From Macrostomum hystrix (lineage: Eukaryota; Animalia; Platyhelminthes), in NCBI GenBank assembly GCA_950097015.1, contig CATNEN010000005.1, positions 3,224,001-3,288,000 on the forward strand: 64,000 nt of DNA, read 5' to 3'. A model generated the notes under the pieces. That model saw nothing but the letters and a program-made list of their open reading frames with translations, had not been told where the DNA came from and searched no databases. Positions 1 through 64,000 of the stretch are shown here, in pieces. Position 1 is the first letter of the stretch, and every line of letters begins with the position of its first letter. The position numbers were made by a program, and so were the translations under genes.

Positions 1-190
1 CCATCAGGTTCAACAGGAGGCCGATTTCATGTACACGGCCCAGAGTCGCGAGGTCAAGGCGAGCAGCCGCAGGCAGTTCCGCCAGCATCTGCAGCAACAA
101 AACAACCAGCTGCAGTTTCAGCGTGCTAGCAAGAGCCAAGTTGACTTTCTACAACACGCTGAAGGAGATTGCCAACGTCGTCATCAGCAG

Positions 191-224
<34 letters not shown>

Positions 225-478
225 GCGTGTGCAAAATTCCTGCCGAAAATAATCAGCCCATCGCAGCCCGGATCAAGAGTGACGAATGCTTGTTTGAGCA
301 GCAGCAGCAGCAGCAGCAGCAGGCAAGTTTCTGCAGCAGTTTTGAGCCACGATCGGTCATCCTCGTGCTGGAACTAGTCGGCTGCGGCAGCTGCAAATCA
401 TGCCAGTGTCTTGACGCCTGCAAACATTCAGGCTCCATCCAGTGCCAGCCAGCTAGACTGCCAGCAGCGCAGCAGCGC

Positions 479-510
<32 letters not shown>

Positions 511-598
511 GGTGATTCGCGCTAGCCTGCCGTGTGGGGTCGTCTCAACGCCGCTTGTGCCGATTAGTCAGTCTGGTAGGCGACCCCGGGAGCTTTGA
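1..598 (+). CDS. Partial polyglutamine-rich coding exon, open at the window start; product unknown
   Basis: One frame is stop-free from the window edge to TGA at 596-598 and contains three CAG runs read as polyQ plus a Cys-rich patch. No recognisable domain and no visible acceptor or start. Confidence 0.35.
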
Positions 599-1020
599 AA
601 GGAGCTGACCACGATTTGACCACGATTCTGTCTCGACAAAACGACTGGTCGACACTTTCCTGACTTAAAACTCAAATTTTCATTTAACTGAAAACTGACA
701 CCTGCAATTTCTCCAAAACGGACGCCTGCCTGCTCACACTAAACCGACAGTGTATTCTCGTAGCATTTGGTCTTCACTATACAGCGATTTTTTGCTTTTT
801 TTAAAGCGAGAACTTTCCCTGCTAAGCGAGGAGGGAAGTAAATATAACGCTATAGTCAACATTACTTTGATTAGAGTGGATAAGATACGTACAACTAACC
901 CTTCCACGCTGACTCATCGCTTTAGCTTTGTTGTTTTGCTTTAGCAACTGTTGCCACACATAATGGCTTTCGAAACTCCCAAATTTAGTACCCTATGCCC
1001 CTTGCCAATATCTACTCAGC

Positions 1021-1215
1021 CCGTGTCTCATCTCTCCCGTGACTCATCTCTCCCGTGTTCTATCTATCCCGTGTCTTATCGCTGCCGTGTCACATCTCTC
1101 TGTGTCTCATCTCTCCTTTCTATCTATCCAGTGTCTCATCTCTCCCGTGTCTCATCTCTCCTGCCTCATCTCTCCTGCCTCATCTCTTCCCTGTTCAATC
1201 TCTCCTGTCTCCTGC
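1021..1215 (+). repeat. Degenerate 16-bp satellite array (gtgtctcatctctccc family)
   Basis: Tandem ccgtgtctcatctctc-like units. Same motif as 8270-8632 and the reverse complement of the 61760-64000 array. Confidence 0.8.
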
Positions 1216-1821
1216 TTGAGCATTTTGGTGTATTATTTGTGTTTAATACAACATTGTAAAGAACTTTTGCCCTGACACAATGATCGGCCATTATACCGAT
1301 TTTTATTTTTTTAGCAGGAATATTTGATCTGATGTTTGAAAGTTGAAACAAATTAAATTTAAATGCCTAAAATGCCTAATGCCTACTCGCCTCATAATTC
1401 TTATCTATTTGTCTCTTTCTATTTTCTTATCTCACTGTCCCTCAGCACGCTTAATAGATTTACATCATACTCTCTGCCCTATCAGTTCACCCACCTAATC
1501 TCTCCTCCATTAAAAAAAGTGTGAAATAATGGCCGCTCAAAAGTGTGTGTTGATTAGGCCGTAAAATTGTGTTAAATTAGTGGAGACTGAAAAAGGAAAC
1601 TGTTTCTTGAATATTAGCCCGGTTTTGTTAGGCGAGAATCTTATTAATTTTTGCCAATCGCGTCAACCCTGCGCACTCACTCTTCTGGGTTGATAATAAA
1701 CATTTGTTAACTGTTTTAATTCAGCCCCCTTCTATAAACTCAATAAATATATATAATATATAAATATATAAATTTTTTTATAAATTTATTATATATTTAT
1801 TTATAATTATAATTATATTTA

Positions 1822-2154
1822 TGTTGTGGGTTTCGTTACGATAATTCCGTAAATAGTTTTCTAGAACTTTCTACCACTTGTTATAACACTCTGTTGTTTC
1901 CAGAATCTTCTCTGCGCCTCCCCCGCGGGCTATCTATGAGAACTTTCTAGAAAGTTCTCCCACTCGCTCCCCAGGCTATAAATAGAAACCCCCGCGCGGT
2001 GCACACACTCAAGAACCTTTCCAGTATTTAATAATACTGCTGTTACAAATATACGCTTATCCAGTCGACTGCCGAGTGCTCCTTTCGGCGCTATACTTAC
2101 ATTTACCGACACTACAATTGGAATCTCTGTATTCGTTACTTCAAGAATACAACA
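1822..2154 (+). repeat. 5' LTR
   Basis: 333-bp direct repeat of 6559-6891 with TG...CA termini and TATAAATA at 1977-1984. Confidence 0.97.
1858..1984 (+). promoter_or_regulatory. Three heat-shock elements (nGAAn inverted arrays) plus TATA box in LTR U3
   Basis: tTTCt-aGAAc-tTTCt at 1858-1872; tTTCc-aGAAt-cTTCt at 1897-1911; aGAAc-tTTCt-aGAAa-gTTCt at 1939-1958; TATAAATA at 1977. The same sites recur at +4737 in the 3' LTR. Confidence 0.8.
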
Positions 2155-2163
2155 GGGATTTTC

Positions 2164-2181
2164 TGGCGTCGCAAGCAGGAT
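2164..2181 (+). other. Primer binding site, tRNA-Ser-like
   Basis: TGGCGTCGCAAGCAGGAT has the form of the complement of a tRNA-Ser 3' end (...AUCCUGYUYGYGACGCCA). It lies 9 nt downstream of the LTR end. Confidence 0.7.
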
Positions 2182-2253
2182 CTTGATCAACTTCGAGGAC
2201 GTCTAATCTACAACGACTGTCACTATTGACCGAAGGATCAAGCTACTACAATC

Positions 2254-5200
2254 ATGCCCGAAACGATGCAAGACGAGGATATAATCAGCCTCCTACGGCA
2301 GCAGATGGAAGAAGAGCGCCAACAGCGGAACGCTGACCGGCAGATGATGCTCGACCTCATTCGGTCTCTAAAGCCTGCAGCGGACCAGTCCCAGGCTGCA
2401 GCTTTGCCGACGCATGTGACGACGTCGACTCCGAGTTTCTCGCCATTCGACGCCACGTCCGAGCTCTGGCCCGACTACTTGGCCAGATTCTGCACCTTCA
2501 CGGGCGCGAACTCCATACCCGACGACAAGAAGGCTCAGGTGTTCCTGACGAACCAGTCTCCGTCTGTCTACAAGCTTCTCTCAAACTTGGCAGCGCAGCA
2601 GACGCCGCGGAAGGAGATCAACACGCTCACTATGGACGAGATTGAGAAGTTCATGGAAGAACAGTATGACACCAAGCGCTTCATCGTGCGGGAGCGTTTC
2701 CGGTTCTGGAGCGACATGCGGCGGAAACCGGGTGAGACGATCCAGGAACTGGCTGCGAGAATCCGCCAGGATGCAACCACCTGCGATTTCTCTTCCATCA
2801 AAGATCCACTGGACGAGGCGCTGCGCACGCGTTTCATCTGCTCAGTGAGGAACGAAGCAATACTCAAAGCTTTGTTCAAATTAAAGGTGGAAGAGCTCAC
2901 GTTCGCCCGGGCTGTCGAGATCGCCATCGAGACAGAGGAAGCCGCCCGAGTCGCCAAGGAGACGGTTTACGGCGACAAATCCAGCCCCGTTAACAAGGTT
3001 AAGCAGAAGGTTCGGCGACCCGGAGCCACTTCGGCGAAATTTACGACAGATTCTACTGCTTCCAGGTCTACTACTGACTCTGCGTCTGGTTCGTGCTACC
3101 GCTGCGGAGCGAAGAACCATCGGGCAAACGATTGCCGATTCAAAGACGCGACCTGCCGGCACTGCAAAAAGGTGGGTCACCTAGAATCTGTCTGCCGTTC
3201 CAAGGCCAAAGGATCTGCCCCTGCGGCGAACTTCAAGAAGCCAGTGAAACAGGTCGAGGAGCATGTGCTTGTACATGCTGTAGCCCGAACCGAGGACGAC
3301 CTGCCTAAGCTGGAAGTGTCGATCCACATCCAAGGCAAGGCTCTCGCCATCGAGGTCGACACTGCGACAAACGGCAACTTCATCACAGAGTCATTCTGGA
3401 AGAAGCTGGGGACGCCGCCGCTCGAAGTAGCGATGTCACGCTACGAGTCCGCCAGCCGACACGACTTACCTGTACTAGGTACCTTCGTCGGGAAAACGAC
3501 ATTGCCTGGCTCAGCTCATGAGCACGACATCCAGTACATCGTCACACAGGTGCCCGGCTTGAATCTACTCGGCCGGACCGCCACGAAGCTGTTGGGAATC
3601 TCCGTCGACAAACTGCTCGGCGCTGCCAGCGCCATTCAAGAAGTCAACGCAGTGTTTGACCACCTGTCGCCGGACGAGGCTCTTCAAAAGGCCTGCCGAA
3701 ATCTTTGCGACGAATTCCCGGACCTGTGGAAGGACGAGCTGGGTTGCCTCAAGGACTTCAAGCTCGAGTTGCAGTTTAACCCGGATGCAAAGCCGGTGTT
3801 CCGGAAGGCTAGGCCTGTCCCCTTCGCCATCCGCGAGGAGCTCGAGCGCGCCTACGACGAGGGCATCAGGAGAGGCATCTGGGAGCCTACTGACTTCAAT
3901 GACTACGGGACGCCCGTGGTCCCCGTGCGAAAGCCCTCGACCGGCTCAGAGCAGCCGAAACTGCGAGTCTGCGGAGACTACTCGTGCACTATCAACCCGC
4001 AGCTGGAAGACAACCGTCACCCGCTGCCCCTCCCAGAGGAACTGCTACAGAAGCTGGGAGGCAGCTACTGCTTCTCAAAGGTAGATCTGGCCGACGCCTA
4101 CAACCAGATCGAGTTGGGACCGATGAGTCAGAGGCGCCTGGCACTGAGCACCCACCGGGGTGTGCTTCTTCAGAAGCGGCTCGCTTTCGGCCCGAAGTCT
4201 GCAGTGGGTGAGTTCCAGTTCATCATGGAAATGGTAGCCGGTGATCTGCCCGGAGTCGTTTTCTACTTGGACGACTACCTGGTCGGCGGCGCGACCGCTG
4301 ATGAGCATCTCGCAAACCTACGCCGGCTTTTCCAACGCCTTTCTGACAAGGGACTTCGCTGCCGACGGGAGAAGTGCAAATTCGCCATGCCCAGCATCGA
4401 GTACCTTGGCTATGTACTGTCGAAAGAAGGCATCGCCAAGGGAACCAAGGTGGACGCTGTCCGCGAAATGCCTCCACCAAAGGACGTGTCCAGCCTCCGG
4501 TCATTCCTCGGCTCGGTCCAGTTCTACGCGAAGTTTCTGCCGCCAAGCATGGCCACGATCTCCGAGCCGCTGTACCGGCTCACCAGGAGGGACACACCGT
4601 GGACCTGGAAAGACGCAGAGCAGCGGGCCTTCGACCAGATCAAGGAGGAGCTCTCGTCGGACAACGTGCTGGTCCACTACAATGCCGACCTCCCTCTCGG
4701 GCTCTCCTGCGACGCATGGATCCAACGTCGGGATCTGCGCCGTCCTGTTCCACCGCTACCCGGATGGTAGCGAGCGGCCGATCGCCAACGCTTCAAAGTC
4801 TCTGACGGATGCTCAGCGCCGCTATCCTCAGATTCAGAAGGAAGCCCTTTCAATCATCTTCGGCCTAAAGAAGTTTTTCCAATACTTGTTCAACCGCAAG
4901 TTCATCCTGGTCACGGACCATAAGCCGTTGATTTCTCTATTCGGGCCCGAGAAGGAGACACCAGTGATGGCGGCAAACCGGCTGGCACGGTGGGCTAACC
5001 TGCTCCACAACTTCAACTACGAAGTCGAGTACCGCCAGACCAAGAGTCACGGAAACGCGGATGCCCTGAGTCGCCTGCCAATGGGAGACGACCCAGATTT
5101 CGACGGGGAGGAGAGCGCAGCCGACTTCGACACGGTCTGCGCGATCAAGGTCCTAAGCTTGCAAATCCAGCCGGCTGACGCCTCAGCCGTGGCCAAAGAA

Positions 5201-6520
5201 TCATCGAGGGACCCGGTGATCTCCACCGTCATGCGCTACTGTCGAGAAGGATGGCCACCAGACAGGCGAGACGAAGACGCCGAGGTGGCCCGCTTACGGA
5301 AGGTCAAAGATTCGCTCTCCTGCGGCAACGGGTGTCTTCTGCATGGCTGTCGTCTTGTGATTCCTCGGAACCTCCGGAATGAGGTGCTGAAGATTCTCCA
5401 CCTCGGACACTTTGGAATACAGAGGATGAAGCAGCTGGCTCGATCGGCAGTCTACTGGCCGAACATCGACGACGACGTCGAGCACCTGTGCCACGGCTGC
5501 CACAGCTGTGCTGAGCACCAAAATCATCCGCCAAAGGCCGCCGTCCATCCGTGGATGATGCCTGAGAAGCCTTGGAGTCGCCTACATCTGGATCACGCAG
5601 TCAACTTCCTCGGCACCAACTGGCTAGTGCTCACGGACGCCTACTCGAAGTACCCGTGCATACACTCGACGCAATCCATGTCAACGCGGGCAACGATCGA
5701 GCTTCTGGAAGAAGACTTTGCCCACTTCGGCTACCCTCACGCCATCGTCACTGACAATGCAGCGGCATTCATGGCTGAGGAGTTTCAAGCTTGGTGTCGC
5801 GAACACGGCATCGCGCACCTCACAGGAGCTCCGTATCATCCTGCAACAAACGGAGCGGCCGAACGACTGGTTCAGACCTTCAAGAAGGCCCTGAAGAAAT
5901 CCAGCCTGCCACCTGCCAGGGCGCTACAGCAGTTCCTGATGCAGTACCGACGGACTCCTGCGGTCAACGGCTACTCTCCGAGCGAACTCCTTAATGGCCG
6001 GCAGATCAGGACACAGATTGATACTCTGCTGCCATCTCCAGCCCATCTCGCCCAGGATCGCCAAGTCAAGCAGGCCGAAGAGTCCAGAGCTCGGAAAAAG
6101 TTGTCTCGCGTCCGAGAAGGCTACAACGTCGGAGATCCGGTCTACGCTCGCTACTACGGACCACGCCGCGAGAAGGAAGGCCGCTGGGTTCCGGCAGTGG
6201 TCACCAAGCGGCACGGCAGCCGCAGCGTCAACGTCAAGGTTGTCCCAAGCGGCCCGGTGTGGCGACGGCACTTCGACCAGCTTCAACCGCGACACGTGTC
6301 CGCGGAAGACAGCGAGCCAGGATCACTGCCGACTCAACAAAACGAAACGGCCGGCCACCTGATGCTGCCGGCCACACCAGCGGTGGCACATCCAGGATCT
6401 CGACCCAGGCCTCCAGGATGGCGAGCGCCGGACCAAGTCCAACACCCGCCGCCCTACGGACCAGATAATCCACGACGGTCGGCTAGGCAGCGAAAGCCAC
6501 GGCTACAAATGGACTTATAG
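2254..6520 (+). CDS. Gag-Pol polyprotein (two CCHC knuckles, protease, RT, RNase H, integrase), broken by a 4-bp insertion at 4717-4720
   Basis: CYRCGAKNHRANDC and CRHCKKVGHLESVC knuckles; protease VDTA; RT FYLDD; RNase H ...IQKEALSIIFG...TDHKPL; integrase HHCC and D(LDHA)-D(TDN)-E(AAER). Removing TGGA gives a single 1420-aa ORF and restores CDASNVG. Confidence 0.93.
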
Positions 6521-6558
6521 ACTTTCTATCAGCTGTACTCACAGTTTTGGTGGGGAGG

Positions 6559-6891
6559 TGTTGTGGGTTTCGTTACGATAATTCCGTAAATAGTTTTCTA
6601 GAACTTTCTACCACTTGTTATAACACTCTGTTGTTTCCAGAATCTTCTCTGCGCCTCCCCCGCGGGCTATCTATGAGAACTTTCTAGAAAGTTCTCCCAC
6701 TCGCTCCCCAGGCTATAAATAGAAACCCCCGCGCGGTGCACACACTCAAGAACCTTTCCAGTATTTAATAATACTGCTGTTACAAATATACGCTTATCCA
6801 GTCGACTGCCGAGTGCTCCTTTCGGCGCTATACTTACATTTACCGACACTACAATTGGAATCTCTGTATTCGTTACTTCAAGAATACAACA
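6559..6891 (+). repeat. 3' LTR
   Basis: Copy of 1822-2154, preceded by the PPT ggggagg and followed by the TSD attta. Confidence 0.97.
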
Positions 6892-7799
6892 ATTTATATA
6901 ATTATAATTATGTATATATATTTATATAATATATATATATATATATTATTTAATTTATTCAAGCTCAAAGTGAACTAATTCAGGCACATTCATCTATGCT
7001 TCTATATGCCGAATGGCAAGCAAAACAATCCATTTTAATTGTAACACATAACAACAACAAATAATGATCTTTATTTGAGTTACAATGAGTATACCATCGC
7101 ATGCAAACGTTGTTTGTCAAATTACATTCTATAACATTAAATTATACTGTCAAAATAATTAGATACTCAACTTTTGACAATGTTTTATTTCGTCATTAGA
7201 AGTATGGAATTGCACTTCTGGGATATAATTCAGTCCTTTTAACCTTAGCATTAGCTCTTCTTATGAAATCTATCAATTTAGTTATAGTATACGTGGGTAG
7301 CAATCAGAGACATTGGCAGCAGATTGAACGACACGAAGTAGACACTGAAGCTAAGATTGATCGCAATAGATCTATAGAACATCAATAGAAGCGCTAATAA
7401 AATAGGATAGCCAACGTGGTATACAACCACCGACGACGGTGCAATGTACCAATCGTGTAGAAACAGCTGCAGCTTGTTGTCCTTCGACAGGAGGTTGCGT
7501 CGCTCGTTGATGTGCTCGGCGAAGCCCTGCGAATTATGGACCAATGACGGTCAGGATTTCGAATAATTAGTGGCTTTATTAAGTAAGGAATATCAATACA
7601 ATCAATATATCAATCATTTAAGAATTCACTTGACATCCAATATCTGCTCCGGACATAGTTTTTGTTTGAGCACTACAGGGAATTAAGACTGTTTATCAAG
7701 GACACAAATTATATCCACTCCGCTAGAAGACCAAGAAGCCAGCGACCAAGATAAAATTTGAGAATTTGTTTGGACTGACCAACTACTATGCGCTCTACA

Positions 7800-8150
7800 T
7801 AAAAAATACTCCGAGAGAATCGAACCCCTGATGGCGCTGCTGTCAGGTCCGCCTTGTGTGGGGCCCAGCAGAGCAGAAAGCCTTTGAGGACACCCAGACG
7901 GCACTCGTATCCGTTGATCCGCATCTTCGACCCAAAGAAGCTGACAACTGACGACAGATGCTGGCGAGTCGGCGGTCTCCGGTATTCTCACTCCAGACTC
8001 TCACTCACTTGTCCAAACGCCTCACTTCCTCTGAGCGCAAATATGAGTACTCAAACATTGAGCGTGAGGCTATGAAATGGGCAACCCAGCGAGAGAACGA
8101 CTTCCTGCTGAGCAAGAAATATGTGCTCCAGTGCTTTTGCCACCCACGAG
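7800..8150 (+). pseudogene. Decayed Gypsy RT-connection/RNase H fragment
   Basis: Frameshifted remnants read ...WGPAEQKAFEDTQ..., RIFDPKK and SKRLTSSERKYEYSNIEREAMKWATQRENDFLLSKKYVLQ, matching the retroviral-type RNase H pattern S..LT.AERxYSxIEREAL. Confidence 0.7.
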
Positions 8151-8185
8151 CTCCCCAAAGTACCGCCTAAAATTTCGGTTTAGAA

Positions 8186-8709
8186 CAGGGGTCGGCAAAC
8201 TCCGGCCCGCGGGCCAGATGCGGCCCTCGAAGCCCCTAAATCTGGCCCGTTGCCCCTTCCACCACCTATAGTATCCTATCTCATCTCTCCAGTGTCTTAT
8301 CTGTCCTGTGTCTAATTATCTCTCCCCTGTCTCATCTCTGCCGTGTCTCCCGTCTCTCTCCAGTCTTATCTATTCTCATCTCTGGCTCATCCCTCCCCTG
8401 TCTCGTCTATCCGGTGTCTCATCTCTCCCATTTCTCATCTATCCTGTGTCCAATCTCTCCCATTTCTCATCTCTCCCATTTCTCATCTCTCCCATTTCTC
8501 ATCTCTCCCATTTCTCATCTCTCCCATTTCTCATCTCTCCCATTTCTCATCTCTCCCATTTCTCATCTCTCCCATTTCTCATCTCTCCCATTTCTCATCT
8601 ATCCTGTGTCTCATCTCTCCCCTTTCTCATATTCCTACAGTTAATACGGCCCGCTGTCGTCCTATAGGTTCTCTCCGTGGCCCGCTCGCTAAAAAGTTGC
8701 CGGCCCCTG
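8186..8709. mobile_element. Non-autonomous hAT-Charlie (MER58-like) MITE with an internal satellite
   Basis: TIRs CAGGGGTCGGCAAACT and AGTTGCCGGCCCCTG; perfect 8-bp TSD GTTTAGAA at 8178-8185 and 8710-8717; GGCCC-rich subterminal motifs; no transposase. Confidence 0.92.
8270..8632 (+). repeat. 16-bp satellite array (tctcatctctcccatt) inside the MITE
   Basis: Tandem 16-bp units, nearly perfect at 8450-8600. Confidence 0.9.
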
Positions 8710-8804
8710 GTTTAGAATGAAACTAAACAGATGGCAATAGAGAGTATACTGTGTTTATCAGGAAGCTTGTCAGGGCATCGCTTTTATTGACTGATTTAAA
8801 AACT

Positions 8805-10334
8805 TTATGAGAAATTTTGCTCCATGCGTGAACTCACTTGATTCTTGTGGATTACAATGCAGTCTGTTATCTTCACCAGCAGGAATGAAATTTGTGTACT
8901 AACAAACATGTATGACTCCAAATAGTCCAGCTGGCCAATCATTCTCAGCAGAATGTTGGCTGCAACAACTCCAAATCTCAAAACTATCAGACACATCAGA
9001 AAACTTGTGCTCCGCGGCAACACACGACTCGTGTGGATATCAGTAAGTATGAATCCGAAGCAGGCCATCAGTATGCCGAACATCATTTGAAATGCCTGTT
9101 TGGAATGCAAAGTTTTTTTATTATATGAGCATCGATTCTGAGCATTATATATTAGTAAGCACAATAGACTAACCTTTAACGGTAGAAAAACAATCCATGG
9201 GACTGAACCACTTGCGTGGTGAAACATCAGCACTGATTCGCTCATCTTTAGTGAACCTCGCAGTGCATATTCAGAAAATTTACTTTGATCATTGCTTATC
9301 ATTTCAGAGGACACATCCGGCATTGACATAAAGCTCTCCATATCAATAAAGACTTCGCTGTTATCTCTGTTGCAGAGGCCTTGGACTGCTGCGTCACGCA
9401 AATAGTCAAGTCCAGTGAATGCCATGGCAATGAATGTGTCAATGAAACAGATGGCAATAGAAATTAAGATGTAGTTTCTTTTAATTGTCGTGTTTGCCAA
9501 AGCACCGATAGAACTGGTAGTGAAGCTAATAAGGGTGAGGCTATGAGTACAGTAGATCACACTGGTCATCAGCAAGCCATCAAAGTCTCTTTGTTCAGCT
9601 GTTTCAGATAATGCTTTTCTGTTCCTGCCAAAGAAGTGCAGCAGCAAGGTGATGGCACACAGAACCATCAGTGAGATGTAGAGGCGACCGATTGTTCCGT
9701 AGGTTGATAGCGAACGACCAAAGAGCAGCGCGTAGGAAATGATGATGACAACCAGCATTATGCTGCTGTAGAACAGGATTTTCTCCGGATCGCTGAACAG
9801 CGAATGGACGATGCAAGCTACCTCGCTTCGGGTTCGAGTCAGACAGGAAGGCAGAATCAGTTCGTTTTCATCGGGAGTCTCGTGTGATTTCAGCACGATG
9901 GTCATAGACGTGCCATTGCTAGAGCTGTTTGCATCTTTCAAGCGACAGTTTGGCGAGTAAAAATGCAGCAGCTTGTTGGCTCTCGAATCGTGTGCCAATG
10001 AAACGTAATAACTTGAGACTGCTATGATCACTTTGTTGATAGCTTCGCTCATCGCTAACTGTGACAGCTGCATCAGAGCAATGAGCTGGTAGCAGCACAG
10101 CCACTTCTTGGCAGCTGGACTTTGATTCTCCGCCTGTTCCGGCATGAGGTAAGCTGACTCGGAAGTAAATGCAGGAATTCCGAAGATAATCAACACCATC
10201 CAGTACGCTCCGAAGAATTTGGCGAAACCAAATTTGCTGGCAACCATTGGCACAAAAACCAGGTCGAAGAGCCCAACAGAACTGACCAGATTGAAAGCCA
10301 CGAAATCAACCATTCGACTAAATAGCAGATTCAT
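8805..10334 (-). CDS. Highly divergent SLC6/SNF (sodium:neurotransmitter symporter)-like multi-pass membrane protein, single exon
   Basis: Stop-free ORF of about 509 aa (first ATG at 10334) with many hydrophobic segments. The N-terminus SVGLFDLVFVP...FGFAKFFGAY...GIPAF.SE aligns to SLC6 TM1-2 AVGLGNVWRFP...NGGGAFLIPY...GIPLF.LE. Confidence 0.7.
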   Translation of the reverse strand: MNLLFSRMVDFVAFNLVSSVGLFDLVFVPMVASKFGFAKFFGAYWMVLIIFGIPAFTSESAYLMPEQAENQSPAAKKWLCCYQLIALMQLSQLAMSEAINKVIIAVSSYYVSLAHDSRANKLLHFYSPNCRLKDANSSSNGTSMTIVLKSHETPDENELILPSCLTRTRSEVACIVHSLFSDPEKILFYSSIMLVVIIISYALLFGRSLSTYGTIGRLYISLMVLCAITLLLHFFGRNRKALSETAEQRDFDGLLMTSVIYCTHSLTLISFTTSSIGALANTTIKRNYILISIAICFIDTFIAMAFTGLDYLRDAAVQGLCNRDNSEVFIDMESFMSMPDVSSEMISNDQSKFSEYALRGSLKMSESVLMFHHASGSVPWIVFLPLKVSLLCLLIYNAQNRCSYNKKTLHSKQAFQMMFGILMACFGFILTDIHTSRVLPRSTSFLMCLIVLRFGVVAANILLRMIGQLDYLESYMFVSTQISFLLVKITDCIVIHKNQVSSRMEQNFS

Positions 10335-10808
10335 ATTTGCTTTCACGGATGTATTTGTGGATTTATGTACTTTTACTGCGACTGCGAATGACAGTTGTAG
10401 CTGGCTTAACTCATTTTTATTTATTTAATTTGTCTTATAATCCGTCAGAGCTCGAACTTTTTACCATAGATAGTCGTTTAGTCGTACCTAAACAAGTGCG
10501 TACCCACTCTTAATGAAGTCCGATTGCTTAGCTAGCGCCTTCTTAGCTAAGAATCCTCGTGTCTATGGTATAAACTCTTCTAATTCCTGGTCATGGGGTA
10601 AAGATTAACTATACTTTAAACTTTAAAGATTAATACAGTTTAATACAGGTTCAGTTTAATTACTGTACTACTACGTACGTATATTTAACCCAGACTTTAA
10701 TCTTTTAACCCAGACAAAAATTGTATGTCTTGTTCCCGCATACAGTGCTTTTTGGTAAATTTACTAAACAAACCTAGCGATTGGCGGTGTAAAGACTTTG
10801 CTTAAGAT

Positions 10809-11032
10809 TGTAGAACGAAACTCAACCTCTCAACGAGATGACACAGCGACTTTTATATTTATCAAATCGATAGCAGTATTAGGGGTGGAGCTACTGACTC
10901 CGCGCGTGCACATAGGAGAGAAAGGTTTAAAGCACGTACATACACAATACATTCAAAGAAATTAGATAACATGCCGGGCAGGTGCACAACACACCTGCCA
11001 TAGCCAGCCGCAACCAGAGTCACGTCACCACA
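10809..11032 (-). repeat. 3' LTR of the truncated Gypsy element
   Basis: Begins directly after a PPT with TGTGGTGACG, ends CGTTCTACA and contains a TATAAAA-like motif. Its partner LTR is absent. Confidence 0.7.
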
Positions 11033-12027
11033 TCCCTCCCCACGAAAATCAGGAACCGGGGAATAGAGCAATCAAGGTAATTTATCAAGCAAAGCAAAAG
11101 TCATATAAAAAAACTGTCAGTCCGTCAAAAATAGCTCAGTCTGTCAGGTGGAGCTCGCTGCCTGGTTGACCGTCGAATCTGCACCGGGTCGGCCGTGTCT
11201 GCAGCGTCGCTGGCGACAGCAGCTGCCGCAGCAGATGTCTGGGTTTCCTCTCCCGCCGGTTCCGCGACCGGCTCGGCTTCCGACTCCTGGGCCGCAGCGG
11301 CTGGCGCGGTAGGCAGCGGCTTGGGCAGCTGATCGATGTGACGCTCAGCCTGCCGGCCGTCGTCGAACTGGCACGAGAAAGACGCCGCTCCGGAGCTGGA
11401 AGTTGTAGGCGCCAAGTGGGCGCGCGTTCATTTAGTCGTGTTAGCTGGAGGCCCTGAGTTATATCGTAGCGTACGTGGAGTTGCGAGCGATTAATGTACA
11501 TCTGCACCCATCGCGCGCACGTTGCATGCTTATCACAAAAAAATGATTGCTTAGAGCCTACTTCGCTTTAGGCTTTTTCGTCTACACAAATCATCGGTCT
11601 CTCGGCTCCTTACAGCAGTCACCACTGCCGGCTTCCATCTGCCATCGGCCGTGAAGTCTCTCGCCACCACAGCATCGCCTACCTCGATGTGGCGATCACG
11701 GGCGTTGGCGTCGTGCTGCTGTTTCTGCATCGCTTGCTGGAGAGCCACCATCGCTGGAAGATCCGGCCGCACTCGATCGAGCAGGGACCGCAGCCGCCTC
11801 CCCATCAGCAGCTCACACGGCGGGGCTCCAGTCGTGGCGTGGGGCGCCACGCGGTAGGTGAGCAGGAAGCGCGCCACCCGGTCCTCCAGCGAGCCGCTCT
11901 TCTGCTTCGCCAGCGATTTCTTTAGAGTTTGGACCGCTTGCTCCGCCTGCCCGTTGGACGCCGGGTGGTAGGGCGCGGTCCGCACGTGCCGGATGCCGTT
12001 CTGCTGCAGAAACTTCTCCATCTCCTC

Positions 12028-12408
12028 TCTCTCTCTCTCTCTACTGGCCCCTCGGCCAAAGGCCATACAGGGGGCGCGCCAGCGCGCCCGTTGCCTCCAG
12101 GAAATCCAGCACCCTCTCCGGGTGCTCCTGCAGCAGGGACATCGAGCCGATGCCTTCAAAGCAGCGGCGCTCCTCCTCCCATCTCGGGCAGTCCAGCAGG
12201 AAGTGTTCCGTGTTCTCGACAGGGGCTTGGCAATGTGGGCAGACCGGGCTCTCCACGCGGCCCCAGCGGTGTAGGGTGTCCCGAAGGAAAGGGGCCCGGT
12301 TGGCCCGCAGCTGATAAAGGGCCACTTCCTGGTCCCGCCGCCTCCTGTTGCTTGGCGGCAGTGGCCTGCCCCCGCAGCGCCGGTGAGGGTGCTCCGCCGG
12401 AACCTCAT
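12028..12408 (-). mobile_element. 5'-truncated non-LTR retrotransposon (I/Ingi-like) 3' end inserted in the integrase
   Basis: Encodes ...LYQLRANR...CPHCQAPVENTEHFLLDCPRW... (C-terminal CCHC domain), with a stop immediately before an (AG)n tail. A 12-bp TSD CTCCATCTCCTC lies at 12016-12027 and 12409-12420. Confidence 0.88.
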
Positions 12409-12840
12409 CTCCATCTCCTCGCTGACCAGGTTGGGGCTGTTGTCCGTCACGACGATGTCTGGCAGCCCATGAGTGCAGAAGCTCTGCCGCAGCCTCTGGA
12501 TGGTCGCAGCCGAAGTTTTGGACGTCATGACATGCACGTCCATCCACTTGGAGTGGGCATCGACGACCACCAGCAGCATCTTACCCTCGACTGGGCCTGC
12601 ATAATCAATATGGAGGCGCGACCACGGCCTGTCCGGCCGCGCCCATGGGTGCAGCGGAACCAGTGCCGGTGACTTCTGCAGCTCTCGACAGTCCGCGCAG
12701 TCACTGGCAAGCTGCTCGATCGCCTCATCCAATTTGGGCCACCAGAAGAAACTTCGAGCGAGCGCCTTCATTCTGGACGCACCCTGGTGTCCTAGGTGCA
12801 GACACTGTAGCAGCGCAGACCGGCCGGCGTGCGGCACCAC

Positions 12841-13912
12841 GAATAGAGGCGGCATACCGTGCCCCGACCTCAACTGGTGCAGCCCGAACCTAGTGTCCTC
12901 CTGCGACCGCACTGGAACACAGGACATGAAATCGGCAGCGATCACCTCCTTATTACATTCGCCATCACCTACTCGCCGCCTCTAACCAGGTTTATAGCAA
13001 AAAGGATACTTGCTGGAGTTACAAAAAAGCCGACTCGACGGCTTTCAAAGCCGGGCTAAACGCCCGCGAGAACAGCCAGAAACCCAGCAATCCCAACTAC
13101 GGCTCTAGCGTCGACTTCGACCACCGGAGGCTCTGCGACAACCTGATCGCCTGCGACAAACTGATGGACGCCGCGCTCCACAGCATACCGAGGGGAGCGT
13201 GTGGCACAGGATGCCAAGCTTTTCTGAACGCCTGCCTGTGACGCAGGCATAACCGCGTGCAACAGCGCCAGAAACAGGAATATAAAACAGCAGCCGACCT
13301 GGCCGCGTTTAGTGATGTATATAAGAGACCAGGTCCGAGACTTGATAAAGCACGAGAAGGCGGAGTACTGCAAAGAGAAAGTCGCCAGCCTACACGCAAA
13401 TCACCGACCTCTTCGCCGCCCTGCGATGCCTCCGAGGCCGAAGACCCAGGCAGCTACCGACCTGTCGCTCTGATGAGATGCATCGCCAAGGTTGCGGAAA
13501 GACTCGTCCACCAACGCCTGAGCCACTTCCTCGAGAGCCGGGGAATCATCAGCCACATCCATGCCGGATTTCGTAAGGGCCGCTCGTGCGAGGAGCAAAT
13601 CGCCAGGATCGTCCAACAGATCTTCGGCGGCCTGGAAAGTCAGCCGGCGCTACGCAGCATCCTGTGCCTCCTCGACTTCTCTCAAGCCTACGACAAGGTA
13701 TGAAAGAAGCCACTACTCAAGAAGCTGCATCAGATCGGCACCCCGACCTGCGTCATCCACCTGATTAACAGATTCCCGGTGGACCGCCACGCCAGGGTCA
13801 AGGTGGGCGCTATAGCCACTTCCGAGAGGGGCTCCCGCAAGGGTCGGTTCTGACCCCACTGAACATAAACGACCTGCCCAATGCCATCAACGACGCGGCG
13901 CCCCGCAGCATG
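12841..13912 (+). mobile_element. Decayed LINE (I/Ingi-like) fragment: APE C-terminus and RT N-terminus
   Basis: PDLNWCSP...IGSDHLLI (APE end), WSYKKAD, YRPVALM.CIAKVAERLV...GFRKGRSC...LLDFSQAYDKV, and ...INDLP. Multiple frameshifts and stops. Confidence 0.85.
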
Positions 13913-14726
13913 TAATTAAATAATTGTTGCATCTAATTCAAGAATTGCAGATGAGCGCAGCGACCAAAGACTGAGGCTTCCTTGAAAAAGCTTCATTACA
14001 CCCTTCATCCAACACCCCAGCTAGCAGTCTTGGATTTAGGCGGGGTTCAAGTTTAGATAAGTTTATTGATTTTTTCACTTGCATTTCTACACTGTGCACA
14101 CCATACTGTGGTAAGAGTGGAGGCCAGGGGGGTGTCACAGGGTCACAGGAGGTGTGACCTCTATTTTCAGCCTTGGGCCACTGCTGGCATGGTCTATGGG
14201 CCGCAACACTCGTGTCTTCCGCTGTGTAAATCGGTAAACAATCTTACTAATCTGCACTTTTAGTTAAATCACTAAAATTAACTAACTTTGAGGAAGAAAT
14301 TTAAAAGCAAATCCTCTGTTGTTGTTGATCTTTTTTATGATTTTTTGTGAGGAATTAATGAACAAGAAAACACTCGGGTGCAGCATACTACGAATAGTAC
14401 TAATAGTAGTACAAAACATTAGCAAACTAGAGATTATTTTTTACACGAGAAAAAAGTCCGAGTGGAAACACGCCGCAGTCATTGTATTGGAGATTGCGAG
14501 AGTGTGTACAAAATAGTAATAATATATTCGCACTGTGGATAATGAGCTGTGGCACAGATTATAACTATGCTTTTAGTTATTTCATAGGCAGAACTAGAAT
14601 TCTAGCGACTCATAAAATACGTGATTGGAAGATTGAAAAATGTCATCAGGCACGACAGTATGTGGGCTTTGCAGGTACACAAAAGTACAGAATTCTTTTC
14701 GAGAATTCAAACTGAAAATGTTTGTA

Positions 14727-14838
14727 AACAGAGACTGAGAACCGAGACTGTGAACAGAGACTGTGAACAAAGACAGTGAACAGAGACTTTGTGAACAGAG
14801 ACTGTGAACAAAGACTGTGAACAAAGACTGAGAACAGT
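14727..14838 (+). repeat. 14-bp minisatellite (gactgtgaacagag)
   Basis: About 8 imperfect tandem units. Confidence 0.8.
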
Positions 14839-15008
14839 CTGTGGGGTTCATATTTTTTGTAATTCATATTGAAAATAATCAATGGCAAATAATGAACTCG
14901 GAAAAGCTAGTAAATGAAAAACTAGTACATGATATCAAAAACAATAAACAAAGCACCAATTTAGACATGAGATGCAAACCAATCAGGAATTGTTCAATTC
15001 GTTCCACT

Positions 15009-15752
15009 TCAATAGCCAAAAACAGTTTGTTGAACAGTTCCGGCTATTCTGCCAGCTCTGGCTCTCCTTTGACGAGTCTTAATGTTGTCCTTCCTCAGCG
15101 ATAGCGGCCGGTTTACCTGCGTGCGGTGCGTCATAATAATCCGAGTGAGTGGCCTAATTCCCTGACTGTTCAGTGGCCTAATCCCCTCAGTATCCTTATC
15201 CCTATCCTAATCCCTTCAGTATCCTTATCCCTATCATAATCCCTTCAGTATCCTTATCCATATCCTAATCCCTTCAGTATCCTTATCCCTATCCTAATCC
15301 CTTCAGTATTCTAATCCCTATCCTAATCCCTTCAGTATCCTTATCCCTATCCTAATCCCTTCAGTATCCTTATCCCTATCCTAATCCCTTCAGTATCCTT
15401 ATCCCCATCTTAATCCCTTCAGTATCCTTATCCCTATCCTAATCCCTTCAGTATCCTTATCCCCATCTTAATCCCTTCAGTATCCTTATCCCTATCCTAA
15501 TCCCCAAGTATCATAATCTCCTCAGTATCCTAAGGTAGGTTATTAGGTACCCGTTGTACCTTATCCCTCAGTATCCTAATCCCTTCAGTATTATAATCCT
15601 TCTGTATCCTAATCCTCTCACTGCTCAATGTACTTTATCTCAGAAACTCACGGAATGCAGTTTGTAGTACAATCCGCAGGCATTACAAACGGGGGTACCA
15701 GTCACTGCGTCCCTTCTCCACAATGTGGTTTCTGAAGTGCCACAGTTGGTGC

Positions 15753-15846
<94 letters not shown>

Positions 15847-18433
15847 GTAATAATCTGGCTGTGTCCAATGATGCTGCTGCTGTTGCACACTATTCCCATT
15901 GTAGTTTATCTGTGTTTAAAATTTATTCAAATGAAACAGGTTATTTTAGCCTCCTGAATACATTTCTAATGACATCCATTTCTAAATTTATAGATAAATA
16001 GAAATATGAAACGACACTCTTTGTTAACTCTTTGTTAATAAATTCCTCTATACAAATCAAAGCCCTTTTCGCCAAGCTAGCTATTTGCTTGCACGCGCTT
16101 AAAACGGAAAATTTTCAGATGTTGTCGGACAGAATCAAAGAAAAAAAAACAATAGTTTTTATATGTTGCGGCAATTTTATCATTTTTTTCTATACGCGGC
16201 GGTAGGTGGAGAAGTAAGGGACGCGGGGTGTTCAAGTGTCCTCAAACATGATTGCACCTACAATATACTGCTGCCACTACAGAAAAATAACAAATTACAT
16301 TTCAAACTAACTCACCTCCAAATCTTCTACGCAACCTCTGACCATAGGCTTTGGCTGTTCAAACTCGTCCAGAACTTGATGGGCTGTGACAGTGTGAGAC
16401 TGCTCAGCCATCCATGAATCTGCAAGGAATTATTAAATCAGCTATCACTTATTTGATATCAATCCGAACTTCTTTATTATCCCACCAATCTCTGTCTAAC
16501 AGTTTTAACGGCATTCTACCCCCTGTCTGACTGTTTTTAACCTGCCATTCTACCCCCTGTCTGACTGTTTTAACCTGCCATTCTACCCCCTGTCTGACTG
16601 TTTTTAACCTGCCATTCTACCCCCTGTCTGACTGTTTTAACCTGCCATTCTACCCCCTGTCTGACTGTTTTAACCTGCCATTCTACCCCCTGTCTGACTG
16701 TTTTAACCTACCATTCTACCCCCTGTCTGACTGTTTTAACCTACCATTCTACCCCCTGTCTGACTGTTTTAACCTACCATTCTACCCCCTGTCTGACTGT
16801 TTTAACCTACCATTCTACCCCCTGTCTGACTGTTTTAACCTACCATTCTACCCCCTGTCTGACTGTTTTAACCTACCATTCTACCCCCTGTCTGACAGTT
16901 TTAACCTGCCATTCTACCCCCTGTCTGACTGTTTTTAACCTGCCATTCTACCCCCTGTCTGACTGTTTTAACCTGCCATTCTACCCCCTGTCTGACTGTT
17001 TTAACCTGCCATTCTACCCCCTGTCTGACTGTTTTAACCTACCATTCTATCCCCTGTCTGACTGTTTTAACCTACCATTCTACCCCTTGTCTGACTGTTT
17101 TTAACCTGCCATTCTACCCCCTTTCTGACTGTTTTAACCTGCCATTCTACCCCCCGTCTGACTGTTTTAACCTACCATTCTACCCCCTGTCTGACTGTTT
17201 TTAACCTGCCATTCTACCCCCTGTCTGACTGTTTTAACCTGCACCATTCTACCCCCTGTCTGACTGTTTTAACCTGTCATTCTACCCCCTGTCTGACTGT
17301 TTTAACCTACCATTCTACCCCCTGTCTGACTGTTTTAACCTACCATTCTACCCCCTGACTGACTGTTTTAACCTGCCATTCTACCCCCTGTCTGACTGTT
17401 TTAACCTGCCATTCTGTCTGACTGTTTAACTTTCTCAGACCCGTTGTACCTCTATGCCTTGTTTATATAAAATGTAGAATAGCTAAGCAAATAAATATAT
17501 TTGAGTGACTTATCTTATTCTTTAGAATTTGGAAGCCCTTCTCCTAATTTTAACTAGCTGTAGCTACAGTAATTCATGAGCAACTTTAGCACGTGCAAGC
17601 CATACTCGGGACATTAAAATTAGAGCTCAAGATAAGATTAGAATATTTGCATTGCTTCTCGGCCCGAAAATAAATGGCCTTAGTATGGCTTGGCTCTGTA
17701 TTCCCATTTTTTTACTAAAATTGGATGCTCTTTTAGTTATCAGGCGCAGTTTGGTAGATAGAATCCCCAGTTGTTAGATAATGCCTAGTCTTCTAAACTG
17801 TTCGACAATATGTTCTATAAACTGTTAGACAATGTGTTCTATAAACTGTTAGATAATGTGTTCTATAAACTGTTAGACAATGTGTTCTATAAACTGTTAG
17901 ACAATGTGTTCTATAAACTGTTAGACAATGTGTTCTATAAACTGTTAGACAATGTGTTCTATAAACTGTTAGACAATGTGTTCTATAAACTGTTAGACAA
18001 TGTGTTCTATAAACTGTTTGACAATGTGTTCTATAAACTGTTAGACAATATGTTCTATAAACTGTTAGACAATGTCAGCCAACTCACACGCAGAGTTGGC
18101 ACAGTCAACAGGCTCTGTAATCGCTGCAGGCAGGTCGTTGGTGAGGCTCCAATCCTGCATGCAGGCAGCTGATTGCTGACCAATCTGGCTGTCGGGCCAG
18201 CTGCTGGAAGAAGCCGACGATGCCGACGGGTGCCAGCTGGTAGAGCCATCGGTGTTGTACATGCAGTCGCACAGGCTGCCGTTGACACTGCAGCCATAAT
18301 CGATACTCACTACTGACTGCGGCAGTGGTTGATGCGCGTTCGACTTGAAATCTTCTCCGTGAGCCTCAGGAGTAGCGTAGAACTGCCAACTACCATCTTG
18401 ATAGGCCTGTTGCGCCTGCTGATCCGTTGCCAT
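15009..18433 (-). CDS. Single-finger GATA transcription factor (GATA-A), complement join(18088..18433,16316..16419,15652..15909,15009..15116), 271 aa
   Basis: GT-AG introns with consistent phases 1, 0, 0. Finger [34 protein letters not shown] followed across the conserved phase-0 intron by [18 protein letters not shown]. The start is the first in-frame ATG after an upstream stop; a probable non-coding exon donor lies at 18803. Confidence 0.85.
15170..15620 (+). repeat. 29-bp minisatellite in GATA-A intron 3
   Basis: Tandem aatcccttcagtatccttatccctatcct units. Confidence 0.9.
15754..15843 (-). repeat. Pure (CAG)30 coding trinucleotide repeat
   Basis: Uninterrupted CTG run on the + strand, encoding Q30 just before the zinc finger. 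Confidence 0.95.
16500..17430 (+). repeat. 33/34-bp minisatellite in GATA-A intron 1
   Basis: Tandem ccattctaccccctgtctgactgttttaacctg units. Confidence 0.95.
17795..18075 (+). repeat. 24-bp minisatellite in GATA-A intron 1
   Basis: Tandem aatgtgttctataaactgttagac units, ending 12 nt from the splice donor. Confidence 0.95.
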
Positions 18434-18546
18434 GACAACCGGCTCGAAATAAACAGCTTCAGACTTTGAATCCGCGAACACCGGTGTCTGGCAAGACGGG
18501 TCGGAAATTCGAGGGAGATACTGTACTCAGGCACACTCTCACACAG

Positions 18547-18757
18547 GTGTGTACATCTGCCCTGACTTTCTCATCGTCAGTCAGTGTACACTCTCAATGT
18601 GCCTTGGAGGTTGGCCCTCGAGGGTGTTAATTGCACGACAAGCCCCCAAGCCTTCTCTCTGCGGCTGCGCCTCAAATGAATGTGGCCTCGCCGCGGAATC
18701 GAACTCAGGGACCTTGGTGCGAGAGGCAATCGCGTTAACCGCTCTGCCACTAAGCCC
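18547..18757 (-). mobile_element. tRNA-derived SINE
   Basis: A-box TGGCAGAGCGG and B-box AGTTCGATTCC in a degenerate cloverleaf, flanked by a 7-bp direct repeat CACACAG at 18540-18546 and 18758-18764. Confidence 0.65.
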
Positions 18758-19339
18758 CACACAGAGTATGAACTAGTATGAACTAGCAAGTCACAATTCT
18801 TACCTGATCGACAGCCGGTGACCTCTGCTCCATCTCCAGGACCCACTCCGCTAACTCGCTGAATTCGTGCTCCTCGCGATCTTCATTTTGAACAGTCGTG
18901 ATGAGATGCATGCTTTACCGGTTGATATTCTCGACTTAATTTTTTTACTCTTTAGATCAGCGTCCAGCCGGTGAGCTCGGTGGGAAATAGAACTATTTTT
19001 TATCTGCAACGCTTCTCAACCACCCACCGCCACCCCTCGAAGCCCGCTCTGGTTTGCTGGACAGAGCGCAGCGATTGCTATTGGCTGGCCAATCGGCGAG
19101 CTCAAAGCTCACCGGCCTAATGCCAGCACTCAGCCCTGGTCCCTGACCCACAGTTCCAAGGGACACCGCCTCCCTATGGGAATTAGGCATGCAACTCTTG
19201 GTATAGAAGCTGGAAAAACAACTGCCTGTGTTTTATTCAAGTGCTAGTAAAGTAGATACACGTTGCATTAGTAGTAATTGGTTTTGTTCTGTGTGAGAGT
19301 CGGCAATAACTATATCAGTTGAATTTCTTGGGCAGAAAA

Positions 19340-21235
19340 GGAGGCTGAGACAGTGATGAAGGGGTTAGAATAGGAGGCTGAGACAGTGATGAAGGGGTTA
19401 GAATAGGAGGCTGAGACAGTGATGAAGGGGTTAGAATAAGAGCCTGAGACAGTGATGAAGGGGTTAGAATAGGAGGCTGAGACAGTGATGAAGGGGTTAG
19501 AATAGGAGGCTGAGACAGTGATGAAGGGGTTAGATTAAGAGGATGAGACAGTGATGAAGGGGTTAGATTAAGAGGCTGAGACAGTGATGAAGGGGTTAGA
19601 TTAAGAGGATGAGACAGTGATGAAGGGGTTAGATTAAGAGGCTGAGACAGTGATGAAGGGGTTAGAATAGGAGGCTGAGACAGTGATGAAGGGGTTAGAA
19701 TAAGAGCCTGAGACAGTGATGAAGGGGTTAGAATAGGAGGCTGAGACAGTGATGAAGGGGTTAGATTAAGAGGATGAGACAGTGATGAAGGGGTTAGATT
19801 AAGAGGCTGAGACAGTGATGAAGGGGTTAGATTAAGAGGATGAGACAGTGATGAAGGGGTTAGATTAAGAGGCTGAGACAGTGATGAAGGGGTTAGATTA
19901 AGAGGCTGAGACAGTGATGAAGGGGTTAGATTAAGAGGCTGAGACAGTGATGAAGGGGTTAGATTAAGAGGCTGAGACAGTGATGAAGGGGGTAGAATAG
20001 GAGGCTGAGACAGTGATGAAGGGGTTAGAATAAGAGGATGAGACAGTGATGAAGGGGTTAGAATAAGAGGCTGAGACAGTGATGAAGGGGTTAGAATAAG
20101 AGGATGAGACAGTGATGAAGGGGTTAGAATAAGAGCCTGAGACAGTGATGAAGGGGTTAGAATAAGAGGATGAGACAGTGATGAAGGGGTTGGATTAAGA
20201 GGATGAGACAGTGATGAAGGGGTTAGATTAAGAGGCTGAGACAGTGATGAAGGGGTTAGATTAAGAGGATGAGACAGTGATGAAGGGGTTAGATTAAGAG
20301 GCTGAGACAGTGATGAAGGGGTTAGATTAAGAGGCTGAGACAGTGATGAAGGGGTTAGATTAAGAGGCTGAGACAGTGATGAAGGGGTTAGATTAAGAGG
20401 CTGAGACAGTGATGAAGGGGGTATAGAATGGGAGGCTGAGACAGTGATGAAGAGGTTAGAATAAGAGGATGAGACAGTGATGAAGGGGTTAGATTAAGAG
20501 GCTGAGACAGTGATGAAGGGGTTAGATTAAGAGGATGAGACAGTGATGAAGGGGGGTATAGAATGGGAGGCTGAGACAGTGATGAAGGGGTTAGAATAAG
20601 AGGATGAGACAGTGATGAAGGGGTTAGAATAAGAGGCTGAGACAGTGATGAAGGGGTTAGAATAAGAGGATGAGACAGTGATGAAGGGGTTAGAATAGGA
20701 GGCTGAGACTGTGATGAAGGGGGGTAGAATGGAAGGCTGAGACAATGATGAAGGTGGGTAGAATGGGAGGCTGAGACAGTGATGAAGGTGGGTAGAATGG
20801 GAGGCTGAGACAGTGATGAAGGGGGTAGAATGGGAGGCTGAGACAATGATGAAGGTGGGTAGAATGGGAGGCTGAGACAGTGATGAAGGTGGGTAGAATG
20901 GGAGGCTGAGACAGTGATGAAGGTGGGTAGAATGGGAGGCTGAGACAGTGATGAAGGTGGGTAGAATGGGAGGCTGAGACAGTGATGAAGGTGGGTAGAA
21001 TGGGAGGCTGAGACAGTGATGAAGGTGGGTAGAATGGGAGGCTGAGACAATGATGAAGGGGGTAGAATGGGAGGCTGAGACAATGATGAAGGGGGTAGAA
21101 AGTGATGAAGGTGGTTAGAATGGGAGGCTGAGACAGTGATGAAGTGGTTAGAATGGGAGGCTGAGACTGTGATGAAGGGGGTAGAATGGGAGGCTGAGAC
21201 ACTGATGAAAGGGAGGCTGAGACAGTGATGAAGGT
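19340..21235 (+). repeat. 33-bp minisatellite (gaggctgagacagtgatgaaggggttagaatag)
   Basis: About 57 units, with sequence variants changing in blocks along the array. Confidence 0.95.
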
Positions 21236-21829
21236 TGGTTGATGAAATGGGTCAAGGTACTTTGGTCCGTAAAATGTGCAAGTTAAGGTTTGAGTTGTCT
21301 CTTGGGATTCTAGAACTGCAATAATAGCTCGGGCAGCAGAACGGCGTCTGTCACACTAGAATTCTATTCACTTCTGAATCAAGACCAAACTGTGTGGGAC
21401 CCTGGGATCATTTTTCCCGCCTGCCCCCTGCCACACACATGCACACTGCAGACTTTGGTTAGAAAAATCTTTGCTTGTCCACTAAAACCCTAGAGCCCTA
21501 ATTAATTTCCCACAAAAGCTAGCGTGTGAGACAAGTTAAGGAGCCATAACGAACGTTTAGCGGTAGTTTTAAGTTTTAATTCGCGAGCGACCACCCAGGC
21601 TATTGACAAGTTTTCCCACGAATTAATCCCAAAGAAATTCCAAGATTCTTGCATGGGAACAAAATCTTTTATCTGCACCGACAATTGTAAGACCTACCCG
21701 TGCAGCGCTGGAGAGCCCGTTTTTTACAGAGGTCATTTTAAATTTTAAAAGCGCTCTCGATATGAACATTCTATTACTTCTCATTTTTTACTTGTAATTA
21801 ACCACATTTCCAATACTTTTTCTGATTTC

Positions 21830-22760
21830 TCACTCGAATCTATACTCATTTCTCACCGGACTCATTTCTCACCCGAATCTACTGATTTCTCACCTGAATC
21901 ATCTCATTTCTCACCCTAATCTTCTCATTTCTCACCTGAATCTACTCATTTCTCACCCGAATCTACTCATTTCTCACCCGAATCTACTCATTTCTCATCT
22001 GAATCGTCTCATTTCTCACCTGAATCTACTCATTTCTCAATCGAATTCTACTCATTTCTCACTCGAATCTACTCATTTCTCACCCGAATCTACTCATTTC
22101 TCACCCGAATCTACTCATTTCTTACCCGAATCTACTCATTTCTCACCCGAATCTACTCATTTCTCACCTAAATCGTCTCATTTCTCACCCGAATCTACTC
22201 ATTTCTCACCCGAATCTACTCATTTCTCACCCGAATCTACCCATTTCTCACCCGAATCTACTCATTTCTCACCGAATCTACTCATTTCTCACCCGAATCT
22301 ACTCGTTTCTTTCCCGAATCTACTCATTTCTTACCCGAATCTACTCATTTCTTACCCGAATCTACTCATTTCTTACCCGAATCTACTCATTTCTTACCCG
22401 AATCTACTCAATTCTCACCTAAATCGTCTCATTTCTCACCCGAATCTACTCATTTCTTTCCCGAATCTACTCAATTCTCACCCGAGTCTACCCATTTCTC
22501 ACCCGAATCTACTCATTTCTCACCCGAATCTACTCATTTCTCACCCGAATCTACTCATTTCTCACCCGAATCTACTCATTTCTCACCCGAATCTACTCAT
22601 TTCTCATCTGAATCGTCTCATTTCTCACCTGAATCTACTCATTTCTCATCTGAATCTAATCATTTCTCACCTGAATCTACTTATTTCTCACTCGAATCTA
22701 TTCATTTCTCACCTGAATCTACTCATTTCTCACCTAAATCTAATCATTTCTCACCTAAAT
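21830..22760 (+). repeat. 21-bp minisatellite (tctactcatttctcacccgaa)
   Basis: About 44 tandem units. Confidence 0.95.
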
Positions 22761-23019
22761 CTTCTAGTTTTTTCTTAAATCTTTGCACTTTTCGCCTTAT
22801 TATTTAAGTACTCCATCCTGTAATTTTCTTTCTTTCCATTTGTCGATCCCATTTTCTAAACAGTCTATGATAGAAACTAAATAAAAAATTCGCGTATTTG
22901 ATAATCGAAGATTAAATTGTGGACAAATAAAAGGAGTGCAAAATATATAAGCCAAATATTAAACACTACCAGCTATCTCTAGTCCAATGTACTGCTATCA
23001 TTCGTAACGCACGAAAGTC

Positions 23020-26000
23020 ATGAATATCCAAGGCTCGTTAAAGTTTGGCTCGGAGTCTAACCATGGCACAATGGGCAGCGTCCCACTCGCCAGTGGTACA
23101 CCTGTCGGAGCTGCGGCTGCCGCAGCATTGTCATTCGGCATCACTAAGGATCAGGCGGTCGACTGGGTGGTTCTGGCCAGTTTCGTGCCAAGCGAACCGT
23201 TCGGCCATGGTCCGGATAATGTCAAAGGCTGTTTGCACCGCGGCCTGGCCTTTCTCACCTACCTGCACTATATTAGCGAGGCCAATAGGAAAATAGTTAA
23301 TTGTCAGGTAAAGTAGAGTCTCTCGCAGGGTGTACATAGGCAGTTTAGTGTACAGCTATAGGCTGTTTAGTGTACAGCTATAGGCTGTTTAGTGTACAGC
23401 TATAGGCTGTTTAGTGTACAGCTATAGGCTGTTTAGTGTACAGCTATAGGCTGTTTAGTGTACAGCTATAGGCTGTTTGGTGTACAGCTATAGGCTGTTT
23501 AGTGTACAGCTATAGGCTGTTTAGTGTACAGCTATAGGCTGTTTAGTGTACAGCTATAGGCTGTTTAGTGTACAGTTATAGGCTGTTTAGTGTACAGTAC
23601 TGTACCCAAGTGGTCAGGGCGTGAAACTCGCGGTTTGAAGGTCGAGGGTTCGTTTCTTGACTCCACTGGAACAATTTGTATACTTTGACAAGGCACTTAA
23701 CTCTGCATTGGTTCAGCTTACCCAACTGTTACACTTGAATGAGCATGAGCTGGGGTAATTGAGGGCGTAAAATATTGTTTATAAATTAGTGTGAATCATA
23801 AACTCGCAGAATCCCATTGCTTAGGACCTCATGGCAACCAGCCTGACAACGGTGCTGCCGTTGACAACGAATGGAGACTATATCCGCCTCGACCAGAAGT
23901 CCCGCATGCAGACGGCCTCGCTATTGACGGCCAATTCAACTTGCAGATCGTCGTTTGCCAGCGGAGAGCCGGTGATTCACCTGGACTTCGCCATGATGGG
24001 CGTTCAGCTGCGCTCAATCCAGGGTCTGGACGGAGGCGAGATGGCGCTGCTTCTAGACCAGCCCAGCAACCAGACGCTGATCTGGGAGGCCCCGCACAGG
24101 CCAGGAACTTATCGGGGCCCGATGAAACTGCTGCAGATGCACTGCGACAGCTGTGCCACTGTAGCAAGGGAGCACGATCTGGACATTGTGCTGTGCCGAA
24201 ACGGAATAATCTGCTGCTACCCTATGGGCTCAACCATTTGCAGAAGGTGGTGCCGGCCGGTTGGGCTTTTGGGATTCAAAGTTGGGATCGGGGAGAAGGA
24301 GGATTTATAATTATGTAGAGACAGGATTGGGATCAGGTAGAGAGAGGATTTGGGATCAGGTAGAGAGAGGATTTGGGATCAGGTAGAGAGAGGATTTGGG
24401 ATCAGGTAGAGAGAGTATTTATGGGATCAGGTAGAGAGAGGATTTGGGATCAGGTAGAGAGAGTATTTATGGGATCAGGTAGAGAGAGTATTTATGGGAT
24501 CAGGTAGAGAGAGTATTTATGGGATCAGGTTGAGACAGAATTTGGGATCAGGTAGAGAGAGGATTTGGGATCAGGTAGAGAGAGTATTTATGGGATCAGG
24601 TAGAGAGAGTATTTATGGGATCAGGTAGAGGGAGGATTTGGGATCAGGTAGAGAGAGTATTTATGGGATCAGGTAGAGAGAGTATTTATGGGATCAGGTA
24701 GAGAGAGTATTTATGGGATCAGGTAGAGACAGGATTTGGGATCAGGTTGAGACAGGATTTGGGATCAGGTAGAGAGAGGATTTGGGATCAGGTAGAGAGA
24801 GTATTTATGGGATCAGGTAGAGAGAGGATTTGGGATCAGGTAGAGAGAGTATTTATGGGATCAGGTAGAGAGAGTATTTATGGGATCAGGTAGAGAGAGT
24901 ATTTATGGGATCAGGTAGAGAGAGTATTTATGGGATCAGGTTGTGACAGAATTTGGGATCAGGTAGAGAGAGGATTTGTGATCAGGTAGAGGGAGGATTT
25001 GTGATCAGGTAGAGAGAGTATTTATGGGATCAGTTAGAGAGAGTATTTATGGGATCAGGTAGAGAGAGTATTTATGGGATCAGGTAGAGACAGGATTTGG
25101 GATCAGGTTGAGACAGGATTTGGGATCAGGTAGAGAGAGGATTTGGGATCAGGTAGAGAGAGTATTTATGGGATCAGGTAGAGAGAGGATTTGGGATCAG
25201 GTAGAGAGAGTATTTATGGGATCAGGTAGAGAGAGTATTTATGGGATCAGGTAGAGAGAGTATTTATGGGATCAGGTAGAGAGAGTATTTATGGGATCAG
25301 GTTGAGACAGAATTTGGGATCAGGTAGAGAGAGGATTTGGGATCAGGTAGAGAGAGTATTCATGGGATCAGGTAGAGAGAGGATTTGAGAACAGATAAAT
25401 AGAGGATTTAAGATAGAGAGTCCATTACAGCATAGAGTAAAAAGTAATAATTAAGAATTCAGTATGAAACCATACTTTGCTCATTAATGACCTGGCCACC
25501 GAAGTTCAGAAAGGTGAACCCGACCTCACTCGGCTGCTATCTGTCATTCGTGTACTATGACAAGCTGGACAGCCAAATCTATGCCATCGACAAATCAGAT
25601 TTAAAGCTAATCTTCCGGTTCGATTCTTGGTGAGTTTAAAAAAAATCTTGAAGTACACAAGCTATGCCATTAACAGTACAAAAACTACTAGTATGGATTC
25701 GCCATAGACGTCGGTCTTCGGTCTTCGAATGGAATCGCTGAATATCTAGACGATGCTGACGTCGGACAGCTTTGAAAGTTAGTTCATCGTACAGGACGGG
25801 AAATGTTGATCCAAATGGTGGGTGGACTTTCACGAAAATGTGTCATTCGGTTTGGGAGCTATCTTGAAGTAGGTGCAGTGGCTATTTGAAATACTTCACT
25901 CTTTCTCGCCAGGGGAAAAAGGCATGGTATTTTACTGATAATTATTGTTTGTCGTTACCTGTATCTAGGCACGTTTGTCACTAAGCGATTTATATGAGCA

Positions 26001-27813
26001 AATTAGCTGATTTCAACTTTATTAAGTTGTAAGTCTGTTCCGTTTCTTATCAATTTTGTATACACATCAAGACTGGGGTTCCGAGGGCATTAATTGTCTC
26101 CTGGTCGCATGTCCACTGCAGCAGCTCCTAAAATGATAGAATGGGAAAATGCCTCACTGTTTTAGAGTCGGTGAAATGTAAACAAACTATCGGCTTGGCA
26201 CAATTGGGGTTGGGGCCAAATTTGACTAGCTGCTGATAAGGACTCAGCTATGGCAGCAGCAGGAATTCAAGTTCCTTATCAGTGCAGTTCAACTCATTCT
26301 GCCAGTCTTTGAGCTGGCCGTGAAATCCGTGAGAGTACCAATGGCCTTCGAATTACTCCCTTATCTCTTCTATAAAGCTATCTATATAGTATGCAGCTTG
26401 TGAATCTTCTGTTGCTAAATAATAGGCTGACGTCATTGTTTGTTAGTTCAACAAATTGATTGTTACCCTCCGCCTAATAATAGTTTCGAAGAAGATGATT
26501 GAATGTTTGCCATAAAATTTATTTGCTAATTAAAGATAGCATTGTTTCCTATTGGATTTCTTATGTTCTGCCCATTCTAGCTTTGAACTAAATTCTACAA
26601 ATCGAACTCGTGAATTACTGGCAAAACTATTACACCAGCAGGGCTATCTTTCGCAGGCTACTAATAATTAACTTTACAACCGGATTTCAGTCACTCAGTC
26701 ACTCTCTCAGTCACTCTCCCAGTCACTCTCTCAGTCACTCTCTCAGTCACTCTCTCAGTCACTCTCTCAGTCACTCTCTCAGTCACTCTCCCAGTCACTC
26801 TATCAGTCACTCTCTCAGTCACTCTCCCAGTCACTCTATCAGTCACTCTCCCAGTCACTATCCCAGTCACCCTCTCAGTCACTCTCCCAGTCACTCTCTC
26901 TGTCACTCTCTAAGTCACTCTCTCTGTCACTCTCTCAGTCTCACTCGCTCTAATCCGGCACTCGCAGGCTGGAGTCGCAGAAGTTGATCAAGCTCAACGT
27001 GCCCAATGACCGCAGCTTCAAGCCAGCCTTGATTTCCAGCCTCGATGGCATCCTACTTGTGACGTCATCAACTTTCTCCGCCTGCGCTGTGGTTGACAAA
27101 GCCAGGCATCACGTGCTGCAGCTGCTGCACCTGCACTCCGAAGAGATCATTTCGGGTCAGTGACATTGGAGTGCCATGAGACTCATATTAGAATGACAGT
27201 GATGGCAAATCTACTTTAGAATTCGGAGTTGAGTAGCTCAGTGAGTAAGTTAGTACTCACGACTTTTGTGAGTAGTAAAGTTTTAGTAACACGGGCGCGT
27301 ATGAAGTTTCTAGTGTCAAAAATAAAAAGCGGAATTAGTTCTACACTAGCTACTTAACAAGCTCCGTAAACACCACACACCATTCTCACAGACGAGCCAA
27401 TGATCAAACTGATTGGCAAAGGCGTTGCTATAGACCCAGATCTAGGCCTAGTTTTCATTGGCAACGTTAGCAACATCAACCAGAACAGCATCAGCGTGAT
27501 GTACCTGGACGAAGACACTGGCAGTCTGGAGGATCTGGCCACCATAATGTCGCCCTGCCAGCCGCATTGCATGACCTTCTTCCGTCAGCAATGCCTTCTA
27601 GTGCTAGTCGACGAGCTGGACAAGAAGATCATGCACTTTCTCTACCTGAACTACGACCTGCTGAAGAGCCGCATGCAGACTCAGAAGAGTCACGATCGGG
27701 CCATCCGGCAGCAGTTGTCTGGCTACGATGGATTGCAAAATGAGGAGTCGACCACCTTCGAGAATGAGTTCCTCACCGCTCGGGTTTTCCCCGTACTCAT
27801 CGATACCGACTGA
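23020..27813 (+). CDS. Five-exon gene of about 495 aa, orphan with beta-propeller-like C-terminus: 23020..23307, 23825..~24246-24259, ~25456-25463..25629, 26968..27155, 27392..27813
   Basis: ATG after an in-frame stop. Phase-compatible GT-AG junctions: NCQ|DLM, DS-W|LESQ and IIS-D|EPM. The exon 2/3 junction is ambiguous. The last exon contains GVAIDPDLGLVFIGN...NSISVMYLDEDTGSL. Confidence 0.7.
23340..23600 (+). repeat. 22-bp minisatellite in intron 1
   Basis: Tandem gtttagtgtacagctataggct units. Confidence 0.95.
23600..23770 (+). mobile_element. tRNA-derived SINE remnant with a CORE/V-like central domain
   Basis: A-box-like TACCCAAGTGG, B-box-like GGTTCGTTTC (23647), then gacaaggcacttaac...cagcttacccaactgt, resembling the CORE/V-SINE motif ggcaagNcacttaac...ctgtaaa. 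Confidence 0.5.
24325..25390 (+). repeat. 23/25-bp minisatellite in intron 2
   Basis: Interspersed units gggatcaggtagagagaggattt and gggatcaggtagagagagtatttat. Confidence 0.95.
26688..26945 (+). repeat. 12-bp minisatellite (cagtcactctct) just upstream of a splice acceptor
   Basis: About 21 units. Confidence 0.95.
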
Positions 27814-28019
27814 CTGCAGTTCAAATCAATCACGTTTTCATTGTTTATAAGACTTGCAATACATTGCTTACAAGCTGACTAGTAATTATATATTTGTTGC
27901 ATTTTGCCTAATAATTGCTGTTTTGTTAAAGTAGATATCTGGCATTGTTTTAAGAGAATCTGATCGAAGATAATAGAAAAAATCAGGGCCACATTTGCAA
28001 TCATAATCAAGGATAATCA

Positions 28020-28625
28020 GGAGTGATTTGACTGGATAATCAAGGGTGAGTTTACTGGATAATCAAGGGTGAGTTTACTGGATAATCAAGGGTGAGTTTA
28101 CTGAATAATCAAGGGTGAGTTTACTGAATAATCAATGCTGAGTTTACTGGATAATCAAGGGTGAGTTTACTGAATAATCAAGGGTGAGATTACTGGATAA
28201 TCAAGGGTGAGTTTACTGAATAATCAAGGGTGAGTTTACTGGATAATCAAGGGTGAGTTTACTGGATAATCAAGGGTGAGTTTACTGGATAATCAAGGGT
28301 GAGTTTACTGGATAATCAAGGGTGAGATTACTGAATAATCAAGGGTGAGTTTACTGAATAATCAAGGGTGAGATTACTGGATAATCAAGGGTGAGTTTAC
28401 TGGATAATCAAGGGTGAGTTTACTGAATAATCAAGGGTGAGATAACTGAATAATCAAGGGTGAGTTTACTGGATAATCAATGGTGAGACTACTGAATAAT
28501 CAAGGGTGAGATTACTGGATAATCAATGGTGAAACTACTGAATAATCAAGGGTGAGATCACTGAATAATCAAGGGTGAGATTACTGAATAATCAAGGGTG
28601 CGATTACTAGATAATCGAGGGGTAA
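28020..28625 (+). repeat. 23-bp minisatellite (ctggataatcaagggtgagttta)
   Basis: About 26 units. Confidence 0.95.
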
Positions 28626-29049
28626 TCAGGACCTTTAGAGCTTTTTATTTATAAACCAGTTCAGATTTAAGCCTGCAGAGAAGTTGCAATTGAAGACGGC
28701 TAGGCTGTTTTGTTTAAATGTTGCTCCGAAATGTCTGATAACTGGTCAGTTGGATCAAGTTGGTGGTGCAGGGGTGTGACAGCTGAGCAAGACCCCACAG
28801 CTGTACTCACCTACGTGAGAGGGCTCAGATTGAACGTGAGAGAGGCAGGGTTAGCAGAGATAACGGATTCTGTACGGCCAGACTGGCAACTCCCCATAGC
28901 GCAGGTCGCGAGTTCGAGTTTGTCCACCCAACAGCGCCCACCTCCACTGAGCAGAGCTCAGAGCTGCAGGACTCTAGCCCTACCAGAGCGTTCAACCGAG
29001 ATATCATGCAGTCTGTTCGGACTCACGCCAGCCAGTGACTTCGACTTCT

Positions 29050-30160
29050 CTGATAGCGGGTTGTTTGCTGTGCTTCCAACCCCTCCCTCCTTCTGATAAG
29101 GCGGTTGGTGGCTCTCGTCCGCAGAGCAATCGGTTCGAGGAAGATCGCTTTGAGCACTCGGCGGGTCGCGCAGCAAATTAGCGACAGACCGCGCGGAGGA
29201 GGGCGCGGCTGCGACAACCCCCTGCGCCCCCTTCGCCTTGAATCTCCCGCTAGCAGCTCCGGGTGAGAGAGGGAGAGAGGGAGAGAGAGAGAAGGAGAGC
29301 AGAGAAAGAGACGGGGCACAAAAATTTATAGGGCCTTCCTCTCGGCTGGTGTCCAGATTTGAAACAGACTGCAGCAACAGGTCCAGCGGCTCGCTAGCTT
29401 CGTAGATATGGTAAGTCACAGGCCCAGTGTGCGCGCGTGTGTGAAATGATAAAAATCCGCAGATTGCGACTGTCAAGGCGACTATCGAGACGACGGCTCT
29501 GCGCAGAGCAAGGGGGAATTATCAGAGTTCCGGATTTATCTGTGACCTTGGCTGGCTGTATCTCTCCTATGGGTGTGTGTGCATGTTATCGGCTTTTCGA
29601 AGTCCAAGTCTGATTTCCCAATGCGGCCCATTCTATTGCCCGCATTATCTTTGGGGGCTTGTCAGAAGGAATCTGGGTATCGGCCCGGCCGCGGCGTGGG
29701 GGCCGCGGCGTCCCCAAAGTGATACGGTATCTTTCTGATCGAGTCCTGCCGCTTCTCAGAAATATAAAGACCCTCCGCTGACTCCACTTCTATCTCTAAG
29801 TCGGCTGCTCCCACAATAATCACTCCCCTTCTCCCCTGATTGAGTCCTCTGGTGCAAAGGATTAAACCATTTTGCCAGCCATGAGTTTGGTCTCACAATG
29901 GGTTGGCATCAGAGGTGAGCAAATTCAGCGTTGCCTTCGCGCTTTTGAATTCGCCTGGCGACAAAAAAGATTCGCCACTTCGCACCTGGAGTGCCAATTC
30001 TCAGCTGTGCTCAGGTTTGCGCATGGGCCGTATCCCTAGAGCTTCCTAAATCACTTTCGCTTTGTAGTTCTCCGTCGTCTCGGCAGGGGTCTCGGCATGA
30101 TGCATCCCAGTGCAGCCATCAAAATGGGCATTAATCCCATTCGAGAATTGTTATCAGTCC
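29050..30160. promoter_or_regulatory. Cluster of WGATAR sites around the first exon and intron of GATA-B
   Basis: Sites at 29051, 29094, 29447, 29519, 29536, 29645, 29790 and 30151, in a GC-rich region with a GA-rich tract near 29265-29310. Confidence 0.45.
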
Positions 30161-31882
30161 CATTGCGAGCTGAATTTGGCAATTGCGCAATGCTCTTGAA
30201 GGGCCGGGAGTTTATGTTTTCACGTGGTTTGTGCCGTGGGTGGACTTGCCGCCCGCCACCCCAATGTTCCCTTTAGTCAGAGAAGCCGATCACACGATTA
30301 TTCAACCCCGCGCGTCGCGGACGCCTCTTTGATGTCGCCGACAGCCGTTCCGGCCCCTCTCTAATAGGGGACCCGCCAAACCCCCCTTCCTAAGCCGCCG
30401 AGTCCGCCGGGCCCCTCCAAATTCGTGCCCCATAAAGGTCTGGCTAAGCAGGATTTTCATTCCATCCTTTAGCTGCCCAGCTAGCTTATAAAGACTGAAC
30501 AAATTAAGTCTAGCAAGCTGTGCCCGTCTCAAACGGAAAGTTAAATATTATTTTCTGCACTGTGAAAATTGCGGCACAAATTAGTTGATAGAAAACTGAG
30601 TTTTTAAAGTTCAAAGTAGATATTGAATATCAATCCGGATTTCGAGCAGACAACAATATCAAAGCCATTGCGGAACACCGCTTGTAGGAGCCTGTTCAAC
30701 TATCATCGGAGGATCCAGATTCTTCAACGTCAGCTGCAGCGGCAGCAGCGGCGGCGGCAGCGGCGGCGGTGGCAACAGCTGCTTCAACAGTCTACCTTAA
30801 CGTCAGCGGCGGCGGCGGCGCTGGTAGTGCGAGTGGCAGCGGCTGTGACATTGAGGAAGCGTCAGGGGATCCAGATCAGCAACAGCAGCATCGCCACCTC
30901 CAGCAGCAGCATCAGCATCAGCAGCAGCAGCAGCAGTTGCTTGTTAGTAACGCCAGCATTGGACAGCAGCTGCAGCACCTCACAATGACAATCGAACAGC
31001 AGCAGCAACAGCAGCAGCAGCAGCACTCGGACACTCTGGCTGCCATGTATGACTATGAGACTGGTCACATGAAAATGGAGACCGCTGACTATCACACAAT
31101 GACCGGGTTCGCAGGCTATCCGATGTACAATCAGGTGTCATTTCTGCAGGCTGAGACTGGCTTTGCTTATCAGGTAAGTGAGCAGCGAAGCTTGAGTGCC
31201 AGCAAACTTAGATGATTAGTTTAACTCCCTCTAAATGTATTCACCGCTTTTCCCAGTCCACTTCACACCTCCGGCAAGCTTAAAACTCCAATTAATTCTT
31301 AGCACGAACAGGGTGACAAAGTTTTAATTTAGCCCGTAATTGGAGGTGTGAAAATAATGCCCAATGCTTACAACCGTTTTATTGCCATTGTTAAATAAAT
31401 TATCCAAAACAATTAGGCTTTCACAGTAAAAAATGGGATAGGGAATTTTATGCTACTGCGTGCTTAATATAAAAATATACGCACTGCCTATAAAAAACGT
31501 TAAATCTGTAAGATTAGCTAATTAAGTCTAAAGTTACAAATAAAATAGTAGAATAGTCTAATAAGGTCTATAAACTTAAAAACCTGTGGAGCAGAATCAT
31601 GAGAGTAGAATCAATGGATTATAATTAGAGCAATAGAATCAGTGGAGTAGAGTCAGAGGAATATAATCTACACAGTAGAATTTGCAAGGTAGATTTGGAA
31701 AGTGGATTAGAAACAGTCACAGTGAAGTAGCCATAGTGGAATGGAGTTGTGAATAATATTATTTGTGAACTATCCATTGTTCCAAGCGGCTTACTTTATG
31801 AGTGCAGCAAAGTTTTGCAAATTTTAAAATTTCACAGGAGCAACAACAGCATCTGCATCCTCAGTTGCAGCAGCAACAGCAT

Positions 31883-31925
<43 letters not shown>

Positions 31926-34900
31926 TACAGCAGCAGCAGTCAGTTGAAGAGCACCAGCTGAAGTACCTTCGCGTTAGTAGCGACGACTCCGCATCGATGA
32001 AAGCGGCCGCGGCAGCCGCGGTCAGTTTGCAATACTTCCACGACGGCGGCGCTGACTACATGGGCTACCCGGTGGTGCAGCCGGGCCCCGTGTCTGCCGC
32101 GGCCTACATGGCCCAACCGGTGTCTGCAGGTCGAGCGACGCAGGCGGCCGGCAGCGTCGGCTATCCCAGCTGGTCCATCGACTCGGCAGCCGCGGTGGCA
32201 GCAGCCGCTGGTGTGGACATGGCCTGTATCTACGGGGACTGGACCAGCCAGCAGCAGCAGCAGCAGCAGCAGGTGCAACAGGTTCAGCAACAGGTACAGC
32301 TGCCCCATCAGCAGGTGGTTGTGGCTCAAACTGGCGCCTACAATGCCTGGGACCCCTCCAACCGGTATAGTAACTGCTACCTGCCATCCATGTCCAACGA
32401 GTTTGCCGGTGAGCCATCAACTAGCTATTGTTCTGCGCTTAGGTGAAGGGATTATATTAACTGGGCTAAAATACACAAAGGAAAGCTCGAGAAGATCACA
32501 GTAGAGTGGAGTAGATCACAGTGGAGTGGAGTAGATCACAGTAGAGTGGAGTAAATCACAGTGGGGTGGAGTAGATCAAAGTAGAATGGAATAGATCACA
32601 GTAGAGTGGAGTAGATCACAGTGGAGTGGAGTAGATCACAGTAGAGTGGAGTAGATCACAGTAGAGTGGAGTAGATCACAGTGGAGTGGAGTAGATCACA
32701 GTGAAGTGGAGTAGATCAAAGTAGAATGGAATAGATCACAGTGGAGTGGAGTAGATCAAAGTAGAGTGGAGTAGATCACAGTGGAGTGGAGTAGATCACA
32801 GTGGAGTGGAGTAGATCACAGTGGAGTGGAGTAGATCACAGTGGAGTGGAGTAGATCAAAGTAGAGTGGAGTAGATCACAGTGGAGTGGAGTAGATCACA
32901 GTGGAGTGGAAAAGATCACAGTGGAGTGGAGTAGATCAAAGTAGAGTGGAGTAGATCACAGTGGAGTGGAGTAGATCACAGTGGAGTGGAGTATATCAAA
33001 GTGAAGTGGAGTAGATCACAGTGGAGTGGAGACTGGAGTAGATCACAGTGGAGTGGAGTAGATCACAGTGGAGTGGAGTAGATCACAGTGAAGTAAAGTA
33101 GATCACAGTGGAGTAGAGAAGATCACAGTGGAGTGGAGTGGATCAAAATGAAGTGGAGTAGATCACAGTGGAGTAGAGTAGATCACAGTGGAGTGGAGTA
33201 GATCACAGTGGAGTAGATCACAGTGGAGTAGAGAAGATCACAGTGGAGTGGAGTGGACCAAAGTGAAGTGGAGTAGATCACAGTGGAGTGGAGTGGACCA
33301 AAGTGAAGTGGAGTAGATCACAGTGGAGTGGAGTAGATCACAGTGGAGTGGAGTAGATCACAGTTGAGTAGATCACAGTGAAGTGGAGTAGATCACAGTG
33401 GAGTGGAGTAGATCACAGTGGAGTAGAGAAGATCACAGTGGAGTGGAGTGGACCAAAGTGAAGTGGAGTAGATCACAGTGGAGTGGAGTAGATCACAGTG
33501 GAGTGGAGTAGATCAAAGTGAAGTGGAGTAGATCACAGTAGAGTGGAGTAGATCACAGTAGAGTGGAGTAGATCACAGTAGAGTGGAGTAGATCACAGTA
33601 GAGTGGAGTAGATCAAAGTAGAGTGGAGTAGATCAAAGTAGAGTGGAGTAGATCACAGTGGAGCTCTATAGAAAAGGTCAGAGTAGACTAGAGTAGACTA
33701 GAGTAGACTAGAGTAGACTAGTAAATCATAGCAGATTGTCACCTGGGTTATTCAAGTTTTGAGTAGGCTGCATGCTACTAACTAGAAAGGTCTCTTAGAA
33801 GAATATGAAAGAAATTGCGTGGACATATGCCCACCATTGACTGCACCCTCAACAGATGACCCAGCACAGATTTCTAGGGGGAGCTGGGCCCATAGGTTTC
33901 TAGAATAAGCGATTTTATAGTGTTCGGAAATACTAACCACAGTATAGGCCTTGAATCTCTTATCAGTATCGAACTAAACTGAGCAGTCCAGATTTATATA
34001 ATATTCTAACTTCCAAGACAGGGGCTTGGAGGGGGGCTGTTGTTAGTTACACAACAGATAACACTGTTTGCTCGAAATATTCGTTGCGTTTTGTGACGGT
34101 GCGTGCAGTTCGCGGGCCACTCAACTCGGCCTGTGCTGCACTGATTTCCACCAAAACTGACTAAAAGCGTGGCTAAGAAGCAGTGTGATTCGTCTCTCAA
34201 CTGGCTGAGCAACATAAAAATACTGAGCAATTTTTTTACCTCACCGTGAAGGTTAGGATACTTAAGGAGGTACTGCCATTGCTGCGCTGATAAGGAAAGC
34301 AAGAAGACACACAAGAAGAAACACTTGCTTGGTTCTGCTGGGACAATGCTGCAGGTTTCTGGGACTAGCTTGTATAATGTGCAACTTTAGCTGTTTCCAA
34401 TTTCTCACTGCATAAATTCCAGTTAGATAGCTCGTATGGCACGGCAATACGAAACCTACTCAAATCCCATTCTATCCCACTCTGATCCTATTCCCTAATC
34501 TCAAATCCCATTCCATCCCACTCTGATCCTATTCCCGAATCTCAAATCCCATTCCATCCTACTCTGATCCTATTCCCTAATCTCAAATCCCATTCCATCC
34601 TGCTATGATCCTATTCCCGAATCTCAAATCCCATTCCATCCTACTCTGATCCTATTCCCGAATCTCAAATCCCATTCCATCCTACTCTGATCCTATTCCC
34701 GAATCTCAAATCCCATTCTATCCCACTCTGATTCAATTCACTAATCTCAAATCCCATTCCACCCCACTCTGATCCTATTCCCTAATCTCAAATCCCATTC
34801 CATCCTGCTATGATCCTATTCCCGAATCTCAAATCCCATTCCATCCTACTCTGATCCTATCCCCGAATCTCAAATCCCATTCCTTCACACTCTGATCACA

Positions 34901-37121
34901 TTCCCTAATCTTAAATTCCTAAATCCCTAAATCTTAAATCCCTGTCTTTCTCACTTTGATTTCTTAATCTCATCTTGTGATGTTAGTCTGTGATTTGAGA
35001 ACATACCCTCGTATAGTTCCTATACTCATTCTGTCAGGTCAGTATTCATTGCTTAACAATGTTTCTCATTGCAATTTTTTTGTTTTAACGGAAGTCGGAG
35101 GGTTGCAGCAGTTGAAAGGTGTTTCTAGATCAAATATTACACCACAGAGTCACCTAATATTTACATGGCAAGCATTATAGGACAGGTCATTGTGTCAGTA
35201 TTTTTCATCTACACGTATTTTGCCAAACAAAGACCTATAAAATCGTCCAATTCACAACCTCACAGACTACGATTCCAACCGAGAGTGCGTCAACTGCGGC
35301 GTCAGTGCGACACCGCTATGGCGCCGAGACGAGACTGGCCACTACCTGTGCAATGCGTGCGGACTGTACACCAAGTCTAACGGACTGCAGAGACCTATTG
35401 CTAGGTCTCCGGCAAAGAGATCAGTGAGTGAATGGAATAATTACCCGATGAGAGTGTCTAACAGTTTTAGAATAGTGTCTAACAGTTTTAGAATAGTGTC
35501 TAACAGTTTTAGAATAGTGTCTAACAGTTTTAGAATAGTGTCTAACAGTTTATAATAGTGTCTAACAGTTTTAAAATAGTGTCTAACAGTTTTAGAATAG
35601 TGTCTAACAGTTTTAGAATAGTGTCTAACAGTTTAAGAATAGTGTTTGACGTTTTAGAATCGAGTCTAACAGTTTTGGAATAGTGTCTAACAGTTTTAGA
35701 ATAGTGTCTAACAGTTTATAATAGTCTCTAACAGTTTTATAATATTATTTATCTGTTTTAGAATAGTGTTTCAGAGTTTTAGAATCGATTCTAACCGTTT
35801 CGAATAGTGTCTAACAGTTCATAGAACATGCCTAACAGTTCATAGAACATGTCTAACAATTCATAGAACATGTCTAACAGTTCATAGAACATGACAAACA
35901 GTTCATAGAACATGACTAACAGTTCATAGAACATGCCTAACAGTTCATAGAACATGTCTAACAGTTCATAGAACATGCCTAACAGTACATAGAACATGAC
36001 TAACAGTTCATAGAACATGCCAACAGTACATAGAACATGCCTAACAGTTCATAGAAGCAAATTAACCATCGCAATCCAAACATGAAACTACAGTCGGCCA
36101 CAGCATCCGCCACAACAGCTGGCAGCGGCATCGGCGGTGGTGCAAGCGGCATCGGTAGCGGCTCTTCTGGCGGTGCTGCAGCTGCCGGTGGCGGCGGCAG
36201 CGGCGGCGGCAGCACCAACAGTGCCGCCAACAAGCGCATTGGTCAGGTTTGCAGCAATTGTCAGACAACTCAGACCACTCTATGGCGAAGGAACAACGAC
36301 GGCGAGTCGGTGTGCAACGCCTGCGGCTTGTACTTTAAACTGCACAAGGTTGGTTGCTGAAGCTTGATGGAAACGAAAATTCAGAGATATTTTTCTCTCA
36401 ATTGAGCTCGTAGTTTAGCGGCTACTTATTGCACTACTTTAGCCAGTAGTTAGTATCGATTTTTAGAGAAATTTAAAGAAAACTAACTTAATTAATATCT
36501 GGTGTTGTAGAATTAGATCTTTTCTAGAGACAATGATGTTCGAGTTAGTTCAGGTGTCTGAGTACACGATACAGATGTTTGAGCAGACCATAGACGTAGT
36601 GTCTGAGTAGTCAGGTGGTGTCGGAGTAGTCAGGTGGTGTCGGAGTAGTCAGGTGGTGTCGGAGTAGTCAGGTGGTGTCGGAGTAGTCACAGGTGGTGTC
36701 TGAGTAGTCACAGGTGGTGTCTGAGTAGTCAGGTGGTGTCGGAGTAGTCAGGTGGTGTCGGAGTAGTCACAGGTGGTGTCGGAGTAGTCACAGGTGGGTT
36801 CCTCGCAGAAGCGTCATGAGCAGAGCCGTTAGGGAAATCCAACAAATTTTCTCTGCCAATCAGATCCAACGGCCGCTAACAATGAAGAAAGAGGGCATCC
36901 AGAAACGGAAACGCAAAAGCAAAGCAACGGCTGGTGGCAGCAGCGGCGGAGGTGGCAGCGGCGGCGGCACAGTGCTCAGCGTCCCGAAGATGTCAGTGGC
37001 GCAGATCAACATGCTGCCTGAGCACATGAATCCTTATTCGGCGCATCCAGTTGGCATGTACCAGCTGAACGCGGCAGTCAGCCAGGATCTTCAGTCTTTG
37101 CCAGTGCCCTCTAGTGACTGA
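29408..37121 (+). CDS. Double-finger GATA transcription factor (GATA-B, GATA4/5/6-like), join(29408..29410,30688..31173,31838..32408,35266..35423,36094..36348,36864..37121), 576 aa
   Basis: N-finger [29 protein letters not shown] and C-finger [32 protein letters not shown]|[18 protein letters not shown]. All junctions are GT-AG and phase-consistent. The ATG-only first exon (ATG|GTAAGT) is inferred, and class assignment rests on the GE.VC and RKRK motifs only. Confidence 0.88.
32495..33662 (+). repeat. 20-bp minisatellite (agtggagtggagtagatcac) in GATA-B intron 3
   Basis: About 58 units, with some 15-bp deletion variants. Confidence 0.95.
34455..34925 (+). repeat. 41-bp minisatellite in GATA-B intron 3
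   Basis: Tandem aatctcaaatcccattccatcccactctgatcctattccc-type units with 41-bp period. Confidence 0.92.
35455..36055 (+). repeat. Two adjacent related 21-bp minisatellites filling GATA-B intron 4
   Basis: tagtgtctaacagttttagaa (35455-35790) followed by tctaacagttcatagaacatg (35800-36055). Confidence 0.92.
36595..36797 (+). repeat. 20/22-bp minisatellite in GATA-B intron 5
   Basis: Tandem caggtggtgtcggagtagt(ca) units. Confidence 0.9.
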
Positions 37122-37344
37122 GAATGAAGTTCTATTTCATTGTTTAAATTGTTTTTTTCTGTCTGCTTCTTGTTGCTGTCCCCAACTCTCTTCTTTGCAA
37201 ATTTTCCATCAAAATTTTTTGTTTTATTATCTTAGTTTCATTTTGCTTATTCAGCGTGTTGTGAATGATCTTTCCTGTACATGCGGGCACATTCCCAAAT
37301 TTCAATAAGGATTTGATACAATATGATACAAGTGTAGAAGGCCT

Positions 37345-37700
37345 TTAAAATCCCATTCTTTCCCACTCTGATCCTAATCCCAAATCTCAAATCCCATTCC
37401 ATCCCACTCTGATCCTAATCCCAAATCTCAAATCCCATTCCATCCCACTCTGATCCTAATCCCAAATCTCAAATCCCATTCCATCCCACTCTGTTCCTAT
37501 TCCCAAATCTCAAATCCCATTCTATCCCACTCTGATCCTAATCCCAAATCTCAAATCCCATTCCATCCCACTCTGATCCTAATCCCAAATCTCAAATCCC
37601 ATTCCATCCCACTCTGTTCCTATTCCCAAATCTCAAATCCCATTCTATCCCACTCTGATCCTAATCCCAAATCTCAAATCCCATTCCATCCCACTCTGAT
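37345..37700 (+). repeat. 41-bp minisatellite, same family as 34455-34925
   Basis: Tandem caaatctcaaatcccattccatcccactctgatcctaatcc units. Confidence 0.92.
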
Positions 37701-38464
37701 TTCACAGATTATCAGAAGACAATTTTCCAATATTCAATTGATTTTAAATCCGTTAAAGTATTGCATGACCTTGGAGTAGATATCACATAATTCTCAGAAA
37801 ATGCAACCCTAACTAATGTCTTTTATATCCCCGTTACTCTTTTTACTCAAAATTCCTTAAATTTCCTCTAGTGAAATTAAATACTGTTTTTAAAGTTGTT
37901 TTGAAAATAGAAAATATATGCACAGTGCCTACTTCACTTAGTAGTATATATATTGTTACTTTCTCTTTAGTGTAGAATCTGTCAATTTGTCGGCGCAATA
38001 AATTGTTTTCATTGTGTTTCAATGTTGTTTTACCATGCGCGATTTCTGTTTAAAATTACAAAAGCAAATAAAAAGCACACTAAATAAGATTTGTTTGTTT
38101 TATTTCAAAAGTGGCCTCTTTATGGCACTTTTTATTGCCTACTTGAAAAATATTTTTGACAGGTTTTTTTAACGCTCTGTGTTCATTACGAGAATTTATC
38201 CGCTTACTAAAACATACTACTGCTGCTGTTGTCCATAAGTAGCGAGTGCGGTGTGTGGTCTGGCAGCAATGTTGAATAGTTAAATAACACGAGCTAGTAA
38301 CTCTTATTGTCTACCAGATTTTAGGTATGCTATTAAACTATTAAAATATGCAGTCCGAATATTATTCTGATATTTAAATATTTGTTAAATATCGAAAACA
38401 TTTTGGGTCAGCAAAAACTATTCCACTCTTTAGCGCTAAGAAAATTATTTCTAGCAGTGAAGAC

Positions 38465-38935
38465 AGGGGAAGCTGGATAAGGAGAGGGGAAGCTGGATGA
38501 GGAGAGGGGAAGCTGGATGAGGAGAGGGGAAGCTGGATAAGGAGAGGGGAAGCTGGATGTGGAGAGGGTAAAATAGAAGAGAAGAGGGGAGAAAGAAGAG
38601 GAAGGGAATGCTGAAGAAGAGGAAGGGAAGGCTGAACAAGAGGAAGGGAATGCTGAAGAAGAGGAAGGGGAAGCTGAAGAAGAGGAAGGGAAGGCTGAAG
38701 AAGAGGAAGGGAATGCTGAAGAAGAGGAAGGGAATGCTGAAGAAGAGGAAGGGAAGGCTGAAGAAAAGGAAGGGAATGCTGAAGAAGAGGAAGGGAATGC
38801 TGAAGAAGAGGAAGGGAATGCTGAAGAAGAGGAAGGGAAGGCTGAAGAAGAGGAAGGGAATGCTGAAGAAGAGGAAGGGAATGCTGAAGAAGAGGAAGGG
38901 GAAGCTGAAGAAGAGGAAGGGGAAGCTGAAGAAGA
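38465..38935 (+). repeat. Purine-rich 20- and 21-bp minisatellites downstream of the GPCR stop
   Basis: ggggaagctggatgaggaga units followed by gaagaagaggaagggaatgct units. Confidence 0.92.
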
Positions 38936-38972
38936 GCGTGAGTAAGTCGCGCTTGTCTCTGATCCCCAATCC

Positions 38973-40040
38973 CTAATCCTCAGCTGCAGCGGCAGCCGCA
39001 ATGGGCCGCATCTCTCTCTGCTCATTGGCATTCCTGGCTGCGCCAGCGGTGCTGCCGACTGTTTCCGTCTGGCTGGCTGGGGAGCCGCCTTGACCGCCGC
39101 CGCAGCACAGTCCGAACACGAAGCGGCGAAACTGCGGCATGAAAACCAGATAGATGAAGGGGTTCACTGCGCTGTTCATGCTGACCATGAACGAGTCGAG
39201 GAGCTCCAAGAGTTCGATGCGGCTCTCGTCGATGCCCAGGTTGAACTTCAGGTAGTTGACACTGTCCATGGCGAATAGCAGCACGAATGCACAAGAGGTG
39301 ATGGCGGTGATGAAGGTCAACCTGAGCGCCGCAGAGCCAATCTTGCCGCCCTCAGCGCTGCTCGACTTGGCGTTCAGGCTTAGCGAGGCCCGGATGCGCA
39401 GCAAGATGAGGCTGTACAGGAGCAGCATGATGAAGAATGGCAGCATCCAGAACAGGATCACGTAGGATATGCCGAAGGCGCTCTTCATACTAGTCGGCGC
39501 GTCGCCGAAGACGCATCGTTTCAAGCCGGGAATACTAGAATTTGTGTCCGAGCCGTTGGCCGCCGCAATACCGTCCTTCACGTACTTGTTGATCACGATG
39601 CAGTAGGGAAACTCCACGATGAAGGCCGAGGCGACGATCACGGCGAGGCAGCCGCGCAGAATGCCAGTCTTGTGCTCGCGGTACCAGAAGGGAGCGCACA
39701 GGCAGAGGCAGCGCTCGGCTGACACCATCACCAGGTTGTAGACGCTCATGCATACGAAGCTCCAGTACAGGATCTGGCTGAATGGTACGTAGCAGTAAAA
39801 GTACCACATGGCATCGGAGCTCTCCTGACTCGGTTCTGGCATCTTGCCCAGGTATTGCAGGAATAACAGGTTGAAAATCATCACCCAGGTGTCAATCATT
39901 GCCTGACTCCGCAGTAGAATTGTCGTGGAACTGGTACCAATCTTCTCCTTGAGGGTAAAGCAGACAAAAATTAAATTGACCACAATGCCCAAGCCTTGGC
40001 CAACAGTCTGAGCTATTAGGAACTGCGCTTTCAAGTCCAT
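38973..40040 (-). CDS. Class A (rhodopsin-family) GPCR, peptide-receptor-like, single coding exon
   Basis: Seven hydrophobic segments; TM1 GIVVN, TM2 AMID, TM3 SAERC (DRY variant), TM5 WMLPF, TM7 NSAVNPFIY followed by helix 8 FRRF. First ATG at 40040. Confidence 0.92.
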   Translation of the reverse strand: MDLKAQFLIAQTVGQGLGIVVNLIFVCFTLKEKIGTSSTTILLRSQAMIDTWVMIFNLLFLQYLGKMPEPSQESSDAMWYFYCYVPFSQILYWSFVCMSVYNLVMVSAERCLCLCAPFWYREHKTGILRGCLAVIVASAFIVEFPYCIVINKYVKDGIAAANGSDTNSSIPGLKRCVFGDAPTSMKSAFGISYVILFWMLPFFIMLLLYSLILLRIRASLSLNAKSSSAEGGKIGSAALRLTFITAITSCAFVLLFAMDSVNYLKFNLGIDESRIELLELLDSFMVSMNSAVNPFIYLVFMPQFRRFVFGLCCGGGQGGSPASQTETVGSTAGAARNANEQREMRPIAAAAAAED

Positions 40041-42415
40041 TGTGCAGACTTGGGACTGCTGGCTGCTACACAATGGCGTCGGACTCTCGGATTTGGTGCC
40101 AATGATCTACGATTTGTTGAATTGGAAGTTTTTTGCAATCAATTTAAAAAATAGAAAGAAACATAAAGAAACTCACCTTCACAGACTTGATTCGTTTAAA
40201 CTCCTAGGTAAGCTCAAATGTAAACTATTTTAAAAGTCGATTTCCAGATGGCTGCAGAGTAAATAAGTTCTAGTTTTCAGTCAAAAGAATCGAAATAGAC
40301 AAACAGATGCAGCCCGATTTTTATAGTGCCAGTGGCATTGACTTTTGATTCAAGCTCGTAGATTGACATGAAAAGCGCTTTGATGAAGATTCTATGCCAC
40401 AAAAAGATCCACTTTGTTTTTGAAAGATGCTCTACAGTTCTTGAGTGACAACGGCTTTGATAATGATCTACAAAGCATCCGGTAAATACAAAGAAGTTTC
40501 ATATTCATGAAAAAGGTTTTGATTGAAACTTATGTGAAGTAACCCTCTGTGACAGGTGTCAAGTCGAAAGTAGAAGTCGAGTCGTGTTGGAGAACACAAA
40601 AATGGGATATTGTTATTCCTCATAGCTTTGTGTGAAACTGACAGGTATAGGTTTTGTCTTCTACTGCCAAGCATCAAACTTTGACATTTAACTTTCCCTG
40701 CCGCATCTGCTGTTCAACTAAGAAGTTTTACCTGTGGATTCGCTGAAACAGTAATCTGCATGGCTAACTATCGAGAGCTAAACCAGCCAACCAAAACCTG
40801 TTCCCGCCGCCTTCAACGCTGCCATTTCGGGTCTATTTTTAGTTGGCAAATGCAAGGAGACAGAAAGGCCGCACACTGAGTGCTCAAAGCACTCGAGCAC
40901 TCGGCCAAAAGTGTGGTGAAGGAGCAGCCAATTTAATTTAGAGCAATAAAAAAGCTGCCTACAATTGTGCATAAACGATAGATGGTAGAAAAAGGGGCAA
41001 TAAAACTGCTGGGACTAGTCGTCTCTGCTGGACCACTGTTAAGCGCCTGTACGGGAGTGCAAAATTTGTTCAAACACTTCACATTAATATTATATTATGC
41101 ACGCTGTTTTACATATGTGCTCGAAAATTACATCACAAAAAGTCGTTTTAGTAGAGTAGTACCTTATAATAGACAAGGGGTCGATCTAAATGGTCTCAGT
41201 AAGAGAAGTTTAATTTTTGTTTCTTTGACGGGCAGTGCAGGTTTCGCCACTTGAAATTGAACTAATGGCGCCAATTGTAGGGCCACTTGAAACGTTTGAG
41301 CTATGCTCATACTTCTAGCGCCATTTTTAGCGCCACTTCTAGCATCAATTCTCGCACCTTTTCTACCAGTCGATTATTACAAAAGCTAGGCCCACCATAC
41401 TATCGCAGAAGCACAATGCGAGCGTACGCCCACCCGAATTTTGCAAGAATCGGTCATTCTGGTGTAAAAAACCCATAAATAGGCCAATGACTCATTCACA
41501 GGCCTTTAATACCAGTTCTGACTACCAGAGCCATTCTCTTCATTCTCTAATTTTAGAATGAGGTGGAGATGGAGACACACGGCAAGCGAGCGAGCAGTCA
41601 GTTCCGCTGACGTTTAGGGAGGGTAGACGTTTTGGGGTGAGCATTTGTGCAATTACAATTGGCACAATGCTCACTAACTTGCGCCGTTTATTGTTGGTGA
41701 ATATCAAGCAAATGAGCGAATCTCATTGCCTTTAAGAAACTTCTATCTCTGGCCGTATATATATAGGTCTTCATGCCAGGTCTATATATAAATGACTAAA
41801 CACCCATGCGGGACATGTGATATCAGCCACCCACTGAGCAGCCACCTACAGCACTGCATCAACAGCAACTCTACAAAAGTGTCATTTCATCATGCTGGAC
41901 TCATTATGTTTAAAGTTTAAATCGTGGCGCGGCATGCCAGGTCTTCCCAGACGGGTGCACGACTGCGATTCGGAATGCAAGCACTTTCACGGATTCGGGT
42001 CTAATGGTAATTATGGCGATATCATTTTCTTTCATTCGTAAAGCATTTAAGGTGCGAAAAACACAATGCTATAAAATACTTTTTCTGATTTATTTGCATC
42101 GCACTCGTTAAGATGCAGTCAACCGTCGCAATTGACAAATGGCTGCAGCTGCAATAGACACGCTATTTTCTACAGTCTACAAACTGTTTACGCAAAGATT
42201 CCCACCCCGTTCAAGCCACTCTAGCTCAAAACGGATCATTTCTATAATAGTTTTGGTAGACGACCCTACAAGTAGCTGTGAAATTGTTTACCAGTGGATA
42301 ACTACGAAACAAATTACTTTGCTAAGCACTCACATAATAAACACTCGAAAACCAAATTATTCACACTCCACAACCAGCAGTTCGCGGTTTCGCAGTTGGA
42401 CCCAGATGCCAAATA

Positions 42416-43570
42416 ATGCTCAAGCTGCTTTTGCTGACGGCCGTCTTTACGCTGCTTCTCTTTCTGATTGACACTCCTGGACAGTCAAAGCAGCTCATGC
42501 CGCATTTATCCCACGAGACTGCGTACGATGCCAGCATCACAGCCATGGCAGTGTCGACCGCCCAGCCAGTCAGGGCGCCACCGCCACCTCCGGTGAGCGG
42601 ACTGCCATGTCGAGAGCTGCCCGAGCAATTCCCGGACTCCATTCCGCCGATCGTGCACTGGACCACCAAGGATGGCCGAGTGCACAAGCTTCTAGTCGAC
42701 AATGTCAAATCGTGGCTACTTCTGCGAAACCAAACCGCCAGGAACTCAACACTGAAGTGGTACTTCATGCACTGGGATGACTTACAAATCAAGCAGCTAG
42801 TCGCGAAGCACTACCCAGTGCTGAGCAAGAGCTACTCAAAGCTGGCAAACGGTCTCGAGAGATCCGACATCGGACGGCTGGCCGTGCTGCACCACGTCGG
42901 CGGTGTGTACGTCGACCTGGACGTCGAGCTGAGACGGGATCTCACGCCGTTCCTCATGCCTGAGGATCAACCAAGCGACGACGAAGCCTCAGCCAAGTCC
43001 ACGAAGTCGACCGGTTGTCGATCAGCTCTGTGGAGTCAGGAGCCTCCGGAACACGCCGAGTTCATATTCAACAGACGTTGGATGATTTCGAATGCGGTCA
43101 TGATGAGCAGAGCGAATCACAGCTTCCTGGAATATGTGCTCAGCAGCTGGCCCGCCTGGTTCGAGGCCAACTGGGCGAACAAGTCCAGAACCCACAGCCA
43201 GGCTGTGTTTGTGACAGGTCCGATAATGCTGCAGACATTCTACGACAAGTACGCAGCGCTGAACAAGACCGATCGTCCTGACGACTGGTGCGACAGCATG
43301 GTGGCAGAGCCGGAACTGTTCCAGCCAATCATGGATAACAATTTCATAGCATCTCATTTGGTTCGAGGTTGCGCAAATATTGAGAAGCTGTCTGAGAGCG
43401 GACAGGCTCAATGTCGAGATGCACTATGCGCGAACTTCAAGAACAGAGAGATTCCGAGCACAGCTTACACAATACACCACTTCATGCACCTCAGCTACAC
43501 GAACAATATGAAGCTGGACGATTCCCAGTGCATCAGGCGACTCCTGCCTGTTCTTAAGTGTAAAATTTAG
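42416..43570 (+). CDS. GT32-family (DXD sugar-binding, Och1/Sur1-like) type II membrane glycosyltransferase, paralog 1
   Basis: N-terminal signal anchor, Pro-rich stem, IPPIVHWTTK, ERSDIGRL...GGVYVDLD and TGP motifs. No introns in the ORF. Confidence 0.9.
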   Translation: MLKLLLLTAVFTLLLFLIDTPGQSKQLMPHLSHETAYDASITAMAVSTAQPVRAPPPPPVSGLPCRELPEQFPDSIPPIVHWTTKDGRVHKLLVDNVKSWLLLRNQTARNSTLKWYFMHWDDLQIKQLVAKHYPVLSKSYSKLANGLERSDIGRLAVLHHVGGVYVDLDVELRRDLTPFLMPEDQPSDDEASAKSTKSTGCRSALWSQEPPEHAEFIFNRRWMISNAVMMSRANHSFLEYVLSSWPAWFEANWANKSRTHSQAVFVTGPIMLQTFYDKYAALNKTDRPDDWCDSMVAEPELFQPIMDNNFIASHLVRGCANIEKLSESGQAQCRDALCANFKNREIPSTAYTIHHFMHLSYTNNMKLDDSQCIRRLLPVLKCKI

Positions 43571-46500
43571 ACAGAATCCCACTGAAATGAGTTGTTTACT
43601 TTGTATGTGTGTATTGAACATATTACAAGTAGGCGTTGACATTGCCAAATAAAATAACTCAAGTCCGGGTAATTGTTATCCCTAAGAGGCCACATTTTAG
43701 GTCAAGTTTGCAGTGAGTTATACTGTTGTAAAATTGTGTTTTGCTTTTTTTGCAGTTTTGTTCTTGTTTTCATATGTTTCTTGTCCTCAAAAGTCAACAT
43801 CAAGGTTAGGCTTCTCAGTGAAACAGACTGCTTGAATTATGAAGATGTAGATATGAAATCTGATTAAACAAGAAATAAATGATTTAACTATTATGTGTTA
43901 GTTATTTCATGGACTTGCCATTCATATAGGCAAGTAAAAGATCAAACAGTAGGTGCTGGGCCTGGCGCAGCACATCCTATCATAGCTATGGCATCACGCG
44001 GTCACCCCCAGCTGGAGATTAGGGAGGCCGCAGCCCCACTCGCCCATGGCAGCCCATTCGAGTCGCGAATTCCACCAACGGATTCTTCTTCCGACTTGAA
44101 TAACTGACTTGCTTATAATTAGATGAAGTGGAGTGCAGCATAAAGTATAATTATTCTGGTATTATGATTTATTTGTCCCACTTAATATCACTATTATTTG
44201 GTCTCCATTAACTTTACAGCTCGTGTTTTATATTATATGTTTAACTTTTAGGAGCTTAACCTTTTATTGATTGTTTGCTTATCGAAGAACGAAAACTAGA
44301 AGAAGTGTTTTGCTTAAAGGCTAAACGAAAGTGCAATAAGAATGCAAGTATGTTTAACTTGTCGTCATGAATCAAGAAAAACTAGTTATGAACAGAAAAA
44401 AAAGTTATACTGAGCAAGTTTATTAATACTCGTTATTATTGCATATTTACTATTTTTAGTATATTGAAAAAGTTACGTGCATACGTGCATAATGCGCAAT
44501 TATTAAAATACTAATTTTCGTAGAATTATAGTGTGCTTATATCTAAAATTTAAAAGTGGGCACAAATTATAATTGATATACAAATCGAAAAATGAGGAAA
44601 AAGTAAAGTAACACACTGATAAGCTTCAGACGCTAGCATCGTCATGAATTTTCAAGTTGAAAATGAGCTAAATTAATTCTTTTTATTTTTCGGGTTTAGT
44701 GTAGTCAAACACTTTCTTTCGATTTTAAAACAGAAAGTAACATAAAAAATTTTAAGAAGTTTGATTAAAATCGAAAAAATATTACTTTTGCTAGTTTTTA
44801 TAAACTCTCGTTACAAAACTAACTGCAAAGTACATTAAAAACTATCGTGGTGATATAATTTAAGCAGATAATTTTCTCCATGGCATTAGGTGTGAATTAG
44901 TTTTAAATCTAACGCAATACATTTTACAATCAAAAGAACTGAAGAAACCTTTCCTGAGAGAAATCTCTATCTGCTTCACAACTCTTTAAGTAACTTGAAA
45001 CTGAGAAAGTTGCCACCCTTGATCACTCATTATATTATTGCACTGCTTAGGGCATTAAAAAAAACTCGCTATGTTTCGTTGGCTATCAAAGTTAAAACTG
45101 GATTTAACTGGCCTGCCAAGCCGTTCGGAAATTTTCGGACATAGTAAGTGGATATTAATACAGTTATATATTAATTAATTGTGTGCAATTTCAGCTACTC
45201 TTTGTATAATTTCTTCGTTTGACGTTTTGTCATTTTTTAATTCAGTCATTTCATGAGCATATAAAATAGAAACTTCATAAATTTGGTATTCCCCATCACA
45301 ATTGAAATTTTTTTCTGATTTATTTACGAATAATGTTTTAATCTGGTCTGTAATTACAGACATTGTTGCGTCAGGTTGGTCATACAGGACTTTCGTCAGG
45401 TTGGTCATACAGGCTACGGCACATGGCCCAACACATACCGCCCATTTTCAGCAGCAATAAACCCTAAACAACAAGACTTGACCTGATCGTCATGTCATGA
45501 TTGGGTCAATGTCAAGCCATGACCAGTTCCCCTGGCTACGCTACCGATTACAGCAACTAAAAAAAGAAGTTGTGCTCTTTGAAAATAACTGTACATACTC
45601 GACCATTGAATTACGGTATGTACAATTACTTAATTGATGCTCGAGCTGGTAAATAGATAGGTATAATTTCGCATGGGGGTAGTTTGGTAAGATGTATACC
45701 CGACAAAAAAGAAGTAAATGCTTTGGAAAACGTACTAGAATGAAACATACACGTATTTGTGTACCCACTTGCTGTGGCTGCAGATATACTGCAGCTAGTG
45801 GGGAAATTTCAATTGCTTCTGAAGCGGCAGAAACAAACACTTGTAGAAAATTCTAGCCTTTCCTGCATCCGATGCTGTTTGAAACAAAGGTCCTATCTTT
45901 TACACAGCTGCAAAATAAATATTGTCTATATAATGGATTGAAGCATTATAAAAGAAATCTAGCTGCTAATTTCCACTTCAGAAAGGCAAATTGAGCTCGA
46001 TAAACTCCAGAATTATTGCATGAGCACATTGAAAAAAAAAGCACAGCTGCATTTCCGACTGCACAGCGTAAATAAAAATATACCCTGGCATGCATGGCTG
46101 GCGTGCGGCTTTATTTGCTTTTTCTCTTCTCTCTCTTCCTGCATTGTCCACAAGCGTGATACTGAAAGCTGTGAATTTATGTGGCTTTGAATAGATCTTC
46201 TATGACTCTGTATTACTTTCCCTATTATGGCCATGCAGTTGAAGTGAAAAAACCAAACAGCATGAAATGCCACCATTCACATGTATAACGAAGTATATCC
46301 GAGTCTTGACCATGACTGTCCTAAAGAAGCAGCTTGCCTTGCCAAGAACTGATACAATTCCATTGTTGCTTCTGGAGCTCTCCTAGTAGAAGTTGGCGTA
46401 ACTTATAGTTGAGTCTATAAGGTGTGCCTGCTGACGGAGTGGTTAAGTGTATTTTATACCGATTGCGTGACAAGAAGGTCAAAATTTCGCACTCCGTCCC

Positions 46501-46778
46501 GACAGATCTCGCGGTATTGGAACAGAGAATACATCTGTAGGATTAAATACATTGCTGGCATAGAGTTGCGTGCATATATAGCTCCGTTACAGTCAGATTG
46601 AAATGCTTCTAAAAAAATATAATAGAGCAAGTCGAAATAAAGTAATTTTCATCATGAGGTGACGATAATTTGACTTCAAACGTACAATTTAATTAAAACT
46701 TCAACTCGAAGGCACAGATCAATTTACCTCACGATTCAAAACATTTTCTAATTTTCAGTTCGATTCCAGCGACAGAAA

Positions 46779-47936
46779 ATGCCGAAGTTGCTTCTGCTAG
46801 CTGCGATCTTGACGCTTCTAGTCGTGTTGATGAACACCAGAAATGTTGGCAGACATTCAAAGCCGGTTCTAAAGCATTTACCCAATCAAGCCTGCGGCGC
46901 CGTTCTTGTCCCAAAGTGGTCGCTGCCAAGCGCCGAAACAGTCAGGGCGCCACCGCCACCTCCGGTGAGCGGACTGCCGTGTCGAGAGCTGCCCGAGCGA
47001 TTCCCGGACTCCATTCCGCCGATCGTGCACTGGACCACCAAGGATGGCCGAGTGCACAAGCTTCTAGTCGACACTGTCAAATCGTGGCTCCTTCTGCGAA
47101 ACCAAACCGCTAGGAACTCAACACTGAAGTGGTACTTCATGCACTGGGATGACATTCAGATGAAGCAGCTGGTTGAGAAGCACTACCCATTGCTAAACAG
47201 GAGCTACTCAAAGCTGGCAAACGGTCTCGAGAGATCCGACATCGGACGGCTGGCCGTGCTGCACCACGTCGGCGGTGTGTACGTCGACCTGGACGTCGAG
47301 ATCAGACGGGATCTCACGCCGCTGCTGATTCCTGAGGACCAGCCCAGCGGCTCTACGGCTGCAAAAAATAAGTCAGCTGGCTGTCGATCAGCTCTGTGGA
47401 GTCAGGAGCCTCCGGAACACGCCGAGTTCATATTCAACAGACGTTGGATGATTTCGAATGCGGTCATGATGAGCAGAGCGAATCACAGTTTCCTGGAATA
47501 TGTGCTCAGCAGCTGGCCCGCCTGGTTCGAGGCCAACTGGGCGAACAAGTCCAGAACCCACAGCCAGGCTGTGTTTGTGACAGGTCCGATAATGCTGCAG
47601 ACATTCTACGAAAAGTACGTAGCGCTGAACAAGACCGATCGTCCTGACGACTGGTGCGACAGCATGGTGGCAGAGCCGGAACTGTTCCAGCCAATCATGG
47701 ATAACAATTTCATAGCATTTCATTTGGTTCGAGGTTGCGCAAATGTTGAGAAGCTGTCTGAGAATCGGCAGACTCAATGTCGAGATGCACTATGCGCGAA
47801 CTTCAAGAACAGAGAGGTTCCGAGCACAGCTTACACAATACACCACTTCATGCACCTCAGCTACACGAACAATATGAAGCTGGACGATTCCCAGTGCATC
47901 AGGCGACTCCTGCCTATTTTGAGTTGCAAAGTTTAG
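46779..47936 (+). CDS. GT32 glycosyltransferase, paralog 2
   Basis: Same motifs and near-identical catalytic core. Confidence 0.9.
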   Translation: MPKLLLLAAILTLLVVLMNTRNVGRHSKPVLKHLPNQACGAVLVPKWSLPSAETVRAPPPPPVSGLPCRELPERFPDSIPPIVHWTTKDGRVHKLLVDTVKSWLLLRNQTARNSTLKWYFMHWDDIQMKQLVEKHYPLLNRSYSKLANGLERSDIGRLAVLHHVGGVYVDLDVEIRRDLTPLLIPEDQPSGSTAAKNKSAGCRSALWSQEPPEHAEFIFNRRWMISNAVMMSRANHSFLEYVLSSWPAWFEANWANKSRTHSQAVFVTGPIMLQTFYEKYVALNKTDRPDDWCDSMVAEPELFQPIMDNNFIAFHLVRGCANVEKLSENRQTQCRDALCANFKNREVPSTAYTIHHFMHLSYTNNMKLDDSQCIRRLLPILSCKV

Positions 47937-50609
47937 GTTGTCCGATTATTTTGAATCTGCAGCCTATCATTGAGGTCTAGCTGATTCTAGACGATATGTA
48001 TATGCTAGGACTGCTATATATCTGTTACTTTAGTATAGTCCCTTTATGCGTAATACGGATATGTGATAATTTATAGTTACTTCTTTGCCTTTAATACTTT
48101 GCCTTTTTACTGCACAATAGTGCAGTGCGTCTAAAAAAGGAAGACGACCTTACTCAACGAGTGTTTAGCATTCTTCTACACCCCAAACTGGAGCTAGCCG
48201 CTCTGGCGTAGGACAGACTGGCCAAGCTTCAAGCCTACCACAATACTCATCAGCTTTTAGCCGCTGACAGCGCGAGACAGCCCCAACAACTCGTAAGAGC
48301 TGCGTGATTGTCACGCGAGTTTACCATATAAAAATTAGTTTATGCATGTGATAACAGTTTGCATTTCAGTTTTCTGCCCAAGCCAACCGAGCTTTTGAAG
48401 CTGCTGCACCGATTTTGAGCTCAGATTATTGTAGATGCACTGCTGTGATTTAAATTTAAATTCTAGCCGACATGGGGATACATGACGCAATTTTGTGAGA
48501 ATAGACTTATCGAGCAAAAGCTATATTCAGCGCAATGTGCGGCATGCTTCTGTTTGATAACATTGTAATAAGTGTGAAAATGGTCTTAGACACTGGAGCG
48601 TCGAGAGGTTTTGCACTATCAATATTTTCTACAATAGTACGAGCTAGCAGCGGCTGAACTGAAATGTTATTAGCAGTGAACTTGAGATCATTTAGGTGGA
48701 GATCGAATATGTTGCGCAGTTCCAAAACGGAATTCCCAAATAGAAAAATAACAATTAAGACAGATTGAATGCCAATTTAGGCTGATTTAATTAGAGTAGA
48801 ATAGTTATTTTGCTAAATTAATAATTTTAATTTTAATATTTGCGATAAGTTTAATAGTAGGCTGTAATTAATTTGATAAACCTCACAATTGATTAATTGC
48901 TACCCATTCACCGGAAGGTGCATTACTACAAAACGATTAAGTTTTATTGGTCTCCGTTTATTCGTAATTCGTTCCAACAAGCAAGGGCATACTCAAATGT
49001 GTACATTCGAACCTTTGGCCCAGCCCCTAACTTGTTGCGATAATTTTATGGCAAAGGGTTTTGTTTAAATTTCATGCACGATTTCGGAAACTACCGGACT
49101 GTATTTTCTGTCGCAGACACGTTTACTAATATTATATTGCTGCCCATCGTTTCCTGTGCCAGATTAATTAAAAATTACTTTAGGGGCAAACAAAATACAA
49201 ATACTTATGTTTGCATTCTAATCCTTCCCCAATCAGACAATAACAATCCTGCCCATAACGACTGAAATTTGAAAAGTGTCTATATTCAGAAAATATTTAT
49301 AACTGTATAAAAATGTAAATTAGTATATACTACCTAATCTAAAACCTTGAGTAATTGAAAATATATTTTCCTTTGCTTATTTCTTTTTGTTCGCCTTAAA
49401 ATAAATTGTAATTTGTTCACAAAAGCTGTAAAAATGTTTCTCGGCTTTACGATACCTTTACGACTGTTAAAATAAACAAATATAACTTGTGCAATATAAT
49501 GCTTTGAAATATCATTACTTTTGCGATATTATTTAAAATAAAAAACTAATTAATATAGATTAACTTTATTTTAGTGGCTCAAAACTTAACCGATAGCTTC
49601 ACATGAAGAATTCAACAAAGTTATGATATTACAATTTATTCGTTATGTAACTTATGTTATTAAAAAAGTTATTTATGTATGTTAATGTATAAACAAACAG
49701 CCTAATAAGCCTTTCGAAAATTTTATAGCAAATATTTTGGTTTCCGCGAGAACAAACAAATCTTTTTTTATTTATATTCAGTCCAAAAATTATTTGAATA
49801 AACTCGTGGACTAGATGTACACTTTGATTCTCTTAACATCACCCTATTTAAAACACATAAAAGGGTATTATAATTCTTTTTTTACTAGAGCAAAAGGGAA
49901 TTGAAATATATTCGCAAAGATCACTATGCTGCGGTGGCTATTGGCGAAGTTGAAAAGCCGCAGAGATTTTCTTAATCGGCTTAAACGTGCTCACGATGGC
50001 TCGAAAGGTATTTTAATTGATCTGTTTCTATGATATTAAAATATTCTATTTTGTAATTAGAGCTTTTGCTGCTGTCAACAAAAGAATAAAAAGTTTTTAA
50101 AAGCACCTTAAATTGCAGCCAATTTCGTTTCTAGTCATAAATGATTCTAGACTTTGAGTTGTCGATTTATTGTTATTATTAAGCTGCTTTTGTAAGATAT
50201 TTTTATATATTTAATTTAAATTTAAATTTTTTTTTTTAAATATTAAAAAATTATTTAAATATTTAATTTATTTTTTTATTTAAAAAATTTAGTAACAATT
50301 TTACCGAAAGAACAACTTAATAACCACCAATTGCTTTTAACTAATAAAAAACGAAGAAATATAACAACTACCTACATCTATAATTTCATCATGTCGATTC
50401 TTCTAATAACAAAGCAAAAAATGGGAACTTGTCGGACCTTTGCACTTTATGTAGAAAATAATTATAATGTCAGTAACTTTAGAGCGGCAATTACTTCTAG
50501 TCTTTTTTCACTCGATCGTGAATTCATGCTATGGTATCACATAACTATATTGCTGCACCAGGGACAAAGAAGTTTATCCTGACCCGCAGTTCGACAGACC
50601 AGCCAAATA

Positions 50610-51767
50610 GTGCTCAAACTGCTCCTGCTGACGGCAGTCTTTACGATGCTTCTCTTGCTGATGGACACTCATAGGCATTCAAGACAGTTCCCAGTGCGTC
50701 CTTTAAATGATACTTGGCCCGATGCTGGTTTTGTGACCTCGGCCGTACAGAACGCCGAGCCAGTCAGGGCGCCACCGCTACCTCCGGTGAGCGGACTGCC
50801 GTGCCGAGAGCTGCCCGAGCGATTCCCGGACTCCATTCCGCCGATCGTGCACTGGACCACCAAGGATGGCCGAGTGCACAAGCTTCTAGTCGACACTGTC
50901 AAATCGTGGCACCGTATGCACGACCGAAACGACACGAACTCAACACTGAAGTGGTACTTCATGCACTGGGATGACATGCAAATCAAGCAGCTGGTTGAGA
51001 AGCACTACCCAGTGCTGAGCAAGAGCTACTCAAAGCTGGCAAACGGTCTCGAGAGATCCGACATCGGACGGCTGGCCGTGCTGCACCACGTCGGCGGTGT
51101 GTACGTCGACCTGGACGTCGAGCTCAGACGGGATCTCACGCCGCTGCTGATTCCTGAGGACCAGCAGCCAAGCGATGACGAAGCCTCAGCCAAGTCCAGG
51201 AAGTCAGCTGGCTGTCGATCAGCTCTGTGGAGTCAGGAGCCTCCGGAACACGCCGAGTTCATATTCAACAGACGTTGGATGATTTCGAATGCGGTCATGA
51301 TGAGCAGAGCGAATCACAGCTTCCTGGAATATGTGCTCAGCAGCTGGCCCGCCTGGTTCGAGGCCAACTGGGCGAACAAACCTAGATCTCACAACCAGGC
51401 TGTGTTTGTGACAGGTCCGATAATGCTGCAGACATTCTACGACAAGTACGCAGCGCTGAACAAGACCGATCGTCCTGACGACTGGTGCGACAGTATGGTG
51501 GCACAACCGGAACTGTTTCAACCCCTCATGGATAACTATTTTATAAAAGTCAATTTTTTTTCAGGCTGTGCAAACATTAACAAGCTTTCTGAACCTCGGC
51601 TTTCATATTGTCGTCGAGCAAGGGGCGTGAAATTCAAGAACAGAGAGGTTCCGAGCACAGCTTACACAATACACCACTTCATGCACCTCAGCTACACGAA
51701 CAATATGAAGCTGGACGATTCCCAGTGCATCAGGCGACTCCTGCCTATTCTCAAATGTAAAATTTAG
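50610..51767 (+). CDS. GT32 glycosyltransferase, paralog 3 (GTG at the usual start position)
   Basis: Same motifs. There is an in-frame TGA at 50580 and no ATG before the signal anchor. Confidence 0.85.
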   Translation: MLKLLLLTAVFTMLLLLMDTHRHSRQFPVRPLNDTWPDAGFVTSAVQNAEPVRAPPLPPVSGLPCRELPERFPDSIPPIVHWTTKDGRVHKLLVDTVKSWHRMHDRNDTNSTLKWYFMHWDDMQIKQLVEKHYPVLSKSYSKLANGLERSDIGRLAVLHHVGGVYVDLDVELRRDLTPLLIPEDQQPSDDEASAKSRKSAGCRSALWSQEPPEHAEFIFNRRWMISNAVMMSRANHSFLEYVLSSWPAWFEANWANKPRSHNQAVFVTGPIMLQTFYDKYAALNKTDRPDDWCDSMVAQPELFQPLMDNYFIKVNFFSGCANINKLSEPRLSYCRRARGVKFKNREVPSTAYTIHHFMHLSYTNNMKLDDSQCIRRLLPILKCKI

Positions 51768-54227
51768 GTAGCAAGGACTACGAAACATCACCTAACCAAC
51801 ACTATAGTTGCTGTTAGGTAGTTGGAACATCGTGAAATTCTGTTTTTACGAGTTGTACTTTTTAATTTTCTGTTGCTGTTTAACTTTTTTAGATTTGAAT
51901 AATTAAGAGCTAGAATTGCAAATATATTTTTTGCAGCCAAATAGCATTCAGTCTATGATTATAGCTCTTAATTGGGTTCGAGTCTTAACCGGTTGCGACT
52001 CTTTGTGAAAAGACAATTGATACTTGACTGCTTGACAATGACACTTGAAAAAGACAAATCTACATTTAGCCTGTAGTCAAATAGCGTTGGAATCTGCGTT
52101 TGTGTGGCGTCCCCCAGTTTTAGGTTTTAGGTTTGAATCGCATTTCTATCTAATACGGGGTTGCGACTCATCAAAATGTTCCTGTTGCAAATTCTTTAAG
52201 ATTGTTTACGAAAAGTTGTTCCTTTTGTCACTCTCCACAATTCAAAGACTATATATCTATATGTGCCCTTAGCAGTGTCGTACAATATTTTTTACGAATC
52301 ATTGTTTCTTTTCGAATCTCCGAACAGTAGACGAAGTCCGATTTGATGCTCACTTTTTATCATATTTTTAGTTAGAATTTTTATTCCATTGATTTATCGT
52401 ACGTGATTTTTACGCACAATTTTGTGCCAGTTTAAATTTATATTTACCTATTTGGACAGCTGAATGCGTATTAGACAATCAATATTACTTTTTGCTTGCC
52501 ACTTTGGCTTTCTTGCGAGAAATTTGAACAGTGTCGAAACCGGCGAAATGATTTTCTGAGGTTCAAAGGGTCAGAGGCGTAACCAGACACTCTGTGCCAT
52601 AGACATATTTTATTTTGTTGCCGAATTAAGTAGGCAAATATAAAAACAAATGAAACTACTCGCAAGAAAGCCAAATAAGTAAGCAAAATTGGAAGTTTTT
52701 GTGTACTGTATTGTTGAAATCTTCTGGGTCTGAGTAAATTACGACTTTTTATCCCACTATATGCATTGTGTGTAGTCATGTTTATGAACTCTGCGCAAGC
52801 AAGAATATGTATTTATTAGCTGCTACTTTAAACGAGTGCATCTTTATTTGCCTTCGTTCCGAGGTAGCCATCATATATACAGGCATATCCTGCAATGCAT
52901 GGAAATAAAGCTCATAAAGTTATTGTAACGTAATTTTTTTATTGCCATGCTGCGTTGTTGAACTTGAAATACACAGGCCTTAAAACTGCATGGATCGTCG
53001 ATTCATCACGCATTACAAGAGCTTGAGATATCGGTTCTTCTCAGGTTCAGGGAAATTTTCACTGACCACAATGCTAACCATTAACGACTAGGCTAAAATT
53101 TGAGTCGCACCAGTTGACGACGATTCTCGTCAATGCGTGGGTGGGGCTGACGGCTGTTTGGGAACTGCATGCATGTCCAACATTTGCGCGTAGAATAACT
53201 AATGTACAGGTTGCGACTTTAGCGGCCAGCCTAGCTCAACTGAGCAGTTAAATATAATCAATAGCATTGAAATCTACAGGCACTATCAACTACAGTCGCC
53301 TTTCAAATTTCCCACAGACGGCACGAAACAATTTCGTCCCATGAATCAAATGCGATTGTTGAGGCTCAAGCCACCGTTTAAGAGACGAGGATTCACGGCT
53401 CCTAGTTTGTTGAAATACCATCAAAGTGAAATGTTTTGGCCATAGACTAATCTAATCAAGTTCGTCCATAGAGTTATCTGTTAAACCGCGACCAACTCAG
53501 GAGATAAAATTTAAATCATAGCCTGTCCACCTATACCATGTCTAAATGAAACAAAAAGTTGCGCGAACTGTGATTCAGAGGCTAGTTGATTAAATGCTGA
53601 TGACGATCAGTTTCAGATATGATCGATGACAACATTTTCTCCAGTGATGAAGAATAACATCAAGGCGAACCTTGGAAATAGGAACCTCGTTCAATAATGT
53701 GCTTAAACAGCACCACTGGCCCGGGTTGCAGCAACCAGAAGTGAGCCTTTCAAATGAGAGCACTTTTATCAAGCTCTGCTAAAGACGGAGGATGTGGCTT
53801 CACAGCATAAAAATAGGAAGAACTTGAAGTTATGGAAGACAATCAAGAAAATTTTAGATTTAGACTGTTAATTAAAGAGGTGAGACAAGTTATCGGGAAA
53901 ATGCTTCTGAAGAGTCTGGATATAAAGTCAGAAATATCCAGCTACTGGTTAAAAGACCCAGCCTGTTATTGTGCGCTCGAGCCTTGCTACCAATCTGGAG
54001 CGAGATTTAAGCAGACTTTGTCTTGCTCTGCGTTTCAATGATCGCGTGGACACTCAGGGTCTTCACTGTGCTACCGGTCCTGAAGACCTGCAGCCCTGAG
54101 TAAGTTACTCATTACTCATGAGTAGTTGCTAACTTGATTCATACGGCCTTTTGTCATCGTATTTTGTGATAGCATTGTTCTGCAGCCTATGCTTATCGTG
54201 TGAGCTATTTTTAGATTGCAGGACAGA

Positions 54228-54766
54228 TGTTGACCCGGCCCGGGCCAACGCCACCACCCGGATTCTACCTGCCTGAACTGAGGGCCGGTCGACCAATCAA
54301 AGAGCAACCCGGCAAAGTGCCACGGCAAGAGCGCATCCTGGGGGCTAAGGTTTCTCGCGCGTGTCCAGCCGGGCCCGTCTAATCGTGGGTTGAGCTAGGT
54401 ATATACGCTTCACTTTTGCTCTCAGTTTCACCTCTCTTCCCCGTCCGTCCGCTTCCGCTCTGACAGTTCCGATCTGGTCAGCCACGCACAGTCGCGCCAT
54501 CGTGTGAGTCTTTCACCTGGGTCCCCAGAGAGAGCTGGATTCAATGCAGCTAAAGCATGCGGCCCCCGCCCCCGCCTTGCTCCCCTGCCCGATCGCAGTA
54601 GTCTCCGTGTCGAAACGTTTCTCGGCGCTGGCCGTATTGAGGAGCTTGAGCTAGATAGTTGCTTGTGGTTCTGCTCAGTTTAGCACAGCAGAGATATCCG
54701 ATTTCTCTACTTACTACTTACTCACAGTAGATATCCTATCGGATTTGTCTGGGCTTCGGTGGAACA
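54228..54766 (+). mobile_element. Probable solo LTR
   Basis: TGTT...AACA termini, flanks ACAGA and GCAGA (4/5-matching TSD), TATATA at 54400, and GC-rich content against an AT-rich background. Confidence 0.5.
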
Positions 54767-55238
54767 GCAGACCTCAATCGTCGGATTCGTCGTCCATTGC
54801 AGAGTAGGTGCTGGGTTAGGCAAGTTAAGAATATCGAAATAGTTACCTCTCTTTTATATTAGCTAGTGTCATACATTTTTGCAAGCTATTAGAAATCCTT
54901 TACTCGTTCGCGAGCCAAAATGTATCAAGTTTGTCAAATTATACGGCTCGTAATTATCAAACGAGAGCAGACGCAAATCCAGGTGTTTAAGTCGCGACGA
55001 GAGGACGAGAGCGAGTCATATCAAACCAGTATAAACTTATTTGTTAAATGTTCCATATTTTCATGCTTGCAATTTATATCATACAAGTTTTGAAAAACTA
55101 GGATCATCGGGCCAGCTCACATCATCACTTCTACCAACATTTTATTTCAGTCGGTGCTACAATTGAAACTATTAGTATAGGATACCCACCCCTAGCTAAA
55201 CCTCACCGTATGTACCCGCAGTTTGATCCTGAAACCAA

Positions 55239-56414
55239 ATGGAAACTGCTCCTGCCATGCTAAAACTGCTCCTGGTGACGGCCGTCTTTACGCTGCTTCT
55301 CTTGCTGATGGACACAGCTTGGAGTTCAAAACGGTTTCCAGAGCGCTCAATGGGTGGAGATACGCTCGATGCTGCTGCGTTCAAGATGACGTCAAAATCG
55401 ACCGCCCAGCCAGTCAGGGCGCCTCCGCCACCTCCGGTGAGCGGACTGCCGTGTCGAGAGCTGCCCGAGCGATTCCCGGACTCCATTCCGCCGATCGTGC
55501 ACTGGACCACCAAGGATGGCCGAGTGCACAAGCTTCTAGTCGACACTGTCAAATCGTGGCTTCTTCTGCGAAACCAAACCGCCAGGAACTCAACACTGAA
55601 GTGGTACTTCATGCACTGGGATGACATTCAGATGAAGCAGCTAGTCGCGAAGCACTACCCAGTGCTGAGCAAGAGCTACTCAAAGCTGGCAAACGGTCTC
55701 GAGAGATCCGACATCGGACGGCTGGCCGTGCTTCACCGCGTGGGCGGTGTGTACGTCGACCTGGACGTCGAGCTGAGACGGGATCTCACGCCGTTCCTCA
55801 TGCCTGAGGATCAACCAAGCGACGACGAAGCCTCAGCCAAGTCCAGGAAGTCAGCTGGCTGTCGATCAGCTCTGTGGAGTCAGGAGCCTCCGGAACACGC
55901 CGAGTTCATATTCAACAGACGTTGGATGATTTCGAATGCGGTCATGATGAGCAGAGCGAATCACAGCTTCCTGGAATATGTGCTCAGCAGCTGGCCCGCC
56001 TGGTTCGAGGCCAACTGGGCGAACAAGTCCAGAACCCACAGCCAGGCTGTGTTTGTGACAGGTCCGATAATGCTGCAGACATTCTACGACAAGTACGCAG
56101 CGCTGAACAAGACCGATCGTCCTGACGACTGGTGCGACAGCATGGTGGCAGAGCCGGAACTGTTCCAGCCAATCATGGATAACAATTTCATAGCATTTCA
56201 TTTGGTTCGAGGTTGCGTAAATATTGAGAAGCTGTCTGAGAATCGGCAGGCTCAATGTCGAGATGCACTATGCGCGAACTTCAAGAACAGAGAGGTTCCG
56301 AGCACAGCTTACACAATACACCACTTCATGCACCTCAGCTACACGAACAATATGAAGCTGGACGATTCCCAGTGCATCAGGCGAATCCTGCCTATTCTGA
56401 GTTGCAAGACTTAG
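55239..56414 (+). CDS. GT32 glycosyltransferase, paralog 4
   Basis: Same motifs. A short duplication of aaactgctcctg at the 5' end yields METAPAMLKLL. Confidence 0.9.
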   Translation: METAPAMLKLLLVTAVFTLLLLLMDTAWSSKRFPERSMGGDTLDAAAFKMTSKSTAQPVRAPPPPPVSGLPCRELPERFPDSIPPIVHWTTKDGRVHKLLVDTVKSWLLLRNQTARNSTLKWYFMHWDDIQMKQLVAKHYPVLSKSYSKLANGLERSDIGRLAVLHRVGGVYVDLDVELRRDLTPFLMPEDQPSDDEASAKSRKSAGCRSALWSQEPPEHAEFIFNRRWMISNAVMMSRANHSFLEYVLSSWPAWFEANWANKSRTHSQAVFVTGPIMLQTFYDKYAALNKTDRPDDWCDSMVAEPELFQPIMDNNFIAFHLVRGCVNIEKLSENRQAQCRDALCANFKNREVPSTAYTIHHFMHLSYTNNMKLDDSQCIRRILPILSCKT

Positions 56415-57084
56415 GTAGGTAGATTAGGATTTATTAAATTGTGCAGCTTGGCTTTCTTAGGCTTTATTCGGCTTGTCACTTTCTCAGCAGGCCCGGCCGT
56501 GCTTGAGCTACAAGCTCTCTTAGCCCAGCAATGTCTCACTGATTGATTTTTGATTGAATCCTGGAAAAATTACTCGAATCTGCTTGGTGCAAAGTTGCTT
56601 TTATCCAAAATCTCGAAAATTTAGGAATAATTCGCGGTTGTTTACTATATTAAAATGTCTTCATCTTACGCCATAAAATGTTGTAATTAATTTAACTCGA
56701 CCTTGTATTCCATGCATTTCTAATTGGTAAATTAAGAGAGCACAAATAATGTATTATTGATTTTTTTCTACGCATGCACTATTGATTCTTGCCATGCGGA
56801 ATGAAATTACGTTTCTGTAGCTCCAATTACACGTGAAATGAAAAAAGCACTGCACAGAATGCAGTATTTCTGAGAACATTAGAACTTAAATAAATAATTA
56901 AAACTGCACACCTGTCTGTCTGTATTGTATAACTGTTCTCTGCTGGTTCCTTACTTTATTGTTTACCAAATAAAGAAGCTTTTGTCAGCACAACGGCTAA
57001 ATTAGATTTTTTATTTTAAGTCGAAGATACAGATTAGATACGAGCAGAACTCCTCCTTTGGATGTTGAGGGGGAGAACTCCAAT

Positions 57085-57800
57085 CGCCTGATCTCTCCTA
57101 TCGCCTCATCTCCCATCTCGTGATCTCCAATCGCCTCATCTACCATCGCCTCATCTCCCATCGCCTCATCTCCCATCGCCTCATCTCCCATCGCCTCATC
57201 TCCCATCGCCTCATATCCCATCGCCTCATCTCCAATCGCCTGATCTCCCATCGCCTGATCTCCTTTCGCCTCATCTCCTTTCGCCTCATCTCCCATCGCC
57301 TGATCTCCCATCGCCTCATCTTCCAACGCCTGATCTCCAATCGCCTGATCTCCCATCGCCTGATCTCCCATCGCCTGATCTCCCATCGCCTGATCTCCCA
57401 TCGCCTGATCTCCAATTGCCTGATCTCCAATTGCCTGATCTCCAATTGCCTGATCTCCAATTGCCTGATCTCCCATCGCCTCATCTCCCATCGCCTCATC
57501 TCCCATCGCCTCATCTCCCATCGCCTCATCTCCCGTCGCCTCATCTCTCATCGCCTAATCTCCCATCGCCTGATCTCCCGTCGCCTCATCTCTCATCGCC
57601 TAATCTCCCATCGCCTGATCTCCCGTCGCCTCATCTCTCATCGCCTAATCTCCCATCGCCTCATCTCCCGTCGCCTTATCTCTCATCGCCTAATCTCCCA
57701 TCGCCTGATCTCCCATCGCCTGATCTCCAATCGCCTCATCTCCCATCGCCTCATCTCCCGTCGCCTCATCTCCCGTCGCCTCATCTCCCGTCACCTGATC
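57085..57800 (+). repeat. 15-bp minisatellite (ctcatctcccatcgc)
   Basis: About 47 units. Confidence 0.95.
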
Positions 57801-59582
57801 TAATTTAAGCATAAATCGTCAATGAAGTGAATCGTAAAACTGCATAAAGTACATATTTAAAAGGTCCACTGAGCACAAAAAGCCTGTGTTTATTTATCCC
57901 AGCTAGGTGACGTCTCAGTTTGATGAAATTGACCCGCCGCTTTTTAACGCAGAGTCCTGGTTAAGGTAGGTCAAGTAGAATGAAAAAAATAGCGAGCTAT
58001 CGACGTCCATTGATATTATTGCTGTTTTATGTAACACTTATTTTGATTGCAAAAGCCAGCATGCATGTGTTACATTTTGTACACGTACAATGTACAAAAA
58101 AACAATTCTAATTTACATATTAGTTAATATTTTAATTTAAAAGGTTCCGTAAAAAGTTTCGATATAGCATTTAAAATAGGCTTTATTGTTTTTTGCGAAG
58201 AAAATAGTTACTAATAACCTAAAATGTAAAGTTTTAATGCTGAAATTCTAGCCGTGAATAAAATAAATAGCCGTGAAAAGTCAATTCCACTAGAAAATTT
58301 TATGAATGTAAGTAAGATTTTTCTTTTGTTTTTTTTTCGAAATCTATTGCTTTTATTTAATGGTGCAGTAAGTAAAAACATTATGTAAGGCATGATTACG
58401 CTTGAAGTGAGGCAAAAGTTATTAGTCTAAACAACATTTCAGATTTACCACGAAAAGTCTAGAAAGCAAGCCGGAAACTGCCAGATTAATTATACGCAGT
58501 TTTTAGTTTAAAACAACTTTTTTTTATTTGTAAATAAAGATGCTAAAACCTCATCTTTTAGGTTTCTGTCTTTCTTGTATTTTATGTACTTCGTTTTAAA
58601 TATAGCAGTTGAAAAACAGAAAGCAGTGCTTAAAATAAAGAGTCATTGTGTTTCAAGAAAAGAATTATTTGACATTTTGTTTGACAACCGTTAAAAATAA
58701 CGTTTTTTCCGCTGGCTCGTATGCTACGAAGCTGATTCCAATGGTTTACGTTTTTTTCTTAATTGCATTGTTTGCAATAATATGAAATTCTGAACAAGCG
58801 GCTCCTATATCTGCAAGGCTCCATTCTATCGACCGATTGTCAAAACATTTTGAAAGTCCTAGCATCAATATTTACGTTATATTAGCAAACTAAGCAAAGT
58901 AATAGAAATTAATCATTTCCACGATGTTTAACTTTTTGCATGAGTTACCGCGCCTGAAAATCTGTGTGCATGGATTGTCTAAAAGTATGAAGTTTGGGAT
59001 ATTGTTTTCTTTTATATACCATCTTGTTTCAATTTCCGAGTATGATTCGAGTATCCGAGATTGCACAGAAAATGATTTTATCACGCTCACAAAGAGAAGT
59101 AAAACTTCTCTTTCATAAATTCACGTCATATATTCTTGTGAATAAATTTTAAACAGTAAAAGCCAAGAAATTGTTTAAATTTATGAATTGTTAATATGAG
59201 TAAAATTTGTACATGCTTAACATAGGCACACAAATTCTAAAGTTGTTTATTTTTAATATATATTTTTCACTAAATCATTTGTAGCGATTTCAGTCGGCAA
59301 CATCAAAGTGGTAACCAAGGTATGAAATCTTAAGTATAATGGAGGCGATAGAGCCTACATTTCATATTTCACATTTTATGTAATCCTATGTTGTTTCATA
59401 AAAAATATTTTAAATTTTACTGAATACTAACTATATGATCCTTGTTTGCCAAAAATGTATTTGAAATTAACAGAACTAACAAACTAACATTTTACACAGG
59501 TAAATCACAATAACTTCCTGGTGTTTTTTATTACTATTTTTATATTGTCTTACTCGTGCCATTTCTACAATTTTGTGCGGCA

Positions 59583-60797
59583 ATGCATACCCCATCCACC
59601 CCACATCGACCCTCAGGTAAAATAGTGCTAAAAGTGCTTCTACTGACAGTCATCTTCACGTTTATTTTCTTGTTAATTGACACTGCTTGGATTTCAAGAC
59701 GGCTTCATCGACGTTCATCAAGTGAAGTTTCGCTCGATGCTGCTTGGTTCGAGGACGAGGTGTCGTCAAAATCAACCATCAAGACAGTCAGCAGGGTGCC
59801 TCCGCGACCTCCGGTGAGCGGACTGCCGTGTCGAGAGCTGCCCGAGCGATTCCCGGACTCCATTCCGCCGATCGTGCACTGGACCACCAAGGATGGCCGA
59901 GTGCACAAGCTTCTAGTCGACACTGTCAAATCGTGGCTACTTCTGCGAAACCAAACCGCCAGGAACTCAACACTGAAGTGGTACTTCATGCACTGGGATG
60001 ACTTACAAATCAAGCAGCTGGTGGAGAAGCACTACCCAGTGCTGAGCAAGAGCTACTCGAAGCTGGCAAACGGTCTCGAGAGATCCGACATCGGACGGCT
60101 GGTCGTGCTGCACCACGTCGGGGGTGTGTACGTCGACCTGGACGTCGAGCTCAGACGGGATCTCACGCCGCTGCTGATTCCTGAGGACCAGCAACCAAGC
60201 GATGACGAAGCCTCAGACAAGTCCAGGAAGTCAGCTGGCTGTCGATCAGCTCTGTGGAGTCAGGAGCCTCCGGAACACGCCGAGTTCATATTCAACAGAC
60301 GTTGGATGATTTCGAATGCGTTCATGATGAGCAGAGCGAATCACAGCTTCCTGGAATATGTGCTCAGCAGCTGGCCCACTTGGTTCGAGGCCAAGATATC
60401 GGATGCATCCAGAACCCACAGTGACGCAGTTTATGTTACGGGTCCAAGGATGCTGCAAAAATTCTACGACAGGTTCGCAACCTTGAAGAAAGATCACCGT
60501 CCTGACGACTGGTGCGACAGAATGGTGGCGCCGGAGCCGGAACTGTTCCAGCCAATCATGGATAACGGATTTATAAGCCGAGGCATGAAAAACTTATGCA
60601 CGAATTTGGAGAAACTGTCAGAGCCCAGGCTGACTTATTGTCGAAATGCAGTCTGCGCGAACTTCAAGAACAGAGAGGTTCCGAGCACGGCCTACACAGT
60701 ACACCACTTCATGCACCTCAGCTACACGGATGAAATGAAGCTGAATGATTCGCAGTGCATCAGGCGACTCCTACCTGTTCTTACTTGCAAGATTTAG
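59583..60797 (+). CDS. GT32 glycosyltransferase, paralog 5 (most divergent C-terminal half)
   Basis: Same motifs. First in-frame ATG at 59583; the ORF track opens it at a GTG at 59556. Confidence 0.88.
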   Translation: MHTPSTPHRPSGKIVLKVLLLTVIFTFIFLLIDTAWISRRLHRRSSSEVSLDAAWFEDEVSSKSTIKTVSRVPPRPPVSGLPCRELPERFPDSIPPIVHWTTKDGRVHKLLVDTVKSWLLLRNQTARNSTLKWYFMHWDDLQIKQLVEKHYPVLSKSYSKLANGLERSDIGRLVVLHHVGGVYVDLDVELRRDLTPLLIPEDQQPSDDEASDKSRKSAGCRSALWSQEPPEHAEFIFNRRWMISNAFMMSRANHSFLEYVLSSWPTWFEAKISDASRTHSDAVYVTGPRMLQKFYDRFATLKKDHRPDDWCDRMVAPEPELFQPIMDNGFISRGMKNLCTNLEKLSEPRLTYCRNAVCANFKNREVPSTAYTVHHFMHLSYTDEMKLNDSQCIRRLLPVLTCKI

Positions 60798-61759
60798 GTG
60801 TCGAAAGCGAAGTGACATCTAACAGCAACTTGAGTGGCTGATTCGCTTATATTCGTTTTTTTTGTTTCACAGTTTCTGTTGCGAGTTTCTGCTGCGAGTG
60901 GACGAGGCATTTAGAACGAATAATGTTGATGACATCACTGAGAATGATAGATTCTGAATGGTCTGCGTCAATCTCGATTCGTCTCATTTGCCCTGTGATT
61001 TGTGAGCAATTAATATCAAATTTAATAATCTCGAATCGCATTATTTACCCCTTGCCGATCTACTACGTTGCCAAGGTGGACATGAGAGTTGAGCATTTGG
61101 TTCGAGTGCCTTTTTGTTTCATCAACTATGCCTAAAGAGTTCTAAAATCTCAGAACTACTTTATTTGTTGTCGCTTTGTTTTTACCGTCACAAATGCATG
61201 TGACGAACTATATAGTCTGTTCTGCCTTTTTGCGAGTTATGAGCAACGAACGCTTAAATTTAATTTATCCATTTCTAGGATCATTATTAGGCTACTCTTT
61301 GCGCATTTTAGTTTAATTTTTAAGCAGCACTGCACTGATTTACTATTATTTAGTTTGTTTATTAGAATATTAATGAAAATGTATGAACCATTTATTGCAC
61401 AGTGCTTTCTAGCATTTTTTAACTAGTCAACATTTTCTCTAACAACCCACAGATGATGAGACGTTATTTGACTTTTTTACTTCTCTAGCATGGATTTTAT
61501 CATAACTAAGCTTTGCTAAGCCACAGATTTTTTCTGCACCACTGCAGCTCATTGCCAGCTAATCGAACTTTTTGTAAAACCACTAGTTTCTTAAAAGTTT
61601 TTTAGCTATTTGACTTATTGTAGTAGGAACTATGCATTAGCTTAAAATAAACAAAGTATATATAAATATAAAAGCCGCAATAAATATAATTATTAACTAT
61701 ATAGCTTTTGTCAATCTAAATGATAATTTGGACATTAAAAACGATGGCTATGACGAGAG

Positions 61760-64000
61760 CGATGAGACACAGGAGAGATTAGACATGGGAGAGATTAGAC
61801 ACGGGAGAGATTAGACACGGGAGAGATTAGACACGGGGGAGATTAGACACGGGAGAGATTAGACACGGGAGAGATTAGACACGGGGGAGATTAGACACGG
61901 GAGAGATTAGACACGGGAGAGATTAGACACGGGAGAGATTAGACACGGGAGAGATTAGACACGCGGGAGATTAGACACGGGAGAGATTAGACACGGGAGA
62001 GATTAGACAACGGAGAGATTAGACACGGGGGAGATTAGACACGGGAGAGATTAGACATGGGAGAGATTAGACACGGGAGAGATTAGACACGGGAGAGATT
62101 AGACACGCGGGAGATTAGACACGGGAGAGATTAGACACGGGAGAGATTAGACAACGGAGAGATTAGACACGGGGGAGATTAGACACGGGAGAGATTAGAC
62201 ATGGGAGAGATTAGACATGGGAGAGATTAGACACGGGAGAGATTAGACACGGGGGAGATTAGACACGGGAGAGATTAGACACGGGAGAGATTAGACACGG
62301 GAGAGATTAGACACGCGGGAGATTAGACACGGGAGAGATTAGACACGGGAGAGATTAGACAACGGAGAGATTAGACACGGGGGAGATTAGACACGGGAGA
62401 GATTAGACACGGGAGAGATGAGACACGGGAGAGATTAGACACGGGAGAGATTAGACACGGGGGAGATTAGACACGGGGGAGATTAGACACGGGAGAGATT
62501 AGACACGGGAGAGATTAGACACGGGGGAGATTAGACACGGGAGAGATTAGACACGGGAGAGATTAGACACGGGAGAGATTAGACACGGGAGAGATTAGAC
62601 ACGCGGGAGATTAGACACGGGAGAGATTAGACACGGGAGAGATTAGACAACGGAGAGATTAGACACGGGGGAGATTAGACACGGGAGAGATTAGACATGG
62701 GAGAGATTAGACACGGGAGAGATTAGACACGGGAGAGATTAGACACGCGGGAGATTAGACACGGGAGAGATTAGACACGGGAGAGATTAGACAACGGAGA
62801 GATTAGACACGGGGGAGATTAGACACGGGAGAGATTAGACATGGGAGAGATTAGACACGGGAGAGATTAGACACGGGAGAGATTAGACACGGGAGAGATT
62901 AGACACGGGAGAGATTAGACACGGGGGAGATTAGACACGGGAGAGATTAGACACGGGAGAGATGAGACACGGGAGAGATTAGACACGGGAGAGATTAGAC
63001 ACGGGGGAGATTAGACACGGGAGAGATTAGACACGGGAGAGATTAGACACGGGAGAGATTAGACACGGGGGAGATTAGACACGGGAGAGATTAGACACGG
63101 GAGAGATTAGACACGGGAGAGATTAGACACGGGAGAGATTAGACACGGGAGAGATTAGACACGGGAGAGATTAGACACGGGAGAGATTAGACACGGGGGA
63201 GATTAGACACGGGAGAGATTAGACACGGGAGAGATTAGACACGGGAGAGATTAGACACGGGAGAGATTAGACACGGGAGAGATTAGACACGGGAGAGATT
63301 AGACACGGGAGAGATTAGACACGGGAGAGATTAGACACGGGGGAGATTAGACACGGGAGAGATTAGACACGGGAGAGATTAGACACGGGAGAGATTAGAC
63401 ACGGGAGAGATTAGACACAGGAGAGATGAGACACAGGAGAGATTAGACACGGGAGAGATTAGACACGGGAGAGATTAGACACGGGAGAGATTAGACACGG
63501 GAGAGATTAGACACGGGAGAGATTAGACACGGGAGAGATTAGACACGGGGGAGATTAGACACGGGAGAGATTAGACACGGGAGAGATTAGACACGGGAGA
63601 GATTAGATACGGGAGAGATTAGACACGGGGGAGATTAGACACGGGAGAGATTAGACACGGGGGAGATTAGACACGGGAGAGATTAGACACGGGGGAGATT
63701 AGACACGAGAGCGATGAGACACAGGAGAGATTAGACACGGGAGAGATTAGACACGGGAGAGATTAGACACGGGAGAGATTAGACACGGGAGAGATTAGAC
63801 ACGGGGGAGATTAGACACGGGAGAGATTAGACACGGGAGAGATTAGACACGGGAGAGATTAGACACGGGGGAGATTAGACACGGGAGAGATTAGACACGG
63901 GAGAGATTAGACACGGGAGAGATTAGACACGGGAGAGATTAGACACGAGAGCGATGAGACACAGGAGAGATTAGACACGGGAGAGATTAGACACGGGAGA
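61760..64000 (+). repeat. 16-bp satellite (gggagagattagacac), running off the window end
   Basis: About 140 units with periodically recurring variant units. Confidence 0.97.

What the first reader, a model, noticed from the sequence alone, without database searches (positions are those of the whole stretch)
1858..1984. Animal Gypsy retrotransposon whose LTR is built like a heat-shock gene promoter
Seen: U3 holds three separate perfect alternating nGAAn arrays (3, 3 and 4 units) about 40 bp apart. The proximal array is a perfect 22-bp palindrome (gagaactttctagaaagttctc, 1938-1959), and the HSE ends 18 nt before TATAAATA. Known: HSF1 trimers bind three or more inverted nGAAn units, this architecture typifies hsp70 promoters, and an HSE-driven retrotransposon is established in plants (the Copia element ONSEN). 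Inference: this Mag-clade element is HSF-inducible and mobilises under heat or proteotoxic stress. Identical LTRs show it moved very recently.
Basis: partly seen in the sequence, partly recalled or inferred. Interest (0 to 1): 0.85.

Follow-up and report, generated by a model that had tools for sequence, protein, structure and literature searches.

The report
Heat-shock-promoter LTR retrotransposon in flatworm
A young, multi-copy Gypsy-type retrotransposon of a Macrostomum flatworm carries ten perfect heat-shock-factor binding units in its promoter, laid out like the host's own hsp70 promoters; a 2025 paper proved this kind of element in the sister species M. lignano, so this is a new member, not a new kind.

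Summary
The element spans window 1822-6891, with identical 333-bp LTRs and a 5-bp target duplication. Its U3 holds three perfect nGAAn arrays of 3, 3 and 4 units. The last is a 22-bp palindrome ending 18 nt before TATAAATA. Shuffles never reach this density.

Assembly figures and protein identities mark the genome as Macrostomum hystrix. Four intronless host hsp70 genes show the same 3+3+4 layout, with the 4-unit array next to the TATA box. They share only the motifs with the LTR, so this is mimicry rather than promoter capture.

Two further repeat families in this genome also carry perfect arrays. One is a Gypsy family only 27-32% identical in protein (3+4+3 units). The other is a non-coding repeat (5 units).

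At least 20 full-length copies and 6 solo LTRs exist. Half of the LTR pairs are identical.

Ustyantsev et al. 2025 showed in M. lignano that Mag, CsRN1 and Gmr1 LTR elements acquired such arrays, are induced more than 250-fold by heat, and lose induction when the arrays are mutated. Heat induction and heat-driven mobilisation were not tested here.

The scan had already noted similar modules elsewhere in this genome. Verdict: new member of a known kind.

The parts
1817..1821 (+). 5' target-site duplication ATTTA
   Evidence: The same 5 letters follow the 3' LTR at 6892-6896. All 22 pairs in the genome have such 5-bp duplications.
1822..2154 (+). 5' LTR, 333 bp, TGTTG...CAACA termini
   Evidence: 100% identical to 6559-6891.
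1858..1872 (+). Distal HSE, 3 perfect alternating units (TTC-GAA-TTC)
   Evidence: TTTTCTAGAACTTTCT matches 16 of 16 letters of the reverse strand of a distal HSE upstream of host hsp70.
1897..1911 (+). Middle HSE, 3 perfect units
1939..1958 (+). Proximal HSE, 4 perfect units, inside the 22-bp palindrome 1938-1959
   Evidence: At least 50 exact copies of the 18-nt core in the genome.
1977..1984 (+). TATAAATA box
   Evidence: It lies 18 nt after the proximal HSE; host hsp70 has TATAAAA 13 nt after its 4-unit HSE.
2013..2016 (+). Most polymorphic patch of the LTR (indels, several alleles); inferred U3/R boundary and transcription start
   Evidence: Alignment of 52 LTRs. The patch lies 29-32 nt after the last base of the TATA box (36-39 nt after its first base). 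That it marks the start site is an inference.
2163..2180 (+). Primer-binding-site-like TGGCGTCGCAAGCAGG, 8 nt after the LTR
   Evidence: A similar TGGCG... follows the LTR in family 2 and in relative L084. The primer tRNA was not identified (one search found no tRNA in the window).
2254..4770 (+). Open frame 1: gag (CCHC zinc knuckles), protease region, reverse transcriptase, start of RNase H
   Evidence: Pfam zf-CCHC, RVT_1, and RT_RNaseH_2 positions 1-37.
4716..4720 (+). Frame break inside the RNase H domain, private to this copy
   Evidence: The Pfam RNase H model is split between two frames at about 4717. Segment 4640-4800 is 161 nt here and 157-158 nt in the 25 other genomic copies. Contigs of two public runs show the same 4-letter length difference.
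4718..6520 (+). Open frame 2: rest of RNase H, integrase zinc finger and core
   Evidence: Pfam RT_RNaseH, Integrase_H2C2, rve.
6549..6558 (+). Polypurine tract GGTGGGGAGG
   Evidence: The same motif stands before the LTR of relatives L084 and L085.
6559..6891 (+). 3' LTR carrying the same three HSE arrays (6595-6609, 6634-6648, 6676-6695) and TATA box (6714-6721)
6892..6896 (+). 3' target-site duplication ATTTA

Best explanation
Window 1822-6891 is one copy of a very young Ty3/Gypsy (Mag-like, single gag-pol frame) LTR retrotransposon family of a Macrostomum flatworm, by the assembly figures M. hystrix. Its U3 is a compact heat-shock promoter: ten perfect nGAAn units in three arrays (3+3+4), then a TATA box. 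Host HSF trimers most likely bind these arrays on heat or proteotoxic stress and recruit RNA polymerase II. The genomic RNA would then start about 30 nt after the TATA box, near the hypervariable patch at 2013-2016. Shown here: the anatomy, the statistics, the match to the host hsp70 layout, the recurrence in unrelated repeat families, and the recent amplification. Shown by others in a congener: such arrays are necessary for heat induction of a Mag LTR. Inferred only: HSF binding and heat induction in this family, and any link between heat and new insertions. The window copy has a broken frame and could move only with proteins from sister copies.
For: Arrays and their statistics. Element anatomy. 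Host HSF: five HSF DNA-binding-domain matches in the genome, including a 413-aa open frame. All four intronless hsp70 genes carry arrays of 3, 3 and 4 units, with the 4-unit array 13 nt before TATAAAA. A second Gypsy family (L069:1842-5851, 257-bp LTRs, only 27-32% protein identity) has 3+4+3 units, then TATAAATA 20 nt later. A third, non-coding repeat has a 5-unit array. Perfect 4-unit sites number 163 genome-wide against 24 for the reversed control; 38 of the first 50 listed lie in these three families. 38 of 40 LTRs chosen without regard to the arrays keep all ten units. Recent activity: 11 of 22 LTR pairs identical, all with 5-bp duplications, and at least 6 solo LTRs. Experiment in a congener: PMC12801592 reports four HSE-bearing LTR families induced more than 250-fold at 37 C, and mutation of the HSEs of Mlig-id115|Mag (three HSEs) abolished reporter induction.
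Against: There are no expression data for this family. No run on record as RNA holds it. Seventeen RNA-guessed runs under one species label hold almost none of its words; that fits silence at normal temperature but proves nothing. Core positions do not vary significantly less than other LTR positions (1 of 30 against 21 of 303 variable sites, p = 0.7); the copies are too alike for the test to have power. The M. lignano paper found two Copia families with one HSE each that were not induced, so arrays alone are not sufficient. That paper saw no reporter signal in the gonads, so germline mobilisation by heat is unproven even there. The closest outside relative (L084, 73% protein identity) has no array in its LTR, so the arrays are a recent gain without long conservation.
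Confidence: 0.75

Rival explanations
1. The arrays bind HSF, but they mainly serve developmental or tissue-specific expression rather than the acute heat response. One of the several HSF paralogues, for example in embryos, stem cells or gametogenesis, would drive the element.
For: The genome has five HSF DNA-binding-domain matches, unusually many for an invertebrate. In M. lignano the LTR reporter was active in embryos and blastema and absent from gonads. To spread in the germline the element needs expression in germline or stem cells.
Against: The layout copies the heat-inducible intronless hsp70 genes. In M. lignano induction was strictly heat-dependent.
Confidence: 0.12
2. The U3 is a captured piece of a host heat-shock gene promoter, acquired by recombination or template switching, rather than motifs that arose within the LTR.
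For: The unit counts are the same (3+3+4), and there is a 16-nt exact match to a distal hsp70 HSE.
Against: Similarity stops at the motif edges. No spacer, TATA context or flank aligns. Array spacing is 39 and 42 nt in the LTR against 66-81 nt at hsp70. The shared non-core letters (TTCTAGAA) recur in all the HSE-bearing families and so look like the host HSF's preferred site.
Confidence: 0.05
3. The arrays are silent passengers. They are present and perfect only because the family is too young to have decayed. Transcription is driven by other U3 elements or blocked by silencing.
For: All copies are 98.5-100% alike, so perfection within the family is uninformative. No RNA holder was found.
Against: Chance cannot produce the arrays. 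The same solution appears in a family with only 27-32% protein identity and in a non-coding repeat. The M. lignano mutagenesis shows that such arrays are functional.
Confidence: 0.08

Closest known systems
Mlig-id115|Mag and the other HSE-containing Ty3/Mdg4 LTR retrotransposons of Macrostomum lignano (Ustyantsev et al., Mob DNA 2025, PMC12801592; preprint 10.1101/2024.12.18.629116)
   Same: Same host genus and same superfamily. Canonical HSEs stand upstream of a TATA box in the LTR, and Mlig-id115 has three HSEs. Copy number is about 20. Several unrelated families in one genome carry HSEs.
   Different: The host species differs: its HSF is only 55% identical to the best M. lignano HSF. No sequence of the M. 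lignano families was on hand, so orthology is unknown. Heat induction and HSE necessity were shown there and not here.
ONSEN / ATCOPIA78 of Arabidopsis and related Brassicaceae COPIA families (PMC3907296, PMC5059998)
   Same: An LTR retrotransposon whose LTR carries HSF-binding HSEs and uses the host heat response. The trait evolved repeatedly in related families.
   Different: ONSEN is Ty1/Copia in plants, bound by HsfA2, and heat-induced transposition was shown there in silencing mutants. Here the element is Ty3/Gypsy in a flatworm, the arrays are more numerous and perfect (ten units), and mobility under heat is untested.
Helitron-borne HSEs in Caenorhabditis (Garrigues et al., eLife 2019, PMC6927752)
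   Same: A large share of the genome's strong HSEs sits in transposable elements, which could spread HSF-responsive modules near host genes.
   Different: Those are rolling-circle DNA transposons. Here there are two LTR families and one unclassified non-coding repeat. Effects on neighbouring genes were not examined here.
Host intronless hsp70 promoters (G000 contig 33; loci L057-L060)
   Same: Three arrays of 3, 3 and 4 perfect units, with the 4-unit array next to the TATA box, and a shared TTCTAGAA core.
   Different: Spacing is wider at hsp70 (66-81 nt against 39-42 nt). There is no sequence homology outside the motifs.

Membership tests
Ty3/Gypsy (Ty3/Mdg4, Metaviridae) LTR retrotransposon | Direct LTRs with TG...CA ends, a target-site duplication, and a PBS and PPT next to the LTRs | tested here: met
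   333-bp identical LTRs, TGTTG...CAACA ends, 5-bp ATTTA duplication, PPT GGTGGGGAGG, PBS-like TGGCG....
Ty3/Gypsy (Ty3/Mdg4, Metaviridae) LTR retrotransposon | Domain order gag - protease - RT - RNase H - integrase | tested here: met
   Pfam zf-CCHC, RVT_1, RT_RNaseH(_2), Integrase_H2C2 and rve, in that order. The protease did not reach the Pfam threshold in this copy; it aligns to the protease region of family 2.
Mag clade of Ty3/Gypsy | RT/RNase H/integrase phylogeny places the element with Mag, SURL and Jule reference elements | not testable with these tools
   No named reference sequences were available. The best named hits are labelled 'K02A2.6-like' or 'Tf2-6 polyprotein' from marine invertebrates at 53-67% identity. 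The paper states that most M. lignano LTR elements are Mag. This is indirect only.
Mag clade of Ty3/Gypsy | gag and pol in one reading frame, no chromodomain | tested here: inconclusive
   gag through RT run in one frame, 2254-4770. The only break is the private one at about 4717. No chromodomain hit.
HSE-driven, heat-activated LTR retrotransposons (ONSEN type; M. lignano HSE families) | Canonical HSEs (at least three alternating nGAAn units) in U3, upstream of the TATA box and start site | tested here: met
   Three arrays of 3, 3 and 4 units; TATAAATA follows 18 nt later.
HSE-driven, heat-activated LTR retrotransposons (ONSEN type; M. lignano HSE families) | Strong transcriptional induction by heat | not testable with these tools
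   No heat-shock RNA run was available. No listed holder is on record as RNA, and contigs cannot show expression level or start site.
HSE-driven, heat-activated LTR retrotransposons (ONSEN type; M. lignano HSE families) | Induction depends on intact HSEs or on HSF | not testable with these tools
   Needs a reporter assay or HSF knock-down. It was shown only for Mlig-id115 in M. lignano.
HSE-driven, heat-activated LTR retrotransposons (ONSEN type; M. lignano HSE families) | GAA/TTC cores conserved above the background of the LTR across family members | tested here: inconclusive
   1 of 30 core sites against 21 of 303 other sites vary among 40 LTRs (p = 0.7). 38 of 40 LTRs keep all ten units. 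Copies are 98.5-100% alike, so power is low.

The most novel reading that the evidence does not exclude
HSE capture by mobile elements is a genus-wide, recurrent process in Macrostomum. In M. hystrix, three unrelated repeat families have placed well over a hundred hsp70-grade HSF modules around the genome. The LTR converged on the exact 3+3+4 grammar of the host hsp70 promoter. Some solo LTRs now drive host genes; an earlier scan note reports the same module in front of a GTPase gene. If so, these elements both exploit and rewire the heat-shock regulon of a non-polyploid flatworm, in which heat-driven transposition could be measured directly.
Probability: 0.3. Interest if true: 0.6.

Novelty: new member of a known kind. 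Interest (0 to 1): 0.42.

Why it matters
HSE-driven LTR retrotransposons were proved first in plants (ONSEN) and, in 2025, in one animal, Macrostomum lignano. Finding the same design in M. hystrix, a divergent congener, suggests the strategy is widespread or recurrent in the genus. Here it appears in at least two Gypsy families with under 32% protein identity and in a non-coding repeat, and it copies the unit grammar of the host hsp70 promoters. M. hystrix has a compact assembly without the redundancy of the M. lignano one, and this family has about 20 near-identical copies. That makes it a cleaner system for the question the M. lignano work left open: does heat-induced transcription lead to heritable new insertions? 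Three quarters of the first 50 listed perfect 4-unit HSE sites lie in repeats. This raises the possibility, as with Caenorhabditis Helitrons, that mobile elements shape the host heat-shock regulon.

Tried and rejected
1. Conservation of the GAA cores among copies: 52 LTRs were aligned, but they are 98.5-100% alike, so the test has no power.

For the same reason no complete sister copy could be read for its open frame.

3. RNA evidence: no run on record as RNA holds the element. The four runs laid were contigs, which cannot show start site, strand or level.

4. Captured hsp70 promoter: rejected, because similarity is confined to the motifs.

5. Direct comparison with the M. lignano families: no supplementary files or sequences are held for the paper.

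6. Exact look-ups of host hsp70, HSF and the family 2 protein found nothing.

7. The organism behind assembly GCA_006844795.1 (relative L085, which has a 4-unit HSE) was not found in the paper library.

8. Primer tRNA: no tRNA gene in the window.

9. Family 3 could not be classified: no open frame of 150 aa or more in the roughly 9 kb around its HSE; the only one in the 17.5 kb read (399 aa, opposite strand) lies about 8 kb downstream.

Full report
OBSERVATION

There are three arrays of perfectly alternating nGAAn/nTTCn units:
- 1858-1872, 3 units
- 1897-1911, 3 units
- 1939-1958, 4 units

The stretch 1938-1959 is a perfect 22-bp palindrome. TATAAATA lies at 1977-1984, 18 nt after the last unit. 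The three-unit pattern occurs 8 times in the 64-kb window, always inside the two LTRs. About 0.9 matches are expected, and 100 shuffles gave at most 4-6. Shuffling the LTR alone 20,000 times with dinucleotides preserved gave no match in 99.7% of cases and never more than 2, against 4 observed. The arrays are not a chance product of composition.

THE ELEMENT

The arrays lie in U3 of a full-length LTR retrotransposon, window 1822-6891.
- The LTRs (1822-2154 and 6559-6891) are 333 bp, 100% identical, and end in TGTTG...CAACA.
- They are flanked by a 5-bp duplication, ATTTA.
- A polypurine tract, GGTGGGGAGG, precedes the 3' LTR. A PBS-like TGGCGTCGCAAGC follows the 5' LTR.
- Pfam finds CCHC zinc knuckles, reverse transcriptase, RNase H, and the integrase zinc finger and core, in the Ty3/Gypsy order.

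The RNase H model is split between two reading frames at about 4717, so this copy is broken. The break is private to it. Segment 4640-4800 is 161 nt here and 157-158 nt in all 25 other genomic copies. Contigs of two public runs show the same 4-letter length difference. I built no consensus and no mended version, and I name no copy as intact.

THE FAMILY

The genome has 220,453,370 bases in 42 contigs. It holds at least 64 LTR candidates, and the 40 that were scored are 98-100% identical to the window's LTR. The 18-nt core of the proximal array occurs at least 50 times exactly.
- Of 22 LTR pairs, 11 are identical, 5 differ at one position, and all have perfect 5-bp duplications. Two pairs look like assembly duplicates.
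- At least 6 solo LTRs with duplications exist.

The claim of very recent movement therefore holds, and it holds for the whole family.

The most polymorphic patch of the LTR is 2013-2016, 29-32 nt after the last base of the TATA box (36-39 nt after its first base). I read it as the U3/R boundary, that is, the transcription start. This is an inference.

THE HOST

An intronless hsp70 gene of this genome is 95% identical to Macrostomum lignano Hsp70; the next best hit is 84%. One host HSF is only 55% identical to the best M. lignano HSF. The assembly figures, about 220 Mb in 42 contigs, are those published for Macrostomum hystrix (PMC10468722). I take the host to be M. hystrix.

HOW THE U3 COMPARES WITH HOST PROMOTERS

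The genome encodes five HSF DNA-binding domains and four intronless hsp70 genes. Each of the four hsp70 promoters has arrays of 3, 3 and 4 perfect units, with the 4-unit array 13 nt before TATAAAA. The LTR has the same unit grammar in a more compact form. Its array starts are 39 and 42 nt apart, against 66-81 nt at hsp70.

Similarity between the LTR and the hsp70 promoters is confined to the motifs. The best match is 16 nt, TTTTCTAGAACTTTCT, and no spacer or flank aligns. This is mimicry of the host's preferred sites, not capture of a promoter.

RECURRENCE IN OTHER REPEAT FAMILIES

Perfect 4-unit sites (GAAnnTTCnnGAAnnTTC) number 163 genome-wide, against 24 for the reversed control. Of the first 50 sites listed, 18 belong to this family, 15 to a second repeat, 5 to a third and 12 to other places. 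One of those 12 lies just upstream of an Hsp70-family gene.

Family 2 (for example L069:1842-5851):
- It has 257-bp LTRs with arrays of 3, 4 and 3 units within 67 nt, then TATAAATA 20 nt later.
- It has a single 1151-aa frame with protease, RT, RNase H and the integrase zinc finger.
- Its protein is only 27-32% identical to that of the window's family.
- The LTRs of the two families share only their ends, a short U5 motif, the arrays and the TATA box.

Family 3 is a large non-coding composite repeat. It has a 5-unit array about 70 nt before a TATA-like sequence.

Outside this genome, the closest relative found (73% protein identity, a JGI contig) has no array in its LTR. Another relative (68% protein identity, assembly GCA_006844795.1) has a 4-unit array in its U3. 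The arrays are therefore gained lineage by lineage.

WHAT IS KNOWN

Ustyantsev et al. (Mob DNA 2025, PMC12801592) report the following for M. lignano:
- Ty3/Mdg4 families of the Mag, CsRN1 and Gmr1/Osvaldo clades independently acquired canonical HSEs.
- Four such families rise more than 250-fold after 2 h at 37 C.
- Mutating the HSEs of the Mlig-id115|Mag LTR (three HSEs, 19 copies) abolishes heat induction of a reporter.
- A transgenic line shows ubiquitous heat-induced expression except in the gonads.
- HSF binding and transposition were not shown.

The paper does not mention M. hystrix, and no other paper in the library does so in this context.

MECHANISM AND RIVALS

Most likely (about 0.75): host HSF trimers bind the ten units on stress and drive transcription of the genomic RNA from the LTR.

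Rivals:
- Developmental rather than stress use of one of the several HSF paralogues (0.12).
- Silent passenger motifs (0.08).
- Capture of a host promoter (0.05).

That heat causes new insertions remains unshown, here and in M. lignano.

LIMITS

- Within-family conservation is uninformative: 1 of 30 core sites against 21 of 303 other sites vary, p = 0.7.
- No run on record as RNA holds the element.
- Only contigs could be laid.
- Mag-clade placement was not tested.

VERDICT

The kind is already established in the same genus, so this is a new member of a known kind. Earlier notes of this scan (s1-363635, s1-310538, s1-384938) had flagged similar modules on other pieces of the same genome.

Noticed in passing
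L069:1842-5851 (G000 contig 1, 11588841-11592850); also L070:2009-5522 and a solo copy in L071: A second Gypsy-type family. It has 257-bp LTRs with HSE arrays of 3+4+3 units and TATAAATA 20 nt later. Its single 1151-aa frame lacks an integrase core hit and is only 27-32% identical in protein to the window's family.
   Followed up: partly
L072-L083 (for example G000 contig 1 at 3537105); at least 15 copies on contig 1 alone: A large non-coding composite repeat with internal tandem arrays. It has a perfect 5-unit HSE, AGAACATTCTAGAACATTCTGGAAC, about 70 nt before a TATA-like TATAAAATTATAAA. No open frame of 150 aa or more in the roughly 9 kb around the HSE; one 399-aa frame on the opposite strand lies about 8 kb downstream. 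Its class is unknown.
   Followed up: partly
L057-L060 (G000 contig 33: 3867893-3873260, 4230542, 4642505): Four intronless hsp70 genes, two of them in a divergent pair. Their proximal promoters are nearly identical (3+3+4 HSE units, TATAAAA).
   Followed up: yes
L053-L056 and G000 contig 39 at 10679952: Five HSF DNA-binding-domain matches in one flatworm genome, two of them 18 kb apart on contig 39. The best M. lignano match to one of them is only 55% identical.
   Followed up: partly
L085:2279-2477 (GCA_006844795.1, contig SPJI01001706.1): A 68%-identical relative from an unidentified assembly has a 4-unit HSE, AGAATTTTCCAGAAAGTTCT, in its U3, beside repeated TATAGAAC and TGACGT motifs.
   Followed up: no
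It may be a solo LTR of this family used as a host promoter.
   Followed up: no
window 8337-8656, 15119-15562, 16502-17468, 17746-18123, 19202-19996: Several tandem arrays with periods of 16, 29, 33, 12/24 and 33 nt lie just downstream of the element.
   Followed up: no
G000 contigs 16 and 31, and contigs 35 and 36: Element copies on these contig pairs share the same flanks and target duplications. The short contigs 16 (32 kb) and 36 (124 kb) are probably duplicate haplotype pieces.
   Followed up: partly
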